Part shown: positions 1 to 64,000 of the stretch, piece after piece
Layout of the letters: each line of letters begins with the position of its first letter
How positions within the stretch are numbered: the stretch's first letter is position 1
NCBI RefSeq assembly: GCF_052425735.1
Contig: NC_135763.1
Span: 10,230,001-10,294,000 of the forward strand
From: Oculina patagonica
Taxonomy: Eukaryota
DNA length: 64,000 nucleotides
Direction: 5' to 3'
Notes under the pieces: model-generated
The model's input: the letters and a program-made list of their open reading frames with translations, nothing else
Database searches by the model: none
What the model was told of the DNA's origin: nothing
Program-made: the position numbers and the translations under genes

Positions 1-613
1 ACGTTTATGAAGTATTTGGTACGAAAGAGTTTTCTCCGTGGAGCAGGCCGGGGGTACTCCATATAGTGGACTATGCGGAGAGGCTCCGCCATCAAAAACA
101 CTCGAAAAGACCCGCGTCAGGTTGATGTATCTGATCTGACTTTATCGTGACTTTATTTTGGCTCTTTAGTGTTATATTTTCCTTCGTTCAATTAATGTGT
201 TTTCTGTAAATAGTGTAGAATAATAAAAAAATCTGAAATCTGAGTATTTGAAGAGGCTGACTCAAGTAAAACGTTTAGAAGGAAGATGCAGTATTTTTAC
301 CGTAGTTTTGACAAAGGGTATCATTTTCCATGTAAGGTATATAAAATGGTTAAATTTTCTGTCAAGAATAGTATTTTAAGAGATTTAAACTTCGCTAAGT
401 ACAAGGCCTCTCCCGGGAGATCCCTTAGCCGGCTTCACAACTAAACAACATGTAACGTGGGTTTACAATTGACGTGTGCTTATTGGTTAATCTTATGCTG
501 GTAGTTTATTGTTACTTGTGCCACATGTCTGATCTGGAGTGTAAGCTAAGTGAATGAAGAAAACCGATCTTGTGTGTAGTTTAGTGACGGGACGCGCGCG
601 AGAAGAGTAGACC

Positions 614-2625
614 ATGACGACAGAGATTCGAAGAAAGGTACAGTACGTTTTTAAACCCATTAATTCTTATGCAAGTGTGATTTTATCATCAAATTCTATA
701 TCATTCAATATCAAAACGGCGCCAGGCAAGCAGCAGGTGATTACAATCAAGAAATCACAATGAGAGATTGTCGTTTTGTTGTGTCAACAAGTGTTTAAAA
801 GTTACTCTGAAAAATGTAGTGTATTGAAAACATTTCAAGCTTTTTGAAATTTCCTGTTGCGAGGTAGATAAAAGCAACAGCTCAGGGGAAAAAAACCGTC
901 CGCTTTTAACGCCGACAGGCAAAAGACCAGAACCTGTTGCTTTTGCAGACAGCAGGCGGAGAAGATAATTTCCACTTTGATTCTGTAAAACTGGCCATCT
1001 TATGGTCTCTTCTTTGAACAGCGAGTCAAAGAAGGCCTCTTATTCTCAAGGAATCAAGTTGGATATACATGACTGAAGGTTTTACACCTTAGTAACCTGT
1101 CACGGCTTTGAGTGTCTTTGTATTGTACTAGCAGGGTTCAAATGGATGAATGGCGGAAAGTCACTAGTGCGTGATAAATGAGTGTTTACTGTCTCTTTCT
1201 GTTGTTGTTTACTGCAAGCTGTTTGTGCTGCTTGATTATATTTCAAACATTTTGCAACTAAAGTCACTAAAGTTTTGGTAAATAATAAAGATGGTAAATT
1301 TCAAGCTCGGTGATAAATAGTGAAGAAATTATTTAACATGACACGAGCGTGGGACAAAGAAAAATTCTGAGTCCCTGACGGGAATCGAACCCATGGCCTC
1401 CCAGATACCGGTTGGGCGCTCTAACCAACTGAGCTACGAGAGATTCATTGTGAGCTGAGCCATTTACTAGGTTTAGTCATGTTGAATAATTTCTACACTA
1501 TTTATCACCGAGCTTGAAATTTACCATCTTTATTATTCACCACACATTTGATGATTTCGACATTGCTGATCCTAGCAGTATGCAGGACGCGTGTCACATA
1601 TCACTAGTAAATGGCCTAGCTCACAACGAGTCTCTCGTAGCTCAGTTGGCTAGAGCGCCCAACCGGTATCTGGGAGACCATGGGTTCGATTTCCGTCGGG
1701 GACTCAGATTTTTTCTTTGTCCCACGCTCGTGTCATGTTGAATAATTTCTTCACTAAAGTTTTGGTGTTTCCGTAAGTTTCAGAAGACTACTTATCTTTT
1801 TGGTAAACATTAAAACGGGAAAAATCAGGTTCGCCGATTGTCTCCCCAGAGTAAAACACCTGTACTGGGACAGGGGAGGTGGGGGTGGGGGTGTGGAACT
1901 CTCCAGCGTATACTGAGTCAGTATCTCCCTTGTCCACCCTAGACGCATGATTAAACTTGCCGTCAAAAGGGAGGGAGATTGAGGATGATTTAATTTTAGG
2001 TGACCATACTATAGCCTGTAGCGCATACAGTATCCCACTACTATAGTCACATGGAAGACTCCTTTGACACTTCTTTTATTTGTTTGTAGGTTCTTAACCA
2101 CTCTATTACGGTTCTCTTAATAATAGCTGGTTTCTTAATGCTTGCGTCTTCAAGCCACCAAAGTGACAAAGAGGTACTGTATCGGCCTGTTCAATGCATT
2201 ATTATAATGAGTTATTCCTTTTTTTCGGATGCCGACATAACATCTTGATACCAACTTGCGAAGTGTGACATCGAAACCCCGGGGGGGGGTCACTTCCTGT
2301 TTGGCATGTCATGGTTTTTCGTAATGAAAGGGGGCCCGCAGCAAAAGGTAAACGAAAGGGGTGCCCCGCAAAATAGAATGAAAGGGAAGGGGTTGGACCC
2401 GGGGCGGAGCCCCCGAAAAAAACTTTGAGTATCCTCCGGGGCATCGAAATTAGCCTGTCTTTCGGTTATTTTTTTTAGGAGGAAAGTGAAGCTGAGCTTG
2501 AGCACAAAGCCCGGGTCTGGATTAATGCTCTTCTTGATCGTGTGGCCCAAAAACACGACCAGGAAAGGAAAGACCTTCAGAAAAGCCTTGAAAGCGGCGA
2601 AATCCAGATCGAGACGGAAGCCTAA
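614..2625 (+). CDS. Truncated myophilin/calponin-homology-derived small protein with signal-peptide/TM-like exon (84 aa, 3 coding exons)
   Basis: Exons 614-637 (MTTEIRRK|gtacag), 2090-2173 (VLNHSITVLLIIAGFLMLASSSHQSDKE|gtactg) and 2479-2625 (EESEAELEHKARVWINALLDRVAQKHDQERKDLQKSLESGEIQIETEA*). All phase 0, with strong polypyrimidine-AG acceptors. Exon 1 resembles MSAELARK| of the neighbouring myophilins, and exon 3 aligns ungapped to their exon 2. AATAAA at about 2860. Confidence 0.7.
1280..1756 (+). mobile_element. tRNA-headed tandem-type retroelement (256-bp unit) with inverted 5' segment and 16-bp flanking direct repeat
   Basis: Forward unit 1476-1756 has A-box TAGCTCAGTTGG, B-box GGTTCGATTTCC and a T-run. 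Inverted copy at about 1281-1473. TCACTAAAGTTTTGGT occurs at 1264-1279 and 1751-1766. Confidence 0.85.
2278..2441. mobile_element. Short non-autonomous DNA element with CCCGGG-type termini
   Basis: Termini CCCGGGGG...ACTT and GAGTATCCTCCGGGG. Similar termini at about 48-415, 22852-23401 and 31352-31735. Confidence 0.45.
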
Positions 2626-3842
2626 GCCAGGCCACTTGAAGACAATTATTAGCCAACACAAATGAACTTTACATGAAGTGGACACACCTCTTTAAATCAG
2701 GAGGCAGTTAGATAGCTCTGGAATACGTAAAGCTCGAGCAGCGCTGAAAGAACAGCAAATGAAACCATTACTTTCAATGGAGTAGCCCTTGTTTTTCCAT
2801 AATTCTTTTCCCGTTTACGGTTTTCAATCCGATCAAACACAACAGAGGAGTCCCCTCTGAATAAATATTACGTTTATCGATTCTGTTTTTAATATCTGCC
2901 AGGACGCGTTCGTTTTGGGATCAAACCGGAATACGAATAATTGGAATAATGCAAGTGAGCGTTCGTTTGGCTGCTCTTCCTATTCCGGTACATCTATTCC
3001 AGAATATTCCCAAACGAACGCGCCTCAAGTCTTTCTCGTGCCCAGAGGCCGCGATCCTTTGGTCAGCACCAAGAATAGCGATCTTTAGCCGCTTCCGGTC
3101 GTGATTGGCTATTGCAAATAGAATGGAATGAGACCGGAAGAAAGGTTATTTCGATATGACAGACGTAGAAACAACTCTGACATCAAAGTAGCCTGCGAAT
3201 ACAGCCGCCTCTCATTCGCGTCCCGCAACGAAGAGCGAATCAAACACGTGTTTCGCTCTTCGTTGCGGGACGCGAATCCCAAACTCCACAAAACGTAACC
3301 AATAAAAACACTTTTATACAAGAGAAATCGAACTCTTGATTTACATTTAATCCTGGGTTAGTGTTAATCAGCTTTCGAACAACCCGGCCCTCCAGAAGGA
3401 TCGCGGCCTTTGGGGACGAGATTGCTGCATGGGAGGCAATCCGCATGGAAAAACTGGGAAACATTGGGGAAACATGCGCGCTAGGAGTATTTGTTTCCCC
3501 GTTTTTTATGGTCTAAAACAGCAAAGCCATGTTACAAACAGTCACAAACACAAGAGTTTATTCGTACAAAACTACAATTTGCTACAAAGCTGTTTTTGTA
3601 TACAATCTAAAAAAGCAGCGATTTTTTGATTATTTCGAAAATCTTTCGCCTTGGTTAAGTTAGAAACACGTTTTCCCGGCGACCAGAAGGGGAAGTGTAA
3701 AATGACTTCTGCTTCCAAGGCTAGAAAATCAACAATTATGCAAACTATTGTACTCAAAAGTTACATGTAATCTCTTTCTTTTCTAACATTGTACTCTTGT
3801 GATCTGCCGTGACAATCTGCGTTGCGTGACTTCCACAGGGGC

Positions 3843-11605
<7,763 letters not shown>

Positions 11606-12496
11606 TCTGTGTAATTCTTTTTGAACCAACGCTTCAATACAGCAGCAAATTACGCTTTTAGCAGGATCAGGATTAACTCCCAAGAGGTATTCTTGTGGAT
11701 TTTATATTCGCCAAGAATGAAAATTGATTCCAGAGTGACGTCAGCTACGTCACGCCGCTACGCCTCAGTGATCTTCATGTGTATTTCAGACATTTCCGCA
11801 AATTCAGGACAAGAAGCTCGGGCAGATAACCTTTTATCCACCGAAGAATATTTTTTGTTTCAAAATGGCTTCAAAAATGAACAGTGCGTTTAGTATTTTT
11901 TTTGATCACAGGGCCACTTGCTTAGCAGGGTAAAAGATCACAACATAATTGTAACAAATTAAAACTTTTCAATAATTTAGGTGTGCTGTCGAACGTTCTC
12001 GAAGCATTTTTTCTTGGCTACGTTTTTTTTCAGACGCATAATCTGTAAATTAATTCCAATTTAGAACATTTTCGTAGTTCCTGTTACCATATGTGGCTTT
12101 GCAAAAAAATGGCAAAAATGTCCTGGATAAATTCTTTAATACCCAACGCAGACGTTGTTTGGGCTTGTCACGCGTTTCTCCCCATGCGTGACGAGCCCAA
12201 AGAAAGCCTGGGAAGGAGGCTAACGCCAAATCAACAGGGAGTCAACCACATAAATCACACAGAGAAAAATTATTTTATCAAAATTGCTCCTCATCAGAAT
12301 AATTCAACTCTGCCATTGTTAATAACCTTTTCCTCTGTGTAATATTAAAGTGATGGGCTCTATTGTCACTGGCTAATTATGTAAACTGTTCAAGTCCTAA
12401 GATCAATTCTAATATTCTCCTTACCAATTTGTATGCATTTCTTATAATATGGGTGCTAAGAATTTGGTGATCCATCAGGACAATATCTACCCCAAT

Positions 12497-12669
12497 AAGC
12501 ACTTTCCATGACATGGTCATGTGACCTTGTCAATCATAAAATAGGTGGCAGTACAAAACAGCAAATGAAAAGAGCATGATGGAATTAGTAAGGTTGCCAA
12601 TTTTGAGACTGTTATGGTGGTTTGAAAGGTTTGATTTGTATTGTCTCTATGGGTTTTGGGGTCGTTTTT

Positions 12670-12723
<54 letters not shown>

Positions 12724-12949
12724 AATTTACAGGATTTGTATGCTAGATGCAGCAACTTTTTTCCATACAAATTTTCTTAATTCTTCAAACTTTCAAACCA
12801 CTATAAAATATCATGCTTAACCATCGGCAGTCTCAAAATTGGCAACCTTACTACTTTCATTATGCTCTTTCCATTTCTGTCACCATTTGTACTACGACAT
12901 ATTTTTAATGATTGATAAGGTCACATGACCATGTCATGCAAAGGGCCTT
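12497..12949. mobile_element. Foldback-type MITE with long imperfect inverted arms and a central A52 tract
   Basis: CATGACATGGTCATGTGACCTT...AGTAAGGTTGCCAATTTTGAGACTG on the left is mirrored on the right. Poly(A) at 12671-12722. Confidence 0.7.
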
Positions 12950-13558
12950 AGTGATTAATAAGGAGAAATAAGACAAAAATTTCTCTTGGGAATTCAAGAG
13001 TCATTTACAAATTATCTAACCACTCTAAAGGTTGGTACACACAAAGGGACATGCCTTAGCGAAATGAAGCAGCCAAAAAATAATGTATGCTTCACTCAAG
13101 TGGACGTGTAGCAGGGACATGTTGGTGTGCGACATCCCTGTATATCATGCAAACTTTCAGCTCATGCAACACGAGTTGTCATGGTAACACCAACACATCC
13201 CCTTGTGTGAAATGTACATAATTTTGTCCCAACATGTCGCTGTCAACATGTCCAACCTTAATATAATTAATGTCAGAAACAAAATTGTGATTATGGTGAT
13301 AAAGCTGACACAATTTATTCAACACAAATCTCATTCTTTCATTCATTCATTTGCAAGTGATTTGGCTATGAAAACTACTAAAAGTAGCTTAGTTTTGCAC
13401 TCAGTTACTTTAAAGAAAATACACTGTATGTCTATGTTGCCGTTAAAATCTATTCTAACTGTTAAAGAAATCACAGACTGCTTATGATATCTACCACCAA
13501 TCAAAAACTGAGATTGATTTCCATCAGTGACGGGTACTTTCTTGGTTCTTAAGGTCTG

Positions 13559-13759
<201 letters not shown>

Positions 13760-14014
13760 TCAGAGATAAGATAAAGAAAGAAAAAAATTACTTAAGCTCT
13801 TCACAGATTATAAAACTACATCATTGTACAAGTTTATTTACTTTACCTTTTACTAACATACCAATTCTGAAGTTGAATGCCCAACTAACAATAATTATTC
13901 TGCTTTTTTTTTAAAAAAAAAACAGCATATTTTTTAATAAGTTTATCTTTAAGATTCCAGTTTAAGATTCAATTTTTTTATACCGACAGACCGTGTACAA
14001 GAACAATTTAATAT

Positions 14015-14093
14015 ATTCACACAATCTTCATGCACGTATATACAGCTGCGAAAATTCACACAATCTTCATGCACGTATATACAGCTGCGAAAA
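14015..14093. repeat. 39-bp perfect tandem duplication
   Basis: ATTCACACAATCTTCATGCACGTATATACAGCTGCGAAA x2. Confidence 0.9.
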
Positions 14094-15712
14094 ATGAATA
14101 TGAAAGTGGACTTACCTTACCAAATGATTCAGTGATTGGTGAGGTGCTCTTAAGACTGCTAAGATGAAGTGTTTCTGATCACGTATACCATGACTGATAA
14201 GAGTGCCAGATGGAAAGCTTGTACAATTATGTGCTAAGTGTATTTCTTTAATTTAACTGTAATCTTCCTAGTTGAAATCTTGCTGAAAAACCTGCTCTGG
14301 CAAAAAACTACAAAACATCCTCTTTTCTTATTGTGTATTTTGCCTAATAATTGTGCTACCTATATCTGCCTTACTAGACTCAAAAATTTCCGCAACTGAA
14401 CAGTGCTAGCAAAGGTCAAACCACAAGGAAATAAATTTGATATCAAATGTACATAGTACTTAGATGCTTAATTTACAATCATCACCTTTGCCTAAACAAT
14501 CTGTACAAAATGCTTAATGCTGTAATTTAAAACCAATTAAAAAACTCATTAATAATTCATAAAGAAAATACAAAAGAAATTAATGTTTAATGAGTGTAAT
14601 AATAAAAGTAATAATAAAGTAATAAAGTCACGGCTGAACTTTACGTCCAATTTTCTAGGCCAAAATAAGCCCATATCTAAATATTAGTGCAAGAATGAGT
14701 TGATCTACATTAGAAGATTTTTAAGCCGCTCAAGAAATTCGCAGTTCGTGTTTTATCAAGTCTAAAACACGAGGCGCATAAAACACTGCTGCTCATTTAT
14801 TAAACATTACGAAAATACAATAAACTAACTCTCTATAGCAAGGTACACTGACCGTTCTACACGTTATTTGTCTGTTGGCTAAGTGAATGAACAATAATTC
14901 ATAACATATTAAAAGGATGACAAACAGGTTTATGACATATTTGATAGCTATTCCAAATGTATCTTTATTGCTGAATATACTAAAAATGTAGAAATTTAAT
15001 AACAACTTACAGTGAATATAAAATGAAATATAATAACATAATTTGCAATAACAATCTTCACAATAAATTTAGAATCAAAGATTGATTAAAGTATGCACGA
15101 AAAATTATCAAAAATCACAGTTTTATGGCATAATTCACACAAAGATCACCATAATTAATAAATGCTTGAAATTACGTTTTTAGTATGATTTCTGTTCAGT
15201 GGTGGTCAAGACAGTGATACTGTAACAAGCATGTATAAAAAACATGTTCGAGACATTGAATTGCAAAATATTTTATAACGGTTGATTAATTATTGGCTAG
15301 GCTTTATCATAAGGTGCCGTTCTTGAACAATTGAGATACACAAATAATTATTTTGACAATCAAAGTCCCCTAAAACCTCAATCTACTATGATTAAAACTG
15401 CAAATTGTTATCTTTCAGATATTTCTCATATCATCCATTCCACAAAGCTATTGATATGCAACAAAATGCTACAATAAAGACTAACTTTTGCTGAGTCAAC
15501 AATTAAAATTTTAAATTACTAAATATGACAAACAGTGTAAGAAATAGCACAATAGAGCAATTGACAAATGTTTCCATGGTAACACTAAAGAAAAAATTAA
15601 GCCACATCAGTCCAATCCAAGTATTAAACTTTCTTTTTCGGTCAGAACTTATTTGTAGATGTCAATTCTCGCCACCTGTCTTGGGCGGTACGAGGCAGGA
15701 AACCATTGGGGC

Positions 15713-24967
<9,255 letters not shown>

Positions 24968-25543
24968 GATGTTTAGTTCACGAGGAGAAACACAAGGGAA
25001 CGGGTGAAGTTACTACTATGATCGACAAAATAAAAGTGTCTCAAACAACAGAGACGGCCCTTGATAATGCAGCGCCCCAGAATTCTAGCTATTTGGGCGG
25101 GGCACTTGAGTCATGACATAAAGTTTCATTTGCTACGATAAAAGGAATGGATGTTTCAAAGATTTCAGTTTTGCTAAATGAAACATTTCGATTAAACTTT
25201 GCATTCTTGACCAGAAATCGTTACTATTAACAGTGTTAAAGACAAGAATTCTGGAAGGTTCTCAGAATTTTCTCTTTTTTTGGCAGAATGAGAAGGGCGA
25301 CTTAGTATGTGTGACATTTTTTTTTTGAAACCACTTGAACGTCTCTGTCCATTGAATTGTCATTCTCACCTAAATATGATGAAATACACTTTTGCTGAAC
25401 AAAAGCGAAACCAAAACGTATAAATGAACTTGGGTAAAGTCGTCTAAAATACTAGACTAGACTGAACTGAAGTCATGATAAAAACTCGGAGTATTGCAAA
25501 GGTATTTAAATCACTAGCGAGATCCCAGATGGTTACTTAATGT

Positions 25544-25553
25544 CCATAAATGG
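25544..25553. promoter_or_regulatory. CArG box (SRF site) upstream of myophilin copy 2
   Basis: CCATAAATGG matches CC(A/T)6GG, about 580 bp upstream of the ATG. A GC box (GGGCGGGG) lies near 25096. Confidence 0.35.
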
Positions 25554-26489
25554 AAATTTAAAGTTTACAGTTTTCAAATTGATTTGAAGAATGATGGGTC
25601 TTAATATGTCTCCGCAAAGTCGACACATGTTAAGATAATTATTAAATCAAGTTAGCAGAATGAACAAATTTTAATTCTAGAAAGCTCTATGTTATTTCAT
25701 TTTTTAGATGCAAAATTTTTCAAATACACGAAATATGGCGCAATATATTGGTTGTCCGATGTGAAGGAATTTTTAAATAATTCGTGATAAAATTCCAGCC
25801 TGACAACAAGAATCGGTATTGATAAAATGCGTAAACTACAGTGACACCTTCTTTAAAATTGATGTTATCAATATGTCACTACAGCTATCTATCTCAGCAA
25901 AACTTTTCGACACTTCTCAAAACGTACATTCTGACTCTTACAATATCGATTTTTGTGTCACCATATACTCTTTTCCAATCTTTTTTCATCTGCAGATTTT
26001 TAAGAATTTTCCCTGTTATGCGAATGGTAATCTTGACTATTGACAGGTCATATCTTTTGCGGGTATTTGATAGTTCAGACTATTAGAGCAGATGTCAAAA
26101 TAAGCAAATGTCCATTCAATTTGATTTGACCACCAATTTCACGCAAGAATTATTTCCTTTTTTGGCGCTGGTACGGAAAATACACTGCCCTGCTTCTAGA
26201 TTCTTTACCTTTAATTTAATATGCGTTTCCGAGTTTAAGGTGTAACTAACCCTCCTACGTTTTATGGCGTAATAAAATCTCCTGGTTTTCCCTATCCAAG
26301 GGATCCCCGCGTTTCAACCGCCGACTTTTCGTGGGGCACGACCGCGCATGGATGGGTACTAACTACTGACGTCATTAATTTTCAGCTCTCTGCAAACACG
26401 TATATATCCGACGTATTCGGGTCATGGGCTACAGATTGATACAGATGTCTGCATCGTGAATTACTTTTTAGTTACACAAAATTACAATA

Positions 26490-26728
26490 CAGTGCAATCC
26501 CCTGACTCGTCCCCAGTCGTCTCTTATGCGAAAATTGCAAGACGCGAAGGAAAAAGACGACTGGGGACGAGTCAGGTGCAATCCCGATTTTTCGAACCTC
26601 CAAGGGAAACGAAAATTGGTTCGAAAAATCGGGGGGTGGGGGGGGGAATTAGTGTTCAACCGGCGCGACTGAGGGAGACGACTTTTGTTTCGAGTTATCG
26701 GGAGGTTCGAAAAAACGTGATTTCACTG
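26490..26728. mobile_element. Tigger-like MITE with a nested 76-bp MITE
   Basis: Outer TA|CAGTG...CACTG|TA. Inner element 26501-26576 has a 22-bp TIR (CCTGACTCGTCCCCAGTCGTCT) and TSD TGCAATCC. Confidence 0.8.
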
Positions 26729-27366
26729 TAGATATACAACCGCCGTCAAAATGAACCTAAATGCCAGGTCTCTTCCATGGCATGCAAAGACTGCAAATAC
26801 GCTGCAACTGACATGATATATTGGCACTAGCTAGCAGGTCTAATGGGGCAGACAAAATGTGCATACTAACGAAATAAGAACTAATATAAAAATAGCTTTG
26901 AGGTTTCACGCTTTCTATACCTGGATGCTTGAAAGACCGAGGTCACACTCTTGAACCTCAGGAGAAACAGAGATAAAATGTAATGCTATTCTGCTATTCT
27001 TCCGTTCATATCTATTTATATGATCGTGCTACATATTTTTCTTTTTTTGGTGACCTATCTTGAAAATGTCCCTGTTCTATGAGAACTTGATAAGTGAGGG
27101 CACACTTTTCCCTTTACCTATATAGTGGTTCTGAGAAATTCACTGCTCTATGAAAAGGGTACAACAAGGTGCTTTTGAAATGAGAAAATGTGAAAACAGC
27201 TTCATGTTTTTATTTTTTTCTTACACTCTGTCACTATCTCACACTCTGATAAATATTTTTATGTACTACAATTTCCGAACGACAAACTATGTACAATCAT
27301 TTACTATCACAAACGCTATCTTACACTGTAATTCACAATATAAAAATAAATTATGGAAGACTAATG

Positions 27367-30300
27367 CTATCTAGACATTAACGTCAGTGAGAAGGGATCA
27401 TCTGGCAGAAACTTTGTTTGCTCTGAAAGAAAAAGAAAAAAGAAAACATGAAAAAATTAACTCTTTCACCCCAACATGCAGTGATAAATTTCTGGAGGCA
27501 AGGCAGCGAAGACCATATTTTGAGTTTTATTCCAAATTGAACTTAGTCTAACTAGCAGAATGAGCAAGAATGACATAATCAATATCTTCACGAATTTTTT
27601 CAGTAGAAGAAATCTTGTAACACATTTTTGGATTCAAATGTTATTTAGATACTTTTGTTGCAGTGAAATTGCATGAAAATGCTTAGAAATCTTACCAAAC
27701 TTCAAAGGGAAATTAGCAAATTTTCTTAATAAAAAGCAGCATTTTGGATTTTTTGGAGCAACTTTTGAGCAACGTTTCGGGAAACTTCGAGCAACTTGAG
27801 GACAGTCCTTTGTTTCACCGCACATATCACTTTACATAACAAGTGATTTCACATAACAGTTGTAGCACAGATGTAATTTCTTTTACCTGACATCACGACC
27901 TTAAATGATAGATGATTATTACCACTGACCTGTTTGATATTCTGAGCCTGCACTTGTGGCAATCTCTTTCCAGTCATATAGATATCTGAATAAGATATGA
28001 ACGACCATTAGTTGATAATATGATGTCACACTGCATAGTAAAATAAGCAAAGCCTAAAACCTCAAAAATTTGTCAGAACACTAACTTCAGAGAATATAGG
28101 CCATTCAAATTGACAACATTCAGTTGTGAGCTTCTAAAGGATTGAGATTTAATATCGATTCAATAGACTGAATAGACCTTTTTTGCTTCGTTTGTTTGTT
28201 GTCCCATTTCAGACCACGTTATTTTAACCTTTGGATTGATCTCTTTCTTATTTAAACAAATACACGTGGAAATGAATGAATAATTTCCCGACAACGGAAC
28301 AATTCTCTGGAGAACAACATGTGATCTGAAATGGGGAATTTACAGAGGTCTATTGCACACAATGACAAAACCCCTAATTTATCAACTTTCGATCCTATTC
28401 TTATCAATTTTGTTTGACAACAACAAAAAAATAACGACTGTCGATATTGTAAGGAGAAATAGAATCCTGATCAACATACTGGTCAAAATTCAGTCCGTTA
28501 GTCCACTCCAGAAGTTCATCCACTTCCCAATCTTCCACAGCATCCTGTCCGCGGGTGTCTGTGATAGTGAGCATTCCTTCAGCTACAGACTGCACAACTT
28601 GTTCAGTCTCTACATCACCTCCATGCCGTGCCTTCAACATGCCCTCTTTGTACCTGAGAGAGTGCAAATAGGATAAGTACAGTTACTTCATGTGACTTTT
28701 ACAATAGACCAATAACTTTAGAGACCCTGAGCTTTGATAGCTACAGTCTCTAATGTTTTTTGGAGCTTGAAAAATACTTGAATCCCAGCTTGCCCTTCAG
28801 ACAAGCAGCAGCTCAAGTTTGATTGCCTGGGGTAGTTTTACTATTGTCTCAGTTTACTTTTTGTGATTTAGCATTGACTTGAATGGGTACATTGGGCAAG
28901 TATTAAAGCATAAAAAAGATACTTGTCAAACAGGAAAATCTACTTGTCAGAGATGCCAGACAGCACTTTTGTTAAGGGGTTCAGTGCCATTTTAACTTTA
29001 TTTTGTGAATTTAAGTTGGCACTAAGCTGTGTCTGCTGTCTTTTATGTGAATCATCAAGGTGTTTTTTTTTTTGCAATGAACTGCAAATTAAAAATGAAT
29101 GAAACGAATACCCAAGAAGAAGCAAAAAAACAGCACTTACATCTTTTTCATCCACTCCACTTTTTTCCTTTTCCGCTTCTTTTCAACGTCTTGCTTTCTG
29201 ACGACCTACATGTAGAAGGAGTGAAGTTAACAGCCACTGACTAATAATAGTCAGTGGCTGACCTGCTGTTTCCTAGCAGGTTCTTTTTAAAAAGCTTGGT
29301 GCAAGCTTACTGAAAGCCTCTATCCCTCTGGAACATCTATTTTCATTTGCCTTAGTTTATTAATACTCCTATTCAGACCGGTCTTTTTTGGACCTTCTCA
29401 GATCGGGATGGTTTGTTGGGTCTGTCGTCCGCTAAGCCCCTAAACCCCTATGTAACTTCCAGAATATTTAAGCAATCACTATGAAACTTATAGGATGTAT
29501 TGTACGTCCGAAACTCTTTCTTTTGGTATACGTCACGTGGGATGGTTGACGTCACATCACGTGACAATTACATCATGATGTCAAAACAGCCGCCATCTTG
29601 GATCCGCCATCTTGGATTTCAAAATTTTTCCAAAATGCCAGAAAACCACCCAAAATCATTGCAAAGTACTCAAAATGAATAAAAATGTGCTTAAAAGCCG
29701 TAAAAATGTAAAAATAATGCCATTTTATAGTTGATCTTTTATTAACAGCGAAAAACGCAAAATTACAAATTTGGGAAAACATGCCTGTCAAAATGCCGTT
29801 GCCATGGTGATGTCAAGTTCCTGACACATCATCCAACTCCTACCTATTTGGTTGCCAGATAATTCTTGTTTAGGAAAAACTCAGAATTTAGTTTGGCAGC
29901 GTTTGGTTAAATTCTTAAAAAAGTTATAACATTGTTCAAAGTCAGCGCGGGCCTCAAAAGCCCCCCCCGGTCTGAATAGGGTTAATACTACCTACACAGT
30001 TTCTTTCTTTTTTAGTGCAGAATTGCACTATTGTGATGGTTTGTTGAGGGCTGTCATCCGCTAAACCCATAAACCCCTCGAAAAGAAAACCCCTTCGTTC
30101 AAGGCCCCTAAATAGCGCTATTTGTGTGTAAACTTTAATAGTCAATTAATTAATTAATATCAATTAATTAATTATTCCTTGTGAAGGAGGTGGGGGTGGG
30201 GAGCACCTGAACGTACCCCTAGGTAAAACCTGGAGCACATCTACGTTACTTTCATATGAAGATCTCAAAGGTATATATTTGTTTCAGAAAACCCTTTGCT

Positions 30301-33300
30301 TTCCTTGTGGTACTACTCGACGTTCTAGGGCAACGTACTTTACGCTAAACGCATGCGCAGTTTAGTCTACGTTTTTTGCTGGAACTCGTGAACATCGCTT
30401 GTATTGCGTGTTTGTGGTGGGACTCCTGCAGACTTGGGGTGAAAACCGCAAATTAATTAAATTAGATTTTTAGACTTTCACAGCACTTTCGTAATTAGGA
30501 ATGCAAAAACTTGCACCAGGATTTTCGGCGTGAAACTCCTGATAACCAGGAAACAAATACTCTACATCTACATCTACATCTACATTTATTGAGTTGATAA
30601 CATCGTTTAAGACATCACATCGACTATAAGAGTACAAAATAACAAAAACAAAATGTACATGTATAAATAAGATATAAAAATACTCTAGCTGTACTGCGTT
30701 TTAAAAAACCTTTCGAAAGAGATGTTTTTAAACTAGATTTGCTCTTTACTTTTTGAGAAACGTCTTTCGTGCAGTTTAAACCGCAACTTAATTAAATTAA
30801 AGTGAAACAATTGGCTTTATTATTGAAAGGAAGACAAATGCCATCGATGTCGCCGTGAAACCAAAAAAAGAGACAAACGAACAAAGGGTCACGTTACCGC
30901 ATTTCCAAGGAAAACAACAAAAGTATCTTGTTACAAACGAACAGAAGTATCGTGTTACGTTTGCAAAGATTATTAGCGTAACAAAAACCCGGAAAGGAAT
31001 ATAAGTGGTGTTTCAACATCTAATTGCAAGTAAAATAAGGCAAATAAACACGAACATCAAACAATACTTTTAATTGTCGACTCCATTGCATTCTGCACTG
31101 TCCTTTGAGTCTCTGAGTTTATTCTAGAGGCATATGAATTATTGTTCCAAGACATAGTGGGATAGCTCATGTGAACTCTTGTGATGGTCACATGGGTGGG
31201 GTCCCAAGGGGTCAGGTAGCAGCTCTCGCATAGTCTCACATAGAACAAACAACTGAAAAGAAACAATGCCTCTTGCCCCCAAAACAATAGCAACTACCAC
31301 ACTAGAGTACCAGCAGAATTACAAGCTTACAAGAGCTGCTACACTTCTGGTCCCCTGGGGCTTAACGGGGGACATGCAGCCCAATGGGGTATGGTTTTCA
31401 GGCTTTTAAATTTATACGAACTTTAGCCGCAATCTGAATTTTTGCAAATTCTTCCTTATTGCTGATTTATGTTGATTTCTGCATTGATGCTAAGCTTAAC
31501 CCTATTCAGACCAGGCTATTTTTGGACCTTCTTTGACCGGGGCAGGGTCTAGACAGGGTATCAAAAATTGGCATTTTGTCTTAAACAGGGTAGGAAAATC
31601 AGGGGTTCCTGTCTTAAACAGGGTAGGAAAATCAGGGGGTTTCCTGTCTTAAACAGGGTCAGGGTTTAGAAGGTCCGGCTGCACCTCCCTACCTGAGATT
31701 ATGTCAAGTACCCTCTCCCCCCCCCCCCAACCCAGGACTGGTCCCAATGCTAAGGACTTAAGTTCTAAAGACTTACAGACAAGACCTCCTTCAGCCCCTC
31801 TAAAATTAAATGGAAACCCTGATGCACCATTACCTTATTATGGCTGAAGAACTCTTTTTTCAGCGTTGACTCATAAACAACAGGATCTTGATCAATTCTT
31901 TTCATCACTCTGTCAGAGACCAGCCTCCAACCATTGTTTTCCCATCTTTGATACCAACCTGATCTGTCATCTGAAAAAACAGCAACAAAAGACTTAGTTT
32001 TATTTCTCCATTCAGAAAAGATTTTGTTGTCGTCGATTGACAGTTGAACACATTAGGATGGTTTCCACCGAACATTCAAGCAATACAGGCAAAAATAAAG
32101 TTACCAAAGAGATCTCATAGCATGGCAACAGTTTGAGCACAGCTAACAAAAACCTACCAAAACTTTAGCTCTCAAGCTGACCCCACCAGAGAAAAATGTA
32201 TTTGAAATTATCTACCGGTATGTTTCAGTTAAAACGGATGTTTTACGCCAGTTTGAAACAAATGGCACACGTTTTAACATTTTTAGGAGGTTTCACTTTA
32301 ATTTTCTCGAGAACGCTTTAGAGTTTTATCACGGGGTCACTAAGACAAATGAATTTCAGTGAGATGTTTCAAATAGTATATAAAATGTTACAACTATAAG
32401 TAGATTTTTGGTACTTAGTTTTTGCACTCATTGCTTGAACCTTCAGCGGAATCCATCTTAATTCTATAGGCTTGCGATGAGTGCAAAGATCTTCACTCCA
32501 GCTGTCTGCTTTTCTGTGCACAGCGCATTTTTTACATTCAGTAGATAATTAAGTGTCCATTAAATTAAAATTGTAAAATTACTTCTCTAGTGACTTGCAA
32601 GAAAGCTAGCAAACAAGCAAGCACACAAGCAACTCTCTGAATTCATCATTTCTCAATCTTTTATATTAGGCAAATGAAAGCGCTCACCTCCATCCATTTT
32701 CTGCCCTTTGTTGTGTACATATTCCTCGGGAAGTAGTTTATTAGAAGCTTTGGTGTAATCTCTTGGAGCATTTGCACACATGTCGACAATGTTGTGGTGA
32801 GTGAAAATCTTGTAGTAGATATTGGGAGGAAATTTTTCCTAATAATCATTGAAATAAAGTATGAAATAAGCCAAGAATGAAAAACGTAACGAGAAAGAAT
32901 AAAATAAAATTAACGATTTCTGATTTTATTTTGCACCAAATTTAAATTCCTAGTTTTATGACCTGGCTCCCACAAATATCCTTCTGTAGCTCAGTGGTGA
33001 AGGGTCTAATCAGTATGCGCAAGTTTATAGGTTATTTGACTCCTGATGGTAAAGTGACTCAATTTTTTTCAAGTAACCAACAAACAGCTCAATTTGTTAA
33101 AAATGTTTTTTTCCTGGCTTGCTTGTACAAAAAAGAACAATTTTAAACTCTGATCACATCCAAAACAAGCACGAAATGATACATATGACTTAAATAATTC
33201 TCATTATTGACTGAAACACTAATTATATTTTGATACTTCTAAAAATTTGTATTGAAGGTTCTAAACTGTTCACAGTCCCCTATTTTTCCGTGAAGTCGTA

Positions 33301-36300
33301 GAGATCGATCGTTCAGTCCGACGGGCCGCCATCTTGGTTTACGAACGCAGCCCCGCCACCCATGGGATTTTTGCACTCTCCCCAGTTTTTGCTCGCGTTT
33401 GTAAACCAAGATGGCGGCCCGTCGGACTGAATGATCGATCTCTACGACTTCACGGAAAAATAGGGGACTGTGAACAGTCTATGAAGGTTCCAGTTACTGG
33501 TTGGTAATAAGAATTTATATAGGTCTCTTAAGAATCAGAATAGAATCACATTCAATGTACACTTACTCCTGCCAGCCTGAACTTAATGTGCACTCCAGCT
33601 GCTGCATCTAAAAGTTCAGCCTTGTAAAAATATAAAAAAATGTACAAATAAATATAAATGTAAAAATTATGCAAAAACGGAATTCAAAGTATTTCAATCA
33701 AATGACCCCAAGCTCACAACTTGAAATGTGCTCAGGCGTGACTCTGACTTACCTTCAAGCGGAGTTGTGTTACAAAGATGCAATTTGCAAGGGTTTTTGT
33801 TTCAAAAGGTATAAAATTTTATATTTTGTGAATGAAATCGGACATTTACCAGGATGAAAGCAAATTGGTAAGAGCTACTATCAAACACACTTTAGGTAAA
33901 AGCTCAAAGTGATGGGAGCTTTTGAAGGGAATTTATAGTCGCAGTTAATTTTAATACTTCAGATATGATCTCGCCACTATAACCTTATTATAGGAAATTA
34001 ACGCGTCATGAAATTAACGTGAATTTCAAACATTCGCGTTAATTTAAGTCGCGTTAATTTTTGTTAACGTTAATTTCCGCACCGTTAATTAAGTGGAGCG
34101 TTAATTTCCATGACGTTAATTTCCATTATTTGGGCCCCAATTTCTCGTTACAGTCCAGACGTTCTTGACTCCAAGAAAAAAAGCATTATTTTAACTGCCA
34201 CTATTATTGATACTGCTCCGATACTGCGAAGAACGCTCAAAGTGGGAAAAGTACCACGAACATTATTTTCGTTTAAGATTATATGCCTACAAGTGTTGAA
34301 ATAAACTTGTTCCTGTTATGTACGTCGGGTTAATTTCCTTCATTTTGAAATGTTACCCCCTCTTTCAGGTTAATTTCTTTTATTGGGAAGTAATTTTTCC
34401 TTTAATTCGCGTTAATTTAAGTCGCGTTAATTTCAAATACCTTAATAAACCCAAGCGTTAATTTCCTATAATAAGGTATGCTTCCACAGGAAACAAACAC
34501 TTGGTTACAGGAATTACGAGAAACATCTGCAATCAATTTGAATCAACATGCACGTTTGTGGCTACGATGAAGAAAAATATAAAAAACAGAACCAGACGAA
34601 ATTTTATACACAGGCTGCTGACGTTATCCCCGGTAGTAATAATAAGTGATGTCCACTGTCCTACACTAACCTCTCTTGGATTGATACATTTTAGCATTGA
34701 GGACGGGTCTCCGCGACATTTAAAGTTGATTAGATCTCTGTAATATCTGTACACTTGGACATCCTGGAGATCAAAGGACCAATAAAATTAATAATCATTT
34801 TCTAATAGCTATAGCTAGTTGAATGACTCCTATTTAGCAATTCAGTAGAACCTAATTTGTCTAGGAGTGAAAAGCCAGAGAGGGGCAGCTGAGTTGAGTA
34901 ATGCTCATAGAAATTGAGGGTGTATCTTAATTATAAGGCAAAAACATCAAACCAAATGTCATTGTCATCTCAACTATACATGAAGTGAAATTAATGATGT
35001 GATCCTCGCAGTGTGTAAGCAATTTAACCAACTACATGTTTAAGCCTGAAAAAATTTCAAGGCGACAACAGGATTTGGACCTATGACCTCTGCAATATGT
35101 CCACGACACCAGTGCATTGCTCCATCAACTGAGATATGAGGCCTTGATACATTGGAAGCAGGTCAATATAGACAGGGGCGAAATGTGTATTGGGGGCTTT
35201 AATCTTTTTTATTTAAGTTTCTAAGCAATTTCAATTACATCGGTTTTTTATAGGTATATATATAAATACATTATTGTTGTAATACTATGATAACTATTTA
35301 TGTAAAGCACATTAGATCATATATGCATTGATTTTGCGCTATAGAAATAATAAGTTAATAGTTTCAATATTGTAGGTTCTAATGTCCGGCATGAAAGACA
35401 TTTAGTTGGTAGAGCAATGCAGAGGTATCGCGGAGGTCATGGGTTTAAATTCGCTTGTAGCCTTGAATTTTTTTTTCAGATTAAAAAATGCAATTGCATA
35501 AATTGCTTACAGACTGCGAGGATCACATCATTTTGCTGACTAGATCGAGAATTGATCATGTTGCAAGTTGTGAGAACATCGCTATTCGGTCCCAGACCTC
35601 ATTTCTATCCCCCTCTGATTTCATCATTAATCCACAGTTCAAATATTATATATCTTTCATATATTCACTATGTCATGTACATGTAGTGTTGAGAAAAACA
35701 TTATCTCACAATGTGTTGCCGCCAAGATCTCTGAATAATCTTTGCTGCCTCCTCTCTGTCTGTGACTCTTTTCCTCTCGGAAGCATCTGTGTCAGTGGTG
35801 CCAGCTGTGTCTCCACGTTGCTGAACGACGCCTGCTGTTGATACACCTCCATCTGTAGTCGGAGGGGGTGGTCTGGGCATGGCTGGTCTAAGTAACACTG
35901 AGCGCCACCATTCTTGGATGAGCACAGCACAGAATTCTGTATAAGTCATCACATTACACGATGGGCCTTGCTGCGCCACAGCAATTTCACAATATTCTTT
36001 GTACTTTCTCTTTGTTCTGGACAAAGCACTGTCAGGAATTTGTTCTCCCTGTGTCAATTTTAAAAGCAAAACAAGTTCAGGGGTAGGATGATTACGGAGT
36101 CAAGAACAAATTAAATTAACTTTGTTTTACGAGGGTTGCACATAACAGTTTTTGGACTGGCAAACATGTGGCCCTCGAATTCCCGATCGAATTGGAATTA
36201 AGAAGTTTTGTGGAGGGAGGAAAACCAGAGAACCCAGAAAAAAACCCTCAGAGCAAGGATGAGAACCAGCAACAAACTCAACCACATATGACGCCAGGTC

Positions 36301-38351
36301 CGGGAATCGAACCCGGGCCACATTGGTGGGAAGCGAGCGCTCTCACCACTGTCCTATCCCCGCTCCCCAGGTATCAGACAGCTATGTGGTTTCTACAAAA
36401 CCTTGTAAAAACAGATGTTTCCTACAGTTTACTGATATTCAAACAATTTATTATTTGATAAATAATTTAAATTACCGGTGATAAATCATAAATAAATATC
36501 ATAATCAAGAAATGAATTTTAAATAAACAAATAAATAAATAGTTATAGTACACTCAACAAAATTACTGCATTCTGATTGGATGAGAGCAGTAACACACAC
36601 ATCTTGCCTAATTTAACTTCATGATTGTTTGTGTGCAAGATCTGAGTCTCACCTTCAAAGAATGTAAAGGTTGTGGTGTGGTGTGGGGCGCCATGGGAGT
36701 AACTGTCCTTACATCACTAAGCCGTGATGGGCTTTGCAAGAATCTGCTGCCAAGAGCTGTGGACATGACACTAGCACTTGGATGAAGAATTCCAAACAGC
36801 TTACATCTGCCATGAGAATTATTTGTTACTAAATGTTGAAGAGATAATGTGCACTATGATTGGTAAGTTCAAGTTAATTATTAAAGCTCCATAACATATG
36901 CCCTATATCATGCAGGCTTTATCAAGTAATAATGCATGCAGCTTTCCACAAGGTAGAACTTGTCAATGCACTTGGTTGGACTAACTGTTCCTCTTTAGTT
37001 AGTCATTAAACTGGTACTTTTTTTAAGGTGAGTGTTCAGAAATCTTTCCATCAATTTACAGAAAATTGGATCTAAGGATTAAACAACTAACCTTGTGTAA
37101 TAACCTCTCCATATACGCTGAATTTCAATGCCTGCAGCAGTTTTCACTTCCTGCTCATCTGTACCTCTTTCAATTGTTTTCTGATTCACAATGTAATAAT
37201 TAAAGAAATATTAATTAATATTTAATTTTAATATATAATTAAAAGATAATAATTAAAGAAAATTACTAATACATTACGGTGTACTTTTTGGTAAAAATTT
37301 CCTCATCACTGAATGGTTATACCATTTTAGGGAAATTTGGTCACCCGCCATGGTTTGTGTTTTGGTGAGATACTGTCAAGCCAAAATATGCTTGTGGTGG
37401 GAACAAACAAGCCTGATTTGTCACCATAGCATACCAAAAAGGTATAATAATCTGCAATCATCATCATCATTATCATCATCATTACAACTATCATTATCAT
37501 TAATTGTTATTATTATTACAAGCAGTAGTGACACAGGTAGAAAGAAAGTAATCAATTTGTGGATAATTTTTAGGTGTCCAATTACAGCAATCCAATTACA
37601 CTAATTGGATAGCTCTTAAATTCAACATCCACATAATTGTGCTCTCATAACTAATCACATTATAACAAATAAGTGTGTGAGAACCAAATAAAAGCAAGAA
37701 TTTTGTTACTGAGGATCAGTAAGGTTTAGACACATTTCCCTAGTAACACACACATAGCAAGTAAGTAGAAAATAAGTTGCATACACTGCACAACTAATTG
37801 AAGTCAAATCTTGGCCTTTTTATGCATTAAAATCAGCCTAGGTGCAGAGCTCTGAACATCTAGTAGTGAAGCCAAACGAAGGATTTAACCTTCTGGTACT
37901 ACTCACAGCTAAAAAATCTTTTACCTGTACGCTTCAATATGTATGTACCATGTTGTTCTCTAGGGCTCATAACTTTATATCATTTCAAACTTGACTGATG
38001 AACTTACCCGTCTCTCTGCTTTTGTGGCGAGAGCAAACTTTAAGTCTTTTACAGTAGCCCCTGCAATGAATTGGTTGAAAGCGATCCCAATCAGTTATCG
38101 AATGTATCTAACACCAAATTTTCACTTACAGTCAACTTTATATGCTGACAAGAAACACGTAGGTCTTGTTGTTGTGACTCCTTACTTTAAAACATTAATA
38201 TTTAAAAGATTCTTTCATAATTTATTAAGCAAATAACGGGGTAAAATTGTCGGCATGCACACAAACAAATAAGCTTAGACTTAGGCTCACCTGGCAAATC
38301 TACATCGTCAAGAATCCGGCGGGCCTCCTCGTGGCTCAACATAGTGGCCAT
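27367..38351 (-). CDS. MFI: Protein MFI (C11orf65) homolog, 493 aa, 13 coding exons
   Basis: Exons 38291-38351, 38008-38060, 37092-37180, 36653-36806, 35710-36048, 34671-34763, 33567-33620, 32688-32838, 31834-31970, 29141-29205, 28480-28653, 27930-27985 and 27367-27422, all phase-consistent. Recognised family motifs: AAKIIQRSWR, INPRE-AELLDAAAGVHIKFRLAG-EKFPPNIYYKIFTH, SGWYQRWENNGWRLVSD, WEVDELLEWTNGLNFD, WKEIATS. Confidence 0.9.
28171..28354. mobile_element. Small MITE (AATAGACC...GGTCTATT termini)
   Basis: Inverted termini plus internal inverted CCCATTTCAGA / TCTGAAATGGG. Confidence 0.6.
29366..29981. mobile_element. piggyBac-like non-autonomous element
   Basis: CCTATTCAGACCGG ... CCGGTCTGAATAGGG|TTAA. 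Another TTAA|CCCTATTCAGACC end at about 31496. Confidence 0.6.
33262..33481. mobile_element. Near-palindromic MITE with 9-bp TSD
   Basis: Inverted arms of about 85 bp; TGAAGGTTC on both sides. Confidence 0.9.
33983..34476. mobile_element. MITE with TIR CCTTATTATAGGAAATTAACGC
   Basis: Perfect 22-bp inverted termini and multiple internal CGTTAATTT repeats. Confidence 0.8.
34982..35670. mobile_element. Old tRNA-headed repeat, inverted pair of copies
   Basis: Minus copy at about 34982-35166 and plus copy at about 35400-35670 share TGATCCTCGCAGT/ACTGCGAGGATCA and a degenerate tRNA head. Related copy at about 49520-49749. Confidence 0.6.
36128..36370 (-). mobile_element. tRNA-derived SINE with conserved central domain
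   Basis: Minus strand: GGGGAGC..CAGTGGTGAGAGCGCTCGCTTCCCACCAATGTGGCCCGGGTTCGATTCCCGG followed by GGTTGAGTTTGTTGCTGGTTCTC...GGTTTTCCTCCCTCC. Confidence 0.8.
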
Positions 38352-40009
38352 ATTTAATTCCTACTACTTAACGTCACTGACTACACATTTTTGGGCATTA
38401 TTTTCAGTTTTTGTAGGGTAATCTACTCTAATTTCCTACCAAAAGTTGTCAAATTCGACGCAAATAATCGATTCCCAGACGTAGCAACAGAACAACCGCT
38501 GACTGTATATAGTGCGGGCGAAATTTTTTTAAACTGTCCAGGGTAGACTCCAGGGTAGAGTAAGTAGTTGGTGTCGTAGCTACTGTCATCACTGATCAGG
38601 TGAATTGGACGGAAGGTTAAGGATCGGTCAATGCATTTTTTAAATTAAAACAAAGCCATCGAGACAACGTAAAGTTAATCCAATTTTTACTAAACAAAGA
38701 GAGTAGTCGGCGTAAATTTTAGATGGAAATCAGATGGAAATCGTAGCTACCCCCCTGACCTGCACCCTATGCGCGTCACGCAGTCTGCGGAGTCTGTGAC
38801 AACTGCTTGCGAAGTAGAATTTGAAACAAGATGGCAGATAACTGCGCGGATAACTTCTTCAAGAAAAAGACGTAGTTTGGTAGGATCCTGTTCATAGTGA
38901 ATCCTGATGTGACTTAGCCAGAATTTCAGCTGCCTTTTAAAAAATACTTTATCTCTCGCTGGAGGATTCAGAAGGACATAGACGAGAGGAGGCTGCCGAA
39001 ATTCTGGCTAAATTTACTCAAGAAGCCTTTTTTTAGGAACATTTAGAATTCAACGACGAATTATTATTTTATGCGCGTCACGAGGAAGACATGTGGCAGT
39101 TGCCCATCAGTTTCGCCGTTGGTCGTTCCCATGCCCTACCGTATCCCCTGTAAAGGGGACGAGGGAACTGAGATAAGGGTACACAGGAAGGGGGAGGGGG
39201 TCCACTAACCAGCTATCTTTCATATCAAATGCTAGTATAATGATTTGATTTACTGTAATCTGGAACCAATTTCACCCTGAAACAAATCCAATGACTTTTC
39301 TCTGGTTCTTTTCTCTCCCTTGTGTACATTAAAAATTCATGCCCAACCAATCTTGAATTTCTGTTTCAAAATGATACCCTTGCCCTTTGGGGAATCACAC
39401 ACCTTTAGACTATTGATATGGGAGTGTTCCCCCCTTACCCAGTATTCTGACAGATTTTATTTCTAGCTGTCTCAATGTGACCAGGTTCACAAAAACGTGA
39501 CATTGCATTTTTAGTATAAATTTAGAATTACAGTTTGGTAGAAACTATTTCCTTTCTTTACCAAATCAACCCACATAATCTAACCACACAGGATTTACAT
39601 CATGAATTTCCCATATGTCACACCACCACACCTTGTATTAGAATCATAAGAATTTCCTTCTATTGTTTGTTTCCTTATAAAAGAAGTGCAGTTAGTTAGT
39701 TTAATTCAGTAGTTTAAAGTGTTCAAGACCTGCACTTACAAGCTGAGGACCCCTTGGTCAAGTACAGTACTATTCCTTGTGACCTAAGTCAGTGATTCAT
39801 TTCACTAAGGATTTTGTTTGCAATCACCCTTTTTCATTTGTATTCTGTATTCCTGCATAAATAAATTTTATTGTGGCTATAAGTCTGATTCGTTGTTCAC
39901 TAACAACACCAGAACCTGCCTCGGTCACATCAATTTTTAAGCATTCTGATCTATCTTTCTTACAACAAATTAAATTATTTACTTTGCAGTGCAGTCTCAC
40001 TACCATTCA

Positions 40010-40306
40010 ATGAGTGCCATGCAACAAATTAAACAAGGAACTCCAGAGACAAATGATTTGCTGAATATTTGCACTGAAGTAAGATCCAGCTGGCAGGTGC
40101 TAGCAAAAGTGTTAGGATTCCGTGAAGTTGAGCTGGAGCAGCTCACAGAAGACCATGCCGACAGCTTTGAACGGTGCTACCAAATGCTTTTGAGATGGAT
40201 GCAGAAGTGTGGATCACAAGCTAGCTATGGTGCATTAGCTAGGGCATTGCAAAACCCCCATGTGAATCGACAAGATCTTGCCTTTCAATATTGTTACAAG
40301 TTGTGA
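40010..40306 (+). CDS. Death-domain-only protein (98 aa from the first ATG; a short upstream exon is possible)
   Basis: Death-fold pattern: ICTEVRSSWQVLAKVLGF...ERCYQMLLRWMQK.GSQASYGALARALQNPHVNRQDLA. Acceptor TTTGCAG ends at 39989, 20 nt before the ATG. Confidence 0.8.
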   Translation: MSAMQQIKQGTPETNDLLNICTEVRSSWQVLAKVLGFREVELEQLTEDHADSFERCYQMLLRWMQKCGSQASYGALARALQNPHVNRQDLAFQYCYKL

Positions 40307-40446
40307 AAAGTGGTGAATTTGCTTTACAATGGGTTTGCTGCAGGGCCAAAAAGCTACTTGCATAAACTTCTAGGACTTTGAAAACTCTGCTAATGATAAA
40401 AAATGTCTTGATAGAAAGATCCCTTGTATGCAGAAACATTTATAGT

Positions 40447-40781
40447 CATAGGCAGCCAAGTGGCCCCCCCAATCAATAATTTGGGCTCAGCCCCCCACGT
40501 TTTGGTGCCAATAATATCACAAGTGCAGTGTAAAATTGGTTTGTCAGGTTATTCTGTCTCCTGAGTGAGTTCAAACATCTTCGAAACTTACTTGGAAGTC
40601 TTCGGGAAACTTTGTTTATCTTTGGAAAAGTTCGAAAAATGACCGGAAACATTCGTATGGCCTTCGAACAACAATCAGAGAATCTTTGGAAATCTTTTCG
40701 GTCAGAAAATAAAAGGTTGCTCCAAATATGAAAACCCGCCGTCTTAGCCCCCTCACATTCCAAACCGCTCCGCTGCCTCTG
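40447..40781. mobile_element. MITE with apparent 5-bp TSD (Transib-like?)
   Basis: CATAGGCAGC...GCTGCCTCTG with flanks ATAGT/ACAGT. Homologous to 63172-63518. Confidence 0.65.
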
Positions 40782-41027
40782 ACAGTTACTGTAGAATCCC
40801 GATTTCTCAAACCCTTGATTTTTTGAACCTCTCGATAACTCAAACCACAAGTGTTTTTTTGGATCGGCTTAACACAGTCCAACACTTGAACTCCCCTGAT
40901 TTGTCAAACCAATTATCATTTCCCTCGGAGGTTTGAGAAACTGGAATCCAGTCGGCCTTGTCCCCAGTCGTCTCCGGCACGTTTTGATGTGACGCCACCT
41001 GCTAAGCTTGTCGGGAGAGTTAGCCTA

Positions 41028-41342
41028 CATTCTTGATCCCATAGCCCTTTCATTTCTCTTAGCCGGCTGAGCCTTAGCATGAGAAAACGAAGGGCTCTGG
41101 AGAAACAGGGTTTCCAGTCCTAGATTCTAGGACTTCCGGTCTTCATGTATGCAGTTATAATGTTTCAAAAGAATGTATGAGAGAGTCGTTATGTTTTTGA
41201 CTTCCGTTTAGGAATTCTTTGTTCCAAACAGCCAAAAAAAATTCGAATTAATTCAAAAATCCTACGTCCCCAGAGACCTTCGTTTTTTTGTGCCAAGGCC
41301 CAGCCGGCTAGGAGAAGCAAAAGGGCTATGTGGACGAGAATG
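41028..41342. mobile_element. MITE with long inverted termini, nested in other repeats
   Basis: CATTCT..CATAGCCCTTT..TAGCCGGCTG..AACGAAGG / CCTTCGTT..CAGCCGGCTA..AAAGGGCTATG..AGAATG. Confidence 0.7.
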
Positions 41343-42201
41343 GTTCACCTATCGCTTATCACACTCGGTTCCAGCCTCTTCCGCTCACTTGCATAGCATG
41401 GATTGCCCTGGGAATGAGGCTGGGATCCACTCTATTAACTCTAGGAAGGATTACTATACAAGAATGTTAAACAGTCAAGTTGTCTTTATTTATTTAAAAT
41501 TCTTTGCTTTTCACACTCTTCTGAAGATAATAAATAAAATGCTTTTCTCGTTTACATAAAAACACACTAGTTAGAACTTTTTCTTGTGCTTTCCAATACA
41601 CCTTCATTCTATTTACAGGCTTTTTAATGGAAACCAATACCAAAAATAATAGTACCTTTTTATTATTTAGAACTGGTTATAACTTTAAGAAAATGTAAGG
41701 TGGCTAATTCAAGGCACATTAAATTCTGGGTAATCCCTCATCGATGAAAATGGACAAATAAGTACTGCATCTTTTAAAAACATGTGAACTCATAGTTCTG
41801 CATTTTTCCAGTTGTCAATCATAATAACAATGAGAATCAACAACCAATTATCTTGCTGTTGTTGTAAAACCTTGACAAAAAAAAGAAACAAACAAAATGG
41901 ATAGAAATCTGCCAATCCCTACCCACAGATATGACCCGTTGAAACCATTAAGTCTAAAATTTATATTTTCTGAGAGGTCTCCTAACTAAAGATGATTGAC
42001 GTCAGGGGAAAATGCAGTCATTGATCAAGCAGAATTCATGTGTTATTAAAAGGTGCAGTAAGCCCCAAGCAGTGAGAGGTTCAGACAAAGTGGGGGACCA
42101 TAGTGAAAAGTACTGGGTCCCCCCTAAACCCTCAACTATCAACTACAAGCAGATAGCTTTTTCACAATAGTATCATAGCTCCTTTTTCCAGCAACTATGA
42201 C

Positions 42202-42428
42202 CAGGGTTCGTACTCTTTCGAGCTTTTGAAATTAATTATCTTGATGTCGGGTACATTTTTACCCTTTTTAGGGGAAAAAACCTGCCTTATTTATTTTGTA
42301 CAATCTATACCATTTTCCATGACTTTCCATGACCCACACTTAAATTCCATGACTTTCCAGGGCTGAAAAATAAAAAAATTCTACAATTCCATGACTTTCC
42401 AGGTTTTTCATGACCTGTACGAACCCTG
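42202..42428. mobile_element. MITE (CAGGGTTCGTAC TIR)
   Basis: Perfect 12-bp TIR, TATGAC on both flanks, internal TTCCATGAC repeats. Confidence 0.7.
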
Positions 42429-43105
42429 TATGACATAAAAATCTTAGCATTGCAGAGGGGTGAGTTGATTGTTTTTGTGGAGTTAATGATTACTTCTGAA
42501 AGAAAGTTGTAGTTGTTTACTAGTAGAGTTTGTGCAAACCCCCCCCCCCCCGCAATCCTTCCCCTTTTATGGATGACACTTTTTCACATTGGGGAGATAT
42601 GCTGGATTTTTTTTTTTTGGGGGGGGGGATGAAATATTTTTATAGAAGAAATGTTTTTGAGGGATACCAACACAGTGTTATGCATGTCAGAATATATTTC
42701 TCAAATGGTCACAAAAAAGGTCATGGGTGTCAGAGCGTGCCCTTTTGCCAGCTGATGCAATACTGATTGAAATGCCTTGTAATGAGAAGTACATTAGTGC
42801 AACATGGGGTCAAGAGTTGTTGAGCTATGGTAAGAACATCTTTGTGGAAAATATTTTCAATACAGCTATCATAATTGGGGGCTGGGAAACCATGGCAGCA
42901 AGCTCTTTTAGCAGTGATGCAACCCCTAAGAGTACTTACTCGAAGGCTAATAAATAGGGTTTATTAATGTGCTGTGTCTCATTTTAGAAAACCACCTAAA
43001 GTTTTCATAAGTTAGATGCATTTCTCACTCCGCTGTATGAGCAAACCAGCTGTGCAAAGTCTCATACATTAATCATGTATGTCCATTGCTTTGAAGTCGT
43101 GCTTG

Positions 43106-46100
43106 TTAGCTGGGTGACTCTAATGGCACAAGGTCTGTGTGGTGTGACTTGACTCGTTGAAGTAGATGTTGCCCAACAGGGACAAATTGCCCTTCCCACA
43201 TGTCTCGTAACACATCTGGCAGGCTGGACTCCATGGAGTCTAATTCACTATGGTCAAGAACTATGTCTTCATCTGAAACAGAATTCAGTAGAAATCAATG
43301 ACTTCAGGTTAAACTGATGTTGTTCTTCCTCATCCCCAGTTAACCATGATTGTTGGGGGAATGCTTGTTAATTATTGAGGAAAGCAGGGGGGTGGGGTGT
43401 GGAGATATTGTGGTTTGAGCTTACTCCCAGTCCCCCCCCCCCCCCGCCAGCCTGTGGAGGAGGCAGGATTATGTTTAATATTTACTTGTCCTCGTGATGG
43501 TTAAACTTTCTCTCTGCAATATAATAAATTATAGCCCCTTCTTAACTTCCCAGGCAAAGCCAAGATATCAGTGGCAAAATTTATTACATTGTTTCTTCAC
43601 TACTTTTATCACTTGTCACTAAAAGATCCCAAATCCTTTTTAAAAATCCTTCAAACAGTAGTATATCAAGGATCAGGGTCTAACAGTCAAAACACAAAAA
43701 TCTTGTCATTTGTCCTACCCAGATATTGTGTAAGAATATCCTTTAACTCTAATGTTTCTTGATCACCAAATGTCTCTGAAGAGCTGGTTATCTTGTCACT
43801 GAAAATTGACAGATCATTAGCACTTGTACAAACAAAAGAAGTAAGTACTAAATTTGAGATACCAAACAAAATCAAGTTTGTAAGTGAAGCTTTTGGAGCA
43901 ATCACATTGCTTTTCTCAAGTGATAACGCAGTCAAAGCTCTCTTAAGCGGACACCCTCGGGACGCGAAAAAAGTGTCCGTAACTGGAGCTGGCCGCTTAT
44001 GAGAATGGTTCTCGTAAGCGGCCACAAGAGGTGTAGGGGATAAATGGCCGCTTAAGGGAGCTTGCCCTGTTAAAAATAACCAGACGGACGTGGATGGCAA
44101 CAAAACAAGCATTGAAATATGGTACTGTAATTACTTTAAAATCATTGTAACGAACGGCGATGTGAAGTTGATTGATAAACATAAGATGCAGAAGTTGTTA
44201 ATAGGATTTTCTTTGGGGTGTCCGCTTACGGGAGCTTAAAAACAAAGAAAAAGTCTAAGTCGTAATCTCTGAAAGTGTCCGTGGCTGCTTACCGGAATGT
44301 CCGCTTACGAGAATGTAAAAATACAGAGTTTGTATGGGAGTTAAAACAGGGTTTCAAATTAGGCGCGCCGTAAGTAGAGCTGTCCACTTACGAGAGTGTC
44401 CGTTAAAAGAGCTTTGACTGTATTGATGCAAGTGATAATTAAATAACCCACCTATAGTTCCACAGTATCTGGCAGACCATACTTGACAACTGCCAATCAT
44501 GTTTACCAAAGTCACGCAAAACATCCACCAGTCTGATAAGAGAAAAACAGTTGCCTTAGAAGAAGAGATACCATAAATAATCTAAGGGTCTTGAGGGGGG
44601 GGGGGGGGCATTAAATAGATATGAGGCATTTACCATATTGGAAAGAGGCATTTGTTACAATTTTACTCTATGGAGCTTTTCCTTGGTTTCGAAGCAATCC
44701 TTGGGGGCATTTATTAGATATGAGGCGTTTTTTGAGAGAGGGCCTTTATTAGATCATTTACGGTACCAGTAATATTAATAGTTACCGTATTTATTCGATT
44801 TAGCGCCCAACCTCGAATAAGCGCCCACCTCGAATAAGCGCCCACCCTGTACGTAGGAAAAATTAATAAGCGCCCAGCCTCGAATAACCGCCCACCTCCA
44901 CCCCTCTAAATTGAGGGCACAAGAGGAATTTTGATTATTTTTGAAGTTGAGATTAAAATTGACCAACTACTATTAAATGACTATCCCGAAAACCGAGTTT
45001 TTTTAGCTTTTTTACTGAAACTTTAAATGAATACTTAATTTCAGCTTTCGTACACCTTCACATTAAGTTATTACAATTGTTGTTTTCTTGCAAAATAAAC
45101 GTGCTACTTGCTTAAAATGGTGAAAATTTAATAAGCGCCCAGCCTCGAATAAGCGCCCACCTCGAATAAGTGCCCACCCTCAAGGTCCAAAAATTTAATA
45201 AGCGCCCAGGGCGGTAAATCGAATAAATACGGTATTACAAATAATTAGTATTGAAAGACCCCTATGACTTACTTTTTAATTCCATCCTCTTCTTTTAACT
45301 TTGGTTTTATTTGCTCATCTATCATCAAGTTGATAAGCACACCACATGCTGTGTAAACAGTTTCTCTCTCTCCAGCGTCCAACAAAGCAATCATGATCTC
45401 ATCAACTAAGAGTCAAACAATATAAAGATCATAAAAGAAAGGAACCCTAATTGGAAAGAACTGTAATCAAAATACATAATTCACAACAAAAACAACAACA
45501 TGTAGTGACAATTCTGTCAAAAACCATTCAAGAGACATCAACCTGGGAGGTGTTTTACTTTTTCTACTTATTAACCTAGTATTAAGAAACTAGTTTTAAA
45601 ATAAAAATAAAAATAACTGAGATCAAAAATTAACTGCAACATATACATGGATCCTTTGAGAGAAACATCATTAGACATGAATTTGTCAAATCAATCTTAG
45701 ATATCTCTTCTATAGTGTGGGGAAAAATAAATGCATAAATTAAAAGGTACTTCTGTTCTATCACTTTCATCTAATTTTAAAAATCAACTTTTACCTTTGT
45801 GTTCAGCCAGTAAAGCCCTAACTTCCTTGGATCTTGAAAAGTTTCCAAATACACGGCTGGCTTCCACCATTGCATCCATGTTTTCTGGCATTAGCAAGGA
45901 AATTAACACTGCAACGAAATTTATAATAATAAATTATAAACAAAGCCAGGAAGAAAACTTACTATTAATTATTAATCAATGAATCAATAACACCTAAAAT
46001 TTAATATGTATTCCTAAATTTTAGGTGTTATTGACTCAGAATACTTAGTGCTACCACGAGTACTCAATAATTATGAAGGTGCCATAACATGCTACAGTAA

Positions 46101-49100
46101 TATGTAACTTACTACACAGCCTCAATAAGCATTGTTTTATGCTGGCCGAGCAAAATGAGTGGAAAACACTTTTCTCACACACAGTTTGAGAGTCTGGGTA
46201 CTAGTTTAGAATCATCCTCAGTCATGACAAATAAATAAAAAAAGAGACACTGTGAATCCTGGCCACTGAAAAAAATTCAGTGGCTCAGGTGGGACTCGAA
46301 CCCACAACCTTCGGGTTGCATGACCACTGCTCTACCATCTGAGCTACAGAGCCACAGATGGGAACAGCGCGTGAGTGAATCACATGTGAACAGGAGTTTC
46401 CTGCAACAAACATGTGAAACATGTATTACATGTGAAGAACAAATAAATGCGGATGAACAGTGTTTCGATTCTAGTTTAGAATCATCCTCAGTCATGACAA
46501 ATAAATGAAATGAGACACTGTGAATCCTGGCCACTGAAAAAAAATCAGTGGCTCAGGTGGGACTCGAACCCACAACCTTCGGGTTGCATGACCACTGCTC
46601 TACCATCTGAGCTACAGAGCCACAGATGGGAACAGCGCGTGAGTGAATCACATGTGAACAGGAGTTTCCTGCAACAAACATGTGAAACATGTATTACATG
46701 TGAAGAACAAATAAATGCGGATGAACAGTGTTTCGATTCTAGTTTAGAATCATCCTCAGTCATGACAAATAAATGAAATGAGACACTGTGAATCCTGGCC
46801 ACTGAAAAAAATTCAGTGGCTCAGGTGGGACTCGAACCCACGACCTTCGGGTTGCATGACCACATCAGTGGCCAGGATTCACAGTGTCTCATTTCATTTA
46901 TTTGTCTGGGTGCTAGTGTGTGGAGAAGATAAGTCACATGGCCAGTGATAAGTTTATGTAATGTTTAAGAAATGAGCAGCAGTGTTTATTAGCAAGCGCA
47001 ACTTGATAAAACAAGAACTGTAAATTTATTGAACGCTTAAAAATCTTCTGATGTAGATCAACTCATTCTTGCCCTAATATTTAGATTTGGGTTTATTTTG
47101 GCCTAGAAAATTGGACTTGAAGTTTAGCCGTGTCTTTATCAGATATACCGTAAAGACACTCATTGAACATTAATTTCTTTTGTATTTTCTTTATGAATTA
47201 TTAATGAGTTTTTTAAGTACAAACTGAGTACCGTAAAATTCCGGTTATAAGCCCTGGGCTTATACAACTTCGTAAGGGGTTTTGGGTGGGCTTATAAGCG
47301 GAGGGGCTTATATCCGGGAGGGCTTATAAGCAGAATAAAAAAACATTTCGAAACGATTGTCTTAGTTCAGCTTTTTCACCTTCATTGGCCACAATCCTGG
47401 CTGAGTGGTTTAGCTTGGCATGGCTCATAGTCATGTGCAAAAAATGGTATTTTCTCCATGATTATTTTACTTGGGATGGACAAATAATATTATCCCAGAG
47501 GAGAAGCCACAATACTCCTTGTTGCTATAGAAACCAAACTGTAAGTACCAGATGTGTTGGCCACTTGGCTTGATAGTGAAACTTATACAACTTATACTTA
47601 TACTTATTAGTATACAACTTTAACTTACTTTCAGTAATCTCAACTTGTCTCTGTTGTACAACACTGTCGGCGTCATTGTAAAATGACAGGTTATTAAGAG
47701 TCGCAACTGTATTCAGGACAAGTTCTTCGCTGTTGTTTGCATCTTTAACATCTGCAATAATCCACAAAAAAGAAACTCATTAAAAGTGCTCAGCTTGTCA
47801 TGTCCCAAAAGGGATCAACATAATTTTTCTAATAATTTTCATACTGGTACACAGTCAACCATTCAGGTGACAAGAAAAACTCATTAGGAGGGGGGCATTG
47901 GGGCCTGTAAGAAACCAAAAAACCGCACAAAAAATCATGCAAAACCGATAAACCAAAGTGAATTTCGATCAAAACCGAAAACGGAACATAACATGCCAAA
48001 TTCCAAAGCTCTGACTAACCTTAATTGGTACCCCGTGATTTGAAAGAAGGAAGAAAGGAATTTTTTAAAGAGTCTTGACAACTAACTTGCATTTTAAACA
48101 TAAAAGCAGGTTTTCTCTCTACCAGCATGATCTCAGAGAAACAGTACTGTAAACCAAATAGGAAAAGCCGAAAACCACAGCAAATACTAAATCCGAAAAA
48201 AAAAACGCTAGTATTTTTGCTGGAAACCAAAAACCGCATGCTAATAGAAGAAAAACCCGAAAACCAAAGAAGACACCAAAACCGAAAAACCACCGTTTTT
48301 TGTTGCGAAAACTGAAAAACCGATCTAAAAAAAGGCCAAAACCGAGAAACCAAAAACCCCAAAGTCCCCCTCCATTAGTGACGAAACTAACCTCTAAAGA
48401 AATCTAAGAAAAACAGTAAGGAACAGCCTTGTGACTGAACAAATAGAAGACATAAATTCTTGTTTGAACCATTCATGTGTTTTCCTGCACTACTGACAGT
48501 TTTATTGAACTGAGCTGTGAACTTAGTCTTGAAACTCAGTTATATGATTACAGTCCAACCTCGTTATTTCGAACTGTCAGGGGAAAGCGAAAATAGTTTG
48601 AAATAGCACACAATAAAAGACTGAAGTGCAAATTCAAGGGAAATTGGTTTTAGTTTGAAATAACAGGGAATTTGAAATAACCAAGTTAGAATTAGCGGGG
48701 TCCAACTGTAGTTAACTGTCTGCAAAAATATTAACTGCTACAAAATTGACATTAACACAAGAACCTGTGAATTTGTTTCTATGTCTGCTGTGTCATTGGT
48801 ACTTTTTAATTAGCAGCAGCTACACTAGTTATTTAAGTTTATAGCTTACCAAGAATCTGGATTAACAGGTTCACTAATGCTTCATTGGCAGCCATGCCCG
48901 CACCAGCTTCTGGACTGATTGAAAGGTTGGCAATCACTCTGATGGCCTGCAAGTTATTTAAAGTAACACCAAAAATTATGCATGAGAAATCCGCCTCTAG
49001 AGATGTCCCTGATGACGGTGGGTTGGTTTAAGAGAACAATGGAACAAGCAATGGGAGCAATACTCAGGGTTTTCAATAGGAATCAGTGTAGGCGGCAAAA

Positions 49101-52100
49101 GTTTAGGAGTAGGCGGAGGAGGGAGTACTTGTGACAAAGGCGCAGCCTTCTAGGGGGGCTTATATTTTTTAATTTACAAAAAAGACCATTCGCTTTAGGG
49201 GTAAAGGGTTAAGTTGTCAAAGGTGCCTTGAAAGTCCATAAAGAAATGTTGCCAATTTTAACTTACATCTATTCCACTGAGTGCTTTATAAAACAAAACC
49301 TACCTTAATCAGGACCTCTTCATTCTTGTTAGGGCCTTTGTTTTCACCATTCAGTTGTTTTTCTGCAGTTGAGGGTCCATTTTTCAGTACCTTCAACCAA
49401 CAATAAACACACAAATTTATTTTATGAACTATTTTCGATTTACAACTTTAGGCTATTAAAAAAATGTGGCGAACATACATGTATCATGGACATGAAGGGT
49501 ATAAATAACATTATTATAAGGCAATGCAAGCAATGACGTATCCTCACCATGAGCCCACCAATTTAAGCAATTGGGAAAAGCCTGAAAAAAATTCAGGGTT
49601 TCAACAGGATTTAAACCTGTCATCTCCCAATTCTGGTGCAATGCTCTTCCAGCTCAGCTATGAAGCCACCCATGGAAGCCAGGTCATTTTTGTGGAATTT
49701 ATCTTAATTCCCATGAAGAAATAGATCACAGAATAAATGAAATCATATGTACCGTATTTATTCGACTAAGCGCCCAATCTCGAATAAGCACCCACCTCGA
49801 ATAAGCGCCCACCCTGAAGGTAGAAAAAGTTAATAAGCGCCCAGCCTCGAATAAGCGCCCACCCCCACCCCACAAAAATACTAAAGTGCACAAGAGGAGT
49901 ATTGATTATTGAAATTGACTAAGTACTTTTAAGAAGACTTCCCCCATGACCGAGTTTTCTGAGTATTTAAAAATTTTATAACCGCCCAGCCTCGAATTAG
50001 CGCCCACCTCGAATAAGCGCCCACCCTCAAGGACCAAAAATTTAATAAGCGCCCAGGGCGCTTAGTCGAATAAATACGGTAATTATGAGAGTGAGATCAG
50101 ATCATTAACTTAAAAGAAGAAAACCAGCCAAACCTCCATCTCCATGTTGAAGTATGTCTGCATAACAGACAGTAAGACGGCCATGAAGGACTCATCAAGG
50201 AAAAAAGCTTCCCGGACTTTCTCACTCTTGGATGTTAAATTACCCAAAATAAAACAGCCGCGGACAACCAACTCCTGAAAAATGAGAAGAAATATGATTA
50301 AACAATAAATTCACTGAGCTCTTAAAAGATTATCTTGATGTTCCAACAACTAAAGACCATGAAATAATTGCAAATCTGGACATCATTACATTTAAATTGG
50401 GAATTTGTTCCTTGTATCTTGTACATACCTGTTTCTTTTCATACTCTGATAATATCTTGCACAATGCCTGAAGCCAAGTGAAAGAGTCACTGTCCAACAG
50501 CTCACTACAACATTCTGTGTACAATGTAAGCTTGCTGTGGTAAAGCGAATAAATAAAACAGTTATTAATCAACACTTGGAATCTATTAGTCAGTTAAGTT
50601 CTTGGATTATGAAATACAAGTCAGAAAGACTTGTGCAAAACCTGTTTCCTTTGAAGCAAAACATCATAGATGAAGATGGATTGGCACACCTGTTGAATCA
50701 CTTTCTCATGGTAGCTCTCCTACAGGTGGCTATGCATCATGGAAAATGGTAATGGAAGGAAAAGAAAGAGGAGACTAAGGGAGACAGGGAGATCCTCAGT
50801 TGATCAGGAGATTAAGGAGCAAGGAGGGAGTTGGGGGTTGGTGACAAAATTAGTGAAAGACAAGCAACACTGGTGTGGGCATCAACAAAGAGAATTAAGT
50901 ACATGCACCCCTCTACCACAATTTTTTCATCTACTGCAAAGGTTGGATGTGGACATAAACTAAAAAAACATGATACTGCTTATTTATTTATGACCAGCTC
51001 ATCATGATGACCTCACCTTAATGCTCGGCACACATTCCACACCACGTCACCGTCAGATGAGTATGGTCCCAGAACTATGGCCAAGTTTCTAACTACACCA
51101 GTGCTGACGAAAAGCTCTTTGGCTCCAGTAACATCAGCAAGATTTCTCAGTGCTCCTGTTACCTGCAGTTATCGTGAGAAGCCATGATGATGTTTAGGGC
51201 ATTCAATGAACATAAAAATAAATTTTGCTTTGTTTTTTAGCTGTTAGTTGTGTTCAATCACAATCAAAAACTTTCTTATTCTAAAAAGAAAAGAAAAATG
51301 TACCTGAACAAGTAAACTGGTGAACTGTGAATTCCCTTTCATGGACATCAACACCTAACAAAATACAACATTGAAATTATGATACTGAACCAATACATGT
51401 TATTGAAATATTAATATTAATAGTTTTTTTATGCCTCAGATACACGCAGTTTGAAAGATGTGGTTTGTCATTTTACAGGCCATATCCTACAGCTTGCTTC
51501 TGCTTAACTTGAAATGTTTTACTTTCACCAGATTGAGATATTATAAACATTTTTGCATAACCTTGATTTCTCGGTCCACACTGACCATTGACAGTACCTT
51601 TAGATACCAAACAAGCTTCAAACTCGATAAAACAAGAGGCACACATATACATTCAGACAGAACATTTTGAACTGTCACAAAAGGCTTTAATAACACTTCG
51701 CTTCTTCCAAGAAAAAAATAAAGACATTACTACATGTAATCCCCCACGAGATACTGTTTAGATTAAGGATATTATTAACAATGTCATTTGTACATCTATA
51801 GGACATGTACTTACATCTTTACTTATGGCATCAAGAATCTGTCCCAAACCCTCAATGCCTTCCAGAGAAACCAGCTCTTTTTGAGCTGTAGGATTATTAC
51901 TAGAGAGATGTTTTATAGCTCCAGCAGTATATACCAGTGCATCATGGTGACTTCCTATTTCACAGCTTTTTATTGTGTCTACTAAGCATTCTGAAAAAAT
52001 AAAATGATACATACAATCAGGGCTGTCATTAAGTTTTCAAGCAGCCGTAACATTGAAGTTATCGACCATAGTATTTCCTTCTGTACATGTATGCAAGTGT

Positions 52101-55100
52101 AACGTAACACCAATGAACATTTTCATTGGTCAAGCATTGCTAAGTGAACTTAGTCATAACAGGTGTTTTGGGTTATGGCCCTTAATGAAAGCCCTGACAA
52201 TGTTATTTTATGATCATGAAATATTACAGTTATAGTTCCTGTAGTGAAAACACGTGCTGTCTTTGGCAAATCTGTGTCAAAGCACTCATTATTTTGACAA
52301 AGACTAACTGACTCCAATAATTACTTAAATGTAATTAAGGCAAGGTTAACTTGAGACAGTGCTGGCCAGCAGTCTCCTTCACTAATGCGAGAAGGTCTGA
52401 GGGCTTTTACAGGACCTTTAATAGTAAATTAACAGCTCTCCCACTGAGGTCAAGTTTTGCAAACACAAACACCCTAGTCATGGAACAAGCTTTTTGCTCA
52501 CCTCCCTCCCCTCCCTCAAGGTAAATACTGGTACATGACGTATGTAATTAATTTTTTCCACTGAGAAATTCAGTGTGAGTGTGCCTGGTGGTTGCCGCTC
52601 ACAAGGTTGTCATGGTTACCTTCCGGGCTCCCTTAAAGCTCCAACAGAACTTTCAGGAACCTTCCCCCACACTCATCTATTGGTGATGAGTTTAAAATAT
52701 CAGTAAGAAAATCCCATGGACAAGAAATGCAATATTATAAACATTAAATTATTTTATCTTACTTAAAATGTCCTCTTCAAGGAATAACTGATCATTCTTC
52801 TCTGTTTTAGCCACTCTGTACACAATCATACACACGTTGGTTAAATTATTTCCAGTTACTTTCATCTGCAATAGATACAAAGAAATCATCAGATGATGAT
52901 GATGATAAACGTGGCCTTTCAAATTGGAACTGGCCATCGGCTGCATTATTGGTACTGACTGGTAGAAATACGGGTTCTGGGGATGAAATTGTGCGCCACC
53001 AATTTGGGTGCAAAGATGTGGTGAAAATAGTAGCCTGCGTGGTCGGCGTTCAAAGGGGAAGGAGAAGGGGAGTTCGAGCGCGAAGCACGGGGTGCGAGGA
53101 GAGAGAGCGAAGGACGATCGGGAAAGGGGGGAAGGGGAACGCCTGCCCTGACGCTATTGTTTTTGTCGTTTTTTACGTCCAGATTCTGGACGCAAAAATC
53201 GCGATTGGTCAGAATTTATAGAGTGTGAAAATTGATTGTTCTGATCAGTCAGATGTATGTCATTCAATTGATTAATTTGATTGCTGTGGTCTGTTCTCAA
53301 CTTTCATTCAATGCAGATAAATCCAATGGCGAATGTTATGAGCGATTTCTCTGCGAAGCAGTTGATTCTTTGAAAGAAATCGGCCGTTGTAGGATTTGGT
53401 ATCAAACTACTGAATTTGCGAAGAATAACAAGTTATAGCAGCCGGTAAGCGCTACACGCTGTGAGTTGTAAAGTTGTTTGGGTCACGGCCGGTTGCAACC
53501 CGACGACATAAACTCAAACACCGGAAACGCTGCTTGATTGAAACACCTACCTACTAACTCTGATTGAAATAAACGTTCTCAGTCTAAGGACGGCAACTTT
53601 TCGTAACAAATCCGCAGTTGAAGGGTGCAAGGAAGATATATCTGACCTGATCTACCATGAAAAGATTTTGTTTTGCCATATTTCTGACAAGAAGACGAGA
53701 AGAAAAGAAATTAGATAGGCAATTCGAGCGGTGAAGGGTTTTATTCCCCGCGAAAATCGACACCGATTAGATTGGATAATTTTGACAGCCAGACGTAAAA
53801 CAGAGGGCAAGCAGATGACACGTACTTCCCCCTTCTCCGATCGCGCTTCACGCTCTCTCCTCGCTCCTTGCGCTTCGCACTCCAATTCCCCTTCTCCTTC
53901 CCCTTTGAATGCTGGCCACGCAGGCTATGAAAATAGTTGCCCAATTTACTACACAGCTCAAGAGTTAATTGAAAAGATTTTTTCTGACATTAATTGACAA
54001 GCAATCGTGGTTTACAAGTTCCAATACTTCCAGCCACTTCATAAAAACCAGAGCCTGGTAAGTCAACTTGGCTTGGAATCAAACTTAAATCTTTTACCTT
54101 TTATAGAGAGTGAACTGAAGCTGTTCAATAATTTGATGCTTACCGAAAGAATCAACCTTCCAAGTCTCAGGAGTAACCTCGGATCACTGAGATCCAAGAA
54201 CTTAAAAACTGTCCGTAAGATCTCCCCTCTTCTTCGTGCAGAAAAGCTTCCACTAGCTTTTCCAATTAAACCTTTCTTTTCTAAAGCGTTCCACAGTTTT
54301 AAACAATCTTGACAAAGATCCTTAACATTCTTCTCTGCAAATCTTTCCTCCATTTGAGCAAGCAATGGTTTAACGTGTTCCTCGTAATACGAAACTAGTT
54401 CATCCTTGGGTTTATCTTCTTCCACCTGTGGCTTTTTCCGTTTTTTATCTCCACTTCCACCTCTTTCACTTGCTTTTTTCCGCGATCTTCCTGAAGTCGG
54501 AGAGGTCTGGCCAACAGTCTGTTCATTTGAGATTCCTGTAGGATCTCCGCGTTCGAGAGGACCACTCTTGACACGAGTGATAGAATCTACGACTGGTGGA
54601 CTGCGCTCTTTTGGTCCACTTCTTACTCTCCTTGTTGTAGTGACATCCTTTGAGACTGCAGGTGGTGTGGGTAAAATTTCTGATGAGCTACGCCGAAGAG
54701 CTTCACTCAAACTGGGAGGAGTGCCAGAAAGAGACCCTCTTTTTGGAGGAGAAGGAGAAAGTTCAGTTCTTGCTTCTCTATCTTGTTGTCCTATCGCAAC
54801 ATTATGCAGCTTCTGATTGAGTTTTTCAGCATTTAACTCTTCAACAGGACCTGATAATGAAGATCTTAGAGGTCTCCTGGCTTTTCCTGAGGGCTGAAGA
54901 AAACAACTTACAGTGAAAAACAAATGAACTTTTAAACAGAAAAATTCAAGTAGACATAAATTTACACCTAAAATTATGTGTCTAAAGAAAATAACCTACA
55001 TGTAGTTAAACAAACAAATATTCTTGTCCCAAGGTCTGAAAAATTTATAAGCAAAGCTTTCGACTGTATCGCACAGTATTCATCAGCGACTAAAAATGAG

Positions 55101-57861
55101 CTCATGTTGTCTCATGAATGCAAATTGTTTAATCACGTGACAACAGATGGCCATGGAATAACACCATTCAACACGGCAAAATTTTTACGATAATGACTTA
55201 CCACTCCAGACGGTGGTGACGGAACAACAGCCTCCGGAATCTGTGGAGCATTCTCTATGGGAGTGAGCCTTCTTCCAGAGGGGGGACGGGAGGATTCGCC
55301 CTCAGACTGGTAACTTCCCAAGCTGTTAGTAAGAAAAAGATGGTTTTATTGACCCAATGCAAATATGGCTGCTCTTAATTTTCGGCTCCCAAAAGAATCA
55401 TTTGTCAACAAAATTAAATTTATTTACTGCAACTTAAAAAAAGTTTCAAGGCTAAAGTTTTATCTAATGAGAAGTTACAGTGACATTTATATGGCCAAAA
55501 ACATGAAAACAAGGCTAGGCAGGCCAGAGTGACTTTTTCCATACAAATCTCTTAAATTTGAATAAGTCACAAATCTGCAGCCTTTTAACCAAAAGCACTG
55601 AAACTTCTAATTGTAGCATGTTATTCCATATATTTTGAAGTGCCACCATCAGCTTTTTCAGAAACCCGACCAGATAACAGAATTGAATGACAACCATTTT
55701 TGCATAAGGTCTATTGATATTTTTTCCGTGAAAACATTTGGCCTTTTGATTGCCTCTAACACCGAGTCTTTACGGCCAGAGGAATTTGCGTAACAGAAAA
55801 AAAATGAATGAATGTCCTGTTTGGGTAAATCCATTTGCCCATGAAAATGAGCCTGCGCATTTCTTACAAGAAATACATGTATAAAAAAGCTCTACAATGT
55901 AAATAGGGGGCTTATTTCCTAAAGTGTGGCCTAATTTTCTTATTGTTGCCTAATGCTTAGTGTGTCAAAGTCCAGATCAAGTGGTCTGGGTTTGAGCCCT
56001 GGCCAGGACACTGCATTGTGTCCTTGATTCACACAGTTTCATTCTCTACCCAAAGCTGTATTAATGGGTTACTGCCAACTGTAATACCGAGAAAACGAAG
56101 GGCCTGCGAAATGAGATTTTCAGTCACTTGATAAGGACTTATGTCCTACGTAAGACACCATCTTGGTCGGACAAAACAAAGTTGTGAGTAGAGCCATCAC
56201 GCAAATAACAAAAGGTTAGAATTATTATTCCATTACTGCCACTAAAATGATTTACGATTCAAAAAATTATCCGGACATCATGTGCAACCTCACTTGGAAT
56301 TTTGTCGGACATGAGAAATTAAGGGCTATGGGGCCAGAATGTCCAAACGACTCGACTGTTATTTGCAGCTCCCTGCTGACGAGGAGATCCGTGCAAAGGA
56401 CTTGCAAATCCCATACTGAGAGGAGGTCCGGGGAAGGACTAGCATCCCATACTAGCTGCTCTAAAACAGGATAACCCCTGGCAGTATGGGACACTTGGAC
56501 TGATGAAGACTTCTTTTTATTGTCAGAATTTCAAGTTATGCATTTCTTTAAGAACTAAATCTGAGCCCATAAGCTTATTTTAAAAGTGGGCTCATCAACA
56601 TAGGGTTTACCTTGGTGTAAAAACTTATGAATTTTTTTGCTTGTATTGCAGCTATTGTTTTTCTGCTATATATTGTTTCAAGGTTCTTTGTTGTCTTGGT
56701 TGTTCTTTGTTTTACGTCACTGGCAAGTTTCACAAGTTTTTACACCGAGGATGAGCTATATCATAATGATTTTTGCCTTTGAGATATTGGGGGGGGGGAG
56801 GTGGGGGCAAATTATCAAAATTTTATTCAAACACAGATGCAGCAACTTGAAAATGCATTGATCGTGCATGGGAAGAGGCAGTATATAGAGCTGTACCTTG
56901 TTTTATTAAAAATGTGTACACATTAATAAATTATTTTATTCAGCATCTTAAAAAAAAGTCTTAAAAATTTAATCTTTACTAGTTAATTTTGTGGCTGATT
57001 TAAAATTTGAAAGGGTGCTTACTGGAGGTTAACATCTGCACATTAATATTAATTTAGCTGTAAAGGGCCTAACTGCTAGAACTAAATCATTTACAACTGT
57101 AAACGTTTTCTACAAAGACAATTAACCAAATTTGTCTCGTCAAAATTTGTGCCTAGTCGAAAATATCACAATTTTTTTGCTAAAACAAATGGCTACTTTA
57201 TGTATTATATTATGTCACAACAAAAGTAAAGTTCTTTTGTTCCTTTCTTCTCAAGGAAGTCAAATTTGTTCCTATCTGCAGTCTTAACACCTGACAGTTA
57301 AGAATCCAAAAAAAACAGCATTTTGCACCTGTATAATTTGCAAGTGTGCATATTTTTTAATGAGCCCTCGCTCTTAGAAATCGAGGACGTGTATATTGGA
57401 TATCAGTTTTGATGTCAAATTAAACATGAACTGTTAGCTTGGGCATCCAACAACCTCAAAAACGTAAGATCTGTATTTGCCATTTGCAATATTGGCAATA
57501 TTTACAATAAGCGCAGCGATAATCGAATAAACCAACAATCCACAGTTTAGTGCAAACAGCCTGCATCAACATGTACAGTAAACATTCGCAGGACATCAGG
57601 CAAAGCGCGCTGTCAAAAGTAATTGCACTGAATTTACCTGAACGCAGACGGCGGTCTCCCTTCGTAAGGCTTCACAGAGCTACCTCCAAATAACGTTCTT
57701 TGGGATTCAACTGGCGTAAAAGGCCTTTTGGTGTCCAAAGAACGGAGAGAAGATCTTGCCTCCGAGACAATATTTGCACTCGTTGGCCCATCGGCTGCGT
57801 AGAAAGGCCGGCTGGAAGCCTTGTCGCCTCTGCGCGATTTCTGCTTCAGCGGCGGGTCCAT
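43106..57861 (-). CDS. ARMC2: Armadillo repeat-containing protein 2 (899 aa, 17 coding exons)
   Basis: Exons 57638-57861, 55202-55322, 54144-54893, 52763-52865, 51815-51990, 51304-51354, 51017-51162, 50429-50534, 50134-50274, 49304-49390, 48850-48946, 47629-47751, 45795-45908, 45273-45405, 44452-44532, 43719-43798 and 43106-43272, all phase-consistent. The N-terminus TSANIVSEARSSLR..TKRPFTP...RPPSAFSL and ARM motifs (VTGALRNLAD, AIRVIANLSI, ATLNNLSFY, ASRVFGNFS, DWQLSSMVCQILWNYS) match ARMC2. Confidence 0.93.
43929..44420. mobile_element. pogo/Tigger-like MITE (same family as 17203-17693, reverse orientation)
   Basis: CAGTCAAAGCTCT...AGAGCTTTGACTG; body homologous to 17203-17693. Confidence 0.85.
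44785..45232. mobile_element. Tc2/pogo-like MITE (same family as 5454-5897)
   Basis: TA|CCGTATTTATTCGATTTA...TAAATCGAATAAATACGG|TA. Confidence 0.85.
46457..46521 (-). ncRNA. Type III hammerhead ribozyme, copy 1
   Basis: ACAGUG-UC^UCAU-(14-nt loop)-AUGA-CUGAGGA-U-GAUUCUA-AAC-UAGAAUC-GAAA-CACUGU. Stem III 7 bp, stem I 4 bp, stem II 7 bp, full core, GUC cleavage triplet (cut after 46514). Confidence 0.85.
46725..46789 (-). ncRNA. Type III hammerhead ribozyme, copy 2
   Basis: Identical to copy 1, offset by 268 bp; predicted cut after 46782. Confidence 0.85.
47887..48373. mobile_element. MITE with 4-bp TSD (Sola-like?)
   Basis: ATTA|GGAGGGGG...CCCCCTCC|ATTA with many internal AAAACCG repeats. 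Confidence 0.65.
48551..48708. mobile_element. Short Tigger-like MITE
   Basis: TA|CAGT...ACTG|TA with TTCGAA/TTGAAATA repeats. Confidence 0.6.
49752..50079. mobile_element. Tc2/pogo-like MITE, shorter family member
   Basis: TA|CCGTATTTATTCGACTAAGCGCCC...GGGCGCTTAGTCGAATAAATACGG|TA. Confidence 0.85.
53031..53927. mobile_element. Non-autonomous DNA transposon with 9-bp TSD
   Basis: TIR TAGCCTGCGTGG.CGGCGTTCAAAGGGG / CCCCTTTGAATGCTGGCCACGCAGGCTA; TGAAAATAG on both sides. Confidence 0.88.
55925..56505 (+). mobile_element. Degraded tRNA-derived SINE interrupted by another insertion
   Basis: Head GTGGCCTAAT...GGTTTGAGCCCTGGCC and tail GGACTAGCATCCCA...CACTTGG; same family as 5212-5348. Confidence 0.55.
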
Positions 57862-58095
57862 TATTCCTAGCGAAACCTGCAGCTACATTCTTACATCCAT
57901 AAGTGGTAGACACAACAATAACCACATCATTAGACAATTTTGTTCACTTGTCATTTAGTCTTTTCCCGGTTACTTCTTTCGTTCCTAAGAACGCCTTGAT
58001 GGCCGAACTCGGTGGCCTCGCTTTCGCGCTGCTACCTCGTTTCTGCGCGCGAGACCAAAGTTTTCGAGTCAGCGGTCGTGATTCGAATTTCCAAA
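57862..58095. promoter_or_regulatory. Bidirectional promoter region ARMC2 / ANAPC4
   Basis: Divergent start codons separated by only 234 bp; CpG-rich relative to the introns. Confidence 0.7.
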
Positions 58096-60381
58096 ATGGC
58101 GGGAGTGTGCGGTTCATTTCGGCAGCTCGAAGACAAACCGTGTTCTGCTGAAATTCGTTATCAAAGATGGTCGCCAAAGATGGATTTGCTTGCCCTCGTG
58201 ACAGTAGAGGGTGAGGTGTGGTTGCAGAGATTATCTTGGAAGCGAGTGTGGTCGATTTCCACCGCCGAAGGTCGAGCGCTTTCAGTGGCTTGGAGACCAG
58301 ACGGTAAAATTTTGGCTGTTGCTTTCAAAGATGGTAAAATAAAGCTCTTCGACATCGAAAACGCTGAATGTATTCATAAAACTGAAATCGAGTCAACGCC
58401 CACGTCATTGGATTGGATAGAAGAAGAAAAAGAGAAAGTATCAAACGGCGAAACATCTGAGAAAGACTTGCCGTTTTTTGTAGAAAAATCAGAACTGTAT
58501 CTTCCCTCCCTTTCACATCTCCCGAAATCTACTGGAGCACTGTTTTCCAAGGAAGCCTCACAAGAAGAGTCAGACGATCCCAAAAAGCTCAAGAGTCTAC
58601 CCGAAGAGTTGAGCGTGTTGATTGTTGGTGATGATAGAGGCAAAGTACATTTGTTTCTTTATGGTATTTTCTTGTGTGCCTCACTGAATACTGTAGATGT
58701 CTTGCAACAGCATTCTGAATCTCAAGTAAGCAGTGTTAATGTGTCCCGTGATTTAAAGGCACTCTCAGCTATCATTAAGTCACCGGTGCTTGGATCAGAT
58801 AAACAAGCTGTGTCGCTAGTGTTGTACGACACTGGATTGTTGTCCACAAGATGTCACGAACTTGCAGTTGTTGCCAAGAAAGTTGGTGAGATTGTCTGTC
58901 TGATGGATTACTTTGATAATGCGTTGCAGTCCATGTCAGACGCTTGGGAGGACATACTCCTGGAGATGGACACCAAGTTGACAGAGTTTGCCGCCGAGCG
59001 ACTGACAGCTGGATCAAGTGTCAGCAGTGAGTTTCTAACATTACTCACTCGTGGTGTGACGAGTCCTGAGCTACAATCTTTCCTCATTCAGGATCTCACA
59101 GAAAAAGGTCTCAAGAAGCTGGGGCATAGCATTGAAAATTCCTACACAAGTATACAAAATCTGGCGTTGAAGCACTTGCAGTGTGTCACGCAATCTCTTC
59201 TGTTCCATGTGACAGAAATTCATGGAATGTCAAGATGGCGTGAACAGTTTGGTGTTTTGGGTCTTTCCGAGCTTGATATCCAAACAATTATCACAAGTCT
59301 TGGTTCCATCATGTTGAAAACACAAGAGCTCATCCTTGTCATTGAAACAAGCCTGAAGAGCTTCAAAGCGTTCTTTCAGTGGCTTTATTACGTCATCATG
59401 AGTTTGTCTGATGCCGACATTCCAGACTTTGTGAAACAAAGGAGTCAGCAAGAAGTGATGCTTGTGTCAGGCTTCATTCAAGATCAGCTTGTCGTTAACA
59501 GCCAAGGAAAGTTTACCCTGGAGAGAGTAGGCCAATATTTTGACCCCAAGCCACTCACAGTAAAACCGCCATTTGGAAACAACGATTGGACAAAGTTCGT
59601 TGAGAGTCATCCAATGCTAAGATCAAGTCCACTGCTAATACCTGATAAGTCAACTGATTCTCTCGTCAGTCTTTCTGCGCAACTCCATGAACACATCAGG
59701 AAAGCTTTTGCAGAACCAATCAGTGCTATTAGCAAATCGATCTCTTGTTGGAATTGTCTCCCACTTTGTGAGATAAGCAAGAACAAGGAATCCTCTCTAT
59801 GTGTGGCACAAACCTCTACTGGATGTCCTCTGCGTCAACTTGTAGTCTTTCCCGATGACACTGAACTGTGCATGGTTACTATCAGGGCAAATGAACACAG
59901 GTTATTTTTGGCAAGAATTTGTGTTGATCACTTGCCATGTGACACTGAACCAGTGAAATACTCTTTCTTGGATGTGATGTTCTATGACTCAGAGTATTTG
60001 TCAGTTTTGCTTCAGCAGCAGAAAGCAAATAGCAATGATGAGGATGATGATGATGAGAGGCTCTCAATATTGGCTCAAGTTCCTTATCGATGGCTTGAAG
60101 ATAAGGACTTTTTAGATGTTGCACAAGTCAAACAAACATACCTCAATCAAATATCAGAACCTCCAGCCATCAGTGTAGGGCCGAGAATTACCCATTATCG
60201 GAAGCTGATTGGAATGAGGGCAAGCTCCTTGTCCGTAAGTGGAACTCGTAAGGTCTCATGTGTGTTGTCAGTGTCACGGAGAAATGTTCGATTGTTTGAT
60301 ATGGATGCCGAGGATGAAGAGACAGAAGATGATGAAGCTGAGAATGAAGAATTAAACAATTCCTTTGAAGAGGAGCAGTGA
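58096..60381 (+). CDS. ANAPC4: Anaphase-promoting complex subunit 4 (761 aa, intronless)
   Basis: Single uninterrupted ORF from AAAATGGCG. Motifs WSPKMDLLAL, GEVWLQRL..RVWS, AWRPDGKILA, AWEDILLEMDTKL, LTEKGLKKLGHSIE.SY, FKAFFQWLY and SVSGTRKVSCV match APC4. Confidence 0.95.
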   Translation: MAGVCGSFRQLEDKPCSAEIRYQRWSPKMDLLALVTVEGEVWLQRLSWKRVWSISTAEGRALSVAWRPDGKILAVAFKDGKIKLFDIENAECIHKTEIESTPTSLDWIEEEKEKVSNGETSEKDLPFFVEKSELYLPSLSHLPKSTGALFSKEASQEESDDPKKLKSLPEELSVLIVGDDRGKVHLFLYGIFLCASLNTVDVLQQHSESQVSSVNVSRDLKALSAIIKSPVLGSDKQAVSLVLYDTGLLSTRCHELAVVAKKVGEIVCLMDYFDNALQSMSDAWEDILLEMDTKLTEFAAERLTAGSSVSSEFLTLLTRGVTSPELQSFLIQDLTEKGLKKLGHSIENSYTSIQNLALKHLQCVTQSLLFHVTEIHGMSRWREQFGVLGLSELDIQTIITSLGSIMLKTQELILVIETSLKSFKAFFQWLYYVIMSLSDADIPDFVKQRSQQEVMLVSGFIQDQLVVNSQGKFTLERVGQYFDPKPLTVKPPFGNNDWTKFVESHPMLRSSPLLIPDKSTDSLVSLSAQLHEHIRKAFAEPISAISKSISCWNCLPLCEISKNKESSLCVAQTSTGCPLRQLVVFPDDTELCMVTIRANEHRLFLARICVDHLPCDTEPVKYSFLDVMFYDSEYLSVLLQQQKANSNDEDDDDERLSILAQVPYRWLEDKDFLDVAQVKQTYLNQISEPPAISVGPRITHYRKLIGMRASSLSVSGTRKVSCVLSVSRRNVRLFDMDAEDEETEDDEAENEELNNSFEEEQ

Positions 60382-61741
60382 ACAGCTTCAGATCTAAAAA
60401 GTATAACCAGATATGCTAGGCTACCATGATGCTGACCTATGAAACTGAGATGCTAGCCTACTGAGATTTGATTCTCACTTCGCAGTAGACCATAACATAA
60501 CAGTGGACCATAACAACAATTTTTTTACCTTTCATTAGATGAAATGTTAATAAAAATCATGAAAATTTTAAAAAAAAAATGTTAAATTCGCCAAATTTGC
60601 CACTTGCAAGTGTCGCCAAAGATTGCTTTTCGAAAAATCATGAAGTTTAGTTGTCACAAATATTATTTTGTGCACAGGTAATAAGAAATGCAGAGCACAG
60701 TTATACTGGTGTGAGTTGCACCGTTCAAGTGGACTATGTTTGTCATAAATTAAAAATTGTTATGTAGTCAAACCCTGCAATAATAGATTTCTGAGGGACT
60801 TCAGATACTAACTATTAGCATTTTAAGCAAGAATGTGATGGAAATAAATTAATAAAAAGGCAAAATTGAACCAGAAAAATGTAAATAACTGTGTTTCAGT
60901 CCAATTTATTGAATTGTTACCAAATGACAAATCCCAATAAATTTACTTCTCAATTTAACCCTGCAGACAGAAGGTATTTTTCTCAATACAAAATACTGCT
61001 GTTGTCTCAAATTTAAGGTAGTTTTCCTGCAGTTCATCCTACACTGAGATCCTGAAACTTTTTTTCTAATAAAGTGTTTCTATCTGAAGACAAAAGCAGT
61101 TCATTGCCCAGCCTTGTTTATTTAACCAGCTTGAAGGTGTTTTTACTACATGTTACCCCTTGTATAATTTTGCAAAAGGAAAATAATTTTGAGCACAATA
61201 ATCTACATAAGTAAATAAGACATTTAGACATGAATATTCTCAAAGAGAAGTTCTACATCTTATCAGATGAAGCATTCCTGCAAAGGTAAACTGAGAATGG
61301 TTGGGCAGGCGGTCACTAACAAAAACTCCGCTCTCCTTCCAACAAAAATTTCCTGTTTAAATGTCCATATTGAAATCTTCAGTGATGAATGGAACAGGAT
61401 TTTCCTGTTGACTGGGAGGTTTTTTTGCGAAAATAAGGACAGCCTCAAAACCAAAATTTTGAAATTTTCTTTGCGGAAATTTCCCCTCCATCCGATTTCT
61501 CCCAAATTTTCGTTACAAAGTAAATGGTCAATATTTCGAAAATTGAATATTTTTCGGATTTCTTGGAAACTTTCCCAGACCCATCCCAAAGTCCTGAAGG
61601 AGTCTTCTTTAGGAGTCACGTGCTAAGAATGCCATATCACGTGAGCGACGTAAGGAGATTAGTATCCAGACCTCCATCTGAAAGATGTTCTGCAGGTTCT
61701 GAGTTCGGGAACTGATACAACTTGTCGAACGGAGGGTGAAA

Positions 61742-63126
61742 ATGGCGACGAAGAGTAATCTATCTGCTGTGCTCCGCAAAGTGGACGATCTTTGCTTGGT
61801 AGGAATGCGTTTTATCTTCTGCTGCATTCTGCCTTCAGAAGGTTCTGCGCTCTGTCTAATAATGAATTTTTCGTTCGCAGGAAGAACGCCCTATCCCGCA
61901 ACCTGGGAAGGGAGGTAGGTGAATCAGTTTTCAGTCTTTTCAGCTAGGAAGTGTAATTTTCCATACGTCGAATGACTTGAATTAACAGTTCAAAGTTGAT
62001 TAGCTCGTTTTTAATTTTTTCCCTGGATAGACGTTAAATCGATTGAGTTTGTTTGGGGTTGGAGCTAGTTTCGCGTTTGTGAAAATTGATAAGGCGTGAG
62101 CCAAAATAGCACGGGACTGAAGTCACGCAAAAACAAATGCAAAATTAATCACCTGTAAAATCTAGAGGAATTAATTTTGAATAACTTATTGTAAAGGGAA
62201 CTAGATTGGCAACGACTGTAAGTCAAAAATAACATAAAAGGAAATGGGCAGTTTAACCCAACTCAAGAACAATCCGCAACTTATATCTCCTTTCTTGTAT
62301 CAATAAAGTATCAATATTTGTCAAGAAGATGGCTAATGAGAATGTAAATTTTAATCATCAACTGGGAAATTATCAATTACCTTGTAATTACCTAACCCCC
62401 CCCCCCCCCCAAGTCTCAAACCATAAAAATGTATATTTCACACAAAGTATATTGTTTTGTGTACCTATATATACTGTAATGATTCGATTTAGCACCCGGG
62501 GCGCTTATTATTTTTGGCACCTCAAGGGTAGGGGCACTTATTTATTTTTTTGAGAAACAACCAAATGTTCAAAATAAAACTTTAACAAATATTAACAGAA
62601 ACTGTAAAAGTAACAAATTGTTGAGAGTTCAGAATAATTTGTTCCTTTTAGCAGTCAATATATACATGTGCGGTACGGTGAATGTTCATGTTTTAATCTA
62701 TTCGCCGTCGATGAGTTCAGTAGGGGCGCTTAAGGGAGCTTGTAAGAATGGTGGCGCTTATTAGAATGGGAGCACTTATTGGAATAGGGGCGCTTATTGA
62801 CAAAAAACACATTCCAAGGGGGGGCGCTTATTGGAAGGAGGGCGCTAAATCGAATCATTACGGCATATGTGAATGTTGCACCCACCAACTTATTCTTACA
62901 CATAAAATTTCATTTATTTTTTTTTTAATAACTAATGAATCTTTTTCTTGCTAAATTAAAGAGGTACAAATTGCAATGCATGCTGTTGGAATATGTGGCT
63001 CAGATGTGCATTACTGGAAGAAAGGAAGAATTGGAGATTTCATTCTCACAGCACCCATGGTTCTCGGACACGAATCAAGTGGAGTGGTGTCTGCAGTAGG
63101 TGAAGGAGTTACAAACCTTAAAGTTG
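61742..63126 (+). CDS. SORD: Sorbitol dehydrogenase, exons 1-3 (gene continues beyond the window)
   Basis: Exons 61742-61798 ([19 protein letters not shown]), 61881-61914 ([11 protein letters not shown]) and 62962-63126 ([19 protein letters not shown]...[23 protein letters not shown]). Zn-ADH motifs GICGSD and GHE. Confidence 0.92.
62474..62863. mobile_element. Tc2/pogo-like MITE, diverged relative
   Basis: CTGTAATGATTCGATTTAGC...GCTAAATCGAATCATTACGG with GGCGCTTATT repeats. Confidence 0.7.
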
Positions 63127-63171
63127 GTAAGTCTATTATTTTGTTCCTGAGTAGTGACTAAAGTGATCTTG

Positions 63172-63518
63172 CATAGGCAGCGGAGCAGGGGGTAGGAAGG
63201 GGCTCAGCCCCCAATGTTTTGGTGCTGAAAATATCGCGAGCACAGCGTAAAATTGGTTTGTCAAGATGTTCTGTCTCATGAGGGAGTTCAAACATCTTCG
63301 CAACTTCCTTAAAAATCTTCGGGAAACTATGTTTATCTTCGGAAAAGTTCGAAAAATGATTGGAAACTTTCTAATGGCCTTCGAACAACAATCGAGGAAT
63401 CTTCAGAAATCTCCAGTCAACTGTTCAGATAGCAAAAAGTTGCAAGAACGGAAAACCTGCGGAGCATTTTAAGGACAGTTGTAGCCCCCCCATGTTCCAA
63501 AATGCTCCGCCGCCTCTG
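63172..63518. mobile_element. MITE with 5-bp TSD (Transib-like?)
   Basis: TCTTG|CATAGGCAGCGGAGCA...TGCTCCGCCGCCTCTG|TCTTG. Confidence 0.75.
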
Positions 63519-63534
63519 TCTTGAGTCAGCATTT

Positions 63535-63758
63535 GAGCCAAGTGACCCATATTAGAATGGCACTTAACTCCTGCCAGTTTCTCAGTGTAGCAGTCCATCA
63601 CAGGGTTAATATTATTATTCCCTGCATTAGTTTGCCGGCTGAAGAGGGGCACTGTGAGAGTAAAGAATCTTGACTAAGAACACAACACAACAAACCAAGC
63701 CAGGGCTTGAGCCCTGAGTGCTTGATCCAGAGTCCAGTGCACAAACATTAGGCCACCT
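63535..63758 (-). mobile_element. tRNA-derived SINE
   Basis: Reverse complement of the family at 5212-5348 (GGTGGCCTAATG..TGCACTGGACTCTGGATC..TTGTGTTCTT..ACTCTCACAGTGCC). Confidence 0.7.
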
Positions 63759-64000
63759 GATGCCTCTCACAGCAATGTTCCTGATTATAGCTTAAATATT
63801 GAATCCATAGGCGTACGGGCACCTTCGGACCTGGGGGAGCAGACACCTTATTGCCCGAAAAAAAATGACATGCGTTGAAAGCGAATTAGAGAGGCATATA
63901 GAATGGACAACAAAACGTGCATTGAAATAGTTGTGCACCCTGCCTTCTTAAAGTTCTCTAATTAATTTCGTGGCGTTGTCCGTAGATGTCAATGCACAAC

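Follow-up and report, generated by a model that had tools for sequence, protein, structure and literature searches.

Within a 64,000-nucleotide stretch of Oculina patagonica DNA (NC_135763.1, positions 10,230,001 to 10,294,000; hereafter the window), a small plus-strand gene lies beside genes of the calponin/myophilin family, and its three exons join into an open reading frame of 84 codons. The explanation that best accounts for the observations, to which we assign a probability of roughly 0.65, is that this is a conserved, weakly expressed scleractinian gene that arose from a calponin fragment and whose product is probably secreted.

The structure was read from the window sequence (Table 1). 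A preliminary description of this DNA had proposed a three-exon plus-strand gene with an 84-nt, phase-0 middle exon, and its coordinates, frame and splice sites all proved accurate. RNA-derived contigs from three runs of three closely related organisms, among which the sequenced individual is not demonstrably represented, carry exactly the two junctions that it had singled out as a check: 637>2090 (GT..AG), in X1 at depth 14 with a shorter side of 84 nt and in X8, and 2173>2479 (GT..AG). The depth of the small-gene contigs is 2.5-18, far below the hundreds to thousands reached by myophilin, whose junction 4039>4360 (CT..AC) served as the positive control and was recovered at depths of 800-9900 in all three contig runs as well as in the raw reads. 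Two plus-strand poly(A)-tag reads also support exon 3. The full spliced 84-codon mRNA is known from another species (transcript L024), and three further transcript ORFs contain the exon 2-exon 3 junction.

Table 1. Parts of the small gene and of the neighbouring myophilin genes, in window coordinates; a slash marks a splice boundary.
Feature	Position	Strand	Evidence or remark
5' leader, minimal	525..613	+	start of double-junction contig X1 placed near 525 by a variant at 565, 40 nt from the contig end
Exon 1, coding part, MTTEIRRK, donor gtacag	614..637	+	junction 637>2090 in X1 and X8
Intron 1	638..2089	+	RNA contig junctions
Exon 2, 84 nt, phase 0-0, ...tgtag/GTT...GAG/gtactg, encodes VLNHSITVLLIIAGFLMLASSSHQSDKE	2090..2173	+	both flanking junctions in RNA contigs
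Intron 2	2174..2478	+	2173>2479 in X1, X2 and X8; depth zero at 2192-2459
Exon 3, coding part, 48 codons plus TAA 2623-2625, acceptor ttttag/GAG	2479..2625	+	very probable homologue of the calponin first CH-domain exon
3' UTR to first AATAAA (2860-2865)	2626..2865	+	contigs extend to 2787 (X1) and 2837 (X2)
Myophilin copy 1, terminal exon with 3' UTR, transcribed towards the small gene	3534..4040	-	junction 4039>4360; calponin repeat PF00402, 45.3 bits
Myophilin copy 1, first CH-domain exon, ends GA/GTACGT	7169..7309	-	Pfam CH positions 3-39 of 109; tblastn
Myophilin copy 1, exon 1, donor gtacaa	11555..11605	-	sequence comparison
Myophilin copy 2, first CH-domain exon	22169..22309	-	tblastn

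The leader contains an upstream ORF of 18 codons (ATG 554-556 to TAG 608-610) in the frame of the main ORF, which may dampen translation of the small gene; leader DNA is partly conserved with respect to Desmophyllum. Intron 1 carries an inverted pair of tRNA-Thr-like repeat heads detected by ARAGORN (1369-1444 on the minus strand, 1630-1705 on the plus strand); unique RNA depth in this intron is nil at 852-1253, and at 1254-1789 the repeats reach a very high depth. Within intron 2 lies a dispersed repeat (approximately 2292-2443) with at least 40 genomic copies at 73-83 % identity. The small gene itself is single-copy in this genome, and exon 2 is without another copy there, the haplotig aside. 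The stretch SHQSDKEEESEAELEHK... belongs to the predicted product of the small gene.

Orthologues of the 84-codon ORF occur in at least seven other coral sequences. Those of Desmophyllum pertusum (suborder Vacatina; hypothetical protein KAJ7363683.1, OS493_009846, auto-named ‘Secreted protein’ in UniRef as A0A9X0CNA0) and Porites evermanni (Refertina; unnamed protein P0020) are annotated, so that calling the gene unannotated is right for the ORF track of this genome and wrong for two other coral genomes. It is in databases already as a hypothetical protein, yet appears never to have been described; a literature search by accession, peptide strings, run and assembly identifiers, and topic returned nothing on the small gene or its family. 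Exon 3 is 73 % identical to the window copy in Desmophyllum and 47 % in Porites. Orthologous exon 1 sequences read MPSEIGRRK (Desmophyllum), MTSETKRK (L024) and MATQRK (Porites), and the AG/GT sites and hydrophobic segment of exon 2 are conserved at L015, L016, L017, L019 and L025. A pattern search of L016-L018 yielded tentative first exons at L016 (MMNRGEEK/gtaagg) and L018 (MQRSTQR/gtaagt) and none at L017; by the same kind of search exon 2 was not found at L018. Five loci (L015-L018 and L025) are long enough to reveal the neighbours. In each of them the small gene is opposite in strand to the adjacent calponin paralogues, and four of the five have a paralogue on either side. The window follows this arrangement: the gene had been placed tail-to-tail with myophilin copy 1, which is correct but incomplete, since a third calponin paralogue just upstream of the window means that two paralogues flank it.

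Translated, exon 2 supplies the hydrophobic core ITVLLIIAGFLMLA and then SSSHQSDKE, which would form the h- and c-regions of a signal peptide. Across seven sequences the n-region is basic (RRK, KRK or QRK). Polar N-H-S, a glycosylation sequon, leads into a strictly hydrophobic core of 13-14 residues, behind which each of the seven sequences has an (A/T)SS or VLA site. The n/h/c layout that had been recognized in the window alone is conserved between species, and in a heuristic check it matched the usual signal-peptide pattern (core of 7-15 residues, small residues at -3 and -1). We consider it rather probable, as far as sequence features can tell, that the N-terminus is a cleaved signal peptide and that the product is secreted.

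The same gene, with the same origin, could instead encode an uncleaved signal anchor, in which case the product would cross the membrane once, as a small type II protein whose basic N-terminus stays in the cytosol and whose acidic, CH-derived helix faces the lumen or the exterior. An anchor would suit the uncharged run of 22-25 residues in most species, the mean hydropathy of 2.0-2.5 in the best 19-residue window, the single helix that AlphaFold2 draws over residues 6-31, and the placement of positive charges on the N-side and acidic ones on the C-side. (The AlphaFold2 model of the Desmophyllum orthologue, built from a six-row alignment, contains two helices at low confidence, with a pLDDT of 60 and a pTM of 0.28, and is too weak to support a search by fold.) Against it stand the strict core of only 13-14 residues and its polar lead-in, and in Porites only 14 uncharged residues separate K from E, so that the hydrophobic segment there would be too short to span a membrane. 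The conserved small residues after the core, as well as the UniRef name, likewise speak for cleavage, and we regard a membrane anchor as rather unlikely.

Irrespective of where its product resides, we are nearly certain that this is a real coding gene under selection. Amino-acid identity across the two scleractinian suborders is 55-78 %, with synonymous sites near saturation (dS 0.5 to over 3). A codon model gives an omega of 0.283 (lnL -1460.9 versus -1492.3 for omega = 1; 2dlnL 63), with partition values of 0.455 for exon 2 and 0.216 for exon 3, and close relatives differ by five synonymous and three conservative changes (P 0.02). The earlier suggestion of selection rather than pseudogene decay is borne out by this significant departure from omega = 1 and by orthologues that keep both frame and splice sites. 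A transcribed relic, that is a pseudogene or lncRNA whose ORF is open by chance and whose RNA might have a role such as convergent transcription against the myophilin 3' end, would be in keeping with the very low expression, the upstream ORF and the missing Pfam domain. It would also be in keeping with two contigs from two species in which the end of intron 1 is retained and exon 1 unspliced, and with a single contig that, in one species, links the small-gene 3' UTR to the convergent myophilin exons. Such a relic would nonetheless leave the retention of frame, splice sites and protein identity despite near-saturated synonymous sites without a cause, and the rejection of omega = 1 makes it very improbable.

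Nor do we give much credence to a cytosolic microprotein, made by skipping of exon 2 or by failed ER targeting, whose CH fragment would interfere in dominant-negative fashion with the calponin paralogues or with actin. The parent family does adjoin the gene, and skipping exon 2 would, as had been pointed out, keep the frame and leave 56 amino acids; the skipping junction 637>2479, however, is absent from the junctions listed. Exon 2 is instead included in every spliced contig from five sources, here and in other species, which dispels the concern that it might never be used, and it is itself under purifying selection. The retained segment, moreover, comprises 45 residues that correspond to approximately positions 3-39 of the 109 in the CH profile, about the first third, and we know of no evidence that such a CH fragment binds anything alone.

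The ancestry of exon 3 can be traced to the neighbouring genes. A tblastn search of the whole window with the exon 3 peptide returned, as its two best non-self matches, the first CH exons of the paralogues (E 0.011 and 0.025), and pairwise BLASTP against a calponin CH exon gave 14/42 identities (E 4e-6). A profile comparison of exon 3 with the CH domain had been proposed earlier; run as hhalign of exon 3 with its orthologues against the calponin first-CH exons, it gave a probability of 97.5 % (E 5e-12, score 52.9), whereas 300 column shuffles averaged 8.5 (SD 2.0) and reached 16.5 at most. The alignment covers 41 columns without a gap, and its last column is the last column of the calponin exon, in line with the ungapped correspondence originally claimed, which exceeds chance. 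The two exons are identical in phase, end at a common 3' boundary and start within two codons of each other. The pattern R-x-W-I-N/D...L...S-L..G.I of the calponin/transgelin/myophilin family (PF00307 plus PF00402) is present in exon 3, whose conserved core reads SEAELEHKARVWI(N/D)ALLDRV.

The end of the exon is equally telling. Calponin first-CH exons end GA/GTAAGT or GA/GTACGT; the window gene has GA/GACG and stops three codons on, a donor loss that the preliminary description had read correctly. In two orthologues, Desmophyllum L015 (GAA TAG) and L019 (GAA TAA), the stop codon coincides with what was once the splice donor, GA/GTAAG. Because the hhalign statistics, the common exon boundaries and the conserved position beside calponin paralogues all agree, we think it very likely that exon 3 descends from a calponin CH exon. 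A chance or convergent resemblance of independent origin, to which an identity of only 33-43 % to the calponin CH exons and the empty Pfam CH and PDB profile searches might point, would have to produce a score of 52.9 against a shuffle maximum of 16.5, an ungapped match to the exact exon end, the same phase and start, a stop on the old donor and calponin neighbours in 5/5 loci that show any, and is extremely improbable.

Exon 1 resembles the 8 codons that close calponin exon 1 (M-S-A-E-L-A-R-K/gta), and although 8 codons make a short comparison, the two are probably homologous. Ahead of exon 1, the in-frame codons VTGRAREE-stop (584-610) had been interpreted as a decayed MAARPR start. The leaders of the window (R-A-R) and of Desmophyllum (R-P-A-P-K) loosely recall the calponin R-P-K/R-P-R over a very short stretch that is one codon out of register, and the Porites and L024 leaders contain no trace of such a start.

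Descent from a CH exon does not make the product a CH domain, which by profile comparison it is not; a complete one has about 100-110 residues and reaches the gathering score of the family model. Pfam PF00307 gave no match at E <= 10 for the window exon 3 or any of 12 orthologues, and none at E <= 1 for two full-length small-gene proteins; the other Pfam matches of these peptides and proteins (DUF4996, BESS, YajC) were noise below cutoff. A PDB profile search of exon 3 returned no CH chain and only chance matches to HU proteins (E about 1). Look-alikes from the ESM Atlas scored 0.76 or less, within the noise range, and were dismissed. The 84-aa spliced protein was represented in the searches by exon 3, by the orthologue from Desmophyllum and by transcript L024. 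The product also falls outside the calponin/transgelin/myophilin proteins, defined by a CH domain and at least one PF00402 repeat, as its ORF ends where the first CH exon formerly ended.

These observations suggest how the gene may have formed. The starting point would have been a partial copy of a neighbouring calponin/myophilin gene, inverted and limited to exons 1 and 2. With the old donor no longer spliced, the transcript would have run on into what had been intron and met a stop codon in the donor consensus itself, GA/GTAAG. In Desmophyllum the protein ends directly after ...IE; in the window copy this stop has changed from TAG to ACG, and three further codons are read. A new 84-nt exon would have been recruited from the former intron 1, inserting the 13-14-residue hydrophobic core between the basic RRK start and the CH-derived part. 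The N-terminus would now act as an ER signal peptide, cleaved near ASS/S. The peptide so released, some 55 residues long, would contain no cysteine, would be mostly acidic and is predicted to be helical. Since no more than the first third of the CH domain is retained in this peptide, it could neither adopt the CH fold nor bind actin in that manner. A new extracellular or luminal function may lie with SEAELEHKARVWIDALLDRV, the strongly conserved helix at the N-terminus of the peptide, which was helix A of the CH domain.

In this manner, a cytoskeletal protein fragment was probably converted into a small peptide that is secreted. More tentatively, the peptide may be a lineage-restricted stony coral product in which the fossil helix A is the active element and which serves as a signalling ligand or as a component of mucus or matrix; selection would then have preserved it from a time before the split of the scleractinian suborders.

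As a case of gene birth, this locus is unusually complete: the parent family is still adjacent, and the old exon boundaries, the donor turned stop and the putative exonised signal-peptide exon are all legible. Purifying selection has preserved the product on either side of the main division among reef-building and cold-water corals. The gene adds an undescribed, apparently coral-restricted small protein of secretory type to the repertoire of a group in which proteins of this type matter for mucus, calcification, symbiosis and immunity, and the importance of this particular peptide depends on where and when it is made. It also illustrates how short multi-exon genes are missed by ORF-based and many standard annotations, with only two annotated orthologues among named proteins.

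The closest known counterparts are the Desmophyllum and Porites orthologues, which have the same three exons and the same neighbours as the window gene; the Porites protein differs in its divergent, basic C-terminus. Compared with the calponin family, the small gene lies inside the paralogue cluster but is inverted, lacks the calponin repeat and contains an inserted hydrophobic exon, and its product likely occupies a different cell compartment. CH/calponin-domain proteins have been recovered from mollusc shell matrices; these are full-length proteins with CH domain and calponin repeat, and the authors discuss them as actin-linked (PMC6641155). The analogy is a loose one, confined to the extracellular, biomineral context, as the shell calponins are not truncated signal-peptide fusions.

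MicroProteins are truncated paralogues that interfere with their parent proteins, such as the Id proteins and the plant LITTLE ZIPPER proteins. The small-gene protein likewise derives from a fragment of a larger multi-domain paralogue; unlike microProteins, it keeps only a third of the domain and no complete interaction domain, and the conserved hydrophobic N-terminus, a putative gained export signal, should part it from its cytosolic parents. New genes also arise from partial duplication joined to recruited sequence, as in Drosophila jingwei and Sdic. Like these, the coral gene would join a partial duplicate to an exonised piece of intron, end at a new stop and poly(A) site within what used to be an intron, and have been maintained by selection from then on; unlike them, it encodes a very short product of secretory type made from a fragment of a cytoskeletal domain and is old, common to both scleractinian suborders.

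The small gene consists of three plus-strand exons whose coordinates, as placed in the preliminary description, all proved exact when we re-read the sequence. Joined, the exons form an 84-codon open reading frame (ORF) that stays in frame when exon 2 is omitted, and an AATAAA lies 3' of the gene at 2860-2865. The divergent haplotig C1596 aside, the gene is single-copy in this genome; exon 2 of the haplotig differs from that of the window by L>F and S>R. The leader holds an 18-codon upstream ORF within 554-613, in the same frame as the main ORF and closed by TAG at 608-610. The haplotig (L014:8124-8207) has TTG at this position, and there the upstream ATG would add a 20-residue N-terminal extension (MKKTDLVCSLVTGRAREELT-MTTEIRRK...). 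Intron 1 contains an inverted tRNA-Thr(GGT)-like pair with shared flanks (1264-1766; heads at 1369-1444, minus strand, and 1630-1705, plus strand). The word depth of RNA contigs over this pair runs into the thousands, indicating that the SINE-like family there is highly repeated and transcribed. Intron 2 carries a dispersed repeat (2292-2443) with at least 40 genome copies at 73-83 % identity.

Exons of the small gene and of the neighboring calponin/myophilin genes (a slash marks a splice boundary)
Feature	Position	Strand	Remarks
Small gene, exon 1	614-637	+	ATG 614 to AAG 637; MTTEIRRK, then gtacag
Small gene, exon 2	2090-2173	+	84 nt; flanks tgtag/ and /gtactg; encodes VLNHSITVLLIIAGFLMLASSSHQSDKE
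Small gene, exon 3	2479-2625	+	ttttag/ before; TAA at end; encodes EESEAELEHKARVWINALLDRVAQKHDQERKDLQKSLESGEIQIETEA
Myophilin copy 1, exon 1	11555-11605	-	
Myophilin copy 1, first CH exon	7169-7309	-	
Myophilin copy 1, last exon	3846-4040	-	calponin repeat above Pfam cutoff
Myophilin copy 2, exon 1	24917-24967	-	
Myophilin copy 2, first CH exon	22169-22309	-	
Third paralog, CH exon	L012:5697-5837	-	upstream genome C6:10220001-10230000; 4.2 kb before the window's first base
Third paralog, exon 1	L012:8069-8119	-	upstream genome C6:10220001-10230000; 1.9 kb before the window's first base

Four public runs were mapped to positions 450-4450, and three contig runs, from three organisms, behave as RNA. 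All three carry the myophilin junction 4039>4360 at depths of 800-9900, which is bounded by CT..AC and hence on the minus strand, and all three are empty over unique intron sequence. Both junctions predicted for the small gene are present in RNA contigs with GT..AG borders: 637>2090 in contig sets X1 (depth 14.2, 84 nt on the shorter side) and X8, and 2173>2479 in X1, X2 and X8. The X1 contig reaches 5' to ~525, and contigs end at 2787-2837 on the 3' side. Two raw poly(A)-tag reads fall on exon 3 in plus orientation; over the minus-strand myophilin, reads of this library have minus orientation. Depth over the small gene is 2.5-18, whereas myophilin reaches hundreds to thousands, which indicates weak expression of the small gene in these samples; the runs diverge by ~2-5 % from the window over the mapped region, which points to RNA from close relatives or divergent alleles. 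Among the joints listed for this region none skips exon 2. One X2 contig retains the 3'-terminal 167 nt of intron 1 before exon 2, and another is unspliced across the exon-1 donor. In another coral, transcript contig L023 (1-1851) retains the end of intron 1 and runs from exons 2-3 and the 3' UTR of the small gene into the final exons of the myophilin that converges on it; in this coral, therefore, the two genes have overlapping or abutting 3' ends.

The kinship of exon 3 with the first calponin-homology (CH) exon of calponins, suggested earlier from inspection, is borne out by profile comparison. When the exon-3 peptide was searched against the whole window by tblastn, the two best non-self matches were the first CH exons of myophilin copies 2 and 1 (E 0.011 and 0.025); identity to the third, upstream paralog is 38 %. 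Alignment by hhalign of 12 orthologous exon-3 peptides with eight calponin first-CH exons from five genomes gave a score of 52.9 (probability 97.5 %, E 5e-12) over 41 ungapped columns ending at the final column of the calponin exon, whereas 300 column shuffles of the calponin alignment scored 8.5 on average (SD 2.0, maximum 16.5) and a reversed alignment 7.7. The two exons thus share their end; both begin in phase 0, with starts at most two codons apart. The Pfam CH model, other Pfam families and a PDB profile search provide no match to exon 3, whose homology shows up with these calponins alone. Exon 3 is a CH-derived fragment, keeping approximately profile positions 3-39 of 109, and not a CH domain.

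The window holds two calponin-family ('myophilin') genes, both on the minus strand, and two exons of copy 1 match the Pfam CH model. Because a third minus-strand paralog lies upstream, the cluster comprises three or more copies in tandem. The small gene occupies the space between the first two: it stands head-to-head with one and tail-to-tail with the other, and its orientation is opposite to that of all three. Downstream of myophilin copy 2 the calponin last exon occurs twice in succession (13565-13756 and 15716-15910, minus strand), with identities of 78 % and 88 % to its counterpart in copy 1. The pair might serve as alternative terminal exons or be left over from another partial duplicate.

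With exon 3 as query, phmmer retrieved six clusters out of 1.84 billion cluster representatives; a profile search retrieved 16 proteins. The Desmophyllum pertusum ortholog, KAJ7363683.1, is an 84-aa hypothetical protein in the annotation, or 82 aa when counted from the second ATG, and bears the UniRef name 'Secreted protein'; the Porites evermanni ortholog from the profile search is unnamed, and the remaining profile matches are ORFs of transcript or genomic contigs. Three protein matches (P0004, P0012 and P0016) read continuously over the exon 2-exon 3 junction, and transcript L024 contains a complete spliced ORF, MTSETKRK/VFHPISATVLLMAFFLVLASSTNDKKSKK/EESEAELE.... At five genomic loci (L015 from Desmophyllum, L016, L017, L018, and L025 from Porites) the small gene lies on the strand opposite to the adjoining calponin genes. 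In the first four a calponin gene follows downstream in tail-to-tail arrangement, and upstream lies at least one calponin exon; in L025 the small gene sits within an annotated 405-aa model that fuses two calponin paralogs. This model (L025:598-21516, minus strand; CH-Calponin-CH-Calponin) takes in both flanking paralogs, spans the small gene and is probably a gene-model merge. In the orthologous loci, exons 2 and 3 have conserved AG acceptors and GT donors. In L017, intron 2 harbors a retroelement (5295-9378, minus strand) whose ORFs encode RT, RNase H and integrase; exons 2 and 3 are intact there, as are their splice sites. Since Desmophyllum belongs to Vacatina and Porites to Refertina, the gene is older than the divergence of the two principal lineages of Scleractinia, which dates to the order of 250-400 million years ago.

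Every full-length sequence begins with a short basic stretch (RRK, KRK or QRK), contains a core of 13-14 strictly hydrophobic residues and has small residues, (A/T)SS or VLA, after that core. Secretion, predicted from sequence, is our best estimate for the product (probability about 0.6). Cleavage after ASS would leave a peptide of ~55 residues. This putative mature peptide would be cysteine-free, acidic (pI 4.8-6.1, but 9.2 in Porites) and, by prediction, helical, and the invariant positions, S-E-x-x-L-E-x-x-A-R-x-W-x-x-x-L-x-D, fall within what was helix A of the CH domain. The hydrophobic segment might instead, with clearly lower probability, anchor a type II membrane protein, as the uncharged run of 22-25 residues outside Porites would allow; in Porites, however, only 14 uncharged residues separate K from E, too few for a membrane span, which favors a cleavable signal peptide over an anchor. 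Fates other than these two carry a small probability.

Selection rather than pseudogene decay, as proposed at the outset, accounts for the substitution pattern. Among eight sequences, pairwise Nei-Gojobori omega is 0.12-0.46 (dS 0.44 to over 3), and the codon model GY+F3X4 gives omega 0.283 over the whole alignment (lnL -1460.88 versus -1492.27 at omega = 1; 2dlnL 62.8). Tested likewise against omega = 1, exon 2 yields 0.455 (2dlnL 10.7), exon 3 0.216 (49.2) and its first half 0.14 (45.7). In the close relatives mapped to the window, five of the eight coding differences listed are synonymous (expected share 0.235; binomial P 0.02) and three are conservative (I14V, N52D and Q79E). An omega well below 1 and the synonymous excess lead us to reject the reading as a transcribed pseudogene.

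Calponin first-CH exons end in GA/GTAAGT or GA/GTACGT, and GA/GTAAG left unspliced reads GAG TAA. The orthologs L019 and Desmophyllum end in GAA TAA and GAA TAG, respectively; here the donor G would have been lost, the stop codon being what remains of the donor consensus. In the window's lineage the old stop has become ACG, and the ORF continues for three more codons, to TAA 2623-2625. Exon 1 follows the pattern M-[TPA]-[ST]-E-[IT]-x-R-K/gta, and calponin exon 1 closes with eight codons of the pattern M-[ST]-A-E-[LV]-x-R-K/gta, both in phase 0. Over these few codons the likeness would fit a duplicate of calponin exons 1 and 2. Exon 2 has neither a second copy in the genome nor a counterpart in calponins and is best read as exonized former intron 1. 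The 'decayed MAARPR start' seen earlier in the window's leader is a weak reading, and no such trace appears in the Porites or L024 leaders.

The gene itself is thus confirmed, and the main points of its interpretation as a calponin fragment exapted into an exported microprotein are supported, with export as a prediction. We class it as a gene birth via partial duplication, leading to a small secretory-type protein family that is, as far as seen, restricted to stony corals. In the literature, no paper mentions the ortholog accessions or the peptide. Its ancestry lies in the calponin/transgelin family, whose defining features it lacks. It resembles microProteins in being a truncated paralog but, unlike them, has no interaction domain left intact and probably exits the cytosol. 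New genes are known to have arisen from partial duplicates together with recruited intronic sequence, and the small gene resembles these in its mode of origin.

Follow-up and report, generated by a model that had tools for sequence, protein, structure and literature searches.

A low-copy coral retroelement that joins a tRNA-like gene to a type III hammerhead motif and carries a Penelope-like insertion signature

An intron in the genome of Oculina patagonica contains 2.5 tandem units of 268 bp each on the minus strand (positions 46192 to 46917 of the window, i.e., of the whole 64,000-nucleotide stretch of DNA that was analyzed), in which a tRNA-like module is combined with a hammerhead motif. 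What kind of element is this, and how did it reach the locus? Ordinary annotation would file such elements as SINEs or pseudo-tRNAs. The hammerheads of animal retrozymes and of Penelope-like elements (PLEs) have been described as type I, and the mover of retrozymes is still inferred. An earlier note on this DNA took the array for a young, tRNA-headed retrozyme. Our preferred answer, to which we assign a probability of roughly 0.7, is that the array arose by a single insertion of a low-copy, nonautonomous coral retroelement, which was inserted by a PLE and whose usual template is a linear RNA longer than one unit.

Structure of the locus

TRF reports a repeat at positions 46201 to 46863 (period, 268; 2.5 copies; 98% matches). 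Units 1 and 2 are identical at all but 2 of 242 positions (99.2%), and the GC content of the unit is 43.7%. The array starts and ends in mid-unit, as had been claimed; its first base is unit position 27, and its last is position 150, within stem II of the hammerhead. The short inverted piece previously noticed at the 5' end is also present, with 100% identity to the unit over 42 nt on the opposite strand. Its 3' end points outward and sits at the first of two 3'-end classes found throughout the family, while unit 3, in which loop 1 is altered (CTCTTTTTTTATTT), terminates at the second class (the "tail"). The flanking duplication of 14 nt with one mismatch is exactly as first described; since its ACTAG could also be element sequence, the true target duplication may be 9 nt. 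Because this duplication brackets the whole array together with the inverted piece, a single insertion event is indicated. All features are listed in Table 1.

Table 1. Features of the array, in element-strand order (positions are those of the window)
Feature	Positions	Strand	Remarks
Target-site duplication, element-strand upstream copy	46904..46917		ACTAGCACCCAGAC on minus strand; final 3 nt shared with the end of the inverted piece (microhomology)
Inverted 5'-truncated copy, unit positions 85-126	46865..46906	+	5' end exactly TCAGTGG (position 85)
Unit 1, partial, positions 27-268	46622..46863	-	truncated tRNA-like module, hairpin, complete hammerhead, body
Hammerhead motif 1	46720..46795	-	identical to motif 2; predicted cut 46782/46781
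Unit 2, complete 268-bp unit	46354..46621	-	position 1 = 46621
tRNA-like module, unit 2	46549..46621	-	other full copy 46281-46353; 5'-truncated copy 46817-46863
Hairpin GCCACTGA-T8-TCAGTGGC	46531..46553	-	further copies 46799-46821, 46263-46285
Hammerhead motif 2, type III topology	46452..46527	-	with outer GGAU/AUCC extension; predicted cut 46514/46513
Unit 3, partial, positions 1-150	46201..46353	-	ends CTAG, hammerhead loop 2/stem II
Third hammerhead copy, truncated	46201..46259	-	stops after stem II 5' strand
Target-site duplication, downstream copy	46192..46205		ACTAGTACCCAGAC on minus strand

The proposed pseudo-tRNA was recovered by two programs. Both full copies match the Rfam tRNA model at 54 bits (gathering threshold, 29; E = 3.8e-10), and ARAGORN calls a tRNA-Ala(TGC). 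The A and B boxes are intact, and mismatches occur in the acceptor and anticodon stems. The hairpin can be read straight from the letters (CCACTGA-T7/8-TCAGTGG), encloses the T7-8 run attributed to it, and overlaps the 3' end of the tRNA. Its T run is a Pol III terminator-like signal. A run of T5 to T8 lies 4 nt past the tRNA and is kept in all lineages, including divergent ones; since it follows directly after the tRNA, Pol III should stop before the hammerhead.

A structurally complete hammerhead motif

Two complete hammerheads were found on the minus strand (46457 to 46521 and 46725 to 46789), with all of the stems and core elements that had been described for an intact type III ribozyme: stem III ACAGUGU/ACACUGU, the triplet GUC, stem I UCAU/AUGA, CUGAGGA, an extra U, stem II GAUUCUA/UAGAAUC, and GAAA. 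Helices I and II are closed by loops and helix III is open, which defines type III; their lengths are 4+2, 7, and 7(+4) bp, respectively. CUGAGGA, GAAA, and GUC occur in the right order and spacing, with an additional U separating A9 from G10.1; PLE hammerheads, like certain canonical ones, are reported to have an unpaired nucleotide there (PMC4209133, citing De la Pena and Flores 2001). Both full units conform to the core rule C3-U4-G5-A6-N7-G8-A9, G12-A13-A14, A15.1-U16.1, and N-U-H. The third copy lacks everything beyond the stem II 5' strand and should thus be unable to fold or cut. In metazoan PLE hammerheads, helix II has 7 to 8 bp, helix I has 4 to 5 bp, and an unpaired nucleotide precedes stem II (PMC4209133); all three traits recur in the coral motif, with 7 bp in helix II and 4 bp in helix I. 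When the cleaved monomer is folded as a whole, helices I, II, and III are retained at minimum energy, and the circular fold of the unit has a z score of -6.5 relative to shuffles.

A type III descriptor scan, with thresholds looser than the observed motif, yielded no matches in 38.4 Mb of dinucleotide shuffles; in the 64-kb window, the descriptor found only these two hammerheads. The check suggested in the earlier note, a search with the Infernal/Rfam hammerhead models, failed to return the motif: none of the hammerhead models, Hammerhead_3 and Hammerhead_1 included, matched at E<=10, whether 3 kb or 106 nt was scanned. In a whole-genome RF00008 run, the family was not among the 68 scored of 79,782 candidates, and the matches belong to a known type I retrozyme family with a period of 244. 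We do not take the Rfam result as absence, because the motif obeys every rule that can be checked by hand and the shuffles gave no matches. Judged from its sequence, the motif at the locus is a structurally complete type III hammerhead, and in the main lineage the hammerhead can probably cleave.

Family copies and their ends

The O. patagonica genome contains at least about 55 insertions of this family, with the 3'-terminal 39-mer present in about 55 copies and the 3' half of the hammerhead in 30. Besides the conserved modules, the unit holds a fast-evolving body of about 100 nt. Copies run from a variable 5' position to position 268 and then from position 1 to about 125 or about 150, so that the tRNA-like module lies 50 to 75 nt upstream of the insertion 3' end. 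The two 3'-end classes are about 25 nt apart, and both are inside the hammerhead. In about 25 of 47 insertions, the direct copy is joined head to head by an inverted, 5'-truncated one that has the identical two 3'-end classes. Target duplications are 8 to 14 bp long, and poly(A), A-rich, or simple-repeat tails are absent from the family insertions. Copies are almost always 1.3 units or shorter; four or five are nearly exactly one unit, with the 5' end at position 127 to 130, and the window array is the only multiunit copy among the approximately 47 insertions examined. Because family bodies are only 84 to 92% alike, the epithet "young" fits the window copy at most and not the family as a whole. 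A relative on two metagenome contigs (L072 and L073) shares the architecture and the two 3'-end zones at 77% identity. Two sequences (L066 and L067) that match only the hammerhead 3' half, and seemed at first to have another context, proved to be old paralogous copies in a duplicated intron and not a PLE. A second, tRNA-bearing but hammerhead-less family in the same window shows the same insertion scars.

The 5' ends are not where a tRNA-headed element would have them. Full-length copies begin at the hairpin 3' arm (position 85), just past the T run; 13 of 46 direct copies begin at positions 81 to 93 (p = 2e-7), and several of these have TCAGTGG as their precise first bases and are flanked by target duplications. 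Only about 3 of the 46 begin near the tRNA 5' end (positions 267 to 6). The description "tRNA-headed" must therefore be dropped, given also that the conserved T run should halt Pol III. By the same count, the copies are not all monomers starting at the tRNA 5' end, a pattern that the earlier note had named as speaking against its reading. An apparent cluster of 5' ends at positions 231 to 234 is partly an alignment artifact of a common 12-nt indel and was discarded.

Conservation and covariation of the hammerhead

Thirty-seven copies, including those of divergent lineages, were aligned; the alignment was fitted to the model, and the counts are thus biased toward the structure. Eighty-seven percent of the cells pair, and 14 pairs are altered on both sides, many of which "changes" may trace to few events. 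The covariation score is 0.179, versus 0.116 in shuffles (0/500) and 0.02 to 0.04 for slid controls. Pair 1.1-2.1, for example, reads U-A 25 times and G-C 9 times. Helices I and III, neither of them a start site of reverse transcription, show compensatory changes. The covariation is modest, exceeds that of the controls, and lends moderate support to the predicted type III helices. Of 35 copies, 17 have C at position 17, 13 have A, 3 have U, and only 2 have G, so that an allowed base stands there in 33. Mean identity to the column consensus is 0.93 for the core and 0.70 to 0.73 for the flanks, and the hammerhead region has few variants in organisms A to D (contigs from four sequencing runs).

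At the family level, the hammerhead thus appears to have evolved under constraint. Part of this conservation may serve the reverse transcriptase, since the same region is also where reverse transcription starts. Stem II and both loops are near invariant across copies, so that conservation there does not separate ribozyme function from recognition by the reverse transcriptase. Lineages inactivated by G17 (L074, L082, and L090) or U3 (L072 and L073) have multiplied nonetheless, as has one with a 2-bp helix I (the L055 group), from which we infer that not every lineage needs cleavage in order to spread.

Probable insertion by a Penelope-like element

PLE insertions are known to form partial tandems, with an inverted 5'-truncated copy and an optional 30- to 40-bp tail (PMC8557442), and PLE reverse transcription begins internally at two adjacent sites, with both target strands being cleaved and extended (PMC11167929). 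The family shows the same anatomy, namely, insertions of more than one unit, an inverted 5'-truncated copy, and an optional tail, and this holds in the metagenome relative too. The insertion anatomy, as read from the copies, is a PLE signature, which makes a PLE reverse transcriptase/GIY-YIG endonuclease the most likely agent of insertion. The earlier proposal of Penelope-like mobilization is supported by the partial tandems, 5' inverted copies, and two 3'-end classes found family-wide (PMC8557442, PMC11167929), and the same anatomy identifies a retroelement insertion rather than a plain SINE. PLEs are abundant in the genome (860 GIY-YIG candidates; all 150 that were scored lie above the cutoff, many of them in inverted pairs). 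The matches to the 39-mer, to a 97-nt BLAST query, and to the covariance model are all family members, so that these searches turned up no autonomous PLE with the 3' region in common; none of the matches is close to a GIY-YIG match.

We propose that the element would be inserted by target-primed reverse transcription from both nicked strands by the PLE enzyme. Reverse transcription would begin internally in two zones of the hammerhead, loop 1 (positions about 121 to 128) and stem II (about 141 to 166). The usual template would be an RNA slightly longer than one unit with its 5' end just past the T run (position 85, TCAGTGG), so that a 41- to 66-nt repeat (positions 85 to 125/150) would be present at both of its ends. 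The position 85 end could mark the place where transcription starts, a roadblock, or a U run at which the reverse transcriptase is lost. The 2.5-unit copy in the window would need a longer template, for which there are three possible sources: (i) strand transfer between the terminal repeats, (ii) a multimeric read-through transcript, or (iii) a circle.

Alternative explanations

The third source leads to the most serious alternative, which is that the hammerhead cuts twice and a 268-nt circular RNA is ligated and serves as the normal template for rolling-circle reverse transcription, making the element a type III animal retrozyme. The window copy itself, with 2.5 seamless units the only array of two or more units seen in the genome, would favor such an endless template; it is also the only locus seen with two intact tandem hammerheads and could, as far as its motifs predict, release a monomer by itself. 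Furthermore, the unit, like published retrozyme circles (PMC7229834), has a very stable fold, the 5' ends of direct copies concentrate within about 45 nt beyond one full turn, and the few copies of almost exactly unit length would suit a circle. However, multiunit copies number 1 in about 47, and the sharp pileup at position 85 is what is expected of runoff at the 5' end of a linear RNA. That first-pass stops at the same U run are rarer than second-pass stops (about 6 versus 13) speaks against a simple stop signal on a circle. The 5' ends of cDNAs do cluster at positions 107 to 111, and one (L058) lies exactly at the predicted cut, position 109, but it is the only one, and the three ends at 107 carry two templated bases upstream of the cut, which means that these RNAs were uncut. 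We therefore did not accept 5' ends at positions 107 to 114 as proving that cleavage occurs in vivo, and stalling at the foot of helix III would account for them just as well. Among the sequencing runs searched, none recorded as RNA contained more than a twentieth of the sampled words. Joints that "go back 268" are uninformative on circles because the junction from 268 to 1 is present in every genomic copy, and joints in contigs that "skip ~210" have sides of only 22 to 25 nt and look like assembly-graph paths. The G17 and U3 lineages spread, and hammerhead mutations had no effect on insertion in vitro for the one PLE tested (PMC11167929). The circular 268-nt RNA and rolling circle of the earlier note are thus possible but unsupported, given the single multiunit copy, the pileup at positions 81 to 93, and the dead-core lineages, and we hold the circle as normal template to be a tentative minority reading.

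Somewhat less probable still is that the element is mobilized by a PLE but that the hammerhead-like fold, left over from a PLE terminal repeat, now serves the reverse transcriptase only for binding and initiation and does not cleave in vivo. Such a relic would explain why both 3'-end zones lie inside the motif, why conservation of the loops, bulged U, and stem II equals that of the core, and why dead-core lineages proliferated; PLE hammerheads are poor cleavers in vitro (PMC4209133) and dispensable for in vitro insertion (PMC11167929), and the Rfam models find no match. On the other hand, the main lineage retains every catalytic nucleotide, position 17 is nearly confined to allowed bases, and the compensatory changes are in helices outside the start sites. 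The stable 7-bp helix III also differs from PLE minimal hammerheads and should allow the motif to work as a monomer. Very improbable, in our view, is an ordinary tRNA-derived SINE moved by a LINE, with a hammerhead likeness due to chance and a tandem due to duplication at the DNA level. The intact A and B boxes and the label that standard annotation would apply speak for it, but family anatomy already contradicts it: copies do not begin at the tRNA, a T7-8 run follows the tRNA, A-rich or microsatellite tails are absent, and copies longer than one unit have inverted partners and two 3'-end classes. Moreover, the target duplication encloses the array and the inverted piece in one event, the motif is absent from 38.4 Mb of shuffles, and it persists with compensatory changes in a family of 77% identity. 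PLE insertion from a linear template thus remains our preferred reading.

Implications and comparison with known systems

A tRNA-like Pol III gene, a PLE insertion signature, and a hammerhead that has PLE-style traits but a stable open helix III come together in this one small element. With start sites inside the ribozyme, it offers a compact substrate of about 310 nt for asking what a PLE reverse transcriptase recognizes and whether hammerhead cleavage helps or hinders transposition. The second, hammerhead-less family suggests a wider class of PLE-dependent SINE-like elements. A bolder version, in which the coral elements form a new class of this kind with a complete tRNA-like Pol III gene, one lineage has converted the PLE hammerhead to a type III ribozyme active as a monomer, and tandem loci like the present one release 268-nt RNAs that become circles and are copied by rolling circle, seems to us unlikely, about as much so as the relic; if true, this would be the first animal type III retrozyme.

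A tRNA-derived SINE (SINE2) has a tRNA-like head with full Pol III read-through and a LINE-type tail with a single 3' end; the coral copies have neither, and both zones of their 3' ends lie within the hammerhead. Plant LTR retrozymes (PMC4918200) are also nonautonomous retroelements with type III hammerheads, but their LTRs of about 350 bp, primer-binding site, polypurine tract, 4-bp duplications, and Gypsy dependence have no counterpart in the coral family.

Metazoan non-LTR retrozymes, including the 225/245-nt retrozyme of Acropora millepora (PMC7229834), resemble the family in being low-GC, noncoding units of 150 to 450 bp with one hammerhead each, target duplications of more than 4 bp, and a very stable predicted fold (PMC7229834); a dependence on PLEs is suspected for them (bioRxiv 10.64898/2026.07.22.740005). 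They differ in having type I hammerheads with a G+C-rich helix II, no tRNA, and long tandems of up to 62-mers, whereas the coral family has a type III hammerhead with an A+U-rich 7-bp helix II and a bulged U, as well as a tRNA-like gene. Tandem arrays with type I hammerheads, by which retrozymes are recognized, are not what we found; the hammerhead is type III, and only the window locus is multiunit.

The minimal hammerheads of PLE pseudo-LTRs (PMC4209133) share the three helix and bulge traits, and PLE insertions (PMC8557442, PMC11167929) share the partial tandem, the inverted 5' copy, the optional tail, and start sites beside the hammerhead. However, PLE hammerheads have type I order and almost no helix III and are thought to act as dimers, whereas the stable 7-bp open helix III of the coral motif should let it act as a monomer. 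In addition, the coral family has no ORF, and the searches with its 3' region detected no sequence similarity to a resident PLE.

A further likeness is to Sm-alpha and Sj-alpha of schistosomes, described as short noncoding repeats that combine a tRNA-like Pol III module with a hammerhead (Ferbeyre et al. 1998 and Laha et al. 2000, as summarized in PMC6765202 and PMC2770079). According to these summaries, Sm-alpha also has its promoter near the 3' end of the cleaved monomer and needs copies longer than a unit for propagation; it differs in its type I hammerhead, its tens of thousands of copies, and its supposed Pol III transcription. The coral family, for its part, has a type III hammerhead, about 55 to 110 copies, a strong T run after the tRNA, and a cnidarian host.

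Structure and distribution of the element

An earlier note had described a tandem array, a short inverted piece, and a 14-bp flanking duplication with one mismatch at 46192-46917, all of which were confirmed; the array comprises 2.5 head-to-tail units of 268 bp each (see the table). Because the target duplication brackets both the array and the inverted piece, they represent a single insertion rather than a duplication of local DNA. Units are numbered from the 5′ end of the tRNA-like module (position 1 = 46621). Two positions distinguish unit 1 from unit 2. Unit 3, the 3′-most and first-synthesized partial unit, carries a cluster of changes in hammerhead loop 1, where CTCTTTTTTTATTT (46214-46240; 2 nt longer) stands in place of CTCATTTCATTT. 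The altered loop adjoins a zone of reverse transcription starts (class 1, see below), and the changes may stem from slippage as synthesis began and not from mutation afterward. Two short tandem repeats lie near the insertion and are unrelated to the element. A near-perfect, A+T-rich palindromic hairpin of ~64 nt, 150 bp downstream, looks like a MITE-type foldback; it gives weak matches to several plant and animal miRNA-precursor models (at most 31.7 bits, far below gathering scores).

Coordinates of the features discussed (window positions, or contigs [C] of the coral genome, G000; L, individual loci)
Feature	Position	Strand	Remark
Target duplication, 14 nt	46904-46917		5′ side on minus strand
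Inverted piece, 42 nt	46865-46906	opposite to array	unit positions 85-126
Single extra base			between inverted piece and array
Unit 1, partial	46622-46863	minus	unit positions 27-268
Unit 2, complete	46354-46621	minus	unit positions 1-268
Unit 3, partial	46201-46353	minus	unit positions 1-150
Target duplication, second copy	46192-46205		one mismatch
Palindromic hairpin	45976-46040		
17-bp tandem repeat	45130-45178		2.8 copies
16-bp tandem repeat	47288-47335		3 copies
Second tRNA-bearing repeat	1264-1767		head-to-head insertion
tRNA-Thr(GGT)-like module	1369-1444	minus	T6 run after
tRNA-Thr(GGT)-like module	1630-1705	plus	T6 run after
Second repeat, partial tandem	G000:C6:10298700-10299700		L071
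GIY-YIG matches of identical score	G000 C3:1323294, C3:16302769, C5:25727195, C6:17966754, C8:9959455, and 4 more		
Type I hammerhead repeats	G000 C1:45331669-45332194, C3:15868385-15868666, and others		L009, L010
G17 lineage	G000 C14:14962350, C1:16089095, C11:4138220		L074, L082, L090
U3 lineage			L072, L073 (metagenome contigs)
Helix I of only 2 bp			L055, L069, L075, L079, L080, L093

In the 529-Mb coral genome, BLAST searches with the element returned at least 90 pieces (209 candidates). Allowing up to 3 mismatches, the 3′ half of the hammerhead has 30 occurrences (reversed control, 0), and the 39-mer at unit positions 86-124 occurs 55 times, 23 of them perfect. About 47 distinct insertions were mapped, and they share a uniform pattern: the direct copy begins at a variable position, continues through 268 into position 1, and has its 3′ end at either ~121-128 (class 1, hammerhead loop 1) or ~141-166 (class 2, stem II to GAAA). 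About half of them carry a second, inverted and 5′-truncated copy, head-to-head, with its outward-facing 3′ end in one or the other of these zones. Target duplications measure 8-14 bp (e.g., AAGGGAAATA, TAACTACGCTA, ACGACGCAATAGGT, AATAGAGG, and TTATGTTGAT), and a poly(A) or simple-repeat tail is absent from every mapped copy.

A covariance model built from the copies recovered additional, older lineages. One metagenome scan yielded two contigs (L072 and L073) with a 77%-identical family of the same build; it, too, shows a duplication (CAGAAATGGTG), has an inverted partner, and ends 3′ in the two zones given above. In four contig sequence runs the family is present in organisms A to D, with few variants in the hammerhead region (G12 to A in a minority, and C126 to U). 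In three coral RNA metatranscriptome runs, only 5% of the sampled words were present.

A structurally complete hammerhead, probably under constraint

Unit positions 1-73 match the Rfam tRNA model at 54 bits (gathering score, 29) and are called tRNA-Ala(TGC) by ARAGORN, with intact A and B boxes and with mismatches in the acceptor and anticodon stems. A hairpin at positions 69-91, GCCACUGA-U7/8-UCAGUGGC, overlaps the 3′ end of this module. Positions 95-170 then read GGAU-UC-ACAGUGU-C / UCAU-(14 nt)-AUGA / CUGAGGA-U / GAUUCUA-AAC-UAGAAUC / GAAA / ACACUGU-UC-AUCC, in this order. All hammerhead sequence rules are satisfied (C3-A9, G12-A14, A15.1-U16.1, GUC, and G10.1-C11.1), with predicted cuts at 46514/46513 and 46782/46781. 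The type III topology proposed earlier was borne out, as loops cap helices I and II, leaving helix III as the open one. When the whole linear cleaved monomer is folded at minimum energy, all three helices form and the other 190 nt lie inside helix III; folded as a circle, the unit is far more stable than shuffles (z = -6.5).

The Rfam hammerhead models gave no match at an E value of ≤10 with either a 3-kb or a 106-nt query, which counts against membership as judged by a curated model. The folds just described weigh on the other side, as do two outcomes of a descriptor scan. Our own descriptor (CUGANGA, an optional one-base insertion, helix II followed by GAAA, helix I, UH, and helix III) found only the two hammerhead sites in the 64-kb window. 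At thresholds of 4/4/5 bp it found none in 38.4 Mb of dinucleotide-preserving shuffles, and the observed helices (4/7/7 bp) are stricter than these thresholds; relaxed to 3/3/3 bp, it gave 4 matches per 12.8 Mb of shuffles.

Within the same insertions, unit positions 1-178 are 95-98% conserved, versus 84-92% for the body (178-268). An alignment of 37 copies drawn from several lineages matches its column consensus at a mean identity of 0.93 in the core and 0.90-0.91 in helices II and III, compared with 0.70-0.73 in the flanks. At position 17, where 17 copies have C, 13 have A, 3 have U, and 2 have G, variation is almost wholly among permitted bases. Pair 1.1-2.1 occurs as U-A (25 copies) or G-C (9 copies), and the main lineage has A-U as the seventh pair of helix III, where L072 has U-A. 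In this alignment, which was fitted to the model and whose cells are non-independent events, both partners have changed in 14 pairs, and covariation scores 0.179, compared with 0.116 in shuffles (0/500) and 0.02-0.04 when partners are slid. As expected, individual old copies have decayed (e.g., CUAAGGA, GUAUC, and GAAA to AAAA at a CpG).

Part of this constraint could be due to recognition by the reverse transcriptase, because conservation of stem II, of both loops, and of the bulged U equals that of the core. Several lineages have multiplied despite core defects (G17, U3, or a short helix I; see the table), and therefore cleavage cannot be obligatory for transposition. The G17 lineage is older, with at least three copies and the motif GUGUG|GCAU...AUGC CUGAGGA; G at position 17 should block cleavage. 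The spread of such lineages agrees with the normal insertion of hammerhead mutants by a Penelope-like element (PLE) protein in vitro (PMC11167929). For the window copies, we lean toward a predicted hammerhead that is active in vitro.

Template RNA and mobilization

The element had been described as tRNA-headed, wrongly: the tRNA-like module sits 50-75 nt from the 3′ end, and only about 3 of the 46 direct copies have their start at positions 267-6. The family therefore does not consist of monomers starting at the tRNA, the outcome that would have refuted the earlier interpretation. That interpretation holds in part, including for a structurally complete hammerhead of type III. A T5-T8 run follows the tRNA in every lineage, the metagenome relative included, and transcription by Pol III from the A and B boxes would thus be expected to stop short of the hammerhead and the reverse transcription start sites. 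The 5′ ends cluster at positions 81-93 (13/46; P = 2e-7) and 102-114 (8/46; P = 0.0015), while four or five copies begin at 127-130 and are thus almost exactly one unit long. Exact starts at (T)CAGTGG, bounded by target duplications, occur in L021, L026, L028, L103, and the window's own inverted piece. Ends near the predicted cut were rejected as proof of cleavage: three ends at 107 hold two templated bases upstream of it, and L058 alone starts exactly at 109.

The simplest reading is a linear RNA from position 85 with terminal repeats. Such a template would be ~310-340 nt long and would carry positions 85-125/150 at each end, a miniature pseudo-LTR arrangement; the mini-insertions of 41-73 nt (L102, L103, and L104) would result from initiation in its 5′ repeat. 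TCAGT at this end looks like a possible initiator element. Alternatively, the position-85 end could be produced by a protein roadblock or by loss of the reverse transcriptase at the U-run. Nine copies reach upstream of position 85, the window copy by two further units, and hence a longer template is needed. It might arise by strand transfer between the terminal repeats, from read-through or multimeric transcripts, or from a circle. We consider circular RNA unlikely to be the usual template.

PLE insertions form partial tandems (pseudo-LTRs) with an inverted, 5′-truncated copy on the 5′ side and a 30- to 40-bp tail at one end (PMC8557442). In vitro, the PLE protein cleaves and extends both DNA strands, and reverse transcription begins internally at two adjacent sites, which accounts for the tail (PMC11167929). 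The insertion scars of the coral family are those described for PLEs. Genome searches with the element's 3′ region returned family members only, and no element-family match lies near a match to the PLE endonuclease domain (GIY-YIG). We infer PLE dependence from insertion anatomy, not homology, and assign a probability of roughly 0.7 to a PLE-type retroelement with a complete, constrained hammerhead.

GIY-YIG matches are abundant in the coral genome, many as inverted pairs. Nine with identical scores each lie in a stop-free, 1,371-aa open frame, and a tenth of the same score lies in a 657-aa frame; these frames suggest a recently active GIY-YIG-encoding element.

The window also holds a head-to-head insertion of a second tRNA-bearing repeat, unrelated to the 268-nt element and flanked by a perfect 16-bp duplication, TCACTAAAGTTTTGGT. 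Its inverted arm is ~40 nt longer than the direct arm, and this one-sided extension resembles a PLE tail. Our type III descriptor scan found no hammerhead in this repeat, and a partial tandem of its family occurs elsewhere in the genome.

Comparison with known systems

We found no published description of a PLE-dependent, tRNA-bearing element in the literature consulted, which describes metazoan genomic hammerheads as type I. The non-LTR retrozymes of Acropora are type I, with tandem repeats of 225/245 nt (PMC7229834). A known type I retrozyme family also exists in the present coral genome, with 38-nt canonical hammerheads (CUGAUGAGGCCCAGAAGGCCGAAAC) every 244 bp, which fits these published sizes. 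In its way of working, the type III family is closest to Sm-alpha, the SINE-like retroposon of schistosomes (PMC6765202, PMC2770079): both join a tRNA-like promoter to a hammerhead, have that promoter toward the 3′ end once the monomer is cleaved, and depend on more than a single unit. Animal non-LTR retrozymes are similar as well. The coral family is set apart by type III topology, in which helix III is stable, by a tRNA-like gene with its own terminator, and by being low copy with tandems nearly absent.
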